Shown here: one piece after another, positions 1 through 64,000 of the stretch
Layout of the letters: each line of letters opens with the position of its first letter
How positions within the stretch are numbered: position 1 is the first letter of the stretch
DNA from: an uncultured Clostridia bacterium
GTDB lineage: Bacteria; Bacillota; Clostridia; Christensenellales; DTU072
Direction: 5' to 3'
Length of the DNA stretch: 64,000 bases
Assembly (NCBI GenBank): GCA_946621465.1
Contig: CAMOOO010000001.1
Span: forward strand, 384,386 to 448,385
The notes under the pieces: model-generated
The model's database searches: none
The model's input: the letters and a program-made list of their open reading frames with translations, nothing else
Told to the model about the DNA's origin: nothing
Program-made: the position numbers and the translations under genes

Positions 1-762
1 AGAAGAATAGAAGATAATCTGAAGCGAATTAAAGAATGGGAAAAAGCGGAAGAGATAAGACAAAAAGGTGAATTCATCACTAACTATATTTACATGATAA
101 AACCGGGAGATACCACACTTAAATGTATCGACTACTACAAAAATGAAGAAATTATTATACCTCTTGACCCAACAATCTCCCCTTCTAAAAACGCGCAGGA
201 ATACTATAAAAAGTACAATAAACTAAAACGCGCTAAGGACTCGGCAAACGAACAGTTAAAAGAACTCTACCCAAAACGTGATTACCTTAAATCCATTGCC
301 GTCTCAATAGAAAGCTGTACGTTAAAAACGGAATTTGATGAAATATTATCAGAACTGAATGCATTAGGCGGTTACGTACAAAAAAGAGTTGATAAACGCA
401 AAGTTCAGCCAAGTAAACCCATGCATATCACCGTTAATAGATATGACGTCTATTACGGTAAAAATAACATTCAGAACGCTCAAGTCACCTTTGCACTCGC
501 CTCTCCTACCGACACCTGGGTCCATGCAAAAAACCATCACGGTACACACCTTATTATAAAAGGCACTCCGGACGAATCAACGCTCTACACCTGCGCTCGC
601 TTCGCCGCCTACTTCAGTGATGCGAAAAATTCCGATAAAGTGGAGGTAGACTATACCATACGTAAATTTGTCAAAAAGATCCCCGGGGCTATGCCGGGAC
701 TTGTCACCTACACCGATTACAAAACAATCCTCGTTCCACCTCTTTCTCCGGATAACTTATAA
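1..762 (+). CDS. rqcH: RqcH/FbpA-family (NFACT) ribosome-quality-control protein, C-terminal part. The 5' end lies outside the window.
   Basis: Frame 1 is open from nt 1 (RRIEDNLKRIKEWEKAEEIRQKGEF...) into tracked ORF 94..762. The tail HLIIKG...AAYFSDAKNSDKVEVDYTIRKFVKK resembles the NFACT-R/DUF814 end of Firmicutes FbpA/RqcH. Confidence 0.65.
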   Translation, partial: RRIEDNLKRIKEWEKAEEIRQKGEFITNYIYMIKPGDTTLKCIDYYKNEEIIIPLDPTISPSKNAQEYYKKYNKLKRAKDSANEQLKELYPKRDYLKSIAVSIESCTLKTEFDEILSELNALGGYVQKRVDKRKVQPSKPMHITVNRYDVYYGKNNIQNAQVTFALASPTDTWVHAKNHHGTHLIIKGTPDESTLYTCARFAAYFSDAKNSDKVEVDYTIRKFVKKIPGAMPGLVTYTDYKTILVPPLSPDNL

Positions 763-771
763 CAAAAGAAA

Positions 772-808
772 GTAACGTTATTGTTACGTCAAGTAACAAT
801 AACGTTAC
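772..808. repeat. Perfect 16-bp inverted repeat with a 5-nt spacer (GTAACGTTATTGTTAC gtcaa GTAACAATAACGTTAC)
   Basis: Read directly: arms at 772..787 and 793..808 are exact reverse complements. It lies between convergent rqcH and the GH38 gene. Confidence 0.9.
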
Positions 809-816
809 AATAAAAT

Positions 817-852
817 AGCCCTTTGGAATAATATCAAAAGGGCTTTTATTTC
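817..852. terminator. Bidirectional rho-independent terminator between convergent genes
   Basis: AGCCCTTT (817..824) pairs with AAAGGGCT (837..844). T-rich runs follow on both strands. Confidence 0.7.
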
Positions 853-866
853 TTAGATCTTCCTAT

Positions 867-3749
867 CTATTTTACTTTGAAAACCAAAGTCTTAATTTCA
901 AACGGCGTAAACTCCAATTGATTTAGATCAACATCAGCCGCATTTTTTTCTTGCAAATCAGTAGCATAGGCTACAGAATACTTGAATTTTGGCTCAAATT
1001 TTGCTTTTGCTTTCTGTCCGTGAGGTTCATATAAACGGAAAGCAATCGTGCCCTCTTCATCGCCCTTTTTTGCCAGCTCGCAAATGACGTTTCCTTTTAG
1101 ATCAAACAGCGACTTGACCGATTTAGCGGAGGGGCGAAGAGGAATATTGAGGTTGTATGCGCGTTTAACGACTTCAGAATCCTCAAACTTACCTTTATAT
1201 GGATAAATGGTCATAATAAAGCTCTGCGGTCCTCGATCGGCTTTCGGATCGGGATAAATGGGATTTCTAACGAGCGTTAAACTCACTTTTCCATTCTTAA
1301 CGCGGCTACCGTATTTACAATCGCTCATATAAGCAATACCATTTTCACCGTTATTCAGGTCAAGATATTTATGTGAGCAAATTTCGTATTTTGCTTTCTC
1401 GATGGAATCGTTCTCCGTAGTCGGACGTTTGATATTACCGTATTGGATGTCACAGGTGACCTCCGGAGCGTAAACGGTCGGCTTACTGTCGCAACGAATC
1501 TGATGATGTCTGCGGTTTAGCACAGCTTCATTTTCAATCCTGACTTCTGTATCACCGGCATAAATAATAATTTTTTGTTTAACCGATGAACGACCGAATT
1601 TAAGGACTTGCGTACGGATGAAAGCATCTCCAATGACTTTATTCTCAACTGATTCGACCCTGAATGAATACCTGGGCAACTTGGTATACCATGGTGCGAT
1701 TTCCCAAGCGTTAAAGAAAATTCTCGGGTCACAATAAATACGCATCTGGTTGAAACGACCGTAATTTTTACTTTGTGATTTATCAAACAAAATAAAGCTG
1801 CCGTCATTTTCAAACGTCAATTTAAGCAGGTCGCTTTCTATCGAAGATTTGTCCGACGTAAATACAGGGTTCTTTTCATTAACTTCAAACACTTTTGCGG
1901 AAGAAAAAGGACCTGCATTTAAGCGATAACACTTTTCGCCATCGACAAACGCACCATTGAACGGAACGGGCGCGGGATTGAAGATGCCGGCATCGCCGTC
2001 CAATTTAGCGATAGCTTCCTCTATCAATTTGTTGACTTCTTCTATGATTCGCTCCTGATGAGCGTTCCCTTCTTTGTATACTCTACCAATCGATGACCCG
2101 GGCAACGAATCGTGAAATTGATAGAAAAGCATATCTTCCCAAAGGGACTCGATTTTCGCCGAGGGATACTCGCCCGACTTTAAATAAACCCTCGTCCAGA
2201 GCGATTCGCAAATGGTCAATAGATACTCCAACCGACGATTGTATTTTTTCATTTTGCCTTGCGTCGTGTACGTCCCCTGGTGTTTTTCAAGATACAATTC
2301 CCCTTGATATGAGGGCAATTCATATTTAGAATCGCGTAAATCTCGGAAGAATTCTTCCGCCGATGCAAACTTGACGTTGGGATGAACTTTCTCCGTCTGA
2401 CGTTTAATCATCTCCAGTTGCAGCTCATTCGGACCACCGCCCCCGTCACCGACGCCGAACTCGAAAAGGATCTTCTTGACGTTCTTTTCCGTGTTAAAGT
2501 CATCGGCTTCTTTAAAACAAGCCGGCGTGCCATCTCCAACGTAATTGCCCGACGGAGACATATGAACGAGTACTTCCGATCCATCGATACCCAACCAACG
2601 GAAGGTATGGTACGGGAACTTATTAACGTTATTCCAGCTCAATTTAATGGTCATAAAATTGCGTACGCCGGACTTAGAAAGTATTTGCGGCAGATTGCCG
2701 TTATACCCGAAAACATCCGGAAGCCAACAGAGATCGGACTCAAATCCAAAATTTTCTTTCCAGAATTTTTGCCCGTATTTTATCTGACGAATAAGCGCCT
2801 CACCGCTTGCCAAATTGGTATCAGACTCTACCCATAGTGCGCCCTGCAATTCGAGGGTACCGGCTTTGTGCGCCTCTTGCAGTTTTTCGAATAATGCCGG
2901 ATGTTGTTCTTTTATCCAGGCATATTGTTGCGGTTGACTCTGCCCAAAAACGTAACCGGGATATTGCTCCATATTATATAGTTGATTTGCGAAAGTTCGC
3001 GCGCTCTTTCTCATTGTCTCGCGCTTCGGCCAAAGCCACACAAGGTCCAAATGAGCGTGTCCGACGCAATAAATCTCAGAGTCCGGGCCCTTATAATTGC
3101 GATTATACTCGGTCAAAACCTTTCTTGCTTCAGTTACTTTCCCTTCGTCAAAAAGTTTTAAACCGCTACTAAGTGCCGCCTTTGCCTCCGGATACTTATA
3201 GGCTTGATAAACGTAGGCACAAAACAAATAATCATAATAAAAGTCTTTAATTTCCTGATTGATTTTAACTAAATCAACAGAAAAAACCACCCCAAGACAA
3301 CGTAAACCATTGTATCCGGCATCCATATAGAAATCAATTTCTTTGCCGTCGCTTACTTTGTTCAATGGAATAAGCGTCTTTGCCGGGTGCGCTTGTAAGA
3401 CGTTACAAAGTCCGGTAAACTTACTGGTCATGCCGATGGACGGTACGCCGTCCTTATCATACATCAATCCCTCGCCGGAGATATTAAAAATAATACCCAG
3501 TTCATCGGGATTAACGCCCTCGGGAACTCTACCGGTGATATGAAACTGCGCGCAAGTAAAGGAATGAGGCTTTGACCAAATAGAAAACTTCTTCGCTTCC
3601 TTATACTCCCCTTGTTTTGGCGCAAGAGGTTCTTTACTTGTAGCGTAGGATACATTTAATGAGGATATTTTGGTGTAGCATTTCTTTCTTAGTCGCGCCA
3701 GTTTACCTAAAAACCTCAAATCAAAAAGCATTCTTTGCGAGGCTGCCAT
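867..3749 (-). CDS. Glycoside hydrolase family 38 alpha-mannosidase
   Basis: 960-aa ORF with the GH38 N-terminal catalytic signature GHAHLDLVWLWP and a typical length for bacterial cytoplasmic GH38. No signal peptide. Confidence 0.85.
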   Translation of the reverse strand: MAASQRMLFDLRFLGKLARLRKKCYTKISSLNVSYATSKEPLAPKQGEYKEAKKFSIWSKPHSFTCAQFHITGRVPEGVNPDELGIIFNISGEGLMYDKDGVPSIGMTSKFTGLCNVLQAHPAKTLIPLNKVSDGKEIDFYMDAGYNGLRCLGVVFSVDLVKINQEIKDFYYDYLFCAYVYQAYKYPEAKAALSSGLKLFDEGKVTEARKVLTEYNRNYKGPDSEIYCVGHAHLDLVWLWPKRETMRKSARTFANQLYNMEQYPGYVFGQSQPQQYAWIKEQHPALFEKLQEAHKAGTLELQGALWVESDTNLASGEALIRQIKYGQKFWKENFGFESDLCWLPDVFGYNGNLPQILSKSGVRNFMTIKLSWNNVNKFPYHTFRWLGIDGSEVLVHMSPSGNYVGDGTPACFKEADDFNTEKNVKKILFEFGVGDGGGGPNELQLEMIKRQTEKVHPNVKFASAEEFFRDLRDSKYELPSYQGELYLEKHQGTYTTQGKMKKYNRRLEYLLTICESLWTRVYLKSGEYPSAKIESLWEDMLFYQFHDSLPGSSIGRVYKEGNAHQERIIEEVNKLIEEAIAKLDGDAGIFNPAPVPFNGAFVDGEKCYRLNAGPFSSAKVFEVNEKNPVFTSDKSSIESDLLKLTFENDGSFILFDKSQSKNYGRFNQMRIYCDPRIFFNAWEIAPWYTKLPRYSFRVESVENKVIGDAFIRTQVLKFGRSSVKQKIIIYAGDTEVRIENEAVLNRRHHQIRCDSKPTVYAPEVTCDIQYGNIKRPTTENDSIEKAKYEICSHKYLDLNNGENGIAYMSDCKYGSRVKNGKVSLTLVRNPIYPDPKADRGPQSFIMTIYPYKGKFEDSEVVKRAYNLNIPLRPSAKSVKSLFDLKGNVICELAKKGDEEGTIAFRLYEPHGQKAKAKFEPKFKYSVAYATDLQEKNAADVDLNQLEFTPFEIKTLVFKVK

Positions 3750-3842
3750 GATGGTCTCCTTATGAATATACTATAATACTTTGGGTGATCTTTACCCAAT
3801 AATTATTCCGAAAATAGTTTTTATCGGAAAGAGGACAATATG

Positions 3843-4889
3843 CTATTGCTTACTGGGCAAGCACTCCACGAAAGTAGCATTGTCGGAATGAAGAGCAAAC
3901 TTGTTCTCAGCAGCATATGGTAAATAGAAGTAATCTCCTTTTATCATCTTACGGCTGTATCCCTCTCCGGTAATTGTCGCTTCACCTTCAAGTAAAATCC
4001 ATACGGATGGTCCATACGTCATGGTATAGCTACCGCCCGTCAAGGTATATCTATTTTCTGCAAAGCACGGCGTATCGTCATAGGTTATCAGATTCTCAAT
4101 CTTAACCATTCCATCATCCCGTATAACTCTGGGAACAATTTTACTGATATCCAGAGCTTTCTGTCCATAATAATCAAAATTAAAGCACTTTAGCGCCGTC
4201 ATCTTATCAAGTCCGATGTATTCTTCTTCATAAGAAATATGATAATCGCCACACCAACGCTCCGGTTGAATGGTAAAGTCAGTCGGTTCCTGCACTTCGA
4301 TTATAGTACACCCTGCGCCAATCGCATGGATCAAACCGGCTTTTATAATATACATGTCGCCTACTTTAGCGTCTACTTCGCCAAGAATTGAGGACATGAT
4401 ATCGCGCTCGTTTTCGCTTCTTTCTTCCAGCGCGCTAAGAGTATCTATATCAATCTTATCTTTAAAACCAAAATAAATCTTCGCGCCGGGACGAGTTCCT
4501 ACGACCAACCATGCTTCCGTTTTGCCATATTCACTGTTAAAATACTTACGGGAAAAGTCTTTCGTCGGGTGAACTTGTACGGGCAAGCGGATTTGACTGT
4601 CAAGGAACTTCACCAAACAGTCATATTTGCGTCCACCGAGCAATTCATTGGGATAGTCACGTAAAAGGTCGTCGAAGAACAAATCGGTCCCCTCAACGAC
4701 GGATACGCCGTCACGCGGTCCAAAATACTTCGGATTGATGGCTTTTACTTTACTCGCCACCCATTCTTCGGGAAACATACTGTCCCCTTTCATTTCACTA
4801 TTGAACGGTTCAAACCCCTTTCCGCCCAAATAAACGCGGAAGACGCGGTTCTCCTTAAAAAATATCGGTTGTGACACCAGCTTATTCAT
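3843..4889 (-). CDS. manA: Class I mannose-6-phosphate isomerase
   Basis: 348 aa. Has LPVQVHPTK and YGKTEAWLVV metal-site motifs typical of Firmicutes type I PMI. RBS AAGGAGA sits upstream. It is adjacent to the GH38 mannosidase. Confidence 0.8.
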   Translation of the reverse strand: MNKLVSQPIFFKENRVFRVYLGGKGFEPFNSEMKGDSMFPEEWVASKVKAINPKYFGPRDGVSVVEGTDLFFDDLLRDYPNELLGGRKYDCLVKFLDSQIRLPVQVHPTKDFSRKYFNSEYGKTEAWLVVGTRPGAKIYFGFKDKIDIDTLSALEERSENERDIMSSILGEVDAKVGDMYIIKAGLIHAIGAGCTIIEVQEPTDFTIQPERWCGDYHISYEEEYIGLDKMTALKCFNFDYYGQKALDISKIVPRVIRDDGMVKIENLITYDDTPCFAENRYTLTGGSYTMTYGPSVWILLEGEATITGEGYSRKMIKGDYFYLPYAAENKFALHSDNATFVECLPSKQ

Positions 4890-4990
4890 ATATTGTTTCT
4901 CCTTATACCCTATCGGTACTTTACTATTTTATCATATATTACAAAGCAATGCAATACAGTATGGCATGAATTTACCTCTTTCAGTCAAAG

Positions 4991-5020
4991 AAAAAGGACA
5001 GGAAAAATCCTGTCCTTTTT
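4991..5020. terminator. Bidirectional rho-independent terminator
   Basis: GGACAGG (4996..5002) pairs with CCTGTCC (5009..5015). It is flanked by an A5 run and a T5 run and sits just downstream of the 1139-aa gene stop. Confidence 0.8.
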
Positions 5021-5055
5021 ACTTTAATGAAATGATCTAGTCATTCATAAACTCA

Positions 5056-8000
5056 TTATTTGACGTATACAGGCAGATAGAGTCCCATTCCACTGCTACC
5101 GTCGAACGCCATAGCGCCGTAAGAAACAAATTGACCCATCGCCCACAACGTGGCTCCTTGCTCTCCTCCAGCAGCATAGGCAGCAGCATACCCATCTTGG
5201 AATGCCTGCAACGTAGCGGCATCTTCCGGCAAACTGTAGAACACGTTCAATCCGGCTGATTGAGCTTGGGGTAAAATAGTCGTGTCGATATGAGCCGGAC
5301 CACCGTTATCTGCTGCCCAGGGATTTGAATTGGTTTCAGTCGGAAATACGAGAATAGCAAAGTTCATCATTTCAACATTTTTCTCTTCTTTCAGAACGGT
5401 CAACATACCGCCACTGTTGCCACTGACACTTCCTTCAAAACCTTGTTTTATCAAAGCTGCTTGATCTGCTCTTCCATACGCAACGAACCACGGCTCCGTT
5501 CCGGCGACCCAGTTATTGATATTAGAACCGGTATAGATATCCATCGTCAAAGAAGAATTGAGGTTGGAATATCCGCAACTATCGGATACACCACCACCGT
5601 ACGGTCTGTTATCAAAATGAATAGCGGCGCCAGAGCAACCATTCAATTTGGTGTTCGTTAATTTCACTGCCGCCAAATCATAGGCATAAATATCGTTGCT
5701 CCAGGCGTTGCTGATAATACAGTTGCTCATATCGAGTTTAACAGCAACTTCTTCATTGGGTTGTGCGGCACTTGCGACACTACCTCCGTATATTCCACCC
5801 AAACCGGGCAGATAATATCCGGAAACACCGCCATGGAGCATCATACCCATGCTATTTTTTACAATAGAAACGTTATCTAGTTTGATCGTACCGCCACGGA
5901 AGATCATTCCGATATAAGAGGAACTCATCTTTAAGAACGGATTGTCGGTAACGCCCGATTGAGTCGCCTGCGCGCTATAAATGTTATTACCGGAGATGCG
6001 TAAATTATTAAAGGTAGCATGTCCATTGTTGGAACGATATTCCTGATCATCATAGGTCGTATTGGGATTTGTGCCGGGTTCAGTCTGCAAACAACGATAT
6101 AAGAAGATACCTATCTGCACGTTTGCCAGGTCATATCCTACGCCGGACGTACGATGAGCTTTGTCAGAAGGATCAATATACGGCAATTTGCTACCGTCGA
6201 TGGTGAAATAGTTACCGTTGATAACGATGTTATCATTGCCATTCGGAGCACTATGTCTGGTATAAACGCCTTTACCAAAGTTGTTTTTCGGAACGCCTGT
6301 ATCTATATTTTCCAATGTTACATGTTCCGTACCCATGGACCCTTCAATATCCAGCGTTACGTTTCCTCTGCTACCATATCCGGACGCATAGTCTTCTTCC
6401 AATAGCTGCGCCGTAATATTACGAAGAATGTTGATTTTGGATACGGAAAGATTAGCATAATTGGTACGAAGTTCCAAACTAGTATAGACGTTAACACCGT
6501 CGTTGACTTTGACCTTCATGCTCGGGAATGTCAAATTATCTGCACTCAAAGCATATTTGGGCTGGAATACGATTTTGATTTCCGTATCAACTAAGTCAGA
6601 ATCCAAAGTAATCACGTTACCATCCAACGTGTAATCCGAGTCAAGTAAGTTTTCGTTTTCGTCATAAATCAACAGTTCAACATTAGCTTCTTCCAATGTC
6701 AAATAATTGTTTGTCAGGTTGCTAATGGCGATATCGGGTTTGAAATTATTATATCCCGCATCAAGAACATATTCGCTTTGCGAGGTAGTAATTTGATACA
6801 CGTTATTGTTAGTGCCATTCGAGATCATCGATTGAAAATCTGAGCCAAGGTTGATCGTATTGACATACTCAACGATTTTACAATTCACGTCGGATTCGTC
6901 TACGACCAAAGTAAAGGAATCGGAAACTGACAGTGCTTCAAATTTGTTATCTCCTCCCTCAGCGAATATTCTGACGCTGTTACTGGACGATGAAAGAGAT
7001 TGGCTCTTAAAGTTATAAGTAATACCTTTTAAGAATATATAAGTATTATCTTCAACAAAGTACTTTTTACTGGAGTTTTCCAACGGCGTCCAGGTGACGC
7101 TGATGGTTATGTCTTGAGGAATGGTATACGTTCCAACGGCGTCAAATTCCTCATTGTTATAGGTATAGCCGCCGAAAGTATAACCGAATTTATCGGTGGG
7201 TAATTCATACGCTTCGCCAAAGGTTACGGGGAATTCCTCTCCATCACAGGTGATGACGTACGAATTGGGCGCAAATTTAGCATAAACGGCAAAAGAACCG
7301 TCAACTACACCGCCAGTATATGCACTGGAAGGCGCAAACTCGGGGGTAGTAAACCATCCGGCGAAGGTGTATCCGGCATGAGCGTCATTTACGTTGGGGA
7401 AATCTGCGAGAGCAATGGATTGACCTTTGTTAATAATCAGACCATCTTCTTCACCAACGGGAATGACTCCGTGATCGATACCATCGATGAAGGTAACCAT
7501 GGCTTTTTGATAGTTATTGTTCAGGGTACCAACCGCAGTAACGGTGATATTTCTCGCCCACATATACACGCCGGTAGCCGTAAATGGCTCGTTATTCATA
7601 ACAAATCCTAAGAAATCCGTCCATTCATTATCAACTGAAGTACCGATTTTTGCTAAATAAAGATCGTCATTCTCGTCAACGGAAATATCATACTCTTCGC
7701 CATAGGTGACGTCGCAGCTGAGCTGGGACCAACCAACAACGGTGATACGATACACGTTTGCCGTTCTGTTTACAAAAATTTCGGTGTTTTCACGAACGAT
7801 AAAGGTGGAGAGGTCAATCTTTTCTCCTTCGAATTCTGCGTTATCGTAGTAACCTTCAATCGTGTAACCTTCAGAAACCAATTTATTCGCTTTTTGACCA
7901 TATTGAACGGGTTGTGTTTCAATGGTAGTGCCGTTAGCATCTTTGAAAACGACGTTGTAGGTGTTAATTTGCCATTTAGCGGTCAAACGAACGTTCGTTT

Positions 8001-8475
8001 TCAGAGTGTACGTACCGGTTTGAGCGAAATACAATTCATCGTTGTTTTCATTGATATAGGTAAACCCAACGAAAGTATATCCTTCTTTTTCCGGCGTGGG
8101 AACGGTGTATTCCGAACCAGTTGTGACGGAAATCTTTTCAATAGCGGTTCCACCGTCCGAATTGACTGCAATAGAAAGTGCCTTACGAGCAAATTTTGCA
8201 TAAAGAACCAAATTATCATTGACTTCCGAGTCATCTACGTACGCACTCTCCAACGTTGTGTCCGTGTACCACCCGACGAAAGAATAACCATCCTTTGTCG
8301 GTTGTGGCAGAGTTACTGCATTGCCAGGCTCTACTGATTTCCTAGACAGAACTGTATCTCCATCCATAAACGTTACGGTATAAGTGGATTTTTTTCCGCA
8401 AGCGAAAAGACATCCGACCGCAAGAATCAGAACCAGGAAAAGCAAAACAATTTTAAAATTTGTTGTTTTTTTCAT
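5056..8475 (-). CDS. Large surface lipoprotein: N-terminal Listeria-Bacteroides (Flg_new/InlB B-repeat) modules plus a C-terminal parallel beta-helix-like region
   Basis: Signal peptide with lipobox (LAVGCLFAC). Repeated GY(T/S)FxGW(Y/F) modules. The C-terminal half has beta-helix-like repeats (NNLRISGNNIYS, LDNVSIVKNSMGMMLHGG, MSNCIISNAWSNDIYAYD, LTNTKLNGCSGAAIHFDN). RBS AAGGAGA. Confidence 0.6.
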   Translation of the reverse strand: MKKTTNFKIVLLFLVLILAVGCLFACGKKSTYTVTFMDGDTVLSRKSVEPGNAVTLPQPTKDGYSFVGWYTDTTLESAYVDDSEVNDNLVLYAKFARKALSIAVNSDGGTAIEKISVTTGSEYTVPTPEKEGYTFVGFTYINENNDELYFAQTGTYTLKTNVRLTAKWQINTYNVVFKDANGTTIETQPVQYGQKANKLVSEGYTIEGYYDNAEFEGEKIDLSTFIVRENTEIFVNRTANVYRITVVGWSQLSCDVTYGEEYDISVDENDDLYLAKIGTSVDNEWTDFLGFVMNNEPFTATGVYMWARNITVTAVGTLNNNYQKAMVTFIDGIDHGVIPVGEEDGLIINKGQSIALADFPNVNDAHAGYTFAGWFTTPEFAPSSAYTGGVVDGSFAVYAKFAPNSYVITCDGEEFPVTFGEAYELPTDKFGYTFGGYTYNNEEFDAVGTYTIPQDITISVTWTPLENSSKKYFVEDNTYIFLKGITYNFKSQSLSSSSNSVRIFAEGGDNKFEALSVSDSFTLVVDESDVNCKIVEYVNTINLGSDFQSMISNGTNNNVYQITTSQSEYVLDAGYNNFKPDIAISNLTNNYLTLEEANVELLIYDENENLLDSDYTLDGNVITLDSDLVDTEIKIVFQPKYALSADNLTFPSMKVKVNDGVNVYTSLELRTNYANLSVSKINILRNITAQLLEEDYASGYGSRGNVTLDIEGSMGTEHVTLENIDTGVPKNNFGKGVYTRHSAPNGNDNIVINGNYFTIDGSKLPYIDPSDKAHRTSGVGYDLANVQIGIFLYRCLQTEPGTNPNTTYDDQEYRSNNGHATFNNLRISGNNIYSAQATQSGVTDNPFLKMSSSYIGMIFRGGTIKLDNVSIVKNSMGMMLHGGVSGYYLPGLGGIYGGSVASAAQPNEEVAVKLDMSNCIISNAWSNDIYAYDLAAVKLTNTKLNGCSGAAIHFDNRPYGGGVSDSCGYSNLNSSLTMDIYTGSNINNWVAGTEPWFVAYGRADQAALIKQGFEGSVSGNSGGMLTVLKEEKNVEMMNFAILVFPTETNSNPWAADNGGPAHIDTTILPQAQSAGLNVFYSLPEDAATLQAFQDGYAAAYAAGGEQGATLWAMGQFVSYGAMAFDGSSGMGLYLPVYVK

Positions 8476-8493
8476 TCTTTTTCTCCTTGTTTA

Positions 8494-8907
8494 TTATTTG
8501 TTTATATATACAGTGTCTTCCTTATCGCGGGTCGGCACTAATTTTATCGTTGCTGTTATTCCATTGATTGTACTGGCGGTTATGGAGACGTCGGTATCAA
8601 TATCAAACGTAACATAACCGGTTTCATCGACGGTGACAACGTCCGGTTTACTGGATAGAAAAGTTATAGATTTATCCGTCGTTTTTTCGGGGTTAATTCG
8701 CCATTTCAACTGATAGCCCATATCCATACGCTCGACTTCTATAATAGCGTCATTATCCAGAGGTACGCCACTTTCATCCAAAAAGCATATTTCTCGCGCG
8801 TCTACTTCATTAAAGTAGGTTTCAATAGCTTTTCCAATAAAGCTGACCAAAAGTATTGCGAGTACGCATTCGAGCAGGACTACGATTACAATAATTTTTT
8901 TATTCAT
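8494..8907 (-). CDS. Small membrane-anchored protein with a Big_2-like Ig domain
   Basis: N-terminal TM helix (IIVIVVLLECVLAILLVSFIG). The C-terminal ITFLSSKPDVVTVDETGYVTF...ITASTINGITATIKL resembles bacterial Ig-like group 2. RBS GGAGGA. Confidence 0.55.
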   Translation of the reverse strand: MNKKIIVIVVLLECVLAILLVSFIGKAIETYFNEVDAREICFLDESGVPLDNDAIIEVERMDMGYQLKWRINPEKTTDKSITFLSSKPDVVTVDETGYVTFDIDTDVSITASTINGITATIKLVPTRDKEDTVYINK

Positions 8908-8919
8908 TTCTGCATCCTC

Positions 8920-10560
8920 CTACCCTTGAATATCGTTGAAATAGACCTTGAGGTGGCTATTATATAGGTACAATCTCGCCAAGAAGAATCCCAAAGCGAT
9001 CAGAATTGCGCGGATCCAACCGGAAGTAAAGTTGTCAATAAGGAGCAGCAACGTTAAAACTCCGGTCAACGTGGAAATAACGAACCCTACGACTAAGGCT
9101 TTCGCTACGTTGGGGTTATCGACAACGGCGTCGCCTTTTACCGCGTAGTCATTGACTTTCGGGTTGCAGATGTCGATCTGGAACGCCCACATAATATTGC
9201 CCAAACTGACCAAAATCATCATCACGACCATGAGCGCGATATTGGTAATGGAAAGCGTCGTCGTATACAGCAGTACGCCGCACATGGTTGCCACGGCAAG
9301 AAGATCGACGATCATGGTGACAAAAAGCTTCGCCCAGGTAACGATCATGGTGTTACTTGGAGCGGCTTTTAGCACGGAAAATTCGCTTCCCTCCGAAGAC
9401 AATGCTTGTGCACAGTTGGCATTATAGGTACTGATAAGAGAAAGGGTAATCATTAAGTTAAATGCAATGGTCATATAGTCGCCATACAAATTGGTCCGAA
9501 TCGCCGCTAAAATGAAGTTAAGAACGTAGGACAAAATCGGGAAGATTAGAATAATACTTACCGCCGAATTCATCGTTTGCGATGTACGGAACATCAATTT
9601 GAATTCTTTTCTAACAAAGGTAAGGAACAAATTACCGCCCTTATGTTTGACATAGCGATGTTTCTTCGTTTTGCTGTGTTCCGAAGAGGAACTGGCCGCT
9701 CTGAAATAGAAAGGCATTGCAACAAAGAAACAAAGCGCAGCAAAGGTAGCGAACACGACAATCGTCAACGGGAAATACAAGTATATCTTTTGCCCGAAAA
9801 CTGATCTACCGATAAAGTTATAGAACAATGAAAATTTATTGATCTTTATGAGAGTTTGATTGAACCCTTTCATAAACCGATTATATAATGCAATCAGTTT
9901 CACCGGAGTGGGGACTTTTGACAAAATGAGAACGACAACGGCAAAAATTCCTACCAAAAAGATAGCGAGGAGTCCGGCGTAAACCAAAGAATGATTCTCC
10001 AGGAATTTTTTCACAAAGATCATGGGAATGGACAGCGTAGCGCTAATGAGAACAGGCAACAAAGTCAACACCACCCATACAGGTACCAATTGGACCCAAT
10101 AATACCATCCCGATTTAGCTACTAATCCGTACGAAAGCAGGAATGGCAACACGAAAAAGCAACTTTTTTTGAATTCTTCCAAAGAAAATACAATGATTTT
10201 ACTGATAAAAATCTCGTTGTATTTACAAGGAAATGCCATCAAAATAAGGTTCTCTTTCGAAGCATATAGAACGGCGAGCATGCTCCCAACGCAGGTAATA
10301 ATACTGATAATCTGCGTCAGGAAAACAACGGACGTGAACAGTTCGTATCCGAATTTGAATTGGAAGTTCTTTTTTACGTAACTTAACAGAAAATAAAGCG
10401 CAAAAGTAATGGCGACTGCACCAACGACGCCCAAAAATATTTTGAACGCCAGTGCTTTCTTATTACCTGACTTCGCCAAACGAAGCTTCTCCCCCGCTTG
10501 CAACAGCGATAGATATTTTATTCTGCGCCAAGCATTGTTATTTGTGGTATTTTTAGTCAT
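8920..10560 (-). CDS. Polytopic (about 12 TM) putative ABC exporter permease
   Basis: Highly hydrophobic 546-aa product. The preferred start is MTKNTT at 10560, with GGAGA 5 nt upstream, 2 nt after the upstream TAA. The tracked start 10638 would overlap the ATPase gene by 86 nt. It sits directly downstream of an ABC ATPase. Confidence 0.55.
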   Translation of the reverse strand: MTKNTTNNNAWRRIKYLSLLQAGEKLRLAKSGNKKALAFKIFLGVVGAVAITFALYFLLSYVKKNFQFKFGYELFTSVVFLTQIISIITCVGSMLAVLYASKENLILMAFPCKYNEIFISKIIVFSLEEFKKSCFFVLPFLLSYGLVAKSGWYYWVQLVPVWVVLTLLPVLISATLSIPMIFVKKFLENHSLVYAGLLAIFLVGIFAVVVLILSKVPTPVKLIALYNRFMKGFNQTLIKINKFSLFYNFIGRSVFGQKIYLYFPLTIVVFATFAALCFFVAMPFYFRAASSSSEHSKTKKHRYVKHKGGNLFLTFVRKEFKLMFRTSQTMNSAVSIILIFPILSYVLNFILAAIRTNLYGDYMTIAFNLMITLSLISTYNANCAQALSSEGSEFSVLKAAPSNTMIVTWAKLFVTMIVDLLAVATMCGVLLYTTTLSITNIALMVVMMILVSLGNIMWAFQIDICNPKVNDYAVKGDAVVDNPNVAKALVVGFVISTLTGVLTLLLLIDNFTSGWIRAILIALGFFLARLYLYNSHLKVYFNDIQG

Positions 10561-12925
10561 TTTGTTCTCCGGTTGCAGCGGCTTCCTCTGCCATTGCGGT
10601 CTCTTCATCAGTGTGTTTCTCTTCCGATCTGTCTTCAAAGACTGCGTTTGCGCCCTCGGTTGCGTATTTCAGATACAATTCTTCCAAACTGTACCCTTCT
10701 TTTTTGAGTTCGTTAGGCGTGCAAACGCGGCAAAGTTTTCCACCGCTGATTATAGCTACGCGGTCGCAAATCTTTTCAACGACTTCTATAACGTGGCTGG
10801 AGAAAAAGACGATGTTGCCCTCGTTTGCATGTTCACGCATGCACTCTTTAATCTGATAGGAGCTGGTCGGGTCGAGACCGGTCAGCGGCTCGTCGAGAAC
10901 CCATACTTTCGGATTGTGAATAAGGGCGGAAATAACCATCAGCTTCTGCTTCATACCGTGAGAATAGCTCTTAATTTCGCGGTCGATTGCGTCCTCTAAA
11001 TGGAACATTTTGGTATATTTATCGATACGCGCGTTTTTATCCTCTTCCTTTACCATATACAGTTCGGCAACGTAACTGACGTATTCTCTACCGGTTAATT
11101 TTTCGTAGACGGCGTGGTTGTCGGAAACATAACCGATGTTGAGTTTAGCTTCCAGCGGTTGACGCGCGATATCGTATCCCTGAATCTCAATGGAACCCTC
11201 GGTAATGGTCTGAATGCCAACGAGACTCTTTATTGTGGTGGATTTTCCGGCGCCGTTATGTCCGATAAAGCCGAACACCTCGCCCTCGTGTATTTCCAGA
11301 TTGAGATCGTCCACCGCTTTACGGTCGCTACCTGCATATCTTTTGGTAAAATGATTGATTTTTATCATATGTGCTCCTTCGGGATGAATCGGTTCTTTTA
11401 CGCTCCGTCCATTCAACTCCTTTAATAACTGAACTTTATCTACACGCATCATGCGTTTACGTCTAAGTAATTCCTGGTGAGCGTCGCCGACTTTGTAAAT
11501 GGTCCCGTAAAAACCCCACATGACAAACATACATGCGACGAATATCGCCCAAATGGTGAGGATATACATATAGTGGTAGGTCATCAGGGTGTCCCCTACC
11601 TGGAACCGCCAAATAAAGTTGTATTTAATGGGTCTAGCCCAGGACATTTTATCAACGAAGAAATCACTATATAAGAAGAAATAGTCGACTTTATCATGGC
11701 CTGCAGCATAGTAGTCAAAGACTTTATTGGGTTGCAAAGACGCTGAGTTATTGAACCATCCGTCCAGCGTTGCCGCAACAAGAACGTACACGGTAAAAGC
11801 GATAATTGCTTTTTTCATAAGTTTCATATTCGGTCGATCAAACACCTTCAGTGAAACGCCTAAAATTGGCAGAACGATGGCGTATATATGGTTATAATAG
11901 AACACCATACTGTTCATGCTCGTCCACACCGAATCGGTATTAGGCATCAACAGTGCAAAAAGCGCACCGAGGACGTTAACCAAATAGGTAAAATAGAATA
12001 CGCCTTTTAGATTAAAGACGTAGGTAAAGAACATCAGAACAATCGCCGTATTACAAAGGTGCAACGGTAACGACGTGATGGACAAAGTTCTGTCGATGTC
12101 GAAATACTGAATGAATCCGCTGAGCGCCAGCATGACGAGGAAATATTTTCTGTCCGAAAGCGGACGATTCCTCATGATAAAATAGGCCGCAAACGGAAAC
12201 AGAGCCGTGATATAGATGTATATTCTATGGATAACAGTGAAACTCTTCGCCTCGTCCCCTATCAGTCCGAAAAATACCTGCGCGGCATAAATGGGCATAA
12301 AAGCCATTAGATAACATAGAATATACAAACACATTTTAGCAAGTCTGGGTAAAATGTGTGAGAAGTCTTTTTGATAAATAAATTCGAACAATTGTCTACC
12401 GGACATTCCGCCGATCCAAACGAGCAAAATACAATAAATGATCGTTTGCCAATGGGTAAAGTCGACCGTCGCTATAATGGAAACGGAAAGTGGCCTGAGA
12501 AAGATAACATTCAATACCAATAGGACAGGAGTAAACAGCGCGGAAAAATCATCGGCTTCTTTTTTCTTAAAGAACGGTAACAAAATATGAACGCCGATCA
12601 TCATCATGGTCAACCATTTTAATATAACGATCCAAACAGTTAACGATGGCGACGAGAACAACGGATAAATAGATCCAGGCAAAAGCGGATTATCCGGATC
12701 ACCGTTACCATCCAAGCCATTTTGCCTGCTGATTCTTTCAAAACCAAACAGATGCGGAATGAAAATTGCAAAAAGAATTACAGCCAGACTTTTACGGAAA
12801 AAATCATCGGCTTGTATGCTTTTTGATTTAAACTTAATTACTTTGCCTGCCAATACTTTTTTATCTAAAAATATAAAAAGAGCGGCGGCTGCACATATAC
12901 CAATACTAACTAATACTTCAACCAT
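10553..12925 (-). CDS. Fusion protein: N-terminal polytopic membrane domain of about 519 aa (YwaF/TIGR02206/TMEM164-like, LPLHLC motif) plus a C-terminal ABC transporter ATP-binding domain
   Basis: Single 790-aa ORF. The C-terminal part has Walker A GHNGAGKST, signature YSHGMKQKL and Walker B VWVLDEP. The N-terminal part is multi-TM with SLPLHLCNTAIVLMFF. An internal AAGGAG plus ATG (11379..11366) sits in front of MIKINHFTKRYAG. Confidence 0.7.
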   Translation of the reverse strand: MVEVLVSIGICAAAALFIFLDKKVLAGKVIKFKSKSIQADDFFRKSLAVILFAIFIPHLFGFERISRQNGLDGNGDPDNPLLPGSIYPLFSSPSLTVWIVILKWLTMMMIGVHILLPFFKKKEADDFSALFTPVLLVLNVIFLRPLSVSIIATVDFTHWQTIIYCILLVWIGGMSGRQLFEFIYQKDFSHILPRLAKMCLYILCYLMAFMPIYAAQVFFGLIGDEAKSFTVIHRIYIYITALFPFAAYFIMRNRPLSDRKYFLVMLALSGFIQYFDIDRTLSITSLPLHLCNTAIVLMFFTYVFNLKGVFYFTYLVNVLGALFALLMPNTDSVWTSMNSMVFYYNHIYAIVLPILGVSLKVFDRPNMKLMKKAIIAFTVYVLVAATLDGWFNNSASLQPNKVFDYYAAGHDKVDYFFLYSDFFVDKMSWARPIKYNFIWRFQVGDTLMTYHYMYILTIWAIFVACMFVMWGFYGTIYKVGDAHQELLRRKRMMRVDKVQLLKELNGRSVKEPIHPEGAHMIKINHFTKRYAGSDRKAVDDLNLEIHEGEVFGFIGHNGAGKSTTIKSLVGIQTITEGSIEIQGYDIARQPLEAKLNIGYVSDNHAVYEKLTGREYVSYVAELYMVKEEDKNARIDKYTKMFHLEDAIDREIKSYSHGMKQKLMVISALIHNPKVWVLDEPLTGLDPTSSYQIKECMREHANEGNIVFFSSHVIEVVEKICDRVAIISGGKLCRVCTPNELKKEGYSLEELYLKYATEGANAVFEDRSEEKHTDEETAMAEEAAATGEQND

Positions 12926-13565
12926 AATAAATTTTAATTATGCTTGAACGCGCCACAAAAAGGAACAAATAAATTTTTCTTATAGAATAACATATCTTTC
13001 ACACGGAAAGATTAAAGTCTTATTAAGTTAAGTAAAATATATCTATATATGAATGATTATTATGTTCTTGTTTTTATGTTCAGTTCAAGTCTGTTACCGG
13101 AAACGTGTTAGCCAATCTGCATCATCTCCGGCGCATTCGATTAACATTTCGAATGGTAGCCAAAATAAAAAATGTTATTGACGCAATACCTCCAATGATC
13201 CTTATTTGGGGCACCGCCCCCGTTCCTCTATGGTTTCATATTACACAAAGCAAAAATAAATGTCAAGGTTTTTTTATAAAAATAATTGATTATAACAATT
13301 TTTTCCATTTTTTTTCATCAAAAATAGGTGTTTTTGTATATTTATCCATTTTCGTTGTATAATATTGCCCTTTTATTCATGTCGATAAATAAAAAATAAT
13401 GGAAAAATATGGCTTTAGAGCATGAAAAAATAGATCTATTACATTTAGATGCCAATAAAAACGTGGGGTGTGGATAAATAATGTCGCCGGCCAATTCAAA
13501 ATATATTATTTGTGTGTATCTGTGGCAATATCGGATGTTCAAGACGATAAAATGAAATAAAAAAA

Positions 13566-13589
13566 GTCAAAACCGTTTTTGGTTTTGAC
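13566..13589. terminator. Terminator hairpin downstream of tRNA-Ser(GCT), usable in both directions
   Basis: GTCAAAACC (13566..13574) pairs with GGTTTTGAC (13581..13589). On the minus strand a long T run follows. On the plus strand TCTTTT follows. Confidence 0.8.
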
Positions 13590-13594
13590 TCTTT

Positions 13595-13685
13595 TGGCGG
13601 AGAAATCGGGATTTGAACCCGAGCTACGTTTCACCGTACTACTCCCTTAGCAGGGGAGCCCCTTCAGCCACTTGGGTATTTCTCC
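13595..13685 (-). tRNA. tRNA-Ser (anticodon GCT), type II with a long variable arm and encoded CCA
   Basis: The reverse complement folds by hand: acceptor GGAGAAA/TTTCTCC, anticodon stem CTCCC/GGGAG with loop CTGCTAA, variable stem TACG/CGTA, T-arm TCGGG TTCAAAT CCCGA, then G-CCA. Confidence 0.93.
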
Positions 13686-13698
13686 TGAATGTGCAATT

Positions 13699-13727
13699 AC
13701 TATACCATAAACGATCGTTATTGTCAA
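13699..13727 (-). promoter_or_regulatory. Sigma-70/SigA-type promoter of tRNA-Ser(GCT)
   Basis: On the minus strand: TTGACA (13727..13722), 17 nt, TATAGT (13704..13699). The -10 box lies 13 nt upstream of the tRNA 5' end. Confidence 0.75.
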
Positions 13728-13821
13728 TACTTTTACCGGTAAAAACATTATTTATGCTCATCTTTTCTTCCGTAAAACAAGCTCAATCATTTATATACGC
13801 GTGCGCGCGACAATATTTTAT

Positions 13822-14967
13822 TTAATTATGTTTAACGTTTCCGTCCTCAGCAACGTATAAGACGAGATACTCTTTTCCGTCGCATTCCGACATCTTTCTG
13901 TTGGCATCTTCTTCGGTCACTCTGTATTGCATTTCAGATATCAAGCCGTTTTTCCAAAAATCCTCTTTAAATTTCAGGGCTTTTTTATAAGCAACCCTGG
14001 AATTTGCAACCAATATTCCAACGCGGCTGGGTTGTTCTTTGGGCAAGGTGTTTATTACGATAGCCAGCTGAGAAAGGTTGATTTTCATGGAAATTACGTT
14101 CATCGATTCCTGTCCACTGACGTAAATCATCCTGCCACCAACGATAACCGGGGTGTCTTCGCCGATGTAGAAGGTCATTCCGTTTGTTTTCTCCTCGCCG
14201 ATGCACATCGGGTCAATGAGGATCCGGTCCGTTTTCCCCTGCTCTTCCAACAGATTCAGAATTTCATATAAATCTACCGCCCCGTCCAAACTACGTTGAT
14301 TATCAAGTTTCTTAGATAATTCCTTTACGTGTGATTTTGGGGTATCTTCCTTGATCTTTTTCAATTCGGAAAGTGTTTGCCCTGCCGCAAAATCCGATTC
14401 GGTTTCAATGACACCGTTAATAATTTTATTTGTTTTTGCCTTAGTTTCCGCTCTTTGCGAATAATAATCGACAATTCCCTGCGAAATTTCCGAATTGCCT
14501 AGGTGCATCGGATCTGTCAGTCCCAAAGAGGAAGCAATCTCCAGCGCCAAACCGCAAATTTCCGCCTCGGCTTCATAGCCGTTCGCACAGGTCAACACAA
14601 CGGAGATATCATATCCGTTTTGCGGATTAGTGGACTTTAAAAAGGAATAGGTTTCCATAACGCCGTAATAACGCGCCGTTTCGTTCCGTTTAAGAACCAA
14701 ACTATTGAGTAATGCTATGGTAGATTCGTTCGGGAGCGCTAGCATCTGTCCGTCCCCTGCAACGACTTTATAAAGGTCCTGGATTCCTTCCAGTCCTTTA
14801 TCCGTAAGATATCGTCCATAGTAGTCTACGCCCGGAACGTGGCACTTTTTATACCCGTTTGCATTTAATATTCTCTCCGTTTTGGTTATTAACTTTTCTA
14901 ATCGAATGTTCTTTTCAAAATCTATATTTTGAATGACGTTCCCGAAACGTAAAGATCTCCGTTCCAT
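13822..14967 (-). CDS. HisRS/HisZ-like class II aaRS-fold paralog with degenerate catalytic motifs (pseudo-synthetase)
   Basis: It aligns by eye with the bona fide HisS in this window (LALPNESTIALL vs MTLKPEGTAGVAR; GGRMIYV vs GGGRYNNL). The motif-2 FRYE...R..E is lost (METYSFLKSTNPQ). The preferred start is MERRSL at 14967, with GGGAGGA embedded in the stop region of the upstream giant gene. Confidence 0.5.
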   Translation of the reverse strand: MERRSLRFGNVIQNIDFEKNIRLEKLITKTERILNANGYKKCHVPGVDYYGRYLTDKGLEGIQDLYKVVAGDGQMLALPNESTIALLNSLVLKRNETARYYGVMETYSFLKSTNPQNGYDISVVLTCANGYEAEAEICGLALEIASSLGLTDPMHLGNSEISQGIVDYYSQRAETKAKTNKIINGVIETESDFAAGQTLSELKKIKEDTPKSHVKELSKKLDNQRSLDGAVDLYEILNLLEEQGKTDRILIDPMCIGEEKTNGMTFYIGEDTPVIVGGRMIYVSGQESMNVISMKINLSQLAIVINTLPKEQPSRVGILVANSRVAYKKALKFKEDFWKNGLISEMQYRVTEEDANRKMSECDGKEYLVLYVAEDGNVKHN

Positions 14968-14969
14968 TT

Positions 14970-17900
14970 TTATTCCTCCCAATCTCTGAAATATTCTTTA
15001 TAAATGCTCCATGCAGAGTCGTACGTTACTCGCGTCGAGCTGCGAACGAATATCTGCAAACCGGCATTGATATCAAAAGGCAAAGCATTTTGTTGTAATT
15101 CGTAAGGCTGTTTCGCACTTGCGTAAATATTCTTAAGTCCGGAACAACCGATAAACGCCTGATCTGCCAATTCCGATATACCATCCGGCACGACTAGGTT
15201 GTCGAGTGAAATGCACCCGGAAAACGCATGGCTTTCGATACGCAAATCGGATATACCGGACGAAAAAACAATTTCCTGCATTGCAGTACACCCGGAGAAG
15301 GCATAGGGCGAAATGCGTTTAATGCTCTTCGGCAATGTGATTTTTTTGAGCGAAGTCATACCGGCGAAGCAGAAAGCACCGAGTTCTTCTATTGTACAGT
15401 TATTTGCAAAAGTGATTTCTTCTATGACGTCGTTTTCACGGAAGAACTCGTATTCGCTCTTATTTTTGTAGATACTTGTATCGTATGGTACAAATATCTC
15501 GCTACTCTCCGTATCCGGATTGCGGATGTAAAGTACGCATTCCGTCATCAAAGTCATCTCATAGTATTGAATTCCACGTTGATATTTTTCATTCGCATTC
15601 GGCGAAACAACGTTTCCGGAACCCAATTCTTTATAGATTCCCTTCGGAATAATGGTATCAATTAAACTATCCCCTACCGTAATTCTTCTTGCTCGATAAT
15701 ACTGCGTATCGGCTCTGAAATACCCGGTTTCCGGTCTGAAATAGTTAGCACCGGTCAGCGTATCTTCGATATAAACGTATACCCCGTCTTCAATGATATT
15801 CGATAAAGCATAATAATAGTTGATATCGGAACGCAAGTATCCCAGATTTCCGGTGACGGAAATTATGCTCTTCCCTGCCTGTTCGGTAATAAAGACGACT
15901 CGTTTATCATCGGCGTTATTGTATCCAACAATAGTATAATAATCAGTTCCGCCGACAGAAACGTTTTCGAGCGAGAACGATTCCGGGTTGCTACCCACGC
16001 TGAAGTTGACGCACTTGGCATAAATCACCAAATCTTTCGACAAAACGAGCGGATACTGTACAGCGTTGAAATAATCGCTATCCAGATACCATCCGACAAA
16101 CTCAAAGTGTTTTTGCGCATTGATTATCGTTATGATATCCTTTGCGCTGTATAACGCGTGGACCACTTCCGGCTGCAACGGATACCCTTCTGATAAGTCG
16201 ACGGAAAAAGATAAGGTATGCGTGTCAAGTATACTTACTATCTCTTCGTTAATAAACTGATAACTCCACTGGTCGTTGAGTCGATAGGTATCTTTTATGG
16301 AACCGTCGGGGAAAAAGATCCTGTCGCAGTATTCAAAAGGTTCTTCATACTCGGAAACGGGCGGTTTGGCGGTTTTTATTGTGATAGTGTATCCGGTGCA
16401 GATCTTGCCGTTTTCCGTCCAAGTCGAAGGTAAAATTCCTTCAAAAGCCCCTTCTTTGATGGTTTCAAATCCATCCCCTATTACAATATTGTATACCCGT
16501 CTATCGGCGAACGCACCTTTGTTTATGGAAGTAATATTCTCTGCGCAAAACACCCCGTCCGGGACTTCCTCCGTGTTCATAACGTTATATCTGACGAGAG
16601 TCTTTCCGATGACGATATACTCATCGGTACGCAATTTTTCGTTATACCAAGCCGTGCCGTCCATGACCTCATCCCCAACAAAAGTAATTCCCTCGGGGAA
16701 ATTGATAGAGACAAGGTTAGTACATCCATAAAAAGCTCTGTTACTCAAATACCGCAACTTGGATCCATTCTCGAACTCCACGACGGTCAAATGCGTGTTA
16801 CCCTCAAAAGCGGAGTTATATATCAAAACGATATTGCTGGGGATAGTCACCAACGTATCCGAACCGCGGTAAGCAAGCAGGATGTTTCCGATAGTATCCA
16901 TTTGATTACTGGTATTGAAAATGTCCCTCCCGACGTTAGTGAATGCTTCGACGCCGATAACGGAAAGTTTGGTAGCGTTTATATTAAAGTTCTTTATGGA
17001 AAGACAGTTGTAAAATGCTTCCGCGCCGATCGTATGAGTTTCCGCTTCTTTATTCACATAAGAAGCAAGCGAAATGCACTCTAAAAAGGCTTTATCTCCG
17101 ATGGTGCCAAGGGAACTTGCGGCATTGAATTCAAATGAATTCAAATAATAGCAATAGGCAAACGCCCCTTCTTTTATTTCCGACAAACGGCTGGCTCCGT
17201 TAAACAGAACCGATTTTAATCCGGAATAGGCAAACGAATATGCACCCAAAGAAGCAAGTGAAAGGGGTAAAACAATATCCGGCAACGAGGAACACTTATA
17301 AAAGGCATAGCTCTCTATTTCATTCAGAATGGTTGTGTGAGAGAAATCGATATAGTTGAGATTATAGCAACAGTAAAAAGCGCTACTTGATATTTTGGTT
17401 AATAAGCTACCCGATGGAATGTAGACTTCAGTAATGGCGCTATTTTTAAAAGCGTTTTTGTGAATGGTAGTTACCGTCGTCGGCAAAGTGATGGAGCGAA
17501 GAAGAATATTTCCTTCAAATGCGCCCTCCGCAATAAACACGATCCCTTCCGGAACGTGCAAGGAAGAAGAATTGCCGGAATATCTATAGAATATATTATT
17601 AAAAATAATGCAGTCATCCGTCTGAGAATTATACCATTTCGTACCGTAGAACGCACCGCTGGAAACGTTCTCCAAAACGGATCCGTTCGCGATATTGATC
17701 TTTTCTAAAGAAGAACAATTATAAAAGGCATTTTCTCTGATATCTTTTATTGACTGAATGATGTTTATTTCCTTTAACGAAGAACAACCATAGAACATAT
17801 TTTCAACGATAACGGAAAATTTATCGGGGAAATTGACTTCTTCAAGGACTATGTTGTTTTTAAAGACGCCATTGATCGATTTCGTTATCCCGGACGGAAT

Positions 17901-20900
17901 ATTGACCACCCTTTCATTTCCTTTGTACCCCAGTAACCACTCGTTATACGTTACGTAGTCGCCTGAACAGGAACGATAGAAAGAGGTATTGGATAAAGCA
18001 CCCTCTTCAATAAAGGAGATACTGGATGGTAGAACAATGGACATGACGTTTTCACCGAACACCCCGGCCAAAATCCCGGTTACGCTCACGTCCTTATATT
18101 TATCCGGCACGACAACATAACTATCGCGACCGTCATAACCGGATACGGAATAGGTCCCGTCGGCATTTTTAGAGAAAGTAAACCCGGTCGAGACGTAATC
18201 TGTATCCTCGAATCTTGCATATAATACGGTATTTTCTTCTATATAGAGAGGGAAGGTAACGACGTTTCTGAAGAAGGAATCGTAATACCAACCCATAAAC
18301 ATTCTGGGGATCTCATCGATTTTACTTGTGCCTTCAACAAAGCAGATACCTTCGACGTTGTCATAGTTATTGGATGCAGAATCTATGGTGTAGGATAAGG
18401 AATAGCGGACACTATCCGTAAACATCTCGTAAACGGCTTCCGACCCTATATAATAGGTCCCGGCATCCTTATACGCATAATAGCCGATAGATATATTCTC
18501 TTTCAAACAATTATACTTCACGCAGAACAAATATTTGCAACCGTAAAAGGCATAATCTGCGACACGTTTTAACGTTGCCGGGAACTGGAATTCAAGTATA
18601 CCGATACAATTCTGGAATGCGTACTCGTCTATACATTGTAGGACGGAATCATTGTTAAAACTGACGGAAGTAACAAAACCGATATCTTTGAAGGCGTCCG
18701 TTGCGATATAAACGACGTCGGACGGAATGGTAACGTCCGCTCTTGTTCCCGTGTATTTAATCAGAACACCACCAACAATTAAGAAATCTGATCCGCCCGA
18801 TTTATCCATAAATGGCGTTTTTTCAAAGACAAATCTACCGAAATCGGTCAGTTGCAGATCTTCGTTATAAGAAACGTTGGTAAGAGAGGAGCAATTTGCA
18901 AAGGCATAATCCCCTATCGATTTGAGATTGGCGCCGGACATGGATGAAAGCACCACGCTTTTCAACGAAGAACAACCGTAAAAAGCGTATTCTCCGATAG
19001 ATTTCATCGTTATAGGAATGGTTACCGACGTTATTCTGTTATTGCCGTAAAAAGCGTAGGGAGCGATGGCGACAACAATGATATTTTTCTTCACATTATT
19101 CTGATCATACACCTCTTTATAGATGTTATCAATGTTTAAATCTGTATCCTCGCCGTTATATCCGATAATGGTCAATTCATAGTCGGTAATTGTGAACATA
19201 AAACCATTCCAGAATCCTTCATAACCGGTCCACTGGGTCGGTTGATATGGAACAGTTCTATCGAAATAAACCGAAAACTCATCCTGCATACTTTCCGGAA
19301 CGTAAATTTTTGCAGGGATAAACCCTCCGAAAGCCTCTTCCATTTGATCTTCGTTGATAACAAACGACTCACTGGCTATTCTGATTGCCTCAAGCGATGG
19401 CGAGACAATACTATACGCATCCAAAGTACAGGCGGAAGAAAACGTTATACAAGAAACCAAAGAATGATAGAACGCACCTCTGGAAATCATCGAACAGTTT
19501 TCGTGCAAATAAAATTCCGGATTAGTTAGGTCGCCGTATTGCGCCGGATAGATAATGAGTGTCCTGTAATCCGATGTGTATAGGGCACCGTTATAAACGG
19601 TGAAGTTGGAGTTATTCCCGGCGTTTATACTACTTAGCGATCCCATACCGTAAAAGGCGCCGTCACCGATACTGCGAATGGAAACGGGCAGCGAAAGCGT
19701 CGTTAGTTTTTCCAATCCGTAAAACGCCTCGTCGCCGAATTCAACGATTTTCGCACCGCCGAAAACCAACGAAGTCAACGCCGATCCGTTAGACATACGG
19801 AATGCTCCTTCGGCTATGGTCGTTACGTTACTGGGAATGGTAATCGACTGCAATCCGGAACAGCAAGAAAAAGAGTAGTCGTCAATCTGAACAAGCGAGT
19901 CGGGCAGATTTATGCCACCTAAGTTTACCGCATTAAAGAACGCATACGAGTTGATTTCGCGAACGCCCGAAGGCACGTTGATTGTAGTTCTGTTCGAGCC
20001 GGTGGGATAAGCAAACAAAATATCGTACGACTTACTATATAAGATGTCCTCTTTGATTGAAAAATAGGGATTGGTGGAGCTAACGACGTATTTTATGATA
20101 GCGCTATTCTTAAAGACACCGTCGTCAATGGTAGTAACGTTACAAAGCTTTCCGCCGACGGTAGCTTTTTCGGGTATGACAACAACATTTCCGCCGGTGT
20201 ATCCACTCACGGCGCATTCGCTCCCACCAAGAGATTTATAGATCAGCCCTTCCGATCCTGCGTTTATATCGACGTAATCACCATAAAAGCAGGTTTCGCT
20301 GAGCATGGACATTTGATAAGGAAAGGTAACGGGCTTTTTAATTCCGTCGTGAAGAACGTACCACCCGACAAATTGGTAATCATTGGCCGGACTTATCCCG
20401 TCGCAGTAGGCGTCTTGCGGCTCTACGATAGAAGTCTGTCCTGGATAATAATCGATTTCATGCGTAACCATAGAATCGGAATATCTCTTCTGGACGCTAT
20501 CAAAGTTACGATAAATAAACGTAATGGTGTAGGTATCTCTGTCATAGACGGCATAAATGACATTCGGATCTGTACTGGACTCCTGCCATCCAAAGAACGT
20601 ATATCCGGGGATATCTTTAGGCTCCGGATAATTGTTATCAATGGTTTGTTCTCGTTTCAACGTAACGGAAGACAGCTTATCCCCTGCTTCTTCCGTCATA
20701 ACGATACCGTTTTCTAAATAACGATACATAATGGGGAATTCAATCGTTTTTGTGGAAGAAACGTAAGTTGCGACAAATGACATATCTCTACGGATATTAT
20801 CATAAGTCACTATGGTGTTCGTTCCCTTTTCCGTCCATCCGACGAAGTCATACCCGGGTCTTACGTCCAATGCCGGGACGTTCGCCCTCCCCCCTTCTTT

Positions 20901-21398
20901 AACGTACTGCACGTCGCTGATAAGGTTATCGTTTTCATCGTAAAAATAAACTTTGTATAATCCGACTTCGGTGTCGTCTATGAGTGTTAATACAAAGCTG
21001 ACCTCAAATTTTCCATAAATGAGTGTCACCGTTTTACTGCCGGCTATAGAAAGCTTTTCCAGGTCTTCCGCCTTAACCATATCCAATGATGCCGGCATAC
21101 GTACACTGCAAGTCAGTTCCTCTTCATTCGTTATACCGGATTCTTTCTTTTTTTGCAGAATTTGCAACCCGGTATCCGATTCGGGATCGTAATTGATAAT
21201 GAGATAAACTTTTGATATGTCAAATTCGCTGAGCAAAAAGCCTTTTTCCACCGAACTTCTGTCCACCGAAACAGACGCGATATCTCCGTAAACGATATCG
21301 TTACCATCAATGTCCGTCCTACCGCCGTTACAAGCAATAAGCGCAAACACAAGGCTGATAATTAATGCCAAAAAAACTATTCTTTTTCTCATACGCAC
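14970..21398 (-). CDS. Giant (2142 aa) BspA-type leucine-rich-repeat surface lipoprotein with Listeria-Bacteroides repeat modules
   Basis: Lipoprotein signal (LVFALIACNGG). GYDFVGW/GYTFFGW B-repeat modules. Dozens of LRR_5-type units of about 23 aa (e.g. IPSSVTxIGxxAFxxCxxL). Its N-terminal region is paralogous to that of the upstream giant gene. Confidence 0.8.
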   Translation of the reverse strand: MRMRKRIVFLALIISLVFALIACNGGRTDIDGNDIVYGDIASVSVDRSSVEKGFLLSEFDISKVYLIINYDPESDTGLQILQKKKESGITNEEELTCSVRMPASLDMVKAEDLEKLSIAGSKTVTLIYGKFEVSFVLTLIDDTEVGLYKVYFYDENDNLISDVQYVKEGGRANVPALDVRPGYDFVGWTEKGTNTIVTYDNIRRDMSFVATYVSSTKTIEFPIMYRYLENGIVMTEEAGDKLSSVTLKREQTIDNNYPEPKDIPGYTFFGWQESSTDPNVIYAVYDRDTYTITFIYRNFDSVQKRYSDSMVTHEIDYYPGQTSIVEPQDAYCDGISPANDYQFVGWYVLHDGIKKPVTFPYQMSMLSETCFYGDYVDINAGSEGLIYKSLGGSECAVSGYTGGNVVVIPEKATVGGKLCNVTTIDDGVFKNSAIIKYVVSSTNPYFSIKEDILYSKSYDILFAYPTGSNRTTINVPSGVREINSYAFFNAVNLGGINLPDSLVQIDDYSFSCCSGLQSITIPSNVTTIAEGAFRMSNGSALTSLVFGGAKIVEFGDEAFYGLEKLTTLSLPVSIRSIGDGAFYGMGSLSSINAGNNSNFTVYNGALYTSDYRTLIIYPAQYGDLTNPEFYLHENCSMISRGAFYHSLVSCITFSSACTLDAYSIVSPSLEAIRIASESFVINEDQMEEAFGGFIPAKIYVPESMQDEFSVYFDRTVPYQPTQWTGYEGFWNGFMFTITDYELTIIGYNGEDTDLNIDNIYKEVYDQNNVKKNIIVVAIAPYAFYGNNRITSVTIPITMKSIGEYAFYGCSSLKSVVLSSMSGANLKSIGDYAFANCSSLTNVSYNEDLQLTDFGRFVFEKTPFMDKSGGSDFLIVGGVLIKYTGTRADVTIPSDVVYIATDAFKDIGFVTSVSFNNDSVLQCIDEYAFQNCIGILEFQFPATLKRVADYAFYGCKYLFCVKYNCLKENISIGYYAYKDAGTYYIGSEAVYEMFTDSVRYSLSYTIDSASNNYDNVEGICFVEGTSKIDEIPRMFMGWYYDSFFRNVVTFPLYIEENTVLYARFEDTDYVSTGFTFSKNADGTYSVSGYDGRDSYVVVPDKYKDVSVTGILAGVFGENVMSIVLPSSISFIEEGALSNTSFYRSCSGDYVTYNEWLLGYKGNERVVNIPSGITKSINGVFKNNIVLEEVNFPDKFSVIVENMFYGCSSLKEINIIQSIKDIRENAFYNCSSLEKINIANGSVLENVSSGAFYGTKWYNSQTDDCIIFNNIFYRYSGNSSSLHVPEGIVFIAEGAFEGNILLRSITLPTTVTTIHKNAFKNSAITEVYIPSGSLLTKISSSAFYCCYNLNYIDFSHTTILNEIESYAFYKCSSLPDIVLPLSLASLGAYSFAYSGLKSVLFNGASRLSEIKEGAFAYCYYLNSFEFNAASSLGTIGDKAFLECISLASYVNKEAETHTIGAEAFYNCLSIKNFNINATKLSVIGVEAFTNVGRDIFNTSNQMDTIGNILLAYRGSDTLVTIPSNIVLIYNSAFEGNTHLTVVEFENGSKLRYLSNRAFYGCTNLVSINFPEGITFVGDEVMDGTAWYNEKLRTDEYIVIGKTLVRYNVMNTEEVPDGVFCAENITSINKGAFADRRVYNIVIGDGFETIKEGAFEGILPSTWTENGKICTGYTITIKTAKPPVSEYEEPFEYCDRIFFPDGSIKDTYRLNDQWSYQFINEEIVSILDTHTLSFSVDLSEGYPLQPEVVHALYSAKDIITIINAQKHFEFVGWYLDSDYFNAVQYPLVLSKDLVIYAKCVNFSVGSNPESFSLENVSVGGTDYYTIVGYNNADDKRVVFITEQAGKSIISVTGNLGYLRSDINYYYALSNIIEDGVYVYIEDTLTGANYFRPETGYFRADTQYYRARRITVGDSLIDTIIPKGIYKELGSGNVVSPNANEKYQRGIQYYEMTLMTECVLYIRNPDTESSEIFVPYDTSIYKNKSEYEFFRENDVIEEITFANNCTIEELGAFCFAGMTSLKKITLPKSIKRISPYAFSGCTAMQEIVFSSGISDLRIESHAFSGCISLDNLVVPDGISELADQAFIGCSGLKNIYASAKQPYELQQNALPFDINAGLQIFVRSSTRVTYDSAWSIYKEYFRDWEE

Positions 21399-21441
21399 CT
21401 CACAGCGACGTAATTAAACATCATATTGCATTTATCCATTA

Positions 21442-24400
21442 TCATTTCTCTAAATCTCCGTCCATACAATGAATGGTATATGCGCCGGTATTATAATTCC
21501 AATCGGAACCTTTACTGATCGCATTCCACTGCGCTTTTGTCCCCTCGAATGTGATACTCGTCAGGTTAGTGCAAATGGAGAATGCCCAATTTTCTATACT
21601 CGTTACACCATTACCGATAGTGACACTCGTAAGATTACTGCAGTCAAAGAATGCGCTCTCTCCTATACTCGACACACTGTCGGGTATGGTAATACTCGTT
21701 CCGTTCCAACCATAGAATGCATTTGCTTTTATTTCCGTAACCGTATCGGGTATGGTTATTTCCGTCACTAAGGTATTATTGATATATAGATTACGGGCAT
21801 AGTATAATGGATTATCATTAAATGTTATCCCGCACCAAGAGGCTATATCGCCGGAATAGTAGACACTCGCAAGACTACTGCAATTCTCGAACGCCTTATT
21901 CCCTATACTCGTCACATTCTCTCCCAGAGTTATACTCGTCAACATAGTGCAATTATAAAATGCGCCATAAGGTATATATCCGTCCGAAACTGTTACACTG
22001 CGTAACGTTGATGGAATATAATAGTAGCTATTGGTTGTACCCGTCGCAGAGGAGCCATAGTAATACTGCCACACCCCCGTTCCACCAGTATAACTGCTCG
22101 TCCCAAACAAATAACCTAACGGGTATTGATAGGTATCACTACTCGTCACCCCAGCGCGGGAACCTATGAACGGCAAGGTTATGCTTTCTAATGAAGAACA
22201 TCCGGAAAAAACAAATGCTCCTATACCTGTCACACTGTCGGGTATGGTGATACTCGTAAGACTAGTGCAATTAGAGAACGCATAATCCCCTATACTCGTC
22301 ACACTGTCAGGTATGGTAACACTCGTAAGACTTCTGCAACCGGAGAACGCATCATCCCCTATACTCGTCACACTGTTACCGATGGTGATACTCGTAAGAC
22401 TACTGCAACCGGAAAACGCAAAACTCCCTATACTCGTCACACTGTCGGGGATGGTGATACTCGTAAAACTACTGCATCCCTCGAAGGCATACCATCCTAT
22501 ACTCGTCACTCCGCTACCAAAAGTAACATTCGTAAGACTACTGCAATAATAGAACGCACCATCTCCTATACTCGTAACCGAATCGGGTATGGAGATGCTC
22601 GTAAGACTACTGCAATACTCGAACGCCCAGTCCCCTATACTCGTCACTGCCTTTTCTTCATATTCCGCGGGAATAATCAATTCAGACGTCGAGGAATTAT
22701 TGTAGCCAGTTATTTCCCAGGTATCATCATTTTTTATGCTAAATACGTACGCGTCAAAATCATTCATAGTAGTCGAACCGTCTAAACAACGGACAACGAA
22801 TTTGCCGAGACCATCCGACCAACGATCATTTTTATTAATGGTCGACCATTGCTGTTTCGTCCCGCCATAAATAACAGTCGTCAAGCTGATACAACCGGAA
22901 AAGATCCTTTTACCGATATTTTCCAAAGTGGATGAAACGGTCAACGATTCCAGTTCTATACACTCCTCGAAGGCATTATCACCTATCGTTTTCACATAAG
23001 AACTCATATATAATTCTGTGATATTTCTTCTGTACAGTGCATAGGGTGCGATATCGGTAATAATCTCCGGCAAAGTAAGCGAAGTTAAATTCCCCGTATA
23101 TCCAATGAGAATAACGTGATCGTTGTCGGTGTAATAAATAAACAAATCGGGAGTAATGGTGATTTTTGAAACGTAGCTCTCCGAAGCATAGATCGCTTTT
23201 GCATACTTTGCCACACCGCCGTAAGCATCCGATCCGATAGAAAGGGGCAAAGTAGATTTGTTACGAAGTTCCAACAACTTATAACAGCCGGTAAAAGCAT
23301 TCTCTCCAATATACGAAAGCGAAGCGTTTAAGGTCAACTTGTTGACGTTATAACACCCGTAGAAGGCATAATCGGCGATTCCCACAACGTAATAGTTGCG
23401 GTCACCGACTTTGATGGCGTCGGGGATTGTGTAGTCGGATGCCTTCTTATTGGGATATGCGATCAACTCAGCATAACGATTGTCTCCGTCGGCAAAATAC
23501 CGGAACAGGACACCGCCTTCTGACAGGTACGAACCGGTAAGCCCATCGGAAAAGGTAATAGAAGCGAGTTCGTCGCATCCGGCGAATGCGCCGTATTCAA
23601 TAAGAGAAACGCTGGTAGGCAGCGACAATTCATAAACAGATCGACATCCGCGGAATGCAAATTCCTGTATTGTTACCAGGTTTTCTCCGGAGAAGAGTAC
23701 TTGACTGACTCTTTGATTTCCGTCGAATGCGTTGTTGGATATTACCGTAGTATTTTCCGGGATGTGGACGATACTCTGAATGCCGTTATATCGAATGAGA
23801 ACGGTACCGACAAAAGTCATTGTATCGTTCGTGTCGGTATACGGCGATCCCTTAAAGGCATTTTTGCCGATATATTCCAGTTCGCTCTCGTTGACACCGA
23901 ATACGGTCAATTGAGAACAACCATAAAAAGCGTTCTCCCCTATTGAAAGGAGTGTTGCTTTGTCGTTGATAAAAGTCCTGAGGTTATCACATCCGTAAAA
24001 CGCGTTATCATCAATATCTTTCAGATCACTTCCGCCCATGAACCGAATGGAAACGAGTTTGTCGCAATTCTCAAACACGCCCTTGGAGAGTTCGTCCAAA
24101 CGACTGTTTTCCGTAAAGTATACGGCATAAACGTCCGATCGAGCAAAGGCGTATTCTCCTAGGTCACTTAACTTAGCCGGGATGTAATAGGTCAATACGC
24201 TGTTTTCATCCTTTACCTTGACACCGTAAAATGCTTTTTCTCCGATATCCGTCAAATTGACGCAATTACGGAAATTAAAATCAACGGCATATTGACATCC
24301 ATAGAAAGCGCCCTCGCATATAGCGTTCAGATGGGTGTTGTTATCGGCAAAGAACACTTTTTCCAATCTGCTTTCCGCAAAAGCATATTCCCCGATGGTA

Positions 24401-27400
24401 ATAACGCTCTCGGGAATATAGACGTATCGAATGGTCGGATGCGCATAAAAAGCATACGGGTTAATCAATTCAACACTATTCTTTATGTGAATTACTTCAT
24501 TGCTTCCTAAATAGGCATAATATACTTTGTTGATAATAATACTGTCACCGGAATAATTCTTTATCCACTGCGTATCACGGAAAGCCGTCCAATGGATGGT
24601 TTTCAAATATTTGGCTGAATCGTAATTCACCGTAGAAAGCAGTGTGCAATCCTCAAACGCATATTCTTTTATCTTAGATACGTTTGTGCCTAAAATAATG
24701 GTAGTGAGAGCGGAACAGCCGGAAAAACAGTATTCCGGTATGGTTGTAACAATATTATTTATCGTGATTTTTTCCAGATAGGTATTACCGCTGAATGCAC
24801 CGGCCGCAATGTGGCTGACGTTGTTTGGCAATGCATACTCGCTCATCAAACCTTTGTATTTTAATAAAAACGTTCCCAAAATGACCTGCTTATCAACGAT
24901 ATCGTTCATATAGGGGGTGTTGTCAAAGGCTTCCATTCCGATTTCTTGTATGGAAGTGGGTATTTGGAAATAAATTACGTTCTTTCCGTAAAATGCCCGT
25001 TCGCCTATAGCGACCACATTTACACCCTTGTATGTGGAAGGAATTGTAACGAATCTGTTGCTCGATTCATAACCTACAACGCTATATCCGTTTTTACCCA
25101 AAGAATACAAAAGTCCATCGGTTGTCGTAGGGGCGGAGGTCTTTGCATAGAACATGGTGCTGGCTGAAAGGGACATGGGGAAAGAAGCCGGCTCCGTCAG
25201 TCCGGAATCCAAGAACCAACCTTCAAAAACCTCGCTCGTCTCAATGTCCGGCGCGGATAAAATGTAGTTGTCAGTTCCCATATCGCATATGAGCGTTCCT
25301 GCACGGAACTCGTATGAGTATCCGGTATCGTGCAGATCAAAGATATTCATTGTTAATAGTCCGTATATACTACCCGATTGATTAAAGACGGTATTTATCT
25401 TATCCGATTCGTAATCGACTTCCGTTTTAAAGGTGACGGCAAATAGGTGATCACAACCGGAAAAGGCATTATCGTCGAGATAATCCAAAGAAAGATAGGT
25501 CGGGAAGTACAGTTCTTTCAGGTAGTCGCATTCGGAAAAAGCATAGGAATGGACTTCTCTTAACTGCGGCTCGCCCACTTCCGATTGATCTCCGAAAACA
25601 ACCTTCGACATAGTTTTGTTGTAGAGAGCATATTCGGCGATGATGCGAACGGACTTGGGGATAACGACGGTATCCTCTATACCGTTATATGCCAGTAGCA
25701 CTCCGCCGACAATTACGAATTCGGAAACAATTTCGTTCTCACTTGATCCAACCGAACGAATAAAAGGGGTCTCCGCAAACGGACCGGTACCAATGGATCT
25801 TATCGTCGTCTGCTCGTGCGAAACAACGCTCGTGAGGTTATCGCAGGCGGCAAACGCATAATCGCCGATGAAGTTTACACCTGCTCCCAGTGTGACCTGT
25901 TTCAAACTTTTGCAACCATAAAACGCATAGTTATCGATTTCCGTTATCGTTTCTGGCAAAATAACGTATTCAATGGCGTTATTCCCGCGGAAAGCGTTTT
26001 CGGAAATACCACGTACAACGTTATTACCGCATTGCATGGGAATTTCCAAAACGTTATTGATACCCTTATAAGCTGTTATTACCGAATAGAAACCTTCCGT
26101 TCCGAACCTAACCTCATACCCGAAATCTCCGTCAAAAACGTATACGGCGACTTCGTTATCGAATTCATACTCAATTACATCAATATTGCGGATGCCGTCG
26201 CTATCCAGGCATTGCGTCAATTCCACTACTTTATTGGTGTTAAGATAGAACGCTTCCGGCAGATAAAAATTGTTCGTCGCAGAATCATAAAAGGTGTTCA
26301 CTGTCAGACGAGGCTGTTGCGGCGCAACAAATGGCGCAGTACTTATACTTTCACAATTAAGTCGGATGCACCGAAGGGTGGGACAAACGATACTGCCCTC
26401 TTCAAAGATGATATTATTCGAGCTGTTATAAACGATCTCAAAAAGACTGACGTTGGAAAAAGCACCCTTCCTTATTACCCCTGCCTGATTGTTTAGTACA
26501 ACACTGCCGTTTTTGAGACAATCGGATTTTGCCGGATAAGCATATAGATAATAATATTGCGCATCCATGTACCTTCCGTACAATCCGCCGTTGGTCGTAT
26601 CGTAGGTAAAGTACCCGTTCGACAAATTGATTACCTTAAGCGAGTCGCATTTATCAAAAACGCCCACGCCCAGCACCTGCAACGTTACCGGCAAAGCAAT
26701 AGTTTGCAACCGATAAAGACCGGAAAAACAATAATCGCCAATCTCGTTCAGATTGGACGGGAGCTGCTCATGCGTAGTTTCATCCTCACTCCCAAAAGTA
26801 AAGGAAGATATCCCCGAAGCGTCGGCAAAACATCTTTCACCCAAATAAATTACGTTTGCGGGAATCTTCACGGTATCTACAAGCGAGGTTTTTTCAAATG
26901 CGTGCGCCCCTATTCTTTCCAATGAGAGCGGCAAGGTTACTCTCGTTAAATTCGTAGCGTTATAAAACGCATACGGAGCAATTTCTTTCAAAACGATTTT
27001 TTTATCCACTAAACCGAAGGAAGTGTTCGTCTTTTTCGTCGGATAAGCGTATAAGACGGATAGATCATCCGAATAAAGAATGTCGTTATTGATACGGAAT
27101 ACGGTATTTCCGTTCGCCACAAAGAAGCGTTTTGCTCCGTTGTTGATAAAAGGATTATTGAGTAGTCCGATTATTTTGGTTTTATTCTGCGGCAAAAACA
27201 AAACATCTCCGGATTCCGTTTTATCTTCGGAAATAAACAAGATCGTTCCGTTCTTTGACAGCGTTTCAATACGAGTAAAATAGGAATAGCCGGAACGAGC
27301 CGCCATTTCCGATTCTATGAAAATGTAGGTGTTGTCCTTTTTGTAGTAATAAGTGTTGGCAGCAAGGATAGTTTCAGCGGCGATATCTTCTTGACAATAT

Positions 27401-28890
27401 ACGTCATCGTTATAGATTGTCATTGGTTTTTGAACGTAAACGATATAACCATTATCATCCACCGGAACGTTGATATAATAGGAACCGTTTGTTAGGTTGA
27501 CCGTATATCGATCATAATAGGTTATACCGCTCTGGGCCGTTCCGTCATACGACCGGATTAGATAATCGTCATGCGTTACGTAAACGTTATCACCGAGAGG
27601 ATCACCGACGTGACAGGATTTTTGTGCAAAAACGTATCTGACGTCCGCAGATACCGTCGCATTATTGGGAATAGTAATGGTGGTGTCGTTACCCGAATAA
27701 CCGGAAATATAGTATCCATCGTTATCAACTGCACCGTCCTCGCTCAAAAAGTATTTTATTTCCAATCCTTCCGACCCGGTTGTCACCGGAATATATTTGG
27801 CGTAATAAATTGTTTCCGAAGATACGGTTTCGGGAATTTTATCAAGCGGAACTTCCACTCCGTCGTGAACTACGTACCAATATGAAAAAATCTCGTTCGC
27901 CGTACGATTCAAATCGTCGGGTTGAGTTACCTTTTCAAGAGAATCGGATTCAAACAGAGTAGGATTGTAGACAGGATAAGATTTTTTATAGTTGTAATAT
28001 TCGCCTTCGGTGTATTTGTAATAAACAAAAGTAACGTCGACAAAATCCTGTTCATACTCAGCATAGAATTTCAACCCGTCAGAACTAACGTTCTTCATCG
28101 AATCGACGTCAACCCAATGTCCGTTGCTGAAACCTTCGATAATGGGTAAAGCTGGCGCGTACGCATATGCGTCGTCACCGTTTTTAACGATAGCAGTCTG
28201 AAACTCGTACTCTATGGCACTGACGTTCGAGCCTTTATAAAACTTCAATACGTAAAAATACCGAACGGTAAAATAATCAGGAGTATAAACAGCAACGAGT
28301 GTTGTATCCGAAGTAAAAGTAAATGTATCAATCAAGGCTCCGGACTGATCGTTTTCTTTACGCCATCCGGCAAATGTATGATCCTTTACGGAAGGAAGGT
28401 TAGGAACGTTTGCTACCTGCCCTTCTTTTAAGTACTGCACATCCCCAATCCTGTTTCCGTCAAAATCTTTAAAAGTAATCGCATAATAGGGATCGACGTT
28501 GTTAAAAAGTTTCAATTTAAATTCAATAACAAACTTTCCGTAATACAGTGTAATTTGATGCGTGCCTGGAACGGAGAGCTTTGCTTTGTCTTCTGCGCGG
28601 ACCATGGAATAAGAAGCCGGCATCTCCACGCGTTCTCCATTGTAATAGGTAACGTCAAGGCGTACGGAGGACATGGAGAATTCACTGAGTAAAAAACCGG
28701 GATCCATTAATTCATCAGGAGAGGCAACTTCAATAAAATCTATATTGGCATAATCAATAACAACGGGCGGTTCATCAGATTCCTCGTCAGCAGTCTCATC
28801 GGCCTCGGCGGTGCAAGAAAACGACGTAAACACAAGCAACGCAAAAAGGAGAAATAATAAGACAATCCTAGAATATTTTTTCATAGCCAA
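21442..28890 (-). CDS. Giant (2482 aa) BspA-type leucine-rich-repeat surface protein. The C-terminal 442 aa look like a second, fused LRR protein module.
   Basis: N-terminal signal peptide (LLFLLFALLVFTSFSC). Flg_new-like modules and many LRR_5 units. The cap motif GTK.QW..I.K.D.W......V.C.DG occurs internally (22768..22872) and again at the true C-terminus. Confidence 0.8.
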   Translation of the reverse strand: MAMKKYSRIVLLFLLFALLVFTSFSCTAEADETADEESDEPPVVIDYANIDFIEVASPDELMDPGFLLSEFSMSSVRLDVTYYNGERVEMPASYSMVRAEDKAKLSVPGTHQITLYYGKFVIEFKLKLFNNVDPYYAITFKDFDGNRIGDVQYLKEGQVANVPNLPSVKDHTFAGWRKENDQSGALIDTFTFTSDTTLVAVYTPDYFTVRYFYVLKFYKGSNVSAIEYEFQTAIVKNGDDAYAYAPALPIIEGFSNGHWVDVDSMKNVSSDGLKFYAEYEQDFVDVTFVYYKYTEGEYYNYKKSYPVYNPTLFESDSLEKVTQPDDLNRTANEIFSYWYVVHDGVEVPLDKIPETVSSETIYYAKYIPVTTGSEGLEIKYFLSEDGAVDNDGYYISGYSGNDTTITIPNNATVSADVRYVFAQKSCHVGDPLGDNVYVTHDDYLIRSYDGTAQSGITYYDRYTVNLTNGSYYINVPVDDNGYIVYVQKPMTIYNDDVYCQEDIAAETILAANTYYYKKDNTYIFIESEMAARSGYSYFTRIETLSKNGTILFISEDKTESGDVLFLPQNKTKIIGLLNNPFINNGAKRFFVANGNTVFRINNDILYSDDLSVLYAYPTKKTNTSFGLVDKKIVLKEIAPYAFYNATNLTRVTLPLSLERIGAHAFEKTSLVDTVKIPANVIYLGERCFADASGISSFTFGSEDETTHEQLPSNLNEIGDYCFSGLYRLQTIALPVTLQVLGVGVFDKCDSLKVINLSNGYFTYDTTNGGLYGRYMDAQYYYLYAYPAKSDCLKNGSVVLNNQAGVIRKGAFSNVSLFEIVYNSSNNIIFEEGSIVCPTLRCIRLNCESISTAPFVAPQQPRLTVNTFYDSATNNFYLPEAFYLNTNKVVELTQCLDSDGIRNIDVIEYEFDNEVAVYVFDGDFGYEVRFGTEGFYSVITAYKGINNVLEIPMQCGNNVVRGISENAFRGNNAIEYVILPETITEIDNYAFYGCKSLKQVTLGAGVNFIGDYAFAACDNLTSVVSHEQTTIRSIGTGPFAETPFIRSVGSSENEIVSEFVIVGGVLLAYNGIEDTVVIPKSVRIIAEYALYNKTMSKVVFGDQSEVGEPQLREVHSYAFSECDYLKELYFPTYLSLDYLDDNAFSGCDHLFAVTFKTEVDYESDKINTVFNQSGSIYGLLTMNIFDLHDTGYSYEFRAGTLICDMGTDNYILSAPDIETSEVFEGWFLDSGLTEPASFPMSLSASTMFYAKTSAPTTTDGLLYSLGKNGYSVVGYESSNRFVTIPSTYKGVNVVAIGERAFYGKNVIYFQIPTSIQEIGMEAFDNTPYMNDIVDKQVILGTFLLKYKGLMSEYALPNNVSHIAAGAFSGNTYLEKITINNIVTTIPEYCFSGCSALTTIILGTNVSKIKEYAFEDCTLLSTVNYDSAKYLKTIHWTAFRDTQWIKNYSGDSIIINKVYYAYLGSNEVIHIKNSVELINPYAFYAHPTIRYVYIPESVITIGEYAFAESRLEKVFFADNNTHLNAICEGAFYGCQYAVDFNFRNCVNLTDIGEKAFYGVKVKDENSVLTYYIPAKLSDLGEYAFARSDVYAVYFTENSRLDELSKGVFENCDKLVSIRFMGGSDLKDIDDNAFYGCDNLRTFINDKATLLSIGENAFYGCSQLTVFGVNESELEYIGKNAFKGSPYTDTNDTMTFVGTVLIRYNGIQSIVHIPENTTVISNNAFDGNQRVSQVLFSGENLVTIQEFAFRGCRSVYELSLPTSVSLIEYGAFAGCDELASITFSDGLTGSYLSEGGVLFRYFADGDNRYAELIAYPNKKASDYTIPDAIKVGDRNYYVVGIADYAFYGCYNVNKLTLNASLSYIGENAFTGCYKLLELRNKSTLPLSIGSDAYGGVAKYAKAIYASESYVSKITITPDLFIYYTDNDHVILIGYTGNLTSLTLPEIITDIAPYALYRRNITELYMSSYVKTIGDNAFEECIELESLTVSSTLENIGKRIFSGCISLTTVIYGGTKQQWSTINKNDRWSDGLGKFVVRCLDGSTTMNDFDAYVFSIKNDDTWEITGYNNSSTSELIIPAEYEEKAVTSIGDWAFEYCSSLTSISIPDSVTSIGDGAFYYCSSLTNVTFGSGVTSIGWYAFEGCSSFTSITIPDSVTSIGSFAFSGCSSLTSITIGNSVTSIGDDAFSGCRSLTSVTIPDSVTSIGDYAFSNCTSLTSITIPDSVTGIGAFVFSGCSSLESITLPFIGSRAGVTSSDTYQYPLGYLFGTSSYTGGTGVWQYYYGSSATGTTNSYYYIPSTLRSVTVSDGYIPYGAFYNCTMLTSITLGENVTSIGNKAFENCSSLASVYYSGDIASWCGITFNDNPLYYARNLYINNTLVTEITIPDTVTEIKANAFYGWNGTSITIPDSVSSIGESAFFDCSNLTSVTIGNGVTSIENWAFSICTNLTSITFEGTKAQWNAISKGSDWNYNTGAYTIHCMDGDLEK
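22177..22651. repeat. In-frame 69-bp tandem repeat array (about 6-7 units) encoding 23-aa LRR units
   Basis: The motif tatactcgtcac (tatacctgtcac in the first unit, tatactcgtaac in the sixth) recurs at 22222, 22291, 22360, 22429, 22498, 22567 and 22636, an exact 69-nt period. It encodes CSSLTSITIPDSVTSIGDYAFSG-type units. Further diverged copies are phased at 21595/21664 (about 21526..21770), with another near 21904. Confidence 0.9.
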
Positions 28891-28980
28891 GAAACCACCA
28901 TATTGTTATTATTTATAATAATAACATATAGTTAATAGAAAGGCAAGCGACTTTTTATTTTTAAAGCAAATCTAAAGGTT

Positions 28981-30945
28981 TCAGGTTAACGAAACGTCCC
29001 CAAGTGAAAAATCACGTATCTCGTCGTATAATAGCGGCGCAATTTCATTAAGGTTGATTTTATCGACAATGCGGGATGCTTTATTAAGGACGGAAAGGGT
29101 CAACCCCTCCAGTGTTCCGCTCCCCGATTGCTCCAGTCCGAAGATGTCTCCTCCACCGCGCAACTCAAAGTCTTTTTCTGCAATTTCGTATCCATTGCTA
29201 CATTTAACCATGGTTTTTAAACCATCTGTCGGTTCTTTCTCCGTATACAAAAAGCAATATCCATCAAGCGTTCCCCTGCCGATCCTGCCGCGTAATTGAT
29301 GGAGAGTAGCAAGTCCGAAGCGTTCTGCATCGCATATAACCATTACCGTTGCATTGGGAACGTCTATGCCGACTTCCACAACCGTAGTAGACAAAAGCAC
29401 TTTTTTCTCATTTGAATAAAACGCGTCAAGGACGCTTTGTTTTTCATCTTGATTCATTTTACCATGCAAAACGCCCAGCCACTCTTCGGGGAAGTACTGC
29501 GTCAGTTCGTCGGTTAATTGTTCTACAGAATCCATTTCTACGCCCTCGTTGTCATATATCCTAGGAGCAATGACGTATGCCTGCTGGCCGTTTTCGCATA
29601 CGCGATACACGTATTCCCACATATCCTCTCTTTTATTTCCGGCAACAATACGCGTTTTGACCACGTTTTTTCTCGGACGTTCTATAGTAAGAAATTCCAC
29701 TTCTCCATATGCAACCAGTCTTAACGATCGAGGAATAGGGGTTGCACTCATTGTAAGCACCGCGACATCCTTTCCTTTGGAAATAAGTTTCGTTCTTTGA
29801 GCAACGCCGAATCGATGTTGTTCGTCGGTTACGATCAATCCAAGATCGGGTATGGAAAGACAATCGTTCAGTAAGGAGTGCGTACCTACGATTATATCGA
29901 TTTTTCCCGCTTCCGACAAAAAATAGAGATCTTCTTTTGCGCTCTTTTTCGACGCTCCGGTAAGAAAACCGACATTGATACCCAACGAAGAAAATAATGA
30001 TTTTATTAAAGAATAGTGTTGTTTTGCAAGTATAGAAGTAGGTGCCATAAATGCGACTTTATATCCATTTTTAATTACAAAATAGGCTAATAATACAGCA
30101 ACTATCGTCTTTCCGCTGCCCACGTCGCCGCATAAAATTGCATTGAGCTGTTCGCCATTTATCAGATTATCCGTTAATCTTTTTACAGCATTCAGCTGAC
30201 TATCGGACAGCTGAAAAGGTAGTTGATTTATTACGTCGGAATAATCAATTTGACGAAAATCAGCGTGATAGCAACCTTTATTCAGATTCTTAACGTATCT
30301 GAATGCACTTATTCTTTTCAGCGTTTTTTCTAGCATTATCCTTTCTTTTCCATCATAAAATAGCATTTTATCCGGGAAATGAACAACTCTATATGCTTCT
30401 TCCAAGCTAATCAGTCCGCACTCTTTTTCCAGCGATGAGGATAGTACGCTTTTACATTTATAGAGCGGAAAAGCCTCTTTGACAATATTGGAATATACCC
30501 CTTGCGGAATAAGCCCTCTCGTCTTATATACCGGATGAACTCCGGTCAATTTTTTGCCATCGATGATATCTACTTTCGGGTTGACAAAAGTGATGTTTTT
30601 GTCGATTTTTACCTTTCCGTAAAATATATAATTTTCACCGATTTTTAAGGTTTTTAAATAATAATCCTGATTGTAAATAATTAGCTTTATCGTTAAATTT
30701 CCGCTTATTACCTTTCCATGTAAAACAGTTACTTTTTTACTTTTAAACTTGCGACTAAGTTCCGTCAATTTCCCGGTAAAAGCACAAAAGTCTCCGTCCG
30801 AGCAAGACTCCAAAGAAAAAGCCGCGTCCATGTCGACGTAGCTTTTCGGAACGGTTTCAATGAGTTCTTCAACGGTGTTGATACCAAGTAAATTGAATTT
30901 TTTTGCCAGAACGGATCCGACGCCTTTTACGGTAACAAGATTCAT
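28981..30945 (-). CDS. recG: ATP-dependent DNA helicase RecG
   Basis: 654 aa. Has GDVGSGKT (Walker A), DEQHRFG (DEAH-type box II), an N-terminal wedge/OB region, and conserved position after yloV. Confidence 0.9.
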   Translation of the reverse strand: MNLVTVKGVGSVLAKKFNLLGINTVEELIETVPKSYVDMDAAFSLESCSDGDFCAFTGKLTELSRKFKSKKVTVLHGKVISGNLTIKLIIYNQDYYLKTLKIGENYIFYGKVKIDKNITFVNPKVDIIDGKKLTGVHPVYKTRGLIPQGVYSNIVKEAFPLYKCKSVLSSSLEKECGLISLEEAYRVVHFPDKMLFYDGKERIMLEKTLKRISAFRYVKNLNKGCYHADFRQIDYSDVINQLPFQLSDSQLNAVKRLTDNLINGEQLNAILCGDVGSGKTIVAVLLAYFVIKNGYKVAFMAPTSILAKQHYSLIKSLFSSLGINVGFLTGASKKSAKEDLYFLSEAGKIDIIVGTHSLLNDCLSIPDLGLIVTDEQHRFGVAQRTKLISKGKDVAVLTMSATPIPRSLRLVAYGEVEFLTIERPRKNVVKTRIVAGNKREDMWEYVYRVCENGQQAYVIAPRIYDNEGVEMDSVEQLTDELTQYFPEEWLGVLHGKMNQDEKQSVLDAFYSNEKKVLLSTTVVEVGIDVPNATVMVICDAERFGLATLHQLRGRIGRGTLDGYCFLYTEKEPTDGLKTMVKCSNGYEIAEKDFELRGGGDIFGLEQSGSGTLEGLTLSVLNKASRIVDKINLNEIAPLLYDEIRDFSLGDVSLT

Positions 30946-32555
30946 CCTATACTGATATAATAATCGTAATGAGGCTGTCCGCCGTTAAAGTAGCGCACCT
31001 CGGCATCGGGCAACAATTCCATTACCTTATCCGATAAGGATTTAGCCGATTCATCAGTAACGTCTATTCCGTAGTACAGGTCAACAACACAAATGTCGTC
31101 CGGCGAATACTTTTTCAAAACGTCCAACACAACGTCATCCACTTCGTCACCTCTTGCTATAATTGTGTTATTGATAGCAATAACGTCGCCGGTATTTACT
31201 GTAAATCCGTCCGCATCAGCATCCTTAACTGCGTGCGTAATTTCAACCGAATTAATGTCGCTAATTGCGTCGGTCATATTTACTTTGTTGCTTTCTTCAT
31301 CCGCTTCCGGATCATATGCTGTCAACGCGGCGATACCTTGCAAAACGTCCTTGGTCGGAATAACGACCAAAGTGCAGTCAACCAATTTCATTGCCTGCTC
31401 GCAGGCTAAAATTATATTTTTATTATTCGGTAAAACGTATACGACGTCGGAATTAACCTTCTTTACGTTGGATACAATATCGTCTACACTGGGGTTCATA
31501 GTCTGTCCCCCTTCCATAACGTCAACGCCAAAGTCATTGAATATATTTTTAAATCCATTTCCCGTGCAGATGGACAGAATTCCCGATTTCGTATGTTCTT
31601 TCATCTTTCCGCCATGAATACGGTTGTATTGTTCGCGCATATTTTCAATCTTCATACCATCAAGATCACCTAATTTCAACGCGTATTCCAACGCAACATT
31701 AGGTGTATTGGTGTGGACGTGGACTTTTACAGCAGATAAATCGCCGACAACAAGCACGCAATCACCGATTTTACATAACTTATCACGCAATTTATCGATA
31801 TCGGCAAGCGTAGTTTGCTTTTTTAAATTGATAATAAAATACTCCGTGCAGTATGTAAACGTTATATTCTCGTAATCATTTTCAAAATCAGCAGATATAA
31901 CGGGCGCAGGAGAAGTCTCTTCATCCGGCTCTTTCATTTCAATGCCGACAAGCGCATTATACATTCCCTGAAGGATACATATGAGGCCCTGACCGCCGCT
32001 ATCTACCACCCCTGCTTTAGCAAGTACGGGCAAAAGTTTTGGCGTATCGGCAAGTACTTCTTCTCCGCGTCTTATTATCTTAACCAAAAAATCACCGAAA
32101 TCAGTAGTGCGTCTTGCCGTTCGTTCCGAAAAATCGCCAATCAAACGAATGACAGTGAGCATCGTTCCTTCTTTGGGATTAACAACGGCATCGTAGGCTT
32201 TTTCCGAGCCGGCTTTCAATGCCTGAGCAAAAACCTTCGTCGTGATATTTTTTTCGGATGCAAGAACTCCGGTAAATCCCTTCAGAATCTGACTGAGTAT
32301 AACACCGCTGTTTCCTCTGGCGCCTTTTAAAGCCCCACCGGATATGGCGGAGGCAATCGCACGGATATCGTCGTCGGAAGTCGCATCCATTTCACGAATA
32401 GCCGACGTAATGGTTAGCGTCATATTGGTCCCGGTATCGCCATCCGGCACGGGGAAAACATTTAAATTATCGACATACGTTCTATTGATAGCGAGATTCA
32501 CCTTCCCGCCTCGGAACATATTTTTTATATCGCTTCCGCTAAGAAATTTCTTCAT
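30942..32555 (-). CDS. yloV: DAK2-domain fusion protein YloV
   Basis: 537 aa. The N-terminal Dak2 motif is VPDGDTGTNM. Shows the conserved asp23-yloV-recG synteny and a 4-nt overlap with recG. Confidence 0.85.
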   Translation of the reverse strand: MKKFLSGSDIKNMFRGGKVNLAINRTYVDNLNVFPVPDGDTGTNMTLTITSAIREMDATSDDDIRAIASAISGGALKGARGNSGVILSQILKGFTGVLASEKNITTKVFAQALKAGSEKAYDAVVNPKEGTMLTVIRLIGDFSERTARRTTDFGDFLVKIIRRGEEVLADTPKLLPVLAKAGVVDSGGQGLICILQGMYNALVGIEMKEPDEETSPAPVISADFENDYENITFTYCTEYFIINLKKQTTLADIDKLRDKLCKIGDCVLVVGDLSAVKVHVHTNTPNVALEYALKLGDLDGMKIENMREQYNRIHGGKMKEHTKSGILSICTGNGFKNIFNDFGVDVMEGGQTMNPSVDDIVSNVKKVNSDVVYVLPNNKNIILACEQAMKLVDCTLVVIPTKDVLQGIAALTAYDPEADEESNKVNMTDAISDINSVEITHAVKDADADGFTVNTGDVIAINNTIIARGDEVDDVVLDVLKKYSPDDICVVDLYYGIDVTDESAKSLSDKVMELLPDAEVRYFNGGQPHYDYYISIG

Positions 32556-32584
32556 TTTTCCTCACTTATAGTAATGGAAGAGAA

Positions 32585-32935
32585 CTATAATCGCATACCG
32601 AGAACGTGTACCTCGACTGATTTAACGCGCATACCCGTAAAGTTCTCGACATGGTAAATAACTGCCGATTTTAAACTGTTGACAACAGCCTCGGTATTAA
32701 CGCCGGAAGCAATCAAACAATAGATATCGATATATATCCTATTGTCAACAGTAACAAGTTTAATTCCTCTTCCAATGGGTTCTTTATTAAAAAGCATAAG
32801 GACGCTGTCACTAAGTTTACGACTGACAAGTTCAGCTACGCCGTAACAATCCATTGCAACTTTTTTTATAACGAGCGCTACGGCATCGTCGGAAACGGTA
32901 ATATTACCGTAAATGTTGCTTGTGTGCAGTGCCAT
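32585..32935 (-). CDS. Asp23/Gls24-family envelope stress protein (YloU-like)
   Basis: 116 aa. Has the typical Asp23 N-terminus (ITVSDDAVALVIKKVAMDCYGVAELV) and is divergent from rpmB as in Bacillus. Confidence 0.8.
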   Translation of the reverse strand: MALHTSNIYGNITVSDDAVALVIKKVAMDCYGVAELVSRKLSDSVLMLFNKEPIGRGIKLVTVDNRIYIDIYCLIASGVNTEAVVNSLKSAVIYHVENFTGMRVKSVEVHVLGMRL

Positions 32936-33033
32936 TATGTCTTCCTTTTTATAAAAAATATATTTTTACATATATAGGTTATCATTCTGATAAAAAAAAA
33001 TCAAGTAAATTACAAAAATTATAAAAAAAACAA

Positions 33034-33062
33034 TTGCATTCATTTCCATTTCAGTGTATAAT
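33034..33062 (+). promoter_or_regulatory. SigA-type promoter of rpmB
   Basis: TTGCAT (33034..33039), 17 nt, TATAAT (33057..33062), about 28 nt upstream of the rpmB ATG. Confidence 0.7.
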
Positions 33063-33090
33063 TGTTCAGACATATTTGAGGAGGTCAATT

Positions 33091-33279
33091 ATGAGCAGAG
33101 TTTGTTGTATATGCGGAAAGGCACGTGTGAGCGGAAATAGTATCAGCCACAGTCACATCAAAACCAGAAGAGTCTGGAATGTAAACGTGCATAAAGTCAA
33201 GGTCACCGATGAAAAAGGACATACCTCTTATCAATACGTTTGCACACGTTGTCTCAGGACTTTGAAAAAAGACGCGTAA
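33091..33279 (+). CDS. rpmB: 50S ribosomal protein L28 (zinc-ribbon C+ form)
   Basis: MSRVCCICGKARVSGNSISHSHIKTRRVWNVNVHKVKV... is canonical L28. GAGGAGG sits 7 nt upstream of the ATG at 33091. The tracked start 33034 is an upstream extension. Confidence 0.92.
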   Translation: MSRVCCICGKARVSGNSISHSHIKTRRVWNVNVHKVKVTDEKGHTSYQYVCTRCLRTLKKDA

Positions 33280-33296
33280 TTTGTTTTTTAGACATA

Positions 33297-33332
33297 TAAA
33301 AAGAATGTCGAAACTATCGGCATTCTTTTTTA
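33297..33332. terminator. Bidirectional terminator between rpmB and nifS
   Basis: AAGAATGTCG (33301..33310) pairs with CGGCATTCTT (33318..33327), with one U-G/A-C position. It is flanked by A and T runs. Confidence 0.75.
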
Positions 33333-33351
33333 TAAACTTTTTTACACTAAT

Positions 33352-34533
33352 TTATATCCTATCCCCTTCCGAAGACGAATATTTAATAAGATCAGAGTCG
33401 GGAGAAAGCCGACAAACGGCATCAATAATAACCTGCGCCGCATAATCAATTTCTTCCGCTGTATTATACTTGCCAAAAGAAAAACGTATAGATGAACGAG
33501 CTTCTTCGGGCGTCTTGCCGATTGCAAGCAGAACGTGAGAAGGTTCCAAACTGCCTGCTGAACAAGCAGAGCCGCCGCTTGCAGCAATCCCATTCATATC
33601 AAGTAACGTCAAAAGAGCCTCGTTTTTTACTCCAGTAAAACATAGATTTATTGTTCCTTTTAATCTGTTGTTGCCGCCATTTATTTGACATATCGGTAGC
33701 GCTCGCAACATTTTTCCTATAAATTTGTCACAGAGATCTTTTATTCTTTCGCCGCTTTCTTTCTGTTCATCTCGGCATAATTTCAGTGCTTCCACCATTC
33801 CGACAATACCGGGCGAATTTAGCGTTCCGGCTCGCTTACCACTCTCTTGCATTCCTCCAAAGAGATAATTACCTAGCGGAGTCCCCTGCTTGACGTATAA
33901 GAATCCAACGCCCTTCGGACCGTAAAACTTATGCGCTGAAGCAGAAAGTAAATCGACGTCAAGTTCACGAACATCTATATTCTCCGAGCCTATCGCTTGG
34001 ACTGCGTCGGTATGAAAAAGTACGTTATTTTTATGACAGACATCCGCAATCTGCCGGATAGGTTGTATAGTGCCGATCTCGTTATTAGCATACATAACCG
34101 AGACTAAAATTGTTTCCGGTCTGATTGCTTTTTCTATATCATCTACACTTACATAACCCTCGTTGCTTACGCCGATATAAGTAACATCATATCCTACCGT
34201 TGATAAATATTTACAGACAGCCAAGACGGCAGGATGTTCAAATTGTGTGGTGATAATATGATTTCCTTTGTGTCTTAAAGACTGAGCAACACCTCTTATC
34301 GCCCAGTTATCACTCTCTGTTCCACCCGATGTAAAAAAGATTTCCGATTGAAAACAATTTAGTAAAGATGCGATATCCCGCCTCGACCGGTCAATAGCAG
34401 ACATTGCCTCACGGCTGAATAAATGCACACCGGATGCATTCCCATATATATCTCGCATATACGGGAGCATTTTATTTAACACACGCTCATCCAGCGCCGT
34501 CGTAGCAGCGTTATCTAAATATACTTTTTTCAA
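33352..34533 (-). CDS. nifS: Cysteine desulfurase (NifS/IscS family, PLP-dependent)
   Basis: 393 aa. Has the PLP-lysine motif SASAHKFYGPKGVG and the active-site loop GGSACSAGS. Confidence 0.88.
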   Translation of the reverse strand: MKKVYLDNAATTALDERVLNKMLPYMRDIYGNASGVHLFSREAMSAIDRSRRDIASLLNCFQSEIFFTSGGTESDNWAIRGVAQSLRHKGNHIITTQFEHPAVLAVCKYLSTVGYDVTYIGVSNEGYVSVDDIEKAIRPETILVSVMYANNEIGTIQPIRQIADVCHKNNVLFHTDAVQAIGSENIDVRELDVDLLSASAHKFYGPKGVGFLYVKQGTPLGNYLFGGMQESGKRAGTLNSPGIVGMVEALKLCRDEQKESGERIKDLCDKFIGKMLRALPICQINGGNNRLKGTINLCFTGVKNEALLTLLDMNGIAASGGSACSAGSLEPSHVLLAIGKTPEEARSSIRFSFGKYNTAEEIDYAAQVIIDAVCRLSPDSDLIKYSSSEGDRI

Positions 34534-34536
34534 ATT

Positions 34537-34848
34537 TTACAGATTTCCCTTGACAAAATCAATAATAGCTTGACTGTTTTTAGGACCAACAAACCGATTA
34601 ATTTCCTTTCCGTCTTTAAACAAAATGACGGTGGGGACGTATTCGATTTTATTTTCTATTGAAAAAGAATTACAATCGTCAACGTTGACTTTGCAGCAGA
34701 ATACGCCAAGTTTTTCTATCTCTCCCGAGGCGTTCTCAAGCTCCGGTCCAAGCATTTTGCAAGGTCCACACCAATCGGCATAAAAATCAACGAGCGCGTA
34801 TTTTTGACTGGCAATAACATCCGTTTTTTCTTGTGAAAGAATAATCAT
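34537..34848 (-). CDS. trxA: Thioredoxin
   Basis: 103 aa with the WCGPCK active site. Confidence 0.9.
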   Translation of the reverse strand: MIILSQEKTDVIASQKYALVDFYADWCGPCKMLGPELENASGEIEKLGVFCCKVNVDDCNSFSIENKIEYVPTVILFKDGKEINRFVGPKNSQAIIDFVKGNL

Positions 34849-34861
34849 AAACTCCTCCTTA

Positions 34862-36109
34862 TTATTTCAGTATTTTATCTAATTCCGATATTCTACATTC
34901 CGTCTGACCTTTTAGCATCATGTCTTTTACCGTCACAATGCCCTTTTCTACCTCATCTGCACCCAACACAACGACATATTCATATCCGCATTTGTCGGCA
35001 TATTTCATCTGTGCTTTTAAACTACGTTCTACGATATCGCTATCAGCACAAACACCCTTAGCGCGAAGATCTGCTACCAACTTCATCGCAACAGGATACT
35101 GTTCCTCTCCGAGCGGAGCAATATAAACTTTTCTTTTCGGCGCGTCGCCAAAACTGATTCCAAGACTTTCCATAACCATAATCAGTCTTTCAAGTCCCAT
35201 ACCAAAGCCTACTGCAGGCACTTCTTTACCGCCAATCTCTTTGCAAAGATTGTTATATCTTCCACCGCCGCAAACCGTCCCCTGCGCACCGATAGAAGTA
35301 GACACAAATTCAAAAACAGTTCCGGTATAGTAGTCGAGTCCACGGACGATCTTCGGGTCCAAAACGTATTCAACACCGAGTGTATCTAACGCAGTACACA
35401 ATTTCTTCTGGTGATTTTTACAATCGTCGCATAAATAATCGCTGACAACGGGAGCTTGTTCCGCAACCGCTTTACACGTCTCGACCTTACAATCAAGAAG
35501 CCGAAGGGGGTTCTTCTCCAAACGCTCCAAGCAAGTCGGACAAAGTTCATTCTTTCTATTGGTGAAATAGGCAATAAGAGCTTTGGAGTATTCTTTTCTG
35601 CATTGAGAACAACCGATACTATTTAAGTGAAGCACCAGTTCTTTTACGCCAACTTCAGAAAGAAAACTCTTTGCTAAAGAAATGACCTCTGCATCGGCAT
35701 AAGGAGAATAACTACCGTATAATTCTATTCCGAATTGATGATGCTCGCGTAATCTCCCCGATTGCGGTTTCTCATATCTGAAAACGGGAGTAAGATAAAA
35801 CATCTTCGTCGGTTGCGGAGCGTTATCCAGCCCATTCTCCGCAAAACATCTGGCGACGCCCGCTGTCCCTTCCGGTTTCAGAGTCATACTCCTACCGCCT
35901 TTATCGTCAAAGGTATACATCTCTTTATTAACAATATCCGTCGTTTCTCCTACGACGCGCAAAAATAATTCCGTATGCTCAAACACCGGCGTTCTTATCT
36001 CTTTTACGCCAAATCTGTAGCATACGCTACGAATACGTTGTTCGAGATAGTGCCATTTATAACTTTCTTCTGGTAGGACGTCTTTGGTCCCTTTGGGTAG
36101 AGTGATCAT
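34862..36109 (-). CDS. hisS: Histidine--tRNA ligase
   Basis: 415 aa. Has motif 2 VFRYEKPQSGRLREHHQFGIE, motif 3 GGGRYNNL, and a C-terminal anticodon-binding domain. Confidence 0.92.
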   Translation of the reverse strand: MITLPKGTKDVLPEESYKWHYLEQRIRSVCYRFGVKEIRTPVFEHTELFLRVVGETTDIVNKEMYTFDDKGGRSMTLKPEGTAGVARCFAENGLDNAPQPTKMFYLTPVFRYEKPQSGRLREHHQFGIELYGSYSPYADAEVISLAKSFLSEVGVKELVLHLNSIGCSQCRKEYSKALIAYFTNRKNELCPTCLERLEKNPLRLLDCKVETCKAVAEQAPVVSDYLCDDCKNHQKKLCTALDTLGVEYVLDPKIVRGLDYYTGTVFEFVSTSIGAQGTVCGGGRYNNLCKEIGGKEVPAVGFGMGLERLIMVMESLGISFGDAPKRKVYIAPLGEEQYPVAMKLVADLRAKGVCADSDIVERSLKAQMKYADKCGYEYVVVLGADEVEKGIVTVKDMMLKGQTECRISELDKILK

Positions 36110-36117
36110 TTTTCTCC

Positions 36118-37431
36118 TTAAATAATGTATTTACGTAAGTTCATTGTCTTCAATGCTTTTTCAAGATGTTTTTGGACGTATTCTCTATCTACGATTATTT
36201 CTTTCATGTCCCCTTCTCCGTCTGCGTTAAAGGATACTTCCTCTAAGAGCATTTCCATAATGGTATGCAACCGACGCGCGCCGATGTTTTCTTTATTTTC
36301 ATTTTCCATATAAGCGATTTTCGCCATTTCGCAGATCGCGTCGTCAGTGAATTTAATATCAATTTTATCAACCTTAAGTAGCTCGGCATACTGCATAATG
36401 ATAGCGTTATCAGGCTCTTTCAGTATTCTGATAAAATCATCCTCAGTCAAACTATTCAAGTCAACCATTACGGGGAATCTGCCCTGCAACTCCGGGATAA
36501 GATCGCTGACTTTAGCAATATGGAAGGCACCGGCCGCAATAAACAACATAAAATCGGTCTTCACGTTCCCGTATTTAGTTGAAACGGTACATCCTTCAAC
36601 GATAGGCAGAATATCACGCTGGACGCCTTCTCTACTGACGTCGGGGCCTCTTCCTTCTCCCTTCGATGCGATTTTATCCATCTCGTCGATAAAGACGATA
36701 CCGTCCTGTTCCGCACGCATAAGCCCTTCTTGATTGATAGCATCCATATCAATCATCTTATCAGCCTCTTGGCTGACAAAAATTTTAAGTGCGGCAGCGA
36801 CGTTCATCTTTCTTTTCTTCTTCTTTTTAGGCATAATGCTATTAATTATCTCACCGAAATTATTATCATTGCCGCCCCCCATAGGTCCAAGTTGCAATTG
36901 TTTCGGTGCTTCTTCCACCTCAATTTCCACGGGGATATTGTCAAGCTTTCCGCTTTCCAGATCGGCAATCAATTCCTGTCTGATTGTTTCCTCATCCATC
37001 TCCGGATGGGCTTTTCTCTTAATCGGCAAAATTGCGGAAACAATTTTATTGACGGCGATTTCTTTTGCCTTGGGTTCCACTTCGGCGAGCTTCTCTTCCT
37101 TAACTAAGCGAATAGCAACCTCGACTAAATCACGAACCATGCTCTCAACGTCGCGCCCGACATAACCGACTTCGGTAAATTTGGTTGCCTCAACTTTTAC
37201 AAAAGGCGCTTTAACAAGTTTAGCAAGTCGTCGGGCAATCTCCGTTTTTCCGACGCCCGTCGGCCCTTTCATAATGATATTTTTCGGAGTGATCTCATCG
37301 CGCATTTCTGCCGGCAGCATTCTCCTTCTGTATCTATTTCTGAGAGCGACTGCCACAGCCTTTTTGGCCTCGTATTGACCGATGATGTATCTATCTAATT
37401 CCGTTACTATTTGTTTAGGCGTCAATTCCAT
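36118..37431 (-). CDS. hslU: ATP-dependent protease ATPase subunit HslU
   Basis: 437 aa. The N-terminus is [34 protein letters not shown]. Walker A is GPTGVGKT. Confidence 0.92.
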
Positions 37432-37442
37432 GATTTACCTCC

Positions 37443-37979
37443 CTATACAGTCTCGACTACAATATTCGTGTTTGTAAAAATACAGATATCACTGGCAATT
37501 TTCATCGCTTTGCGTACAATTTCTTCTGCCCCCATATCTGTATTATCCATCAATGCGCGTGCCGCACTGAGAGCGTAATTGCCGCCGCTCCCGATCGCGC
37601 AAACGCCGTATTCCGGCTCGATGACGTTTCCATCGCCGCTTATCACATATAAATTATCTTTATCGGCAACGATCAACATTGCTTCCAAATTACGTATGCT
37701 GCCTGTTCTCCATAATTCTGCCAATTCAACAGCCGACCGCATGAGGTTCCCGGAGTATTTTTGCAACATTCCTTCAAATTTTTCGCTCATAGTAAAAGCA
37801 TCGCTCACCGTCCCGGCAAAGCCGATAACGACCTTATCATCATATATTCTTTTTACTTTTTTAGCATTGCCTTTCATTACAATACTGTTTCCCATGGTGA
37901 CCTGTCCGTCCCCCGCAATAGCAGTGATGCCATTACGTTTTACTGCACAGATAGTAGTTCCTTTCATGTCCATAATCAA
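37443..37979 (-). CDS. hslV: ATP-dependent protease subunit HslV (CodW-like)
   Basis: The [12 protein letters not shown]-terminal nucleophile region is preceded by a 3-7 residue propeptide. Possible starts are at 37979, 37973 or 37967. Contains GSGG. Confidence 0.88.
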
Positions 37980-37990
37980 GTCTCCTTTTT

Positions 37991-39289
37991 TTATAATCTG
38001 GTTATCGTTTCCACATATTGTTCCATATCGGTCAATGCTCTGCCCGCATATGCTTCTTTACGCTTCTGTTTGTCTCTTATTCCTTCTATAACAGGAAGAA
38101 GAGGAAATCCGACGTGCATCGGTTGAAAGTTCATATTGGGAGAAGTGACATATTTCATCAATCCCCCAAATAAGGTGGTCTCCGGCATCGCAATAAATGT
38201 CTTATTGCGATATTTACGGTCAAGATTGATTGCTACGATCAAGCCGCACATTGCCGACTCCATATAGCCTTCCACACCGCTGATCTGCCCGGCAAAAAAC
38301 ACTTTTTCATTGCCAACAAGGCTGAAATCAGCATTAATCACCTTTGGTGCATTGATAAAGGTGTTGCGGTGCATCACTCCATACCGAACAAACTCCGCTT
38401 CTTTTAATGCCGGAATCAATCCAAAAACTCTCTTTTGCTCGGAGAACTTCAGGTTTGTCTGAAATCCTACAAGATTATACAGTCTCCCCGAAGCATCCTC
38501 TTTTCTTAACTGCACGACCGCATATGGTCTTTTTCCTGTTTTGGGATCGGTCAGTCCCACCGGACGCAACGGCCCGAAACGAAGTGCGTCGTCGCCGCGT
38601 CCTGCCATCACCTCAACCGGCATACACGCCTCGAATACCTCTCCCTTTTCAAATTCGTGCAGAATCACCTTTTCGGCGTTTTTTAATTCAGTCACAAAAC
38701 TCTCGTATTCTTCTTTATTCAAGGGCAGATTTAAATAATCTTCCCCACCCTTTCCATACCTTCCGGCAAAGAAAGCATGGTCCATGTCGATACTTTCCGA
38801 CGTGATAATCGGAGCAACTGCATCGTAGAAATGCAGTTCGTCCGACCCGGTCAATTCGGCAATTTTTTTTGTCAAATTATCCGACGCAAGTGGTCCTGCC
38901 GCAATAACCGTCCAATCATCGATTTCCGTGTGCTCCTCGCGAATGAGATGAAAATCCGGAAAAGACGTTAGCCTTGTTTGCACTCTTTCAGCAAACTCAT
39001 CCCTATCGACGGCAAGAGCACCCCCTGCCGGAACGGAACACTCCTTTGCTTGGTTTAGTATCAAACTATCCAGTAGTTCCATTTCCTTCTTCAACGCGCC
39101 TTGTGCGGTGATCGGGTCATTGGACTTCAGACTGTTACTGCATACCAATTCGCATAATTTATTCGTTTTATGAATCGGCGTTTGCTTAATCGGTCTCATT
39201 TCGTAAAGCTCGACTGAGTACCCTCTCTTTAATAGCTGATATGCGCACTCGCACCCGGCGAGTCCGCCGCCGATTATTTTTATCGTCAT
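37991..39289 (-). CDS. trmFO: Methylenetetrahydrofolate--tRNA-(uracil54-C5)-methyltransferase TrmFO (Gid)
   Basis: 432 aa. Has the FAD fold [15 protein letters not shown] and the topA-gid-hslVU synteny of Firmicutes. Confidence 0.88.
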
Positions 39290-41385
39290 TCTTGTTCTCC
39301 GGGAATGATTACGTGATTACATTTTTTGCTAGTACAGATATACTGTTTTTTGCCTTCTTTAACGACAATCCTCATTACACTGCAACATTTCGGACAGAAA
39401 ATAGGCGCGGGGATCTCCCAACTCATGAAGTCGCATTCGGGATAATTGCTACATCCGAAGAAAACCTTTCCCATCTTCGTCTTCTTCTTTACGATGTTGC
39501 CGCCGCAACGAGGACATTTCCCTACCACTTCGTCAATGTTTTTGATATTCTTACATTTCGGAAAATTGGGACAAGCCAAAAACTTTCCGTATTTTCCGTT
39601 TCTGACCACCATGTTTGCGCCGCATTTGTCACAAATTACGTCACTGACTTCTTCATCGAGCTTTACCTTTTTTTCCGAAGAATACGCCTTGGATATGCTA
39701 TCCAAAAAGGTGGGGTAGAACTCGGAAATGATCTTTTGCCACTCCGTTCCGTTTACGACGTCATCCAATTTATCTTCCATCGCCGCGGTAAATTTAAGAT
39801 CAACGATATTGGCAAAGTTCTTTTCCATGAACTCGGTTACTTTTATACCCAATTCCGTCGGTTTCATGTATTTGCCGTCTTTCTCCGTATACTCGCGCTT
39901 AGCAAGAACGGATACCACCGAAGCATAGGTCGCCGGTCTACCGATTCCATTTTCTTCCATGCCTTTGATAAACGTAGATTCCGTATATCTGACCGGAGGT
40001 TTAGTAAACTTCTGCTCGTGTTTGATTTCCTTCAGATAAAGAGGTTCTTTCTCATTGAAATCAGGCAATCTGACGTTATCCTCTTCATCTTCGCTTACGT
40101 TGTCATAAGCAACGGTATAGCCTTTGAATTTAACGGTTTTTCCTGTCAATTTAAACCCGTACTTGTCTACTTCGCTTTCATCCTTGTTCACTTCGCCGAC
40201 AATATGAACGTTAAGCGTATTATATATGGCGTCCGTCATCTGGCTTGCCAAAAATCTATCGTAAATCAATTTATATAATCTATACTGATTCTTCGATACT
40301 TTGTTTTTAATGCTTTCCGGAGTACGTGCAATAGATATAGGTCTGATTGCTTCGTGCGCATCCTGCACGTTGCTTCCTTTCGCTGTGTAAACGTTATATT
40401 TTTCCGGTGCATACTCTTTGCCGTAAACCGAAGTAATGTACTCTGAACATTCCCTTTGCGCCTCAATGCTGACTCTGACGGAGTCGGTACGGATATAAGT
40501 AACAAGTGCCGTTAAGCCCTCGCCTTCAATTTCCACCCCTTCGTATAGTTGCTGCGCAAGGCGCATAACTTCGGGCGTTGATATCTGCAATCTGGCGGAA
40601 CCGTCCTGCTGTAACGTACTGGTAGTAAACGGAGGATACGGATGACTTTTACTGACTCTGCGTTTGACCGAATCAACACTGTAGTTTGCCTTATTTAAAC
40701 TTGCTATGATCTGCTGTGCCAGTTCTCCGTTGCCTATCTTTAATTTCTTTCCGTTCAAATCACTGAGAAGTGCTTTCGTTGCGGAAGTTTTCCCTTCTTT
40801 TTGCAAGAAAGCATAAATATGCCAATACTCTTCAGGAACAAATGCTGTGATCTCTCTTTCACGATCGACAATCATTTTCAACGCCGCGCTTTGCACACGA
40901 CCGCCGGAAAGACCTTGCTTGATCTTTTGATTCAGTATCGGGCTGATTTTATAACCGACCAAACGATCAAGAACACGTCTCGCCTGTTGCGCATCAACCA
41001 GATTCATATTTATTTCACGCGGTGTTTTCATAGCGTTATTTACCGCTCTGTAACTGATTTCGTTAAACTCGATTCTGTGACATCCATTACCCAGCTCTAA
41101 TACGTTTTTCAAATGCCAACTGATTGCCTCACCTTCACGGTCCGGGTCGGTTGCGAGGAAAACCTGCTCGCTTTCTTTGACTGCCGACTTTAATCTTTTT
41201 ACAACATCTTGCTTATCTTTTACCATGACATAAGTCGGTTTGAAGTTGTTTTCGATATCGATGCCGAGACTTTTTTCCGGCAGATCGCACACATGCCCAC
41301 TGCTCGCCAGCACACGGAAATCCTTTCCGAGGTATTTCTGGATCGTTTTTGCTTTGGTGGGGGACTCAACAATAACAAGTTTCAT
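39286..41385 (-). CDS. topA: DNA topoisomerase I
   Basis: 699 aa. Has the Toprim N-terminus MKLVIVESPTKAKTIQKYLG and C-terminal CxxC zinc ribbons. Confidence 0.93.
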   Translation of the reverse strand: MKLVIVESPTKAKTIQKYLGKDFRVLASSGHVCDLPEKSLGIDIENNFKPTYVMVKDKQDVVKRLKSAVKESEQVFLATDPDREGEAISWHLKNVLELGNGCHRIEFNEISYRAVNNAMKTPREINMNLVDAQQARRVLDRLVGYKISPILNQKIKQGLSGGRVQSAALKMIVDREREITAFVPEEYWHIYAFLQKEGKTSATKALLSDLNGKKLKIGNGELAQQIIASLNKANYSVDSVKRRVSKSHPYPPFTTSTLQQDGSARLQISTPEVMRLAQQLYEGVEIEGEGLTALVTYIRTDSVRVSIEAQRECSEYITSVYGKEYAPEKYNVYTAKGSNVQDAHEAIRPISIARTPESIKNKVSKNQYRLYKLIYDRFLASQMTDAIYNTLNVHIVGEVNKDESEVDKYGFKLTGKTVKFKGYTVAYDNVSEDEEDNVRLPDFNEKEPLYLKEIKHEQKFTKPPVRYTESTFIKGMEENGIGRPATYASVVSVLAKREYTEKDGKYMKPTELGIKVTEFMEKNFANIVDLKFTAAMEDKLDDVVNGTEWQKIISEFYPTFLDSISKAYSSEKKVKLDEEVSDVICDKCGANMVVRNGKYGKFLACPNFPKCKNIKNIDEVVGKCPRCGGNIVKKKTKMGKVFFGCSNYPECDFMSWEIPAPIFCPKCCSVMRIVVKEGKKQYICTSKKCNHVIIPGEQE

Positions 41386-41388
41386 TTA

Positions 41389-42477
41389 CTACACACTCCA
41401 ATAATTGTGTTTGGTTTTTACGATTAAACCAACAGATTCCATTTTTATTAACAAAGAATTAAGCTGTGGTACGCTGAGGTCCACGATTTGCAATAATTCT
41501 TCAAAATGCATTTCGCCGTTTTTATTCAATTCATCCAAAACGACACTTTCGTTCACATCCAGTTGCAGTGCGCTCGGTTTGGATAAATCGACCCGTTTTA
41601 AGCCGATCTCATCATAGATATCGTTCACCGAAGTAACCGCTCTGGACTGACAGTCCTTTATGTATCTATTACATCCGGCACTGGCAGGGTTGTAGATGCT
41701 ACCCGGTACGCAAAAAACGTCCTTTCCCTGGTCAAGCGCAAAATTGATAGTGAGAATGGTCCCGCTCTTTTCCCCTGCTTCCGTCACGAGAACTCCGCGT
41801 GACATCCCGCTGATGATACGGTTTCTGGCCGGAAAAATATGCGCGTTGACTTTCACTCCCGGTTCGTATTCGGAAATAACCAATCCTCTTTCTACGATTT
41901 CGTCATAAAGTCCTTTATTCTCCGCAGGGTACACAACGTCCACTCCGCAACCGAGGACGGCAATCGTCTTCCCGAAATTATCAAGACAAGTACGATGCGC
42001 GACGGAATCCACTCCTCTTGCCATACCGCTTACGATACAAAACCGTGAACTCAAATCGGCGACGAAGTTTTCCGTGACTCGCACGCCGTATTTGGTTGGA
42101 TACCTCGTTCCGACTACGGCAAATTTGTTTTCGGAAAGAAGCTCGACGTTCCCTCTACAATAAAGCACGATAGGCGCGTCATCATATACGGAAAGACTCT
42201 CGGGATAAGTATCATCCAAAATGGTGATAACGGTGATCCCTTTCCTTTCCAGAACGTTTTCAAGCTCTTCCGTTCCTGTTTGCATACTCATGCAAATTTC
42301 CGTATATTCCTTTTCTCCGACAACGGAAAGAATTTTTTGCCGCCAAAGAGAAATGGTGTCGAATAATATTTCCGGCTTATTATCAAGGACATGCAGTATC
42401 CGACGAGTTTTCACCTGTCCGATACCATTTGCTCGATTGATAACAATAACCGCTTTTTGTCTGTTTGTCAATTTCAT
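41389..42477 (-). CDS. dprA: DNA-processing protein DprA (Smf)
   Basis: 362 aa. Has the Rossmann-like motif SGMARGVDSVAHR and lies upstream of topA. Confidence 0.88.
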   Translation of the reverse strand: MKLTNRQKAVIVINRANGIGQVKTRRILHVLDNKPEILFDTISLWRQKILSVVGEKEYTEICMSMQTGTEELENVLERKGITVITILDDTYPESLSVYDDAPIVLYCRGNVELLSENKFAVVGTRYPTKYGVRVTENFVADLSSRFCIVSGMARGVDSVAHRTCLDNFGKTIAVLGCGVDVVYPAENKGLYDEIVERGLVISEYEPGVKVNAHIFPARNRIISGMSRGVLVTEAGEKSGTILTINFALDQGKDVFCVPGSIYNPASAGCNRYIKDCQSRAVTSVNDIYDEIGLKRVDLSKPSALQLDVNESVVLDELNKNGEMHFEELLQIVDLSVPQLNSLLIKMESVGLIVKTKHNYWSV

Positions 42478-44006
42478 GCAAACACCATTTCCTTTTTATC
42501 GATGGTTTTATACTGTATTGCCTCCGCAATGTCATCTTGGGAGATATTGTCTCTCCCGGCAAGGTCAGCAATCGTTCTGGCGACTTTTAAAATTCTGGTT
42601 GCCGAACGCGGGCTGAGATGTTGCGACCGAAAAACGTTTTCCAATAGTCGTTCGCTCTCGTTGTCGATAGCGCAGAACTTTTTTATCATCCCGTTATTCA
42701 TCTGCGAGTTGGTATAGATCCCGTCGCAGGCAAAACGCTTCCTTTGTATCTCTCTTGCTCTCTCCACACGTTCCCGTACGTCTTTACTCTTTTCCTCCGG
42801 CCTTCTCGAGCGGAATTCATCGTATTCGATATTATCAACAGTAACGTATATGTCTATTCTATCCAGTAGCGGTCCGCTGATCTTTGAAACGTAATTCATT
42901 CTGTCGCGCAACGTACAGGTACATTGTCTGACTTGACTGCCATAGTAGCCACAGGGACAGGGGTTCATACTGGCAATCAGCATAAAATGTGCCGGGTAGC
43001 TCACCGATTTATTGACGCGTGAAACCGATATCGTCCCATCTTCCAACGGTTGACGAAGGGCCTCCAACGTCTTTCTGTTATATTCGGGCATTTCGTCCAA
43101 AAACAAAACGCCGTTATGTGCCAAACTCACTTCTCCCGGAACCGCTTTGTTTCCACCGCCCGTCAAGCTATAAATACTGGCGGTATGGTGCGGAGAGCGA
43201 AAGGGACGACGCTTGACCATACCTTCTTCGGCATGGATCAAACCGCTTACCGAATGAATCTTAGTGACCTCGATCGCTTCTTCAAACGTCATCTTCGGCA
43301 TAATGCCGGTAACGCATTTTGCGAGCATGGTTTTCCCCGTACCAGGCGAGCCGCAAAGCAAAATATTATGCGAACCGCTCACCGCTATCTCCAATCCCCT
43401 TTTTGCCAAAAGTTGACCTTTGACATCGGATATATCGACTTCCGGCAAAAAGTCGTTTTTTACGTCGAAATTGCCCGGCTCAACTGGTTTATAAACCAAG
43501 CCTATCAAAAGATTGACAACCTCGGTTAAACTTTTTAAGGCATACACCTCTGCGCCGTTGACGTATGCTGCTTCCGAGGCATTTTCATACGGTATAATGA
43601 ATTTTTTATACCCCGCCTGCATGGCACTGATAAGTAGAGGCATAACTCCGTTAATTTTTCTCAGTCCACCGTCAAGAGAAAGCTCGCCAAGAAAAACGTA
43701 TTTTCCGCATTGAGAATACGGCACTTGCCCAACGGCGGTAAGATATCCTATCGTAATAGCCAGGTCTAATGCCGATCCTTCCTTTCTCACGTCTGCCGGA
43801 GCCAAGTTAATAACCGTTTTATGCGCGCCGAAATCAAATCCGCTGTTTGTGATTGCGGAACGCATTCTTTCCTTTGACTCCTTAACTGCGCTTGTAGCCA
43901 GTCCAACGATATCCAAAGTCGGCAGCCCGTTTTGCGTAAAAACCTCCACCTCGACCGGAAAACCGTCTATACCGTCCAGAGCATAGCTTTTGATGGTCGT
44001 AAACAT
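42474..44006 (-). CDS. comM: YifB/ComM-family Mg-chelatase-like ATPase
   Basis: 510 aa. Has a Lon-like N-terminal domain, Walker A GSPGTGKTMLA and an MCM-like AAA+ core. Overlaps dprA by 4 nt. Confidence 0.88.
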   Translation of the reverse strand: MFTTIKSYALDGIDGFPVEVEVFTQNGLPTLDIVGLATSAVKESKERMRSAITNSGFDFGAHKTVINLAPADVRKEGSALDLAITIGYLTAVGQVPYSQCGKYVFLGELSLDGGLRKINGVMPLLISAMQAGYKKFIIPYENASEAAYVNGAEVYALKSLTEVVNLLIGLVYKPVEPGNFDVKNDFLPEVDISDVKGQLLAKRGLEIAVSGSHNILLCGSPGTGKTMLAKCVTGIMPKMTFEEAIEVTKIHSVSGLIHAEEGMVKRRPFRSPHHTASIYSLTGGGNKAVPGEVSLAHNGVLFLDEMPEYNRKTLEALRQPLEDGTISVSRVNKSVSYPAHFMLIASMNPCPCGYYGSQVRQCTCTLRDRMNYVSKISGPLLDRIDIYVTVDNIEYDEFRSRRPEEKSKDVRERVERAREIQRKRFACDGIYTNSQMNNGMIKKFCAIDNESERLLENVFRSQHLSPRSATRILKVARTIADLAGRDNISQDDIAEAIQYKTIDKKEMVFA

Positions 44007-44009
44007 TCT

Positions 44010-46094
44010 TCACCCTCTTTTCTTTCCCAACAGCAGGACGAGAACGATAATCAATATCGCACCGCCGCCGACGCCGAGTACTACGCCTAAAAAGGATTTC
44101 ATAGGCCATACTCTACCAAAAACCACAATCGAGGAGTTTTTCTGCGTCTGATAGTCAACGGATGCCTTGTTACCGCTGATTACCAATGCCATTGAAGTTG
44201 TGTTTTTTATAGAAAAAACAATTTTGTTATTAACTATCTTCGTTTCTATTTTTTGTCCGGAAGAAGTATCGTATAATGCAAAATTACGTTCAAGATACCC
44301 TGCCGGGCAATTCATACTGACAGTGATTCCGTTTTCCAAACTCCCATCCAGTGGCTGTCCGTTCAACGTAACTTGCAACGTAAAATAGTCACTGAATCCG
44401 GGATTAAAGCCCGATTGGGACACGAACGCGGTATCGTCACCGTCGTTACTTATCATTGTTAGTTCCAAACTGTTCCCGAAAACGTTTTGATGAAAATCGC
44501 TTTGATCAACGGAGAAAGTGACGGAAGACGAAACATAGTCCGGAGCCGATTCTATAACGTATTTCTTCACCGCAACGGGAAGGTAAAGTTCTTTAATCGC
44601 CTTACCGGATTCAACAATCTCTGCGGTCGTATTTCCCGGGGTATTCAGAATGTAATTTAAAGTAGCGTAGGCTCTGTCAATTCTGTTTTTTGCAAGTTCG
44701 GAACAATTCTTAAAATCCGTCGTTCTATACAATTCGACCAATTCCGCACACAACGCATTAACGGTGTCATCGGAAAAATAATCAACCAAAAACAAATGTT
44801 CCGTAACGTTTCCTACGAAATCGGTCAGCACTATGGTGTGATTATATTCTTCTCCAAAACAGTCGAAAAAAACGGAATAGGAGGTATAGGCATTTTTCGG
44901 CTCTGACGTAAATGTATAATCGGTATCCTTTAACGCCACCGTTTTTATGCCGCTTTCCTGGTTATCCGACGCGGAAAAGGTAAGATGGCAAATCCCGTCC
45001 TCCGCCGTCAGGTCTATCTCTGCCAGTACGGATGCCTTATCAAGGTAAGGCGATCTTACGTCGAACGCCGTACCGGGAAGTTCATAAGAAACGTATTCCG
45101 ATCTGTTACCGGCTTTATCTATAGCAAAAAAGACAAAACTGTAGTTGCGCTGTTCCGTCAAAACAATGGAGTCCTCGTATTCCATCAAAACACCGTTGAT
45201 AAAATAGTTTTGTCTGGATGCAAGACCGCTTTCGTTATCTTCAAAAAACTCCAAAGTGATCGTATAACTCTTTTGATACTCCCCATCGGTTACAAGCGGC
45301 GAAATCTCCATCGAAGGAGACATCGGCGAACGCGAGTCATATTTACTGAAATAATAATCCCTTTGGGCAAAGTTGCCGGCGTTGTCATAAACGATAACGT
45401 TTATTCTACAAGAATAAGTAATAACGACGTACGTCTTATCCGCCGGGACGGAATTATAATATTTTATATCGGAAATTCTTCCGTCATCGTAATAAATGCG
45501 ATAGAAAATCTTTTTAACCCCGGATAAGGTATCGTTACAATTCGTCCACTGGAAAACAACGTCGAAATTGGAACCTTTTGACAGCCATTCGCTTTCATCC
45601 ATGGAATTTGCCGTAGGTAGCGTTGGCGCAGTGCTGTCGCATCTGACAGTCGTACTCTTTTTTTCCAAAAAGTTTTCATCGGAAGAATAGACGGAGCAGC
45701 TGACCGTATAAGTACCGGAATCGGAGACGGTATAGGTAACAACGCCCCCTACCGGAACCGGTTGAGGCAACAACCACGAAGGTTCCTCGCCCCCCTGTTT
45801 TACACAAAAAAGCGTATAATAGGAAGCACCGGAAATGGTAAACGTGACTTTTATATTTTTGGCGTAAACGTTGGTGGAGGCGGAAAAATAGGTATTATAA
45901 TCAACGTTATTTTGGTAGATAGGATTGCCGCTTGCGTCAAAGCCGTCCAGATAGGATGCCGTAACCGAAGTTACTTCGACGTAATTATCGGCGTAGGCAA
46001 CCACACTATCATAACCAAAGAAAGAACCTAGGGCACAAAACAGAGCCGTAACTGAAAAGAAAAAAATTAAAATACTAATTTTAATATATTTCAT
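44010..46094 (-). CDS. Cell-surface protein with repeated Ig-like modules and a C-terminal TM anchor
   Basis: N-terminal signal/TM. Recurrent D-x-x-SG-[VLI] strand motifs (DTLSGVKKIFY, DNESGLAS, DNQESGIKTVA). C-terminal hydrophobic helix plus KKRG stop-transfer. No family recognised. Confidence 0.5.
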   Translation of the reverse strand: MKYIKISILIFFFSVTALFCALGSFFGYDSVVAYADNYVEVTSVTASYLDGFDASGNPIYQNNVDYNTYFSASTNVYAKNIKVTFTISGASYYTLFCVKQGGEEPSWLLPQPVPVGGVVTYTVSDSGTYTVSCSVYSSDENFLEKKSTTVRCDSTAPTLPTANSMDESEWLSKGSNFDVVFQWTNCNDTLSGVKKIFYRIYYDDGRISDIKYYNSVPADKTYVVITYSCRINVIVYDNAGNFAQRDYYFSKYDSRSPMSPSMEISPLVTDGEYQKSYTITLEFFEDNESGLASRQNYFINGVLMEYEDSIVLTEQRNYSFVFFAIDKAGNRSEYVSYELPGTAFDVRSPYLDKASVLAEIDLTAEDGICHLTFSASDNQESGIKTVALKDTDYTFTSEPKNAYTSYSVFFDCFGEEYNHTIVLTDFVGNVTEHLFLVDYFSDDTVNALCAELVELYRTTDFKNCSELAKNRIDRAYATLNYILNTPGNTTAEIVESGKAIKELYLPVAVKKYVIESAPDYVSSSVTFSVDQSDFHQNVFGNSLELTMISNDGDDTAFVSQSGFNPGFSDYFTLQVTLNGQPLDGSLENGITVSMNCPAGYLERNFALYDTSSGQKIETKIVNNKIVFSIKNTTSMALVISGNKASVDYQTQKNSSIVVFGRVWPMKSFLGVVLGVGGGAILIIVLVLLLGKKRG

Positions 46095-46254
46095 TTATCC
46101 TTATATAGTCCTTTCGTCCCACATTATATCATAGTCTCATTTATTTTTCAACTGTAATGAGAGTTCTTTTATCATTATTATCGACGATTTAGTTTAACTT
46201 TACCTTAACATCATTTTCCTTTTTTTCATAAAGTGTACTAACAGGAGGTTAATT

Positions 46255-47265
46255 TTGAAAAAAATCACAGCAATTTTACTTATTTCTTTGATAGGTATTT
46301 TCAGTCTTTTCGGACTCATCGCCTGCGAGAAAAAAAGTGAGAAAGGAGTGATCCGTCTCAACGAGACAACACACTCCGTTTTTTATGCGCCCCTATACGT
46401 AGCGCAAAATTTAGGATACTTCTCCGAATACGGACTGACAATTGAATTCACCAACGGAGGTGGTTCCGACAACAGCATGACTGCGCTTATAAGCGGCGGA
46501 GCCGACGTAGCTTTACTTGGCCCCGAAACAGCCGTTTACGTTAAGCAACAAGGCAGCTCCAACGGTGCCGTTATTGTCGGTCAGCTGACCCAACGCGATG
46601 GTTCGTTCTTGATCGGCAGAAAGAAAGAAGACGATTTTAAATGGTCGGATTTACGCGGAAAAGAAATCATCGGCGGTAGAAAAGGCGGAATGCCGGCAAT
46701 GTGTCTCGAGTACGCGATCAACAAAAACGGACTAAAAGACGGAAGGGATCTAAGCATAAATTACGATATTTCTTTCGATATGATTACTTCCGCATTCGAG
46801 AGCGGAATCGGCGACTATTGTACTATGTTCGAACCGTCGGCGAGCCAGTACCAAAAACTCGGTAAGGGTTATATCGTATCCAGTGTCGGTAAAGAAACCG
46901 GAAACGTCGCATACACCTGCTTTATGGTCACGCAAAAGTACCTGTCGGAAAATAGAGAAGACGTAAAATCGTTCATGTCGGCGGTCATTAAGGGAATAAA
47001 TTATTGCTTTACGCATTCAGCGGAAGAAATCGCAGACGCCATTCAACCCAGCTTCTCCACAACAGACAGGGATTTACTCGTTCAATCAGTAAAGAACTAT
47101 ATGGCGATCGACGCTTGGAAAACGGTCCCGACCATGACCGATACTTCTTTTGACGGCTTGCAGAATATTCTACTATCCGCCGGAAGCATCAAAACGAAAG
47201 TAAATTACGGTTCCGATATTGTCGACAACTCCATTGTCGAGGAGATTATTGCGGAGCAACTATGA
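46255..47265 (+). CDS. ABC transporter substrate-binding lipoprotein, NMT1/THI5-like (NitT/TauT family)
   Basis: TTG start 6-7 nt after AGGAGG. Lipobox LFGLIAC. The body resembles NMT1/SsuA-type binding proteins. Confidence 0.7.
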   Translation: MKKITAILLISLIGIFSLFGLIACEKKSEKGVIRLNETTHSVFYAPLYVAQNLGYFSEYGLTIEFTNGGGSDNSMTALISGGADVALLGPETAVYVKQQGSSNGAVIVGQLTQRDGSFLIGRKKEDDFKWSDLRGKEIIGGRKGGMPAMCLEYAINKNGLKDGRDLSINYDISFDMITSAFESGIGDYCTMFEPSASQYQKLGKGYIVSSVGKETGNVAYTCFMVTQKYLSENREDVKSFMSAVIKGINYCFTHSAEEIADAIQPSFSTTDRDLLVQSVKNYMAIDAWKTVPTMTDTSFDGLQNILLSAGSIKTKVNYGSDIVDNSIVEEIIAEQL

Positions 47266-48056
47266 CGCTACTGGAACTGAAAAAAGTAAATTTCTCCTAT
47301 CATAGCAAAGAAGCGGAAACCGTCGCAATAAAAGATCTTTCCTTTACGGTAAATACCGGAGAATTCGTCGGTATAATCGGTCCTTCGGGATGCGGAAAAA
47401 CCACTTTACTCAATTTACTGGCCGGTATTTACGCTCCTGCCTCGGGAGAAATACTTCTTCGGGGAAAAAAGGTATCCGAGGCCGATTCGAAAATCGGACT
47501 CATGCCTCAACGCGATCAACTTTTTCCATGGCGGAATATAGAGAGCAACATCTTGCTTGGGCCTGAGCTATCGGGAAAGAAGAAAAAACAAAGTAGAGAG
47601 TACGCACACTATCTTCTTAGTAAATATGGTTTGGGGGATTTTATCAAAAAATACCCTTCCGAATTGAGCGGCGGCATGCGACAGCGTGCCGCCCTCATAA
47701 GGACACTGGTTCTTCATCCCGATATTCTTCTACTCGATGAACCGTTTTCGGCGCTTGATTTTCAGACGAGAATCAACGTTTGCAACGACGTCTACTCCAT
47801 TATCAAACAGGAAAAGAAAACGGCAATACTCGTCAGCCACGACATCAGCGAATGTATCTCTCTTTGCGACAAAATAATTGTATTGAGTAAACGCCCCGCA
47901 ACTGTCATTTCGGAAATTAACGTTAATCTGGATAGTAATTTATCTCCGCTACAAAAAAGAGAATGTAAAAATTTCTCCGAATACTTTAAAACAATATGGA
48001 AACTACTGGAGGACAAAAATGAGCAATGCACATCGGAATTATCTCAAAAAAAGTAA
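47262..48056 (+). CDS. ABC transporter ATP-binding protein (NitT/TauT family)
   Basis: Walker A GPSGCGKTT, signature LSGGMRQR, Walker B LLLDEPFSALD. Overlaps the SBP gene by 4 nt. Confidence 0.88.
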   Translation: MTLLELKKVNFSYHSKEAETVAIKDLSFTVNTGEFVGIIGPSGCGKTTLLNLLAGIYAPASGEILLRGKKVSEADSKIGLMPQRDQLFPWRNIESNILLGPELSGKKKKQSREYAHYLLSKYGLGDFIKKYPSELSGGMRQRAALIRTLVLHPDILLLDEPFSALDFQTRINVCNDVYSIIKQEKKTAILVSHDISECISLCDKIIVLSKRPATVISEINVNLDSNLSPLQKRECKNFSEYFKTIWKLLEDKNEQCTSELSQKK

Positions 48057-48810
48057 GATAAGAACAATCATAACTCATATACTCCGCATCGGACTACTGA
48101 TTGCAATGATTGCCGGATGGGAATTGATTGCACATTACAAAATCGTCGATCCCTTTATTATTTCCAGTCCGTCAAGAATGGTTAAAGTAATCGTCACACT
48201 CCAACAAAGCGGCGAATTGTTTAACCACATTAAAGCATCCTTTATAGAAACTGTCGCAGGCTTTTTAATTGCTACTGCCGTCGGCACCCTTTTCGCAATT
48301 ATACTTTGGTGGAATACCCTTTTAAAGGATATTATGGAACCGTATATCATCACGCTGAATTCCCTACCGAAAATTGCGCTTGGACCGATCATAATCGTAT
48401 GGATGGGAATAGGAAAACCTGCTATTATATTTATGGCTGTACTGATTTGCGTGATTATCACGATAATAAGTATGCTCTCCGGTTTTATGACCGTTGACAA
48501 AGAGAAAATAATGCTGTTGCGTTCCATGCACGCAAATAAATTCCAAATCATGACGAAACTTATTTTCCCGGCCAACATACCAAATCTTATTTCCGTTCTG
48601 AAAATCAACGTCGGTTTGAGTTGGGTCGGCTCCATTATGGGAGAATATTTAAGTTCGCGCGAGGGGCTTGGATATTTAATCGTCTACGGTTCACAAGTCT
48701 TTCAACTGGATTTGGTTATGGCCAGTACGGTTATTCTGTGCGTCCTTGCCGGCGGAATGTATGCAATAGTTTCTATCCTCGAAAAAATAATAAGAAAAAA
48801 GTTCAGATAA
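48019..48810 (+). CDS. ABC transporter permease (BPD_transp_1 type)
   Basis: 263 aa with 6 predicted TM helices. GGAGGA sits 5 nt upstream of the ATG. Overlaps the ATPase gene by 38 nt. Confidence 0.8.
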   Translation: MSNAHRNYLKKSKIRTIITHILRIGLLIAMIAGWELIAHYKIVDPFIISSPSRMVKVIVTLQQSGELFNHIKASFIETVAGFLIATAVGTLFAIILWWNTLLKDIMEPYIITLNSLPKIALGPIIIVWMGIGKPAIIFMAVLICVIITIISMLSGFMTVDKEKIMLLRSMHANKFQIMTKLIFPANIPNLISVLKINVGLSWVGSIMGEYLSSREGLGYLIVYGSQVFQLDLVMASTVILCVLAGGMYAIVSILEKIIRKKFR

Positions 48811-48816
48811 AAAATA

Positions 48817-48842
48817 ACGGCGCCGCTATTAAGCGACGCCGT
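48817..48842 (-). terminator. Rho-independent terminator after dapA
   Basis: ACGGCGCCGC pairs with GCGACGCCGT (10-bp stem, one mismatch). On the minus strand TATTTTTTAT follows. Confidence 0.65.
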
Positions 48843-48863
48843 GAAATAAATCAAAAACAGTAA

Positions 48864-49754
48864 TTAAACGTTCAATCCGAATTTACGCATTTCCTCAAGC
48901 AAGCGCGCTTTATGGGCTTCTTCCATTTCAGTAAGCGGCAAGCGAATGTTATTCTCACAAAACCCAAGAGCATGCATAGCAGCTTTAACCGGGATAGGAT
49001 TGACTTCACAAAAGAGTGCCTTAATCAAAGGCAACAATTCCAACTGCATTGCAGCACTGCCTTGTACGTCTCCGGTAAAAAACTTTCTGCAAAGCTCAAC
49101 AGTCTGAATGGGTAAAACGTTACTGAGTACGGAAATAACACCTTTAGCGCCCATAGAAAGCATCGGGACGATTTGATCGTCGTTTCCGCTGTATATATCC
49201 AATTTATCGCCAACCAAGCCCATTGTCTCAACCATCTGACCGATATTGCCGTTTGCTTCTTTTATTGCAGCAATATTGGGGTGATCGGCAAGAATGGCAT
49301 AAGTTGACGGTTCGATGTTCATAGAGGTACGACTGGGTACGTTATAAAGAATCACCGGAACGGAACTGGCATCGGCAATCTGCGTGAACATTTTAATTAA
49401 TCCCGCTTGCGTGCATTTATTATAATACGGTGTCACACACAGGAGCGCATCCGCACCCGACGCACACGCACAACGAGCCAGATCAAGAGCGTAAGAGGTA
49501 TCATTACTTCCTGCGCCGGCAATAATCGGGACTCTACCTGCGGCTATTTTGCACGCATAGGTAATGGCATCTCTGTGTTCGGAGTCGGAGAGAGTGGAAG
49601 ATTCTCCGGTCGTACCGCAAACAACAAGTGCCTGCACGCCGCTCTCTATCTGCCAGTTGATCAGTTGATAGAAGTTTTCATAGTCAATTCCGCCATCATT
49701 AAAGGGAGTAATGAGTGCAGTTGCAACGCCTTGAAAAATAGTTTTTTTCTTCAT
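48864..49754 (-). CDS. dapA: 4-hydroxy-tetrahydrodipicolinate synthase
   Basis: 296 aa. Has GVATALITPF, VCGTTGES and the Schiff-base lysine context IAAIKEANG. Confidence 0.9.
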   Translation of the reverse strand: MKKKTIFQGVATALITPFNDGGIDYENFYQLINWQIESGVQALVVCGTTGESSTLSDSEHRDAITYACKIAAGRVPIIAGAGSNDTSYALDLARCACASGADALLCVTPYYNKCTQAGLIKMFTQIADASSVPVILYNVPSRTSMNIEPSTYAILADHPNIAAIKEANGNIGQMVETMGLVGDKLDIYSGNDDQIVPMLSMGAKGVISVLSNVLPIQTVELCRKFFTGDVQGSAAMQLELLPLIKALFCEVNPIPVKAAMHALGFCENNIRLPLTEMEEAHKARLLEEMRKFGLNV

Positions 49755-49800
49755 ATAAATCTCCTAGTGAATAATATATTAGTTCAGTCCCTGAAAAATG

Positions 49801-51255
49801 TCAATTTATTCCACAAGATTTTTTCAAAAATAATATCGCAGGTCTAATTTGCTCTAAAGTGTCGGCAGAAGTCATGCCGATATCAGTATATTTTTTCTGA
49901 GCAAGTTCTCCAGCAAAACCATTGATAAATGTAGCGTAGGCAACAGATTTTAGTATATTATCAAATCTTTGCCCGACAACTGATGTCATAATGCCAAGCA
50001 GCACGTCTCCGCTTCCGGCAGTTGCCATTCCCGGGCAGCCCCTGTCTGTCAAATATACAGTCATTCCATCTGTAATGATCGTTGTCGGTCCTTTCAGAAC
50101 GGTAATGCAGTGATGAATTAAAGAAAAGGATTTTGCTGTCCCAACCGGGTCGAGAACAATCTCCTCAATGCTTTTATCGGAAATATGAGACATTTCAGAT
50201 AAATGCGGTGTAATAATCAAGTTATTATACTTCCGTAAACCGAGTTTTTTCCATGCGTATAAACCATCGGCATCTAAAACTATAGGACAGCCAGCATGAC
50301 TAAAAATTGTATTTAATAGATCAGCTCGATCCCCTCCTCTTCCCCATCCGCAGCCGATTCCAATTGCGGCAGAACGAGTTAAGAACTCAATAGAATCCTT
50401 TTCAGAAAAAAGCGTACTGGATAGCATATATGGAGCTACCGCAGTAAAGATTTCATCAGGAACAACCAATCTTACCACGCCACAACCTGAATATAATGAT
50501 GAACATGCCAGATTAGCCAGTTTAATAGCCCCTGAATAATTCTTGTTTCCGCCGAAAAGGGAAACATATCCGTATATACCCTTATGAGAATTGTGTAAAC
50601 GAGGCTTAAGAAATTCCATGCAGTCAACTGTATCAAATATCATTGCGTAGTCAAATATATCAAACCCAAGATCAATTACTTTTATTTTCTTGCAATAATC
50701 TTTTCCAGAGTTCAAATACAGCCCATATTTCGCACATCCAATGGTTAACACTAAATCAGCTTTAAATGCCGATTTCGCTATTCCTGTATTTGCTTCAAGG
50801 CCACTTGGAATATCTATGGAAATAATTTTTTTATTTGAATTATTAACCGAATTTATCAATTGCTTTTCTTCAACTGATAATTCGCCATGAAAGCCAATTC
50901 CATATAGACAATCAACGATCACATCATATTGGGAAAAATCGACTAGTTTGTATCCATAGATACATTTAATATGATTTTTTTTGCATTTGTTTAAATAAAA
51001 CAAACCCGCATCCGAATACTTTTCCCGCACAATCAATAACGTAATATCTTTTGCACAAGAAAGCATAGATGCCGCTGCATACCCGTCACCGGCATTATTT
51101 CCCGTTCCACAAATAAAGAGAATTTTTGAATACTCTTTTAATTCATCAGCAATCGCCTCTCCGACTTTTCCCATAAGAGAAATGGGGGTAGCACCCCCAT
51201 CGAAAATTTTACTTTCAGCAGTCCTGCCTTGTGAGGACGAGCAAACAGGTTTCAT
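49801..51255 (-). CDS. nnr: Bifunctional NAD(P)H-hydrate repair enzyme Nnr (YjeF-N epimerase plus ADP-dependent dehydratase)
   Basis: Two-domain architecture: GTGNNAGDGY in the N-domain and GSGDVLLG in the C-domain. The preferred start is MKPV at 51255, in a TAATG overlap with the upstream stop. The tracked start 51324 lies inside the upstream gene. Confidence 0.8.
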   Translation of the reverse strand: MKPVCSSSQGRTAESKIFDGGATPISLMGKVGEAIADELKEYSKILFICGTGNNAGDGYAAASMLSCAKDITLLIVREKYSDAGLFYLNKCKKNHIKCIYGYKLVDFSQYDVIVDCLYGIGFHGELSVEEKQLINSVNNSNKKIISIDIPSGLEANTGIAKSAFKADLVLTIGCAKYGLYLNSGKDYCKKIKVIDLGFDIFDYAMIFDTVDCMEFLKPRLHNSHKGIYGYVSLFGGNKNYSGAIKLANLACSSLYSGCGVVRLVVPDEIFTAVAPYMLSSTLFSEKDSIEFLTRSAAIGIGCGWGRGGDRADLLNTIFSHAGCPIVLDADGLYAWKKLGLRKYNNLIITPHLSEMSHISDKSIEEIVLDPVGTAKSFSLIHHCITVLKGPTTIITDGMTVYLTDRGCPGMATAGSGDVLLGIMTSVVGQRFDNILKSVAYATFINGFAGELAQKKYTDIGMTSADTLEQIRPAILFLKKSCGIN

Positions 51256-52637
51256 TATTCTTCCAACAAAGAATTTGCCAAATGAACGCCCATCACGGAA
51301 GACATCATCAATCCGCGTGTCCATCCGCTGGAGTCACCTAAGCAATAAAGATTAGTAACTGCAGTTTTCAATTTATCATTCATTACAATACGGTTACTGT
51401 AGAATTTAATTTCAGGCGCATATAGTAGCGTTTCGCTTCCACCAAAGCCCGGGAATATTTTATCTACCTGAGAAATAAATTCCAAAATAGATATCATGGT
51501 CCGGTACGGCATCGCGCTGGTGATGTCACCGGCAACGGCATCCATGAGGGTCGGTCTGACGTTACCCATTGCCAGTTCTTTTGTCCAGGTCCTTTTACCG
51601 CAACGAATATCTCCCAATCTTTGAACAAGGATATGTCCGTCACCAAGCATATTAAGGAGCTGACCAACCTTCTGCGCATACAATATCGGTTGATTAAACG
51701 GAACGGAAAAATGATGTGAGCAAAGGATGGCTAAATTGGTATTCTCCGATTTAACCTCTTTAAAAGCGTGACCGTTAACAAGTGCGAGATTGTCTTCGTA
51801 ATTCTCTTGAGCAACAAAACCACCTGGGTTTTGACAGAAAGTCCTTACCTTGTTAAAGAACGGCTTCGGATAACCGATTAACTTGGATTCATATAATGCC
51901 TTATTGACTTCCTCCATAATTTCGCTCCGAAGTTCAACACGGACGCCGATATCGACGTTCCCGGATTCGGAAGTTATGTTATGGAGACGGCACATTCTGT
52001 CCAACCAGTCGGCGCCGCGTCTGCCGGTGGCTACAACGGTTATATCCGAATAGTATTCTTTGTCTCCCACAACAACGCCTTTACAAACGTTATCTTTGAT
52101 AATTAAGTCGGTAACCAAAGATAAGGAATGAAGTTCTACGCCGTTATCCGTCAGATAATGCTGGAGTTTTAAATACAGAGCGTGCGCTTTTTCCGTGCCG
52201 AGATGGCGTATCGGACAATCGACCAATTTTAAGTCAGCGTTGATTGCTCTACGCCTGATTTCTTTTATTTTATCGACGTCTTCTATTCCTTCAACATGGG
52301 TATCCGCACCAAATTTTAAATATATTTGATCGGTGTAATCAATTAAACTCTGCGCTTTTTCCGCGCCAATTAAATCAGGCAGGTCTCCGCCAACCTCGCG
52401 GCTTAAGGATAATTTACCGTCACTGAAAGCACCGGCTCCGGCAAAGCCCGCGGTTATATTACAGCAGGGTTGACACTGAACGCATTTTTTTGTTACGCTC
52501 TTTGGGCAGGATCTGTTTTCCAACGTTCTGCCTTCTTCGAAAATAGCAATTTTGCCCGAGAACCCTTTATCGATCAATTGATAAGCGGTAAAGATTCCGG
52601 CAGGACCGGCACCAACGATGATAACGTCGTATTTCAT
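51255..52637 (-). CDS. FAD-dependent oxidoreductase (COG2509-like)
   Basis: 460 aa. Has the dinucleotide fold MKYDVIIVGAGPAGIFTAYQL and a cysteine-rich insert CPKSVTKKCVQCQPCC. Confidence 0.65.
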   Translation of the reverse strand: MKYDVIIVGAGPAGIFTAYQLIDKGFSGKIAIFEEGRTLENRSCPKSVTKKCVQCQPCCNITAGFAGAGAFSDGKLSLSREVGGDLPDLIGAEKAQSLIDYTDQIYLKFGADTHVEGIEDVDKIKEIRRRAINADLKLVDCPIRHLGTEKAHALYLKLQHYLTDNGVELHSLSLVTDLIIKDNVCKGVVVGDKEYYSDITVVATGRRGADWLDRMCRLHNITSESGNVDIGVRVELRSEIMEEVNKALYESKLIGYPKPFFNKVRTFCQNPGGFVAQENYEDNLALVNGHAFKEVKSENTNLAILCSHHFSVPFNQPILYAQKVGQLLNMLGDGHILVQRLGDIRCGKRTWTKELAMGNVRPTLMDAVAGDITSAMPYRTMISILEFISQVDKIFPGFGGSETLLYAPEIKFYSNRIVMNDKLKTAVTNLYCLGDSSGWTRGLMMSSVMGVHLANSLLEE

Positions 52638-52735
52638 TAACAGTTTCCTCCATTGTTTTTTACGAGTGACATATGAGTACTCTGCATACTATGCAGTTAC
52701 GTTCATTAAACACTTTCCTTCCGAAAACCTTATCT

Positions 52736-52764
52736 ATCATACCACCGCAGAAACGATTTGTCAA
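52736..52764 (-). promoter_or_regulatory. SigA-type promoter for the FAD-oxidoreductase/nnr unit
   Basis: On the minus strand: TTGACA (52764..52759), 17 nt, TATGAT (52741..52736). This leaves a leader of about 90 nt containing the hairpin CTGCATAGTATGCAG. Confidence 0.65.
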
Positions 52765-52801
52765 AATAAAACGAATGCCGTGGCAACTAATAAAGGTGAT
52801 A

Positions 52802-54295
52802 CTATTGCAAAATTTTGTTGCAGGCATTGACGTAAGCCAAGATACTTGCTTCCACCGTATCCGTAGAAACACCTCGACCGGTGACCTTTTTACCCTTGTA
52901 TTCCAGCCGCAATGTTGCCGCTCCAAGAGCGTCTTCACCTTCCGTAATAGCGCTCGACGACCAATCCAGCAACATAAAGTCTTTCCCTATGATTCTGTTG
53001 ATCGTTTTGAAAGCTGCGTCAAGCGGTCCGTCTCCCGATCCTTCGCCTATTTTGATTTCATCACCCGTTTTCAACTTCAACGTCGCAACCGCAGAGCTAC
53101 CCTTTACCGTAATTATGCTGTAACTTTCAAGGGAATACAGTCTCGCTATTTTTACATTATGCCCGTGGGAAATCAAATACATGATATCTTTATGTGTAAC
53201 GATCTTCTTTTTATCGGCAAGTAATTTAAACCGTTCAAACAGATCGTTTAATTCTTCATCGGAAACTCTGATATCCATACTACTGAGATACTCGTAAAGT
53301 GCGTGTTTGCCACTGTGTTTTCCTAGAACGATATTATTCTGAACGATGCCCAATTCCGACGGGTCTAAAATTTCATAAGTGCTTCTGTGTTGCAAAATGC
53401 CATGTTGATGAATGCCGCTTTCGTGCAAGAAAACGTTTTTACCCACGATCGGTTTATTGGCGGCGATTTTCGTCCCTGTGAGCGCTGTGAGCATTTGAGA
53501 TGTTGGACTGATCTGTTTTAAAACAATTCCGTTTTCCACGTCATAATGATCTTTACGCGTGTGAAGAGCAAGAACAACTTCTTCAAGCGCAGTATTCCCG
53601 GCTCTCTCTCCGATACCGTTTACCGTACAATCTATTTGCTTTGCTCCGCCTTCAATCGCGGCAAGGGTATTCGCTACGGCAAGACCCAAATCATTATGAC
53701 AATGCGCTGAGAAAACGACTCCAGGAAATCTTTCACTAACCAATTGGAATAGCTCTTTTATTTCTTCCGGAAAGGAATACCCGACGGTGTCCGGGATGCC
53801 GATTATTTGCGCACCTGCGCCTATGGCAACTTCAATTGCTTTAAGTAAAAAGTCACGATTACTCCTCGTTGCATCTTCGCAAGAAAACTGTACTTCAGAA
53901 AACAGCGAGCGAGCATAGCGGACACTAGTGTCTATTTTATCCAGAACTTCTTGTTCGGTAAGTTCCAACTTATACTGCATATGCAAGGGACTGGTCGCCA
54001 AAAAAAGGTGCAAACGGGATTTTACCGCGCCCTTTAAAGCCTCGTATGCAATGTCGATATCTTCTTTCTTGCAACGTGACAAACTGCAAACTGTTGCATT
54101 TTTTATAATAGCGGCAATTTGTTTAACCGATTCGGCGTCGTCCGGACTGGCCGCCGCAAAGCCGGCTTCGATCACATCAACACCAAGTTTCTCCAGCTGA
54201 AGAGCCATTTCTGTCTTTTCATAGGCGAGCATACTATTTCCGGGTGCCTGTTCTCCGTCTCTGAGCGTTGTGTCCAAAATTATGATTTTTTGCAT
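52802..54295 (-). CDS. leuA: 2-isopropylmalate synthase / (R)-citramalate synthase family (LeuA/CimA)
   Basis: 497 aa. Has LDTTLRDGEQAPG, HCHNDLGLAVANTLAA and a C-terminal LeuA-dimer regulatory domain. No leuBCD in the window. Confidence 0.75.
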   Translation of the reverse strand: MQKIIILDTTLRDGEQAPGNSMLAYEKTEMALQLEKLGVDVIEAGFAAASPDDAESVKQIAAIIKNATVCSLSRCKKEDIDIAYEALKGAVKSRLHLFLATSPLHMQYKLELTEQEVLDKIDTSVRYARSLFSEVQFSCEDATRSNRDFLLKAIEVAIGAGAQIIGIPDTVGYSFPEEIKELFQLVSERFPGVVFSAHCHNDLGLAVANTLAAIEGGAKQIDCTVNGIGERAGNTALEEVVLALHTRKDHYDVENGIVLKQISPTSQMLTALTGTKIAANKPIVGKNVFLHESGIHQHGILQHRSTYEILDPSELGIVQNNIVLGKHSGKHALYEYLSSMDIRVSDEELNDLFERFKLLADKKKIVTHKDIMYLISHGHNVKIARLYSLESYSIITVKGSSAVATLKLKTGDEIKIGEGSGDGPLDAAFKTINRIIGKDFMLLDWSSSAITEGEDALGAATLRLEYKGKKVTGRGVSTDTVEASILAYVNACNKILQ

Positions 54296-54401
54296 AAATA
54301 TTAAAATCCTATCTTGTTAATTTGTACGATACATAGTATAATTTAAAAAAAAAGGAATGTCAAATTGATATTTGACTTTCGAAACAATAAGGATACCATT
54401 T

Positions 54402-55481
54402 ATGAGAATACTTGTTTTGCCAGATTCATTTAAAGGAAGCCTATCCGCTATCGATTTTTGCGGTATAGCCAAACGGGTTATAGAAAACAATCTAGGCGCA
54501 TCCGTAGAGTGTTATCCGATTTGTGACGGTGGCGAAGGCAGTGTAGATTGTCTCAACACAATTTTCAACGGAAAAACGTTTACATCAAAGGTAACCGACG
54601 GGAATCTATTCAAACGTACGGCAAAGTTCGGCTATGACGATAAGCACGCATTTATTGCTGTTTCCGAGACGTCCGGGCTACCGCAAACAATGATTAAGGA
54701 TCCAGGAATCACCACAACAGTAGGTATGGGTGAGCAGATTCTGCAAGCAAAACACCTCGGAAAGAAAGATATCGTTCTCTGTCTTGGCGGAAGCTCCACC
54801 AACGACGGCGGCGCCGGATTGGTCTATGCGCTTGGAGGAAGGTTTTATGACAAAGATGGGAATTCCTTTTTGCCGACAGGCGATACCTTAGGCAACGTTG
54901 TTTCCATAGATTTAAAAGATTTCAACAAAGCAATCGAGGGCATGACGTTCACCGCGCTAAGTGACGTCACCAATCCGCTTCTTGGCCCAAACGGTTGTTC
55001 GTACGTTTTCTCACCCCAAAAAGGAGCAAAGACGCAAGCTCAGGTCGATCGGCTGGAGTACAATATGGCTCAATACGCTACCGTTACAGGTTTTTTGGGT
55101 GCCGAGCCATCCTCTCCCGGAGCCGGAGCAGCCGGCGGACTGGGATATTGCGTTCTTGCTTTCTTGAAAGGAAAAATCGTAAGCGGCATTGATTTCATCT
55201 TAAACGCAATAGAATTTGAAAAGAAAGTTGCCGCTGCCGATATTATTATTACAGGCGAAGGAAAATTCGACACAACCTCTCTTTCCGGTAAAGTCGTTTC
55301 CGGAATAATAAATCGTACCCCGAAGGATAAGCGCATCTTCGTTTTATGCGGACAAGGCGACCCGAACGATAAAGTCACCGTAGTCCCGATTAACGATCAC
55401 AATCTTTCTCTTTCGGAAAATATGATGAATACAAAAACAAACTTGGAGAATGCATTAAGAGAATTATGCCAGATATTATAG
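54402..55481 (+). CDS. glxK: Glycerate kinase
   Basis: MRILVLPDSFKGSLSA is the canonical glycerate kinase N-terminus. Has the GEGxxD motif ITGEGKFDTTSLSGK. The tracked TTG start at 54372 is probably an extension. Confidence 0.85.
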   Translation: MRILVLPDSFKGSLSAIDFCGIAKRVIENNLGASVECYPICDGGEGSVDCLNTIFNGKTFTSKVTDGNLFKRTAKFGYDDKHAFIAVSETSGLPQTMIKDPGITTTVGMGEQILQAKHLGKKDIVLCLGGSSTNDGGAGLVYALGGRFYDKDGNSFLPTGDTLGNVVSIDLKDFNKAIEGMTFTALSDVTNPLLGPNGCSYVFSPQKGAKTQAQVDRLEYNMAQYATVTGFLGAEPSSPGAGAAGGLGYCVLAFLKGKIVSGIDFILNAIEFEKKVAAADIIITGEGKFDTTSLSGKVVSGIINRTPKDKRIFVLCGQGDPNDKVTVVPINDHNLSLSENMMNTKTNLENALRELCQIL

Positions 55482-56359
55482 ATACGAAAAAACGCAACTT
55501 CTACGCCGTATGGACAATGCTTTTCGGTACTATTGTCAATGCCGCTCTTTTCGGCGTAAAACTATGGATTGGACTGGCCGCAAATAATATTTCCATTGTA
55601 ACGGACGCTATCAACAACCTCGGCGACATTGTCAGCTGCATTCTTTCTATGATTTGCTTTTTTATCATCTCAAAGAACACGAAGACCGAACGTTATCCTC
55701 ATGGACTTGGGCGATTGGAACCGATTTCTTCACTGATAATGTCCATGATAATCGTATTTATCGGCGGATACTTTTTTATCTCCGCTTTGAATCGTCTTAT
55801 GCTCGCCTCCCTCGTCCTATTTAAATGGACCTATTTCATTATTCTCCTTGTAACGGTGTTTATTAAAATCGGCTTAGCGGTTATGTATAAACTGCAAAAT
55901 AAAAAAATACGTTCCGACGTGCTTCAATGTTGTTATATGGATAGCATATTGGATGCCGCAATCACTCTTATGACCGTTATCGGTCTTCTACTCACGAAAT
56001 ACGTCCAGTTCCGATTTGATGGGATATTCGGAGCAATAGTCAGCACCTTCATGATTGTCGGAGGAATAAAACTGTTTATTACTAATTTACGCACACTTTT
56101 GGGAACAAATCCGGACAAAAAGGAGTACGATACGATCATAAACAAGCTATATTCAACCGGAATAATCTCCGAAATCTATTCTACTGAATACCATGATTAC
56201 GGTCCCAATGAAAGAGAATTGCTCATAAATGCACTCTTTACAACACCATTATATCATGATATAATAGAAAATACAGTCGAAGATATAAATAAAAACTTCG
56301 GAATAAAAATCATCTTTATAATTGAGGTCAACAATGAAAAAGGAAAAGAAACAACGTAA
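55466..56359 (+). CDS. Cation diffusion facilitator (CDF) family transporter with a variant metal site
   Basis: Six TM helices. The TM2 motif is NNISIVTDAINNLGD (normally ..DA.H...D). TM5 is YMDSILDAAITL. Has a C-terminal cytoplasmic domain. Confidence 0.65.
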   Translation: MPDIIDTKKRNFYAVWTMLFGTIVNAALFGVKLWIGLAANNISIVTDAINNLGDIVSCILSMICFFIISKNTKTERYPHGLGRLEPISSLIMSMIIVFIGGYFFISALNRLMLASLVLFKWTYFIILLVTVFIKIGLAVMYKLQNKKIRSDVLQCCYMDSILDAAITLMTVIGLLLTKYVQFRFDGIFGAIVSTFMIVGGIKLFITNLRTLLGTNPDKKEYDTIINKLYSTGIISEIYSTEYHDYGPNERELLINALFTTPLYHDIIENTVEDINKNFGIKIIFIIEVNNEKGKETT

Positions 56360-57602
56360 AAAAGGTAGAGGTCTTATCATAACCGTAATTGTTTTATCCT
56401 GCATTATCTTTATATTCGGCGTACTGGCTTTAATCAACTATGTGAGCAGCAACGCAAACACCAAATATGCCGATAACGTTGAAAAAGTCAAGTATGAAAA
56501 TCAACTTACTCCGTACGTAGATCCTGAAACAGGCTGCTGGACCTTCACCTGCGATCGGGATTTCCGCATAATGCAACTAACCGATGTTCACGTCGGCGGC
56601 GGATTTATGTCCATTCAAAAAGATAGCTGGGCACTGAATGCCGTTGCTACGTTGATTGCCGATCAAAAACCGGATCTTGTTATCGTCACCGGTGATATCG
56701 GTTATCCCGTCCCCTTCCAATCCGGCACCTTTAATAATATGACCCCGGTAAAGGAATTCTCTACACTAATGGAAAGTTTGGGCGTATATTGGACATTTAC
56801 ATACGGTAACCACGATACCGAGGTTTATAGTTACTATACGAGAAAAGATATCAACGACTACTATCTTGACAAAATCAAAAGCGGCGAATTGAAATACTGT
56901 CTCTACGCCAGTCAGTTCGACGGAACGATCGACGGATATGACGGACTAGAAGCAGACGCCGGTTACGGTAATTCCATTATCAACGTTAAAAACAGTGCAG
57001 GTGTAATAACCCAGAGTCTGTTTATTCTTGATTCCCACTCCTACGAAAAGGGATTTTTCCGTGACTACGATCATATGCATCAATGTCAGATTGATTGGTA
57101 CAAAAACAGTTTAATTACGCTTAATGAAGCCAATAAAAAGGTCCTGAATGATGAATCCGATGAAATGACCATTAAGTCACTTGCTTTCTTTCATATTCCG
57201 ATGAGTGAATTCAAAGATGCATACAAAGAATGGCACAACAATGGGCAAAAGGACACCGAAAACGTCCAACTGATTTACGGCAAGATGGGCGAAGACATTG
57301 ACGGAGAATGGGTCTACTGCGGCGTTACGGAAGACAACCTCTTTGAGACCATGATGGAAATGAATAGCACCCAAGGCGTCTTCTGTGGACACGACCACTA
57401 CAATAACTTCTCGCTGTTCTATAACGGCGGCAAATACGACCATTCTATCAGACTGACGTATGGCATGAGCATTGACTATCTTGCATATATCGGAATCGCC
57501 AAAGAAACGGCTCAACGCGGCTGCACGATGATAACCGTATCTACCGATGGTTCATTCGACTGCTGCGGCTACAGATTAGCTGATAGCAAAATTATTGATT
57601 AA
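56334..57602 (+). CDS. Membrane-anchored calcineurin-like metallophosphoesterase
   Basis: N-terminal TM. Has QLTDVHVGGG, VTGDIGYP and YGNHD phosphoesterase motifs. GAGGT RBS sits upstream of the ATG at 56334. The tracked start 56322 is TTG. Confidence 0.75.
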   Translation: MKKEKKQRKKGRGLIITVIVLSCIIFIFGVLALINYVSSNANTKYADNVEKVKYENQLTPYVDPETGCWTFTCDRDFRIMQLTDVHVGGGFMSIQKDSWALNAVATLIADQKPDLVIVTGDIGYPVPFQSGTFNNMTPVKEFSTLMESLGVYWTFTYGNHDTEVYSYYTRKDINDYYLDKIKSGELKYCLYASQFDGTIDGYDGLEADAGYGNSIINVKNSAGVITQSLFILDSHSYEKGFFRDYDHMHQCQIDWYKNSLITLNEANKKVLNDESDEMTIKSLAFFHIPMSEFKDAYKEWHNNGQKDTENVQLIYGKMGEDIDGEWVYCGVTEDNLFETMMEMNSTQGVFCGHDHYNNFSLFYNGGKYDHSIRLTYGMSIDYLAYIGIAKETAQRGCTMITVSTDGSFDCCGYRLADSKIID

Positions 57603-57616
57603 CAACATCAAATCTG

Positions 57617-57645
57617 TTGCAAAATAAAATAGTTCGTTGTATAAT
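57617..57645 (+). promoter_or_regulatory. SigA-type promoter of tRNA-Ser(GGA)
   Basis: TTGCAA (57617..57622), 17 nt, TATAAT (57640..57645), 33 nt upstream of the tRNA 5' end. Confidence 0.7.
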
Positions 57646-57678
57646 AGGTTTCGCATTTAACAAAATTCGACCCGGAAT

Positions 57679-57769
57679 GGAGAGATGTCCGAGAGGTCGA
57701 AGGAGCACGACTGGAAATCGTGTGTACTGCGAACCAGTACCATGGGTTCGAATCCCATTCTCTCCGCCA
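57679..57769 (+). tRNA. tRNA-Ser (anticodon GGA), type II, encoded CCA
   Basis: Hand fold: acceptor GGAGAGA/TCTCTCC, anticodon stem CACGA/TCGTG with loop CTGGAAA, variable stem GTACTG/CAGTAC, T-arm ATGGG TTCGAAT CCCAT, then G-CCA. Confidence 0.93.
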
Positions 57770-57773
57770 AGCA

Positions 57774-57820
57774 AAACCTAAATCGAACCCATAAAGGTCG
57801 GTTTAGGTTTTTCTTTTATG
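57774..57820 (+). terminator. Imperfect terminator hairpin after tRNA-Ser(GGA)
   Basis: AAACCTAAATCGAACC pairs with GGTCGGTTTAGGTTT (one mismatch, one bulge), followed by TTTTTCTTTT. Confidence 0.6.
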
Positions 57821-58222
57821 CGTTTTTCGGGGATTTGATATATGTTTTCACCATTCAAAAGGTGTTCGTACAGGTGTGTTCGTATCGCTCTATCCCTATC
57901 ACGAAACGGACGTTTTATGTCGCGAAAAATAAATAGACGCATAAATGGTGTAAAATTCAAATATAGCCGACGGCGGATCATCGGGGCGATTCGCAAGCGG
58001 TTTAGCGAGAACGCCCCGATCCGCTCGGCTTTGAGTGTTTCATTTTACCGTGTCGATTTGGTTTTCGGCGGGTGCTTGACCGCGCCGAGAATCGGTGCGC
58101 TTGTATATGTCCAGCACCCGCCATAGTGCCATTTATAAATATTTTGCTAATATGATAAGGATTTGCTTGCTATTATTCGCAATCCAGAATATAATATAAT
58201 TATAAAATTTTGAGGTGATATT

Positions 58223-59290
58223 ATGTTAAGTTTTATGTCCGCAAAAGAAGCCGCTGAAAAATGGGATATCTCTCAAAGGAGAGTAGCAATTCTTTGTTCC
58301 GAAAAGCGTATTGACGGAGCGATGATGGTCGGCAATATGTGGATTATTCCGTCCACCGCCGAAAAGCCTATCGATAAAAGAACCGTGCGCTATGAAAAAA
58401 CAAAAACTATTACACTTAAACCGTTTGTAAAATGGGTAGGCGGCAAAAGTCAACTTGTCGATGAAATAGAAAAAATGTTACCGGCTGATGGTAAAAAGGT
58501 TTTAACAAAATATGCTGAACCCATGGTAGGCGGCGGCGCATTATTTTTCAATATCCTTTCAAAGTATGATTTTGAAGAACTTTATATAAGCGATATAAAC
58601 GCTGAACTTATAAACGCATATAAAGCCGTAAAAGACGATGTGAATAACTTGATTACTAAACTAAATGAAATGCAAATGACTTTTTTGCCTATGGATGAAA
58701 ACGGCAGAAAGTATTTCTATTATAGTGTGCGCGAAAAGTTTAATTCCACCGTTTTATCGGCGGAGACTGCTACCGAAAAAGCCGCACAATTTGTTTTCTT
58801 GAATAAAACTTGTTTCAATGGCTTGTATCGTGTAAATAGAAAAGGTCAATTTAACGTTCCTATGGGTGCATACAAAAACCCGACTATTTGTGATGATGAA
58901 AATTTACGCAACATTCACGAAGCGTTGCAAAACGTAACAATAGTTTGCGGTGATTATTCCCTTTCGAAATCGTTCATAGATAAAGACACTTTCGTATATC
59001 TTGATCCCCCTTATCGTCCTATTTCCGAAACATCTGCATTTACTTCATATAATTCTGAATCTTTTGATGATAACGAGCAGATACGACTTGCACAGTTTAT
59101 TGATGAAATCAACAAGTTGGGAGCAAAGATTGTTTTAAGCAATTCCGATCCGAAAAATGTAAACGAAGAAGATAATTTCTTTGATGATTTGTATAGAAAC
59201 TATAAAATCAATCGTGTCGAAGCAAACCGCGCAATCAATAGTAAAGGTGATAAGCGCGGAAAAATAAATGAATTGCTCATCTGCAACTGA
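58223..59290 (+). CDS. Dam-type N6-adenine DNA methyltransferase (GATC-type, DpnM/M.MboIA-like) with an N-terminal helix-turn-helix domain
   Basis: The N-terminus SAKEAAEKWDISQRRVAILCSEKRIDGAMMVGNMWIIP is a common Firmicutes HTH module. It is followed by KPFVKWVGGKSQL, FNGLYRVN and VYLDPPYRP (Dam family motifs). RBS GAGGTGA. Confidence 0.85.
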   Translation: MLSFMSAKEAAEKWDISQRRVAILCSEKRIDGAMMVGNMWIIPSTAEKPIDKRTVRYEKTKTITLKPFVKWVGGKSQLVDEIEKMLPADGKKVLTKYAEPMVGGGALFFNILSKYDFEELYISDINAELINAYKAVKDDVNNLITKLNEMQMTFLPMDENGRKYFYYSVREKFNSTVLSAETATEKAAQFVFLNKTCFNGLYRVNRKGQFNVPMGAYKNPTICDDENLRNIHEALQNVTIVCGDYSLSKSFIDKDTFVYLDPPYRPISETSAFTSYNSESFDDNEQIRLAQFIDEINKLGAKIVLSNSDPKNVNEEDNFFDDLYRNYKINRVEANRAINSKGDKRGKINELLICN

Positions 59291-59299
59291 GGTGAAACT

Positions 59300-59542
59300 A
59301 TGGAAAAAGACTATATTAATGTTTTAATCGATATTATTAAACTTATACAGGACCCAAATATAGAGAAAAACGTAAAAGAAAAAGCAATAAAGTCACTTTT
59401 AAAACAAAGTGTGGACATTGCCCCCAACTATGGATATCAAACGAAGCAAGACTTAAAGCAAATAATTGATTTGCCTATGAGTGAAAAAGAATTATTCGAC
59501 ACTATTTATTCTTATTTTGCCACACATAATGTTAAACTTTAA
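59300..59542 (+). CDS. 80-aa hypothetical protein inside the R-M operon
   Basis: GAGGTGA RBS sits 5 nt upstream of the ATG. It lies 9 nt after the methylase stop and 11 nt before the endonuclease start. It is Lys/Ile/Asp-rich and probably all-helical. No motif recognised. Confidence 0.6.
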   Translation: MEKDYINVLIDIIKLIQDPNIEKNVKEKAIKSLLKQSVDIAPNYGYQTKQDLKQIIDLPMSEKELFDTIYSYFATHNVKL

Positions 59543-59553
59543 AGGAGAAACAT

Positions 59554-60414
59554 ATGAAAAGAAATTTTAAAGAATGGCTTGGACAGTTTAGAAACAGTAT
59601 AGCAGATTACAAATACTATGTTGATTTCAACAAAGTTTATGGTAATATTGAAAATATCAAAATTGAATTGAATATCTTGAATTCTTTAATAGGCTCGCAA
59701 AAAATAGAAGATGATTTTGATACAATTTATGAAAAGTATCCTGAAATTTTGAAATGCATTCCTATTCTTATTGCAAAGCGAGAATATGAAATATATGCGA
59801 TTGACTCGGAAGGAGAATTTACATATAATTTTGTAAAACCTAATTATTCCGTCGAACAATATAAAGTTTTTATGAGAAAAACAGGTTTGTTTGACTTATT
59901 ATCAAATCACATTATAAAAGATTTGGTTGACTATGTTACAGGCGTTGAAGTAGGTCTTGATAGCAACGGTCGAAAGAATCGTGGCGGTCATTTGATGGAA
60001 AATCTTGTTGAATCTTTCATTGTAAAAGCGGGTTTTGTCAAAGATGAAAACTACTTCAAGGAAATGTATTTGAAAGATATTGAAAAGAGATGGGATATTG
60101 ACTTGTCGGCTCTTTCAAATATGGGTGATGTGGCTAAACGTTTTGACTTTGTTATTAAAACCGAGCAAACGATTTATGCAATTGAAACAAACTTCTACGC
60201 AAGCAACGGTTCCAAACTTAATGAAACGGCAAGAAGTTATAAAATGATAACCGAAGAAGCAAAGAATATAGACAGATTTGCTTTCGTGTGGTTTACTGAC
60301 GGCGTTGGTTGGTATAATGCTAAACATAATCTAAAAGAAACTTTCGATGTGCTTGATAATATCTATAACATTCAAGAGTTAGAAAGCGGTATTTTGGCTA
60401 AAGTGATTAAGTAA
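59554..60414 (+). CDS. Type II restriction endonuclease, DpnII/MboI family (GATC)
   Basis: 286 aa. The N-terminus FKEWLGQFRNSIADYKYYVDFNKVYGNIENIKIELNILNSLIGS closely follows my recollection of the R.DpnII (DpnB) N-terminal pattern. AGGAGA RBS. Confidence 0.8.
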   Translation: MKRNFKEWLGQFRNSIADYKYYVDFNKVYGNIENIKIELNILNSLIGSQKIEDDFDTIYEKYPEILKCIPILIAKREYEIYAIDSEGEFTYNFVKPNYSVEQYKVFMRKTGLFDLLSNHIIKDLVDYVTGVEVGLDSNGRKNRGGHLMENLVESFIVKAGFVKDENYFKEMYLKDIEKRWDIDLSALSNMGDVAKRFDFVIKTEQTIYAIETNFYASNGSKLNETARSYKMITEEAKNIDRFAFVWFTDGVGWYNAKHNLKETFDVLDNIYNIQELESGILAKVIK

Positions 60415-60416
60415 AT

Positions 60417-61157
60417 ATGGCAAAAAAGATTCCTTTACAACCTGAAGATTTTGAACTCGAAACGAATACCGTGTGGGCATTCCCCGATCGCGGCAAATGG
60501 GCTACTCACGATGCTAAGTATCGTGGTAATTGGTCGCCGTATATACCGAGGAACATAATATTGCGTTATTCTGTTGATGGCGATACGGTTTTAGATCAAT
60601 TTGTCGGCGGTGGAACTACAGCAGTAGAAGCAAAACTTACGAATAGAAATTTCATCGGCGTGGATATAAATCCAAATGCCATTGAAATTACTAAAAGTAA
60701 ATTGGTTTTTGAGTGCGAATTTAACCCAACGATTGACATTGAGCAAGGTGACGCTCGCAATCTTTCATCAATAGACGACAACTCGATAGATCTTATTTGC
60801 ACACACCCGCCCTATGCCGATATCATTCATTACAGCGAAGATATTGATGGCGATATGTCACTTTTGCAGATGAAAGATTTTTTATTTGAAATCGGCAAAG
60901 TTGCTGAAGAATGCTATCGAGTGCTGAAAAAGGATAAGTTTTGCGCCATACTTATGGGAGATATGCGAAAAAAAGGTATGGTTCAGCCACTCGCATTTGA
61001 AACAATGCGTATATTCGAAATGGCAGGCTTCAAAACAAAAGAAATAATAATCAAAGAGCAACACAACTGCAAAGCCACGGGATATTGGAAAACAAACAGC
61101 ATAAAGTTTAACTTCCTACTCCTCGCCCATGAGTATTTGTTTGTGTTTAAGAAATAG
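60417..61157 (+). CDS. Second SAM-dependent DNA methyltransferase (N6-A/N4-C type)
   Basis: Motif I is VLDQFVGGGTTAVEA, then IGVDINP, then motif IV CTHPPYADII. It starts 2 nt after the endonuclease stop. Confidence 0.7.
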   Translation: MAKKIPLQPEDFELETNTVWAFPDRGKWATHDAKYRGNWSPYIPRNIILRYSVDGDTVLDQFVGGGTTAVEAKLTNRNFIGVDINPNAIEITKSKLVFECEFNPTIDIEQGDARNLSSIDDNSIDLICTHPPYADIIHYSEDIDGDMSLLQMKDFLFEIGKVAEECYRVLKKDKFCAILMGDMRKKGMVQPLAFETMRIFEMAGFKTKEIIIKEQHNCKATGYWKTNSIKFNFLLLAHEYLFVFKK

Positions 61158-61176
61158 ATTAAAGATAACACTTATT

Positions 61177-62976
61177 ATGATAAAGATCACAAGTATGCAA
61201 ATTAACCGATTTAGATCAATTTTATCCCTTGATATTCAAATCGCACAGGATAATAACTTAATCGCTGTTTGCGGGAAAAACAATGTAGGAAAAACCAATA
61301 CACTTAAAGCAATTAAGTTGTTTTTCTATCCTGAAGAATTTAACACAAATGATATTCCTACTATTAAACATGCAACAGGCGGTCAATCTGTTTATCCAAA
61401 AATCACCATTACATTTTTAGATTCAATAACAAGTACTTATTATACAATTACAAGGATTTTCAAGAATTATGATCAGAGCGAATTAATTGGAATTTCCTAT
61501 ACGCTTTCAAAAAGGAAAAAAATAAACAAAATACAATTGTCAACTGATGATATTAATTCGTTTCTAAGTAAGATCTATTTCATTTTTATAGATTCCGTAA
61601 ATGTTTTCTTGCCCGACTTGATAGATAAGATATCGGATGATATGATAAACGTACAGTATGATAAAGCAAGGTTTTCGGAATCAAAGAAAAATTTAAAAGA
61701 TTCCTATGATAACTATGTAGATGGTTTACAAAAAATATTAGATAATTTTGCAAATGATATATCTGCTACATTTTCAGAGTTTAATAGTGATTGGAAAATT
61801 AAGTTTAAAGTTCCTAAAAATTCTGATACAGTAAAAGATCTTATTTCAAATGATGTTTCGATTCTTTTAGACGATAATGGCAGTTTTAAAGTGCAATCAA
61901 AAGGAGCTGGACTGCAAAGATTAACAGCAATTTTATTGTACTTTGAAATGATTAAAAGGCTCAGTAATCGTAAACAAATTATTCTTTGTGTTGATGAACC
62001 AGATGTTTTCTTGCACGAAGGGTTACAAAGAAAATTAAAAAAACTATTTGATGACAGAAGCGACAAAATGCAGATTTTTTATACTACGCATTCAAAAGTT
62101 TTTATCAACCAATACAACATGAATAATGTACTACTGCTTGATGCCAAAATTTATGAACAACATTCCGCGCGAAAAAACAAAAAGATATCCGTTACTGAGA
62201 CATTTAAAGTAGATTTATCAGATGAAGAAGGTTATAAAAAAATATGCAAACATTTAGGAATAGAGCAAACATCATATGACCTTTTAGATACGAAAAACTT
62301 ATTAGTCGAGGGTGGTTGCGACAAAAAATATATTGATGAATTATGCAAGTATTATGGGTTTATCTCCCCAAACATAATTGCAATGAACGGCGCAGATAAT
62401 GCCTTAAAGTATTTAGATTTCTATAATTCATTTTATCAGGAATCAACCTGTAAATATAAACCTCAAATAAAAGTTGTTTTGGACAATGACAGTAAAGGTC
62501 GAGAGATTGCCGCAAAAGTATCATCAAAGTATTATGACTATATAATTGCAAAAGTCCATGTAATACAAAACTTTGAAGGAACTGCCGATACATCATTGAC
62601 AAATAACAACACAAACAACGAGATTGAAGACTTAATATACCCTGAAATCATTTGTCATTTGATAAATATGATTCTTAAAATGAAGAAAATGACCACAATT
62701 CGTGTGCCCAAAATTTGTTCATCTATAAAAAAGAAATCGTTTAGTTCTAAAGGGATTTTGGAGTTATGCGAACATGAGAAAAATGAAGCAAATCCAAACG
62801 ATGGGCAAAAAATATCTTTTGTATCATCAGGAAGCTCAACCAACAGACTTAAGGATGCTATGGCGGGACTATTCACTATTGAAGCAAATCAAAGCATATT
62901 AGCTTTAATAAAGTCTTGCGAAATGCAATATCCTAATGTAAAAAAAGAAATAGAAAACATAATATCGTTTATTTAA
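61177..62976 (+). CDS. OLD-family / fused PARIS-like nuclease: N-terminal ABC-type ATPase plus C-terminal Toprim
   Basis: Walker A CGKNNVGKTN, ABC signature-like SKGAGLQRL, Walker B ILCVDEPDVFLH, H-loop YTTHS. The Toprim glutamate is in LLVEGGCDKKYI and the DxD is in VVLDNDSKG. Start 61177 (MIKITSMQINRFRSI) is preferred over the tracked 61129. Confidence 0.75.
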   Translation: MIKITSMQINRFRSILSLDIQIAQDNNLIAVCGKNNVGKTNTLKAIKLFFYPEEFNTNDIPTIKHATGGQSVYPKITITFLDSITSTYYTITRIFKNYDQSELIGISYTLSKRKKINKIQLSTDDINSFLSKIYFIFIDSVNVFLPDLIDKISDDMINVQYDKARFSESKKNLKDSYDNYVDGLQKILDNFANDISATFSEFNSDWKIKFKVPKNSDTVKDLISNDVSILLDDNGSFKVQSKGAGLQRLTAILLYFEMIKRLSNRKQIILCVDEPDVFLHEGLQRKLKKLFDDRSDKMQIFYTTHSKVFINQYNMNNVLLLDAKIYEQHSARKNKKISVTETFKVDLSDEEGYKKICKHLGIEQTSYDLLDTKNLLVEGGCDKKYIDELCKYYGFISPNIIAMNGADNALKYLDFYNSFYQESTCKYKPQIKVVLDNDSKGREIAAKVSSKYYDYIIAKVHVIQNFEGTADTSLTNNNTNNEIEDLIYPEIICHLINMILKMKKMTTIRVPKICSSIKKKSFSSKGILELCEHEKNEANPNDGQKISFVSSGSSTNRLKDAMAGLFTIEANQSILALIKSCEMQYPNVKKEIENIISFI

Positions 62977-63010
62977 TATTCGATTTACGTTACTATCGCT
63001 CCGCCACAAA

Positions 63011-63046
63011 CAGCCAAAACCAAAAACGGTTTTGTCTGTTTTATTT
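63011..63046. terminator. Terminator hairpin, shared by the OLD-like gene and the convergent DUF218 gene
   Basis: CAGCCAAAACC (63011..63021) pairs with GGTTTTGTCTG (63028..63038), with one C-T mismatch, then TTTTATTT. Confidence 0.75.
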
Positions 63047-63064
63047 GTACCAAACAAAATGGTT

Positions 63065-63892
63065 TTAAAAAGCTATTTTGCCGCCAAGCGTCAAGAAAAA
63101 TGAACAAATGGATTCCCACATAACGTTTTCGCAAAACAACAGCGGTTCCGACGGCGCAGGAATATTTATTATAGACTTATACCCCTGCTTTCTTGCAATG
63201 CCGGTTGCTCGGAACATATGGAGATTACTGGTAACCACCCCTAGGGGTTTCTCTTTATCGACATAATTTGATACGTTCTCAAAATTTCCGACAGTCGTTT
63301 TTGCTTCCGTCTCTGCAATTAGTTCTCCCAAAGAGGTATCGAAGCCCTGTTCCAGCAGATATCTACTCATGTATCCGGCTTCGGAATAATACGGGTCTTC
63401 GCTATTGCCACCCGTAACTATGAAAGGCACATCCGGATGATCGGTTTTATATTCCATTGCCGTGTCAAGTCGATTGATCAGGTCCTTCGGCAACTTATCA
63501 CTGTCAATAGCAAGTCCCAACACGCATACGTTTTCTACCGGGTCATCGTCTTTAATTGTACCGGTTATAATTATTGCCGCGTTCAATACTATAAAAATAG
63601 CGCAAATGGCGAGAGAAAGTATCCTCAACACAAATCCAGTTACTTTGACTGCTTTGTTTTTCGCCCATGTAAAAATCCCAAAGCGAAGATCAAATGCCGG
63701 AAGCGATAATAAACACATTATGCCGAATTCGCCTAAGAAACGGGTTGCAGCGGACCACTTTTTTGCATCCAACACCGTAACAAGACGATATATCATTACG
63801 GCGGCAAAATAAATAATAAGAATGGCACATATCAATAATAAGATGGTGCCGAAGATTTTACGCGATTTACTGATTATTTTCTTTTTATCCAT
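63065..63892 (-). CDS. Membrane-anchored DUF218 (YdcF/SanA-like) protein
   Basis: N-terminal TM helices are followed by FIVTGGNSEDPYYSEAGYMSRYLLEQG and VTSNLHMFRA (DUF218 pattern). The start MDKKK at 63892 is preceded by AAGGAGAG. The tracked start 63955 is an extension. Confidence 0.65.
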   Translation of the reverse strand: MDKKKIISKSRKIFGTILLLICAILIIYFAAVMIYRLVTVLDAKKWSAATRFLGEFGIMCLLSLPAFDLRFGIFTWAKNKAVKVTGFVLRILSLAICAIFIVLNAAIIITGTIKDDDPVENVCVLGLAIDSDKLPKDLINRLDTAMEYKTDHPDVPFIVTGGNSEDPYYSEAGYMSRYLLEQGFDTSLGELIAETEAKTTVGNFENVSNYVDKEKPLGVVTSNLHMFRATGIARKQGYKSIINIPAPSEPLLFCENVMWESICSFFLTLGGKIAF

Positions 63893-64000
63893 CCATTCTC
63901 TCCTTCTTTGGAATCTTATACCGGGGAAATAAGTGTGCTTGTTACATGCGTCCAAAAAAATTTACTTGTCCTTTTTCATTATATATTATCATAACATGCT

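What the first reader, a model, noticed from the sequence alone, without database searches (positions are those of the whole stretch)
57759..63046. AT-rich 5.2-kb islet inserted at the 3' end of tRNA-Ser(GGA), with a displaced native tRNA terminator
The tRNA 3' end TCTCTCCGCCA (57759..57769) recurs as TCGCTCCGCCA at 62996..63006, a 10/11 match.

The right-hand copy is followed by CAAACAG-CCAAAACCAAAAACGGTTTTGTC-TGTTTT. On the transcribed strand this shares the 20-mer CAAAACCAAAAACGGTTTTG with the terminator of the other tRNA-Ser gene (13566..13589, minus strand). It also shares the same CTCCGCCA-N6/7-hairpin layout. The sequence at 62996..63046 therefore looks like the original 3' end plus terminator of tRNA-Ser(GGA), pushed 5.2 kb away by an insertion.

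Everything in between is visibly more AT-rich and encodes only defence-type genes. No integrase is present. This would be a decayed or integrase-less defence islet, or one mobilised in trans.
Basis: partly seen in the sequence, partly recalled or inferred. Interest (0 to 1): 0.7.

Follow-up and report, generated by a model that had tools for sequence, protein, structure and literature searches.

The report
Recombinase-less defence islet at tRNA-Ser
A 5.2-kb piece of foreign DNA carrying a GATC-type restriction-modification system and an OLD nuclease sits at the end of a serine tRNA gene; it is the stripped-down remnant of a mobile element whose complete relatives carry a large serine recombinase, which makes it an ordinary kind of defence island, though an unusually well documented one.

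Summary
tRNA-Ser(GGA) lies at 57679-57769. Window 57770-63006 is an inserted element, and 63007-63046 is a host terminator displaced by it.

Relatives provide the proof. Complete elements in other Clostridia (L092-L094, L108-L124) sit directly after a tRNA-Ser CCA. They begin with the same left arm, AGnnAAACCTAAATCGAAC... (a hairpin). They end with the same right arm, TTCGATTTACGTTACTAnCGCTCCGCCA. After the right arm, every host has a different terminator hairpin.

These complete elements carry a large serine recombinase and a rolling-circle Rep next to the tRNA. The window has lost that roughly 3.2-kb module at a GAAA microhomology (about 57924-57929). It keeps both arms, a conserved structured non-coding module, a Dam-HTH/80-aa/DpnII/second-methylase cassette and an OLD-family nuclease.

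The right-hand TCGCTCCGCCA therefore belongs to the element (attP half-site). It is not a decayed copy of the tRNA end.

Caveats: no empty-site allele was found, and the first 365 bp of the islet are not AT-rich.

This is a new member of a known kind: a decayed, possibly cis-mobilisable, integrative element. Two side results are more novel. The family uses a serine recombinase to target tRNA-Ser and tmRNA 3' ends. The OLD gene is repeatedly co-operonic with two-methylase R-M systems.

The parts
57679..57769 (+). tRNA-Ser(GGA). This is the host attB left half and it is intact.
   Evidence: Identified by ARAGORN and Rfam tRNA, 56.8 bits. It is 91/91 identical to the tRNA of the nearest relative, L002, whose contig ends exactly at this CCA. 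A promoter-like TTGCAA-17-TATAAT lies at 57617-57645.
57762..57769 (+). CTCCGCCA core shared by attL and attR. The crossover is predicted at C57764-C57765.
   Evidence: The identical 8-mer ends the right arm at 62999-63006. The crossover position is inferred from the centre of dyad symmetry of the reconstructed attP. It is also consistent with the T/G difference at 57761/62998, which stays on the host side and the element side respectively.
57770..57927 (+). Left arm of the element (attP right half, P'). It includes an element-borne terminator hairpin for the tRNA (57770-57814) and the inverted-repeat half TAAATCGAA (57779-57787).
   Evidence: It is 78-91% identical to the DNA directly after tRNA-Ser(CGA) in L092-94, and to the left arms in L096 and L105. 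The motif occurs once in the window, with 0 expected. Seventeen metagenome loci carry it, ten of them directly after a complete tRNA-Ser. The hairpin folds at -18.9 kcal/mol, z = -5.0.
57924..57929 (.). Deletion junction. In complete relatives about 3.2 kb lies here, carrying the large serine recombinase, the rolling-circle Rep and small ORFs.
   Evidence: Window 57692-57927 matches L092 512-766, and window 57943-58134 matches L092 4019-4210. The intervening L092 767-4018 encodes the 500-aa LSR and the 225-aa Rep. The junction lies at a GAAA shared by both L092 flanks. L105 has a different junction, at TACA.
57943..58134 (+). Conserved structured non-coding module with two long hairpins. Function is unknown; it may be a replication or transfer origin.
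   Evidence: It is 96% identical to L092, 93% to L105 and about 80% to L108/L113/L115/L118. Folded as DNA it gives -53 kcal/mol, z = -6.6. Three pairs in the apical stem of hairpin 2 show compensatory changes. There is no Rfam match.
58167..58195 (+). Promoter of the R-M cassette (TTGCTA-17-TATAAT). An operator-like inverted repeat, TATTC-N8-GAATA (58174-58191), lies in its spacer.
   Evidence: Found by the promoter scan. The cassette homology in L101-L104 starts here, at 58166. The inverted repeat is conserved in L092, L105, L101 and L065 (read). Its role as an operator is an inference.
58223..59290 (+). Dam-class N6-adenine DNA methyltransferase with an N-terminal HTH (residues 1-60).
   Evidence: Matches PF02086 at 5.5e-65 and TIGR00571 dam at 1.6e-91. 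HTH_17 matches at 2.6e-4, below Pfam's cut-off. The DPPY motif is at residue 261. Thousands of homologues are 88-97% identical.
59300..59542 (+). 80-aa ORF of unknown function, conserved inside the cassette.
   Evidence: No family match was found. An 80-aa gene sits at the same position in L092-L105. It is absent from L125-L132.
59554..60414 (+). DpnII-family type II restriction endonuclease. GATC specificity is inferred from the family.
   Evidence: Matches PF04556 at 3.7e-106 and PADLOC REase_II at 1.5e-100.
60417..61157 (+). Second DNA methyltransferase (N4/N6 class), at the DpnA / M.MboIC position.
   Evidence: Matches PF01555 at 1.3e-26 and PADLOC MTase_II at 5.6e-115. An HPPY motif is at residue 130.
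61177..62976 (+). OLD-family ABC-ATPase/Toprim nuclease (599 aa), occupying the variable cargo slot.
   Evidence: Matches AAA_15 at 4.5e-20 and AAA_21, PADLOC Old at 2.9e-27 with GajA and ATPase-Toprim also hit, and PDB 6p74 and GajA chains at about 5e-6. Walker A GKNNVGKT, Toprim LLVEG and DNDSKG are present. A 599-aa protein identical over its full length is on record in the collection (P0162). Homology with L105 and L101 stops at 61161-61167, just before this gene.
62979..63006 (+). Right arm of the element (attP left half, P): TTCGATTTACGTTACTATCGCTCCGCCA.
   Evidence: It occurs once in the window, with 0 expected even at 3 mismatches. The same 28-mer (one variable base; first base differs in L092) ends the elements in L092-95/97, L105, L106, L107, L118 and L125. 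Identity stops at CCGCCA.
63007..63046 (+). Displaced host terminator (B'). The hairpin is at 63008-63041 and is followed by a T tract. It is bidirectional, lying between the OLD gene and the convergent DUF218 gene.
   Evidence: It folds at -14.2 kcal/mol, z = -5.3, and the terminator scan finds it on both strands. It shares a 20-mer, loop included, with the terminator of the resident tRNA-Ser(GCT). In other hosts a different terminator hairpin occupies this position.
13560..13685 (-). Comparator: tRNA-Ser(GCT) with its terminator directly attached. This is an unoccupied paralogous site.
   Evidence: A relative's tRNA-Ser(GCT) (L086) has an unrelated terminator, so the 20-mer identity arose within this lineage.

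Best explanation
Window 57770-63006 is a decayed integrative element that inserted by site-specific recombination at the 3' end of tRNA-Ser(GGA).

**How complete family members are built.** They carry a large serine recombinase (LSR) and a rolling-circle-type Rep next to the tRNA. Their attP is the right arm joined to the left arm: TTCGATTTA-CGTTACTAnCGCTCCGCCA|AGnnAAACC-TAAATCGAA. It has a perfect 9-bp terminal inverted repeat. The centre of its symmetry falls on the CC of CTCCGCCA, the 8-mer shared with the tRNA acceptor end.

**What integration does.**
- It leaves the tRNA intact.
- It places an element-borne terminator directly behind the tRNA.
- It pushes the tRNA's own terminator to the far end of the element, behind the element's tRNA-like right arm.

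**What has happened in the window.** An illegitimate deletion at a GAAA microhomology removed the recombinase/Rep module. The element can no longer move by itself. Both att arms remain intact, so a related element's recombinase might still excise it (a cis-mobilisable element).

**What it does now.** It serves the host as a defence islet, with two parts:
- A DpnII/MboI-type R-M operon: a Dam-class methylase with an HTH that probably autoregulates the promoter, the DpnII nuclease, and a second methylase.
- A co-transcribed OLD-family ATPase-Toprim nuclease.

**Shown:** the boundaries, the arms, the missing module, the gene identities and the foreign composition.
**Inferred:** the crossover position, trans-mobilisability, GATC specificity and the defence activity.
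For: 1. **Left boundary.** The sequence starting at the base after CCA (57770) is homologous to the sequence directly after tRNA-Ser(CGA) or tRNA-Ser(GGA) in 10 of 17 metagenome loci and in L092-94. It also follows a tmRNA 3'-end repeat in L065.
2. **Right boundary.** The 28-nt right arm is conserved in elements from at least six other contexts. Identity ends at CCGCCA, after which each host has its own terminator hairpin.
3. **Recombinase in relatives.**
   - L092-94, L108, L113, L115, L117, L118, L120 and L124 have a 500-aa protein with Resolvase, Recombinase and Zn_ribbon_recom domains, plus a PF23343 Rep, between the left arm and the cargo.
   - The window aligns to L092 on both sides of that module but lacks it.
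   - No remnant of it survives in the window.
4. **Horizontal transfer.**
   - The Dam-HTH protein has thousands of 88-97% identical homologues, and the cassette is 81-92% identical in DNA to L092, L101 and L105.
   - The host flank proteins, by contrast, have nothing above 71-78% identity anywhere.
5. **Composition.** GC is 32.7% against 42.3 +/- 1.2%.
6. **Host origin of the terminator.** It shares a 20-mer, loop included, with the resident tRNA-Ser(GCT) terminator. That terminator is not conserved in a relative.
7. **Intact tRNA.** It is identical to that of the nearest relative.
8. **The T/G mismatch fits the model.** It is what B+P' (attL) and P+B' (attR) predict if the crossover lies 3' of it.
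9. **Intact genes.** All five genes have the same lengths as their homologues.
Against: - **No empty site found.** A search for the predicted junction in the metagenome collection gave 0 hits. The species is rare: the identical DUF218 protein is on only a handful of contigs, and the one shown is occupied.
- **Right-flank synteny is not conserved.** Relatives with a 58-66% identical DUF218 have tRNA-Ser(TGA), not GGA, convergent to it. The 71% relative has no tRNA there at all.
- **No excised form found.** No attP junction was found in IMG/VR or in the fetched loci.
- **The rest of the genome is unseen.** Whether a cognate recombinase exists elsewhere in it cannot be checked from the window.
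- **The crossover position is untested.** It rests on symmetry alone.
- **Defence activity is untested.**
Confidence: 0.85

Rival explanations
1. The islet arrived already without a recombinase. On this view it is a cis-mobilisable miniature element moved in trans by a full-length relative, and did not decay in place after an autonomous integration.
For: - Both att arms are intact and match the family consensus.
- Recombinase-less versions recur: L105 has the same overall layout and 92% identity, and L125-132 and L065 are also recombinase-less.
- The IME literature describes such CIMEs and their accretion with other elements (PMC5704250).
Against: - The deletion end points differ between the window (GAAA, about 57924-57929) and L105 (TACA). 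This points to independent deletions rather than spread of one miniature form.
- No helper recombinase is present in the 64-kb window.
- No excised form was found.
Confidence: 0.25
2. attL and attR do not come from one simple insertion. The right arm plus terminator plus DUF218 originally lay at a different tRNA-Ser locus (for example tRNA-Ser(TGA)). They were joined to the tRNA-Ser(GGA) locus by recombination between two related elements, which amounts to a chromosomal rearrangement.
For: - DUF218 orthologues in L083 and L088-90 lie convergent to tRNA-Ser(TGA), and the flank there begins CCGCCA-CAACAG, resembling the window's CCGCCA-CAAACAG.
- The family uses several tRNA-Ser isoacceptors and builds tandem arrays, which provide substrates for such recombination.
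- MPE-tRNA-Ser(GGA) synteny is conserved on the left side only.
Against: - Those relatives are distant (58-66% protein identity). The closest one, L082 at 71%, has no tRNA next to DUF218.
- The terminator is most similar to the resident tRNA-Ser(GCT) terminator, not to any TGA one.
- A simple insertion explains all features without an extra event.
Confidence: 0.12
3. The islet is a classical tRNA island that was integrated by a tyrosine (P4-like) integrase, and that integrase has since decayed.
For: - Integration at a tRNA 3' end with a direct repeat is the hallmark of tyrosine-integrase islands (PMC5704250).
- A 450-bp non-coding stretch lies where an integrase gene would sit.
Against: - All complete relatives sharing both arms carry a large serine recombinase there, and none carries a tyrosine integrase.
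- 57770-58222 has no recombinase similarity in any frame.
- That stretch aligns to the non-coding parts of the LSR elements.
Confidence: 0.03
4. There was no insertion. The region is a native AT-rich stretch, and the 11-mer and the shared terminator are chance or convergent features.
For: - The 11-mer alone is weak evidence.
- No empty site was found.
Against: - The 20-mer has 0 of 100 chance hits.
- Both arms are conserved in unrelated hosts, with the break points exactly at the CCA ends.
- The cassette is 81-92% identical to DNA in other genomes, while the flanks diverge beyond 70-78% protein identity.
Confidence: 0.01

Closest known systems
CIMEs (cis-mobilisable elements) and decayed integrative and mobilisable elements of Firmicutes (reviewed in PMC5704250)
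   Same: [quoted passage not shown]
- It sits at the 3' end of a conserved gene.
- Relatives occur in tandem accretions with other elements (L096, L105, L106, L107).
   Different: - According to that review, serine-recombinase IMEs usually integrate inside protein-coding genes and disrupt them. tRNA 3' ends are described there as the territory of tyrosine integrases.
- Here the family recombinase is a large serine recombinase and the tRNA stays intact.
- Mobilisation in trans is not shown here.
Tycheposons of Prochlorococcus (bioRxiv 10.1101/2020.12.28.424599)
   Same: - They are cargo-carrying elements specific for particular tRNA genes, including tRNA-Ser.
- They carry replication genes and form arrays.
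- They leave partial tRNA copies between elements.
- A minority carry a large serine recombinase.
   Different: - The host group is different (gut and rumen Clostridia).
- The replication module is different (a small PF23343 Rep rather than primase/helicase).
- There is no sequence relationship.
- The window copy has no recombinase at all.
SCC / pseudo-SCC elements of staphylococci (from my own knowledge, not tested here)
   Same: - Large-serine-recombinase (Ccr) elements insert at the 3' end of a conserved gene (rlmH) without inactivating it.
- They form composite arrays.
- They leave recombinase-less 'pseudo' cassettes bounded by the att repeats.
   Different: - The target is a protein-coding gene, not a tRNA.
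- The recombinases and cargo are unrelated.
- The comparison is by analogy only.
DpnII (S. pneumoniae), MboI and LlaDCHI type II R-M systems with two methyltransferases (from my own knowledge)
   Same: - A Dam-class methylase, a DpnII-family nuclease and a second N6/N4-class methylase lie in one operon.
- The gene order M-R-M matches that of MboI.
   Different: - The first methylase carries an extra N-terminal HTH.
- An 80-aa ORF of unknown function lies between M1 and R.
- An OLD-family gene is appended to the operon.
- GATC specificity has not been tested.
Class 1 OLD nucleases (P2 Old, Thermus scotoductus OLD; review PMC10568477)
   Same: - It is a single polypeptide with an ABC ATPase and a Toprim domain.
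- It has no UvrD-like (GajB) or retron partner.
- Its size is about 600 aa.
   Different: - Class 1 genes are described as solitary and not next to other defence genes.
- This one lies 20 nt behind an R-M operon. Its homologues at 75% and 54% identity do the same in two other genomic settings.

Membership tests
tRNA-associated integrative element / genomic island | Insert starts at the 3' end of a tRNA gene, which stays intact | tested here: met
   Element homology starts at 57770, the base after CCA. The tRNA is 91/91 identical to that of the nearest relative.
tRNA-associated integrative element / genomic island | Repeat of the tRNA 3' end at the far boundary (attL/attR) | tested here: met
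   CTCCGCCA is shared exactly, and the 11-mer matches 10/11. The right arm is conserved across the family and ends at CCGCCA.
tRNA-associated integrative element / genomic island | Composition and phylogenetic signal of foreign DNA | tested here: met
   GC is 32.7% against 42.3 +/- 1.2%. Cassette proteins have 88-97% identical homologues in many genomes, whereas the flank proteins reach at most 71-78%.
tRNA-associated integrative element / genomic island | Empty-site allele in related genomes | tested here: inconclusive
   The predicted junction gave 0 hits in metagenome contigs. No conspecific genome was available other than occupied copies.
tRNA-associated integrative element / genomic island | Own integrase gene | tested here: not met
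   The window has none. Complete relatives do have one.
CIME (cis-mobilisable element) | Integration and transfer genes are lost but attL and attR are retained | tested here: met
   The recombinase/Rep module is deleted at about 57924-57929. Both arms match the family consensus with no mismatch in the motifs that were searched.
CIME (cis-mobilisable element) | Excision or transfer when a cognate recombinase is supplied in trans | not testable with these tools
   This needs an excision assay. No attP junction was found in IMG/VR or in the fetched loci.
Large-serine-recombinase integrating elements | Recombinase with Resolvase, Recombinase and Zn_ribbon_recom domains next to an att site | tested here: not met
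   It is absent from the window. It is present in L092 (E = 1.6e-29, 8.2e-16 and 9.9e-11 for the three domains) and in L004. So the window copy is a derivative of the family, not a functional member.
Large-serine-recombinase integrating elements | attP of about 50 bp with dyad symmetry around a 2-bp crossover shared with attB | tested here: inconclusive
   The reconstructed attP has a perfect 9-bp inverted repeat (TTCGATTTA / TAAATCGAA) 28 nt apart, centred on the CC of the shared CTCCGCCA. The crossover itself has not been demonstrated.
DpnII/MboI-type type II R-M with two methyltransferases | DpnII-family nuclease plus a Dam-class methylase plus a second N6/N4 methylase in one operon | tested here: met
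   PF04556 at 3.7e-106, PF02086 at 5.5e-65 and TIGR00571 at 1.6e-91, and PF01555 at 1.3e-26. The genes are 2-12 nt apart.
DpnII/MboI-type type II R-M with two methyltransferases | Recognition and methylation of GATC | not testable with these tools
   Specificity is inferred from the family. GATC O/E in the window is 0.74, similar to other palindromes, so it is uninformative.
OLD family nucleases, class 1 | N-terminal ABC ATPase and C-terminal Toprim in one protein | tested here: met
   AAA_15 and AAA_21 match. PADLOC Old matches at 2.9e-27, and ATPase-Toprim also matches. PDB OLD and GajA chains match. Walker A, LLVEG and DNDSKG motifs are present.
OLD family nucleases, class 1 | Solitary gene, not adjacent to other defence genes (as defined in PMC10568477) | tested here: not met
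   It lies 20 nt downstream of the R-M operon. The same linkage is seen in L125-132 and in Veillonella L133-138.
Gabija (class 2 OLD) | GajB (UvrD-like helicase) partner next to GajA | tested here: not met
   There is no helicase gene in the islet. The right arm follows the OLD stop codon within a few bases.

The most novel reading that the evidence does not exclude
Two readings go beyond 'one more tRNA island'.

**(a) An undescribed element family.** The islet may belong to an undescribed family of elements in gut and rumen Clostridia that combine a large serine recombinase with a rolling-circle Rep.
- They specifically target the acceptor/CCA end of tRNA-Ser isoacceptors, and also tmRNA.
- They bring their own tRNA terminator.
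- They stack into tandem arrays of defence islets.
- They repeatedly lose the recombinase module by independent deletions, which fixes the cargo in the host.

**(b) A new OLD context.** This OLD clade may be a functional partner of two-methylase (Dam plus DpnA-like) R-M operons. The M-R-M-OLD order is kept even where the nuclease is replaced by a non-homologous protein. That would be a new OLD context class, for example a second-line nuclease that acts when restriction is evaded or when methylation fails.
Probability: 0.35. Interest if true: 0.6.

Novelty: new member of a known kind. Interest (0 to 1): 0.4.

Why it matters
- **Annotation.** The result sets precise boundaries (57770-63006) and an origin for a defence islet that automatic pipelines would report only as scattered R-M genes. 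It also shows that the tRNA now uses a foreign terminator.
- **Fixation of defence cargo.** The case gives a clean example, with defined junctions, of how defence cargo becomes fixed in a host. The recombinase module is deleted while both att arms survive. This has happened independently in at least two hosts.
- **A possibly new target class for serine recombinases.** The family appears to use a large serine recombinase on tRNA-Ser and tmRNA 3' ends. That target class is usually attributed to tyrosine integrases. It also offers natural attP/attB pairs with a predictable crossover.
- **A testable hypothesis for OLD nucleases.** The recurring M-R-M-OLD operon bears on the open question of what solitary ('class 1') OLD nucleases do.

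Tried and rejected
- **Empty-site search.** The pattern tRNA 3' end + CAAACAG was scanned in metagenome contigs and gave 0 hits.
- **Exact-protein look-ups of the left flank gene.** Two possible start codons were tried and neither is on record. The DUF218 look-up returned only an occupied 3.3-kb contig.
- **Species representatives (GTDB).**
  - Only L002 and L004 keep MPE-tRNA-Ser(GGA).
  - L002 stops at the CCA.
  - L004 is occupied by a different LSR element, whose right end I could not locate; its second CTCCGCCA lies inside the recombinase ORF.
- **DUF218 homologues.** Right-flank synteny is not conserved, so no ancestral state could be read.
- **Recombinase remnants.** tblastn with the L092 and L004 recombinases and Rep, plus Pfam and NCBIfam on all small ORFs of 57770-58222, found nothing.
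- **Rfam.** 57000-64000 at E <= 1 gave only the tRNA, so the structured module is not a known RNA family.
- **Excised or circular attP junction.** Not found in IMG/VR or in the 138 fetched loci.
- **Annotated phages and plasmids.** Only distant similarity to individual R-M genes was found.
- **GATC avoidance as a sign of long residence.** O/E is 0.74, no different from other 4-bp palindromes, so it is uninformative.
- **Possible second islet at 12926-13594.** This AT-rich stretch lies next to tRNA-Ser(GCT). It is a 670-bp intergenic region, and the native terminator is still attached to the tRNA.

Full report
**Observation**

ARAGORN finds two tRNA genes in the window: tRNA-Ser(GCT) at 13595-13685 (-) and tRNA-Ser(GGA) at 57679-57769 (+). 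The tRNA end TCTCTCCGCCA (57759-57769) recurs as TCGCTCCGCCA at 62996-63006.

On its own the 11-mer is weak evidence. The window has 5 hits with at most 1 mismatch against 0.63 expected, and two of them are the tRNA-Ser genes themselves.

The 20-mer is strong evidence. CAAAACCAAAAACGGTTTTG occurs exactly twice, once after the right-hand copy and once in the terminator of tRNA-Ser(GCT). None of 100 shuffles reached this, even with 3 mismatches allowed. Both hairpins begin 3 nt after CCA and fold as terminators.

The interval 58135-63006 is 32.7% GC. Every other window of the same length averages 42.3 +/- 1.2%, with a minimum of 39.9%. GC3 of the five genes is 0.27-0.39, against 0.42-0.50 in the flanking genes. 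The first 365 bp after the tRNA are 46% GC, so the AT-rich part does not begin at the tRNA.

**Gene content**

The genes all lie on the + strand, 2-20 nt apart:

| Coordinates | Product | Key evidence |
|---|---|---|
| 58223-59290 | Dam-class methyltransferase with a 60-residue N-terminal HTH | PF02086, 5.5e-65 |
| 59300-59542 | 80-aa ORF | no family match |
| 59554-60414 | DpnII-family restriction endonuclease | PF04556, 3.7e-106 |
| 60417-61157 | N4/N6 methyltransferase | PF01555, 1.3e-26 |
| 61177-62976 | OLD-family ABC-ATPase/Toprim protein | PADLOC Old, 2.9e-27; Walker A, LLVEG and DNDSKG motifs |

The flanks are host genes. A cation-efflux protein and a metallophosphoesterase (MPE) lie on the left. 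A convergent DUF218/YdcF gene (63065-63892) lies on the right. No recombinase is present.

**Search for an empty site**

- The organism is an uncultured Clostridia bacterium.
- The closest species representatives have MPE at only 78% (L002) and 62% (L004) identity.
- L002 carries an identical tRNA, and its contig ends exactly at the CCA.
- In L004 the tRNA is followed by a 513-aa large serine recombinase on the opposite strand.
- DUF218 has nothing closer than 71%. Its relatives are flanked by tRNA-Ser(TGA) or by no tRNA.
- A scan of the metagenome collection for the predicted empty junction found nothing.

The empty site therefore remains unobserved.

**Decisive evidence from relatives of the cargo**

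The Dam-HTH protein has thousands of homologues at 88-97% identity. This contrasts sharply with the host genes. Their contexts fall into three groups.

*Complete elements (L092-L094), in order:*
- tRNA-Ser(CGA)
- a left arm, equal to window 57770-57927 (78% over the match 57692-57927, which includes most of the tRNA)
- a 500-aa large serine recombinase with Resolvase, Recombinase and Zn_ribbon_recom domains
- a PF23343 rolling-circle-type Rep
- small ORFs
- a non-coding module 96% identical to window 57943-58134
- a 189-aa ORF
- the R-M cassette (81% to 58148-61154)
- other cargo
- a right arm (89% to 62974-63010)
- an unrelated terminator

*Recombinase-less islet (L105).* It resembles the window's, at 92% identity over 57943-61167. 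It has the same arms, different cargo after the second methylase and a different terminator after the right arm. Its left arm abuts the right end of an upstream Hachiman islet.

*Cassette only (L101-L104).* These contain only the cassette, from its promoter (58166) to 61161.

The OLD gene therefore occupies a variable cargo slot that begins at about 61168.

**The arms**

Anchoring all copies on CCGCCA gives these results:

- The left arm reads CCGCCA|AGnnAAACCTAAATCGAACCCAtAAAG...GGTTTAGGTTTTT. This is a hairpin plus T tract, and so an element-borne terminator.
- The right arm reads TTCGATTTACGTTACTAnCGCTCCGCCA|.
- Conservation starts and stops exactly at the CCA ends.
- After the right arm, the window, L092, L105, L118 and L125 each have a different hairpin. 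The four folded (window, L092, L105, L125) give z = -3.9 to -5.3.
- Each arm occurs once in the window, with none expected by chance.
- A metagenome scan with the left arm returned 17 loci. Ten follow a complete tRNA-Ser directly (nine CGA, one GGA). One more follows a tRNA-Ser-like 3' end that ARAGORN did not call. The rest follow other elements' right ends. Most are followed by the recombinase (about 75% identical to L092's) and Rep.
- In IMG/VR the right arm is followed by another element's left arm, showing tandem arrays.
- In L065 the same left arm and cassette follow a 21-nt repeat of a tmRNA 3' end.

**Mechanism**

Joining the right and left arms reconstructs attP: TTCGATTTA-N28-TAAATCGAA. 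It has a perfect 9-bp inverted repeat, and its centre falls between C63001 and C63002, inside the CTCCGCCA shared with the tRNA. This is the architecture expected for a large-serine-recombinase site with a 2-bp crossover (general knowledge of the family; see also PMC5704250).

With the crossover there, attL = host + P' and attR = P + host. This explains three things:
- The tRNA keeps its own T at 57761, while the right copy keeps the element's G at 62998.
- The right copy is conserved among elements at other tRNA-Ser genes.
- The tRNA is unchanged.

The crossover position is an inference.

**Decay**

Window 57692-57927 and 57943-58134 align to L092 512-766 and 4019-4210. The intervening 3.2 kb, which carries the recombinase, Rep and small ORFs, is missing. 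The junction lies at a GAAA present on both sides in L092. L105 lost the same module at a different junction (TACA), so the losses were independent. L065 and L125-L132 show further recombinase-less layouts.

All five window genes have the same lengths as their homologues, so the cargo is intact. [quoted passage not shown]

**The displaced terminator**

Three facts show that 63007-63046 is resident DNA rather than part of the element:
- The hairpin differs from those behind the right arm in other hosts.
- It shares a 20-mer, loop included, with the resident tRNA-Ser(GCT) terminator.
- The tRNA-Ser(GCT) terminator is unrelated in a relative, L086.

I could not show whether it was originally attached to this tRNA-Ser(GGA) or to another tRNA-Ser gene. 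That rival, a rearrangement between elements, stays at about 0.12.

**Side results**

1. *OLD linkage.*
   - The closest OLD homologues (75%) lie in L125-L132, again directly behind the same cassette. There they sit in a recombinase-less islet at tRNA-Ser(GGA) of a different host, with the same right arm and another terminator.
   - A 54% homologue in Veillonella follows a D12 methylase, a non-homologous 434-aa DUF6996/6997/7226 protein and a 64%-identical N4/N6 methylase, downstream of guaA.
   - The review PMC10568477 defines class 1 OLD genes as solitary. This M-R-M-OLD layout may therefore be an undescribed context.
2. *Structured module.* 57943-58134 is more conserved than the genes and strongly structured (z = -6.6). 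It shows compensatory changes in one stem. Its function is unknown.

**Comparison and verdict**

The islet is a new member of a known kind: a decayed site-specific integrative element carrying defence cargo at a tRNA gene.

- It is not a functional member of the serine-recombinase elements, because it has no recombinase.
- It is not a tyrosine-integrase island.
- My literature searches found no description of a serine-recombinase family specific for tRNA-Ser 3' ends in Clostridia. These searches were limited.

Interest is moderate, at 0.4.

Noticed in passing
window 60417-62976; L125 7301-11806; L133 3090-7806: The OLD-family gene is co-operonic (10-20 nt gaps) with a two-methylase R-M operon in three settings. 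One is Veillonella, where the DpnII nuclease is replaced by a non-homologous DUF6996/6997/7226 protein and OLD is only 54% identical. Class 1 OLD genes are described as solitary.
   Followed up: partly
window 57943-58134: A non-coding module with two long hairpins. It is 96% identical to L092 and about 80% to four other elements, which is more conserved than the neighbouring genes. The DNA fold gives z = -6.6, and one stem shows compensatory changes. There is no Rfam match. It may be an origin for the elements' Rep, or an oriT.
   Followed up: partly
L065 18603-19480: A tmRNA gene with its terminator is followed about 125 bp later by a 21-nt repeat of the tmRNA 3' end (CAACTCCCCGCATCTCCACCA). 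A variant of the same left arm and the same R-M cassette come next, with no recombinase. The family, or a sister family, therefore also uses tmRNA.
   Followed up: partly
L004 11373-12983: In the 62% relative, tRNA-Ser(GGA) is followed by a related hairpin arm and a 513-aa large serine recombinase (42% identical to L092's). Its ORF runs through the arm into the tRNA 3' end. The right end of this element was not located.
   Followed up: partly
L002 3663-3753: The contig of the closest relative (MPE 78%) ends exactly at the CCA of an identical tRNA-Ser(GGA). This is what would be expected if the population is polymorphic downstream of the tRNA.
   Followed up: no
L088 10831-11260; L083 5191-6654: DUF218 orthologues lie convergent to tRNA-Ser(TGA), with a variable spacer (180 bp, or 1.4 kb containing an HD-domain gene). 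L088 also has a duplicated copy of the tRNA's first ~32 nt about 160 bp upstream. This suggests that this tRNA-Ser is another insertion hot spot.
   Followed up: no
L105 843-5704; L096 790-837; L106 1753-2049; L107 (reverse strand) around 10126: These are tandem accretions. The left arm of the R-M element abuts a different right arm (...AGTTCAAAyTGACATTC...CGCCGCCA) that ends a Hachiman-carrying islet (L105). The R-M family's right arm is followed directly by the left arms of other recombinase elements (L106, L107).
   Followed up: partly
window 58174-58191: An inverted repeat, TATTC-N8-GAATA, lies in the spacer of the R-M promoter. It is conserved in L092, L105, L101 and L065. It is a candidate operator for the HTH fused to the Dam methylase.
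   Followed up: no
window 59300-59542: An 80-aa ORF with no family match is conserved between the first methylase and the DpnII nuclease in most cassettes (L092-L105). It is missing from L125-L132.
   Followed up: no
window 1-57769: GGCC (O/E 0.28) and CTAG (0.39) are strongly under-represented relative to a second-order expectation. GATC (0.74) is not unusual.
   Followed up: no

Follow-up and report, generated by a model that had tools for sequence, protein, structure and literature searches.

An OLD-family ATPase-nuclease gene at the 3' end of a DpnII-type restriction-modification operon in an uncultured Clostridia bacterium

Within a 64,000-nucleotide stretch of DNA from an uncultured Clostridia bacterium (the whole stretch that was analysed, hereafter the window), the gene at 61177-62976 was found to be a real, intact OLD-family ATPase-nuclease gene, located at the end of a Type II restriction-modification operon that is itself mobile and horizontally spread. 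The pairing of OLD gene and restriction cassette recurs in many gut bacteria, and no description of OLD together with a DpnII/MboI-type cassette was found in the literature searched. We favour, with moderate confidence, the explanation that the OLD protein is a self-sufficient effector and that a mobile GATC restriction cassette carries its gene as an exchangeable second line of defence.

Domains and conserved residues of the OLD protein

The plus-strand open reading frame spans 61129..62976, and both the homologues and the database entry begin at the ATG at 61177 (MIKI..., 599 aa). An earlier note on this DNA had recognised an ABC ATPase fused to a Toprim and suggested an OLD-family protein, a reading borne out here, as all the motifs it quoted were found in place and the catalytic residues are conserved. 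The gene and its domains are as follows.

61177..62976, + strand: OLD-family ATPase-Toprim nuclease, 599 aa, the subject of the analysis
61177..62220, + strand: ABC-ATPase head, residues 1-~348 (Pfam AAA_15, AAA_21, SMC_N)
62290..62682, + strand: Toprim domain, residues ~372-502 (invariant columns, below-threshold Pfam hits, structural model, weak fold hits)
62683..62973, + strand: C-terminal helical domain, residues ~503-599 (invariant K559 at nt 62851-62853)

The ATPase head carries GKNNVGKTN (residues 33-41, nt 61273-61299) with Walker A K39, the signature SKGAGLQRL (residues 241-249, nt 61897-61923), VDEPDVFLH (residues 272-280, nt 61990-62016) with Walker B D273-E274, and TTHS (residues 303-306) with H305, as well as a helical insertion (residues ~140-240) that is partly of low confidence in the AlphaFold2 secondary structure. 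The Toprim domain contains LVEGGCDK (residues 376-383, nt 62302-62325) and DND (residues 436-438, nt 62482-62490), with E378, D382, G405, D407, D436-x-D438 and E482-x-E484-D485 as its residues and G405 invariant in 29 closer relatives. More than 120 full-length homologues share 52-77% identity with the protein. Across 55 relatives reaching down to 23% identity, K39, Q247, D273, E274, H305, G441, E484, D485 and K559 are invariant, and so are the acidic Toprim residues E378, D382, D436 and D438, whose conservation the earlier note had put forward for checking.

Profile searches against Pfam matched AAA_15 (4.9e-20) and AAA_21 (4e-15), with Toprim-type families below threshold (DUF3226 at 8.4e-6, Toprim_2, OLD-like_TOPRIM at E 0.038, and Toprim) and no DUF4435; the best PADLOC model was Old (3.1e-27). 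OLD-like_TOPRIM was matched by 26 of the 55 relatives, in every case below threshold, and DUF2813 by 39. This agreement with the ATPase/Toprim motif set and family models is far beyond chance. Over the ATPase part, the family profile reached Thermus OLD 6p74 (1.5e-21) and GajA (~1e-19), while Foldseek matched the whole protein to GajA (8u7i_A, 7e-16), Thermus OLD 6p74 (5e-15) and retron-Eco8 OLD (1.4e-11), with TM-scores for solved OLD proteins that are low (0.3-0.4), as expected because domain orientations differ. Judged by its sequence, the encoded nuclease is intact and probably active.

The ATPase head is also generically similar to Rad50, SMC and RecF, and restriction cassettes behave like selfish, addictive elements. 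Both points count towards a gene without any role in defence, serving housekeeping or cassette maintenance instead, for example as a RecF/SbcC-like repair ATPase or an addiction module. We regard this as very improbable. A repair ATPase of the RecF/SbcC/Rad50 kind was rejected, since the RecF model aligns with no more than the first 61 residues and scores 28.6 bits, its cut-off being 172, and the protein is not placed in the housekeeping family that the earlier note had named as the result that would overturn its reading. The long coiled coil typical of Rad50 and SbcC is missing, the helical insertion being only ~100 residues long, and no SbcD/Mre11 gene partner occurs in the window.

The C-terminal 190 aa had been described as a region after the Toprim, starting at about 62400, that matched nothing and could be a sensor or effector-specificity domain. 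That start lies inside the Toprim domain, with DND at 62482 and a conserved E-x-E-D at nt 62620-62631. The predicted Toprim core is a four-strand beta/alpha structure (pLDDT 93), followed by an all-helical domain that is confident in the predicted structure. In Burkholderia OLD, the metal ligands and catalytic lysine are E400/E404/D455/D457/E508/K562, and E378/D382/D436/D438/E484-D485/K559 stand in the same order with similar spacing (PMC6755086). Since this residue pattern mirrors the Burkholderia catalytic set, most of the 190-aa stretch would be catalytic Toprim and an OLD-type helical domain rather than a sensor; what stands of the description is that the last ~97 aa match nothing in Pfam, PDB or BFVD. 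E484 and K559 are probably equivalent to the known OLD catalytic residues, as judged by motif order because the C-terminal half reaches no solved OLD by structure or profile. Residues 364-599 alone (pLDDT 93) gave nothing below E = 0.001 among PDB or BFVD structures, the hits being weak topoisomerase/primase Toprim folds and spurious dehydroquinate synthases, and the sequence profile of this half gave nothing significant against PDB, with the T7 primase Toprim as the best Toprim-type match (E 0.13) and no solved OLD Toprim reached.

The restriction-modification operon and its borders

The earlier note had called the gene stand-alone, which does not agree with its surroundings: a methylase gene (M2) lies on the same strand 19 nt upstream, and the OLD gene ends a DpnII restriction-modification operon. 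The features around it are listed below.

57679..57769, + strand: tRNA-Ser (GGA) (ARAGORN; Rfam tRNA 1.2e-10)
58016..58134, + strand: left border element 'L', non-coding, conserved over ~120 nt and able to form a long imperfect hairpin
58167..58195, + strand: promoter-like candidate TTGCTA-17-TATAAT (consensus scan, 10/12 matches)
58223..59290, + strand: M1, D12-class (Dam-like) N6-adenine DNA methylase (Pfam MethyltransfD12 5.5e-65; PADLOC MTase_II 7e-98)
59300..59542, + strand: 80-aa ORF between M1 and the endonuclease (ORF list)
59554..60414, + strand: DpnII-family Type II restriction endonuclease (Pfam DpnII 3.7e-106; PADLOC REase_II 1.5e-100)
60417..61157, + strand: M2, N6_N4-family DNA methylase (Pfam N6_N4_Mtase 1.3e-26; PADLOC MTase_II 5.6e-115)
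62973..63006, + strand: right border element 'R' (ATTCGATTTACGTTACTAWCGCTCCGCCA), beginning at the stop codon of the final gene in the cassette
63015..63045, + strand: terminator-like hairpin, then a T-run, closing the operon

All genes of the operon are on one strand, in the order HTH-Dam-like methylase, 80-aa ORF, DpnII endonuclease, N6_N4 methylase and OLD. M1 has an N-terminal helix-turn-helix extension of ~60 aa (weak HTH_17 at residues 4-44), and the 80-aa ORF, although it has no match in family searches, has homologues at the same position in two related loci (L063 and L080). A D12-class methylase, a DpnII-family endonuclease and a second methylase of the N6_N4 family together characterise DpnII/MboI-type systems, M2 being the second methylase of such systems, and the window cassette resembles them in its three core genes with strong family matches. 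The gene order of MboI, methylase-endonuclease-methylase, is the same as that of the window core. The cassette is accordingly predicted to restrict at GATC. We know of no fourth gene in classical DpnII/MboI-type systems, from which the window cassette differs by a variable fourth gene after M2, here OLD.

Gene spacing suggests that OLD is co-transcribed with the cassette, and OLD is the only gene followed by a terminator-like hairpin. The promoter-like site is only a candidate because such sites in the region do not exceed the shuffled expectation. The window OLD gene is without an obvious Shine-Dalgarno sequence, whereas AGGAG- or AGAGG-type sequences are present in most of the OLD-carrying cassettes compared. 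Two 151-nt contigs from one metatranscriptome run lie on the OLD gene, a signal too thin to claim expression. Its downstream neighbour is a convergent DUF218 gene.

The cassette begins ~250 nt 3' of the tRNA-Ser (GGA) gene, and related cassettes are likewise located just downstream of tRNA genes, of various identities. Element L was found at the left edge of related cassettes (nhmmer), with a consensus fold of 21 pairs, 7 of them with compensatory changes, and the variability of sequence in public runs begins exactly at 58134, where element L ends. Element R is kept behind different cargo genes at related loci. No tRNA-derived direct repeats (att sites) were found around the island.

Recurrence of the pairing, the exchangeable slot and solitary copies

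Recurrence was counted in a species-dereplicated genome set, comprising 23 close relatives at 45% identity or more. In 20 of these 23 loci, the genes immediately upstream of OLD code for methylases or endonucleases, and loci with enough sequence all show the complete order methylase-endonuclease-methylase; a 21st locus has an AlwI endonuclease and a PIN protein upstream. The three closest relatives have the same gene order within unrelated flanks, and the same order occurs in Selenomonas, Veillonella and Phascolarctobacterium; cassette-like sequences also occur in animal-gut metagenomes. For the host itself, the best housekeeping match is only 65% identical and the few named hits bear the labels Clostridiales or Clostridia, which leaves it in an uncultured Clostridia lineage. 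The endonuclease varies among loci (DpnII family, a different REase_II family in Veillonella, AlwI), whereas the methylases stay.

The link is one-sided, with OLD tied to cassettes and cassettes mostly without OLD, which is carried by only 4 of 58 closely related cassettes. Elsewhere the same 3' slot holds GmrSD, AIPR, a GHKL ATPase, DUF3800, a Ser/Thr kinase or an extra methylase, and elements L and R flank these cassettes too. Most of the assignable genes in this slot are defence genes, and the OLD gene is patchy, horizontally spread and in some copies frameshifted (L026, L029, L038), all of which further argues against a housekeeping or maintenance role. Compared with sister cassettes, DNA identity is ~80-90% in the methylase genes and ~65-80% in the endonuclease and OLD genes. 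No sharp recombination blocks were seen in this identity profile, and recent module swapping in the window copy is therefore not claimed.

OLD also occurs alone. A 49%-identical copy is carried by itself in a phage, between DnaB/SSB and terminase genes, much as P2 carries old, and relatives with 39-41% identity are likewise solitary, placed right after two short ORFs that look, on inspection by eye, like ribosomal proteins L13 and S9. Plasmid and GenBank phage collections contained relatives at 30% identity or less only, so the window OLD is not a known plasmid or phage gene.

These distributions bear on a reading in which OLD takes part in the work of the restriction system and depends on the cassette methylases or endonuclease, either degrading GATC-cut fragments processively from their ends or acting while host DNA is spared by its GATC adenine methylation. 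The near-exclusive linkage to GATC-type methylase cassettes could reflect functional dependence rather than hitch-hiking: members of this OLD subfamily nearly always follow Dam-like/N6_N4 methylase cassettes (20-21 of 23 loci), the methylases remain constant while the endonuclease type changes, and the spacing points to co-transcription. It would fit as well that P2 Old and Thermus OLD act in vitro as 5'-3' exonucleases when given linear DNA (PMC10568477). We nevertheless consider such dependence unlikely, as the solitary copies, in phage and behind the L13/S9-like ORFs, have no methylase nearby, 54 of the 58 sister cassettes lack OLD and carry unrelated cargo instead, and no methylation-reading domain is detectable in the protein.

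The explanation that we favour is an autonomous second-line effector. The OLD nuclease would combine its ABC-ATPase head with a Toprim that binds two metals and a helical domain that supplies a catalytic lysine. Its gene closes a DpnII/MboI-type (GATC) Type II cassette of five genes that has spread horizontally. The position behind the second methylase is a slot for differing defence genes in related cassettes, with OLD as one interchangeable cargo that probably works alone, like single-gene OLD proteins. Its ATPase part may sense infection or failed restriction, for example aberrant or unprocessed DNA, and the Toprim/helical active site would then cut nucleic acid, by DNA nicking or 5'-3' degradation, or by cutting tRNA, resulting in abortive infection; restriction would form the first defence layer and OLD the second. 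P2 Old has been shown to sense aberrant DNA and cut tRNA (PMC12445682; bioRxiv 10.64898/2026.07.10.737580), and Vibrio OLD nicks DNA (PMC12392090). The analysis shows the family of the window OLD, its catalytic residues, the operon and how often it recurs, the exchangeable slot and the occurrence of solitary copies; the defence role, trigger and substrate we infer.

Relation to known OLD systems and wider meaning

The earlier note had proposed class 1 OLD or single-chain PARIS. Compared with the class 1 nucleases P2 Old, Thermus scotoductus OLD (6P74), Vibrio cholerae OLD and E. coli YbjD, the window protein is similarly a single polypeptide of ABC ATPase, Toprim and a C-terminal helical part. 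As that note had observed, no partner UvrD-type helicase, reverse transcriptase or separate DUF4435 gene is near the OLD gene, which thus resembles class 1 in having no helicase, reverse transcriptase or split Toprim partner. However, class 1 OLD genes are by definition isolated, with no defence genes beside them (PMC10568477), and here OLD is the 3' gene of a Type II operon, a linkage seen in 20 of 23 loci, so the class 1 label does not apply. The protein is also longer than Thermus OLD (599 against 528 aa), and unlike class 1 its Toprim/helical half is too divergent to match 6p74 by itself.

Its best whole-protein fold match is to a class 2 OLD, the GajA of Gabija, to which it is similar in length (575-598 aa) and whose PADLOC models match it to residue ~520. 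Unlike in Gabija, no GajB/UvrD-type helicase adjoins the gene, either in the window or in homologous loci with neighbours listed. For class 3, no reverse transcriptase was found among the window neighbours and no retron RNA in Rfam, and the NCBIfam retron Eco8 effector model scored 32.5 bits against a cut-off of 250.

PARIS (class 4) shares with the window protein an OLD-type ABC ATPase with a Toprim nuclease, an ATPase matched by AriA models and an association with restriction systems. DUF4435, however, was absent from the window protein, from its C-terminal half (at E up to 10) and from the listed families of its 55 relatives, and no AriB model was among the PADLOC matches to the C-terminal half; the Toprim weakly matches OLD-like_TOPRIM, DUF3226 and Toprim_2. 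The PARIS reading was rejected as neither DUF4435 nor AriB matched at any threshold tried; with no DUF4435 listed for any of the relatives, and with the AriA model covering the ATPase part only, the window protein is not PARIS, and this half of the earlier proposal is not supported.

A single-chain, PARIS-like guard, in which the ATPase binds a phage anti-restriction protein directed against the adjacent restriction system and so frees the Toprim to cut tRNA and abort infection, we hold to be distinctly improbable. In its favour, PADLOC AriA models match the ATPase part (1.1e-23) and the split candidate system PDC-M38 weakly matches both halves. Against this, no Toprim of the DUF4435 type is detected, the top PADLOC model is Old rather than AriA, and by structure the protein comes closest to GajA and Thermus OLD, with AriA a weak sequence hit (4e-6). 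To our knowledge, Ocr, the trigger of PARIS, acts as an inhibitor of Type I and BREX systems and not of DpnII-type enzymes, which also counts against such a guard. It would gain from the existence of fused AriA-AriB forms (PMC12392090), and from its place inside a restriction operon, which parallels PARIS-like modules in BREX operons (PMC12839542).

In BREX and BREX-related operons, OLD-ABC/Toprim modules have been described that serve as back-up effectors (PMC12839542). The window OLD is similarly an optional extra effector inside the operon of a methylation-based defence system, but it sits in a small classical Type II cassette of the DpnII/MboI type, with two methylases, and not in BREX.

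The classes of OLD nucleases are defined by gene neighbourhood, and the triggers of single-chain members are just beginning to emerge. The branch described here is compact and recurrent, and in many gut Bacillota it is firmly joined to a classical GATC restriction operon; with this pairing, one can cleanly test whether an OLD protein reads how restriction has turned out. A fifth context class, "restriction-coupled OLD", with activity wired to the neighbouring GATC system, is a tentative and rather unlikely extension. If true, OLD would read restriction products or failure (persisting cut ends, unmethylated DNA) or, alternatively, the same methylation would be used for self/non-self discrimination, and the cassette would be a tractable four-gene model for the trigger of single-chain OLD proteins. 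Since OLD is optional and swappable with other defence genes, layered immunity, with restriction first and OLD second, is directly testable. In gut Clostridia, the slot bounded by L and R is possibly a platform, so far undescribed, for the cassette-wise exchange of defence genes, and a small Type II cassette can serve as a carrier with an exchangeable defence slot.

The OLD gene and its operon

The OLD gene, which encodes an ABC-ATPase/Toprim protein, lies in an ORF listed at 61129..62976 (+), and we place its start at the ATG at 61177, used by homologues and by the database copy, which gives a protein of 599 aa. An in-frame ATG at 61129 seems to be conserved merely through overlap with the conserved end of the preceding methylase gene, in another frame. 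The ABC-ATPase motif set and the Toprim LVEGG and DND motifs quoted in the earlier note were all recovered where it had placed them.

Motifs present in the OLD protein
Residues 33-41, Walker A, GKNNVGKTN
Residues 241-249, signature, SKGAGLQRL
Residues 272-280, Walker B, VDEPDVFLH
Residues 303-306, TTHS
Residues 376-383, LVEGGCDK
Residues 436-438, DND

The same note had described the gene as stand-alone, a description that has to be abandoned: four ORFs lie upstream on the same strand, and only 19 nt separate the stop of the last methylase gene (M2) from the OLD start.

ORFs of the cassette upstream of OLD
58223-59290, + strand, D12-class methylase (M1) with an N-terminal helix-turn-helix
59300-59542, + strand, 80-aa ORF
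59554-60414, + strand, DpnII-family endonuclease (3.7e-106)
60417-61157, + strand, N6_N4 methylase (M2)

A terminator-like hairpin is found only after OLD, G+C drops from ~43% to ~30% across 59-63 kb, and a tRNA-Ser gene lies close upstream of the cassette. In the 19 nt before the OLD start (61158-61176), no clear Shine-Dalgarno sequence is seen; of four sister cassettes with OLD that were set beside it, two (L051, L053) have a clear one of AGGAG or AGAGG type. The 80-aa ORF between M1 and the endonuclease matches no family, has homologues at the equivalent position in L063 and L080, and may encode a small protein that regulates restriction. The M1 N-terminal extension (~60 aa; 58223-58400, +), with a weak HTH_17 match over residues 4-44, is kept in 355-aa versions of the methylase and missing in the 286-aa Veillonella version; its role may be autoregulation. 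GATC sites are not depleted: base composition predicts ~234 across window positions 1-64000, where 190 occur, and ~14 in the cassette, where 10 occur. This fits a host that methylates them.

Family, fold and active site of the OLD protein

The protein matched AAA_15 (4.9e-20) and AAA_21 (4e-15) in Pfam, and Old (3.1e-27), AriA (1.1e-23) and GajA (8e-18) in PADLOC. More than 120 full-length homologues were found at 52-77% identity, under source names including 'ATP-dependent nuclease' and 'OLD family', and when 1.8 billion representatives were searched with a profile, 5,506 matched with E no higher than 1e-3 and 107 with E no higher than 1e-30, the best full-length ones, C-terminus included, reaching ~1e-58. 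These matches lie far beyond chance. For the whole protein modelled by AlphaFold2 (pLDDT 80.5), the top solved structures were GajA (8u7i_A, 7e-16) and Thermus scotoductus OLD (6p74, 5e-15), with retron-Eco8 OLD lower in the list and Rad50 and SMC heads following as generic ABC matches. A profile built from 55 diverse relatives likewise reached 6p74 at 1.5e-21 and GajA at ~1e-19, in the ATPase part only. RecF/SbcC-type repair ATPases, a housekeeping assignment the earlier note had held up against its own reading, were rejected: the RecF model spans just 61 residues and scores 28.6 bits, far short of its cut-off of 172.

Down to 23% identity, the 55 relatives share invariant K39, Q247, D273, E274, H305, E378, D382, D436, D438, G441, E484, D485 and K559, and those in the C-terminal half came out again when conservation was recomputed on that half alone; the Toprim acidic residues (E378, D382, D436, D438) are thus fixed throughout. 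In Burkholderia OLD, two metals are bound by E400, E404, D455, D457 and T506/E508, and the active site also takes in K562, contributed by the helical domain (PMC6755086). The order is the same here and the spacing similar (E378, D382 at +4, D436-x-D438, E484/D485, K559): E484/D485 lie where the helices that follow strand 4 begin, and a late helix carries K559. Because of this agreement, residues ~372-502 probably form the Toprim domain and ~503-599 an OLD-type helical domain.

The C-terminal half was modelled alone with high confidence (pLDDT 93). Searched against PDB and BFVD, it yielded nothing beyond weak matches to topoisomerase and primase Toprim domains, none of them with E under 0.001, and its sequence profile reached no OLD Toprim among solved structures. 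All Pfam matches to this half were sub-threshold (DUF3226 8.4e-6, Toprim_2 0.021, OLD-like_TOPRIM 0.038, Toprim 0.05), and the final 118 aa had none. Weak matches among the 55 relatives were to OLD-like_TOPRIM (26), DUF3226 (28) and DUF2813 (39), the last of which we take to be the N-terminus of YbjD-type OLD. The protein therefore belongs to the OLD family, and its nuclease half is divergent. The single-chain PARIS entertained earlier was not borne out, and PARIS-like identity was rejected, since DUF4435, the Toprim of the PARIS partner AriB, is missing from the families listed across the 55 relatives; that OLD acts as a PARIS-like guard against anti-restriction proteins, the AriA match aside, strikes us as decidedly improbable.

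Recurrence, cargo slot and border elements

The three nearest relatives (72-77% identity) have DpnII and N6_N4 methylase genes immediately 5' of OLD, with the D12 methylase first wherever the contig is long enough and flanks that are mutually unrelated. Across 23 loci with an OLD relative of at least 45% identity in a species-dereplicated genome collection, window-like methylase/endonuclease genes lay immediately upstream in 20, and the methylase-endonuclease-methylase order was complete in all of these with enough sequence. Selenomonas sputigena and Phascolarctobacterium share the order D12 methylase, DpnII, 178-aa ORF, N6_N4 methylase and OLD, the latter locus with an extra Mrr-like gene beside DpnII, and in Veillonella the middle endonuclease of an equivalent frame belongs to another Type II family (DUF6996/6997/7226; PADLOC REase_II 1.7e-96). 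Single loci showed an AlwI-family endonuclease and PIN-domain protein before OLD in place of the DpnII frame (L015, 612-5520), a convergent D12 methylase downstream (L025), and a truncation beside an insertion-sequence-like gene (L028). AlwI cuts at GGATC. At three loci (L026, L029, L038) OLD is frameshifted into two or three frames behind methylase genes that look intact; the OLD cargo therefore decays in some genomes. Distant OLD-like relatives in Streptococcus mitis (L039) and S. oralis (L040), at 25-27% identity over residues 1-~480, are convergent to a D12 methylase, and in L040 also to the REase_II family (DUF6996) seen in Veillonella; they may represent a second, independent link between OLD-like and Dam-type restriction genes.

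The association is one-sided. Among the 80 closest metagenomic relatives of M2 (69-94% identity), 58 loci had at least 700 nt downstream, and only 4 of these carried OLD; in most others a different co-directional gene begins 10-30 nt past the M2 stop. The position 3' of M2 is thus an exchangeable cargo slot, with OLD as one occupant. Ten slot genes were scanned, and seven received an assignment: a 663-aa GHKL ATPase, a GmrSD Type IV endonuclease, two AIPR abortive-infection proteins, a DUF3800 protein, a Ser/Thr kinase and an extra methylase. Slot-mates were seen at L057, L060, L061, L065-L067, L070, L071 and L086, some as ORFs without assignment. OLD also occurs without the cassette. A full-length copy at 49% identity sits on a phage or phage-plasmid IMG/VR contig (L137, 6001-7809), flanked by ParA/ParB, DnaB and SSB genes and, at its other end, by integrase, resolvase and terminase genes. 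Relatives at 39-41% identity sit immediately behind two short ORFs read by eye as putative ribosomal L13 and S9. Such copies argue for OLD being able to function alone. A true working link between OLD and the restriction system, by way of restriction products or methylation-based self-protection, would suit the 20 recurrent loci, and given the exchangeable slot and solitary copies we hold it to be unlikely.

Two non-coding elements border the unit.

58016-58134, L, ~120 nt, non-coding, with a long hairpin
62973-63006, R, ~30 nt, non-coding, starting at the last gene's stop codon

The consensus fold of L has 21 pairs, 7 with compensatory changes, and neither element matched Rfam. Both are kept at equivalent relative positions around sister cassettes irrespective of cargo (L051-L090, L138, L139), two consecutive L..R units occur at one locus, and on one contig of a public sequencing run (X2) L is joined straight to R, as would be expected of an empty slot. 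tRNA genes of varying identity precede the units by a few hundred nt, and no recombinase lies inside the units. The cassette has spread horizontally, since human-gut contigs encode methylases up to 94% identical to its own, whereas no relative of the host glycerate kinase exceeds 65% identity, the few named matches to the kinase being Clostridiales or Clostridia.

Proposed role and relation to known OLD systems

The family, the intact predicted catalytic set, the operon, its recurrence, the exchangeable slot and the solitary copies are results of this analysis; that OLD serves as an effector in a second line of defence is what we infer. P2 Old cleaves tRNA and so aborts infection once it has bound aberrant DNA structures (PMC12445682; bioRxiv 10.64898/2026.07.10.737580), Vibrio OLD nicks DNA (PMC12392090), and linear DNA is digested 5'-3' by Thermus OLD in vitro (PMC10568477). 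Because of this work, we would expect the ATPase head and helical insertion to sense a nucleic-acid sign of infection and the Toprim/helical site then to cut DNA or tRNA. Set against this second-line effector, a role outside defence seems barely credible.

The window OLD has the architecture of class 1, but membership of that class calls for a gene standing in isolation (PMC10568477, PMC6755086), which this one does not; classes 2, 3 and 4 require partner genes that are missing here. Its place behind a restriction system is paralleled by OLD-ABC/Toprim 'back-up effectors' embedded in BREX operons (PMC12839542), and a 2019 survey placed 107 of 837 old genes in 'species-specific operons', some with defence genes (PMC6755086). 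In our literature search no account turned up of OLD paired with DpnII/MboI-type cassettes. The OLD family, and the published idea of OLD as a back-up within methylation-based systems, are already known; what is new is a compact, recurrent yet optional pairing of OLD with a Type II cassette, together with a divergent nuclease half, both of which lend themselves to simple testing.
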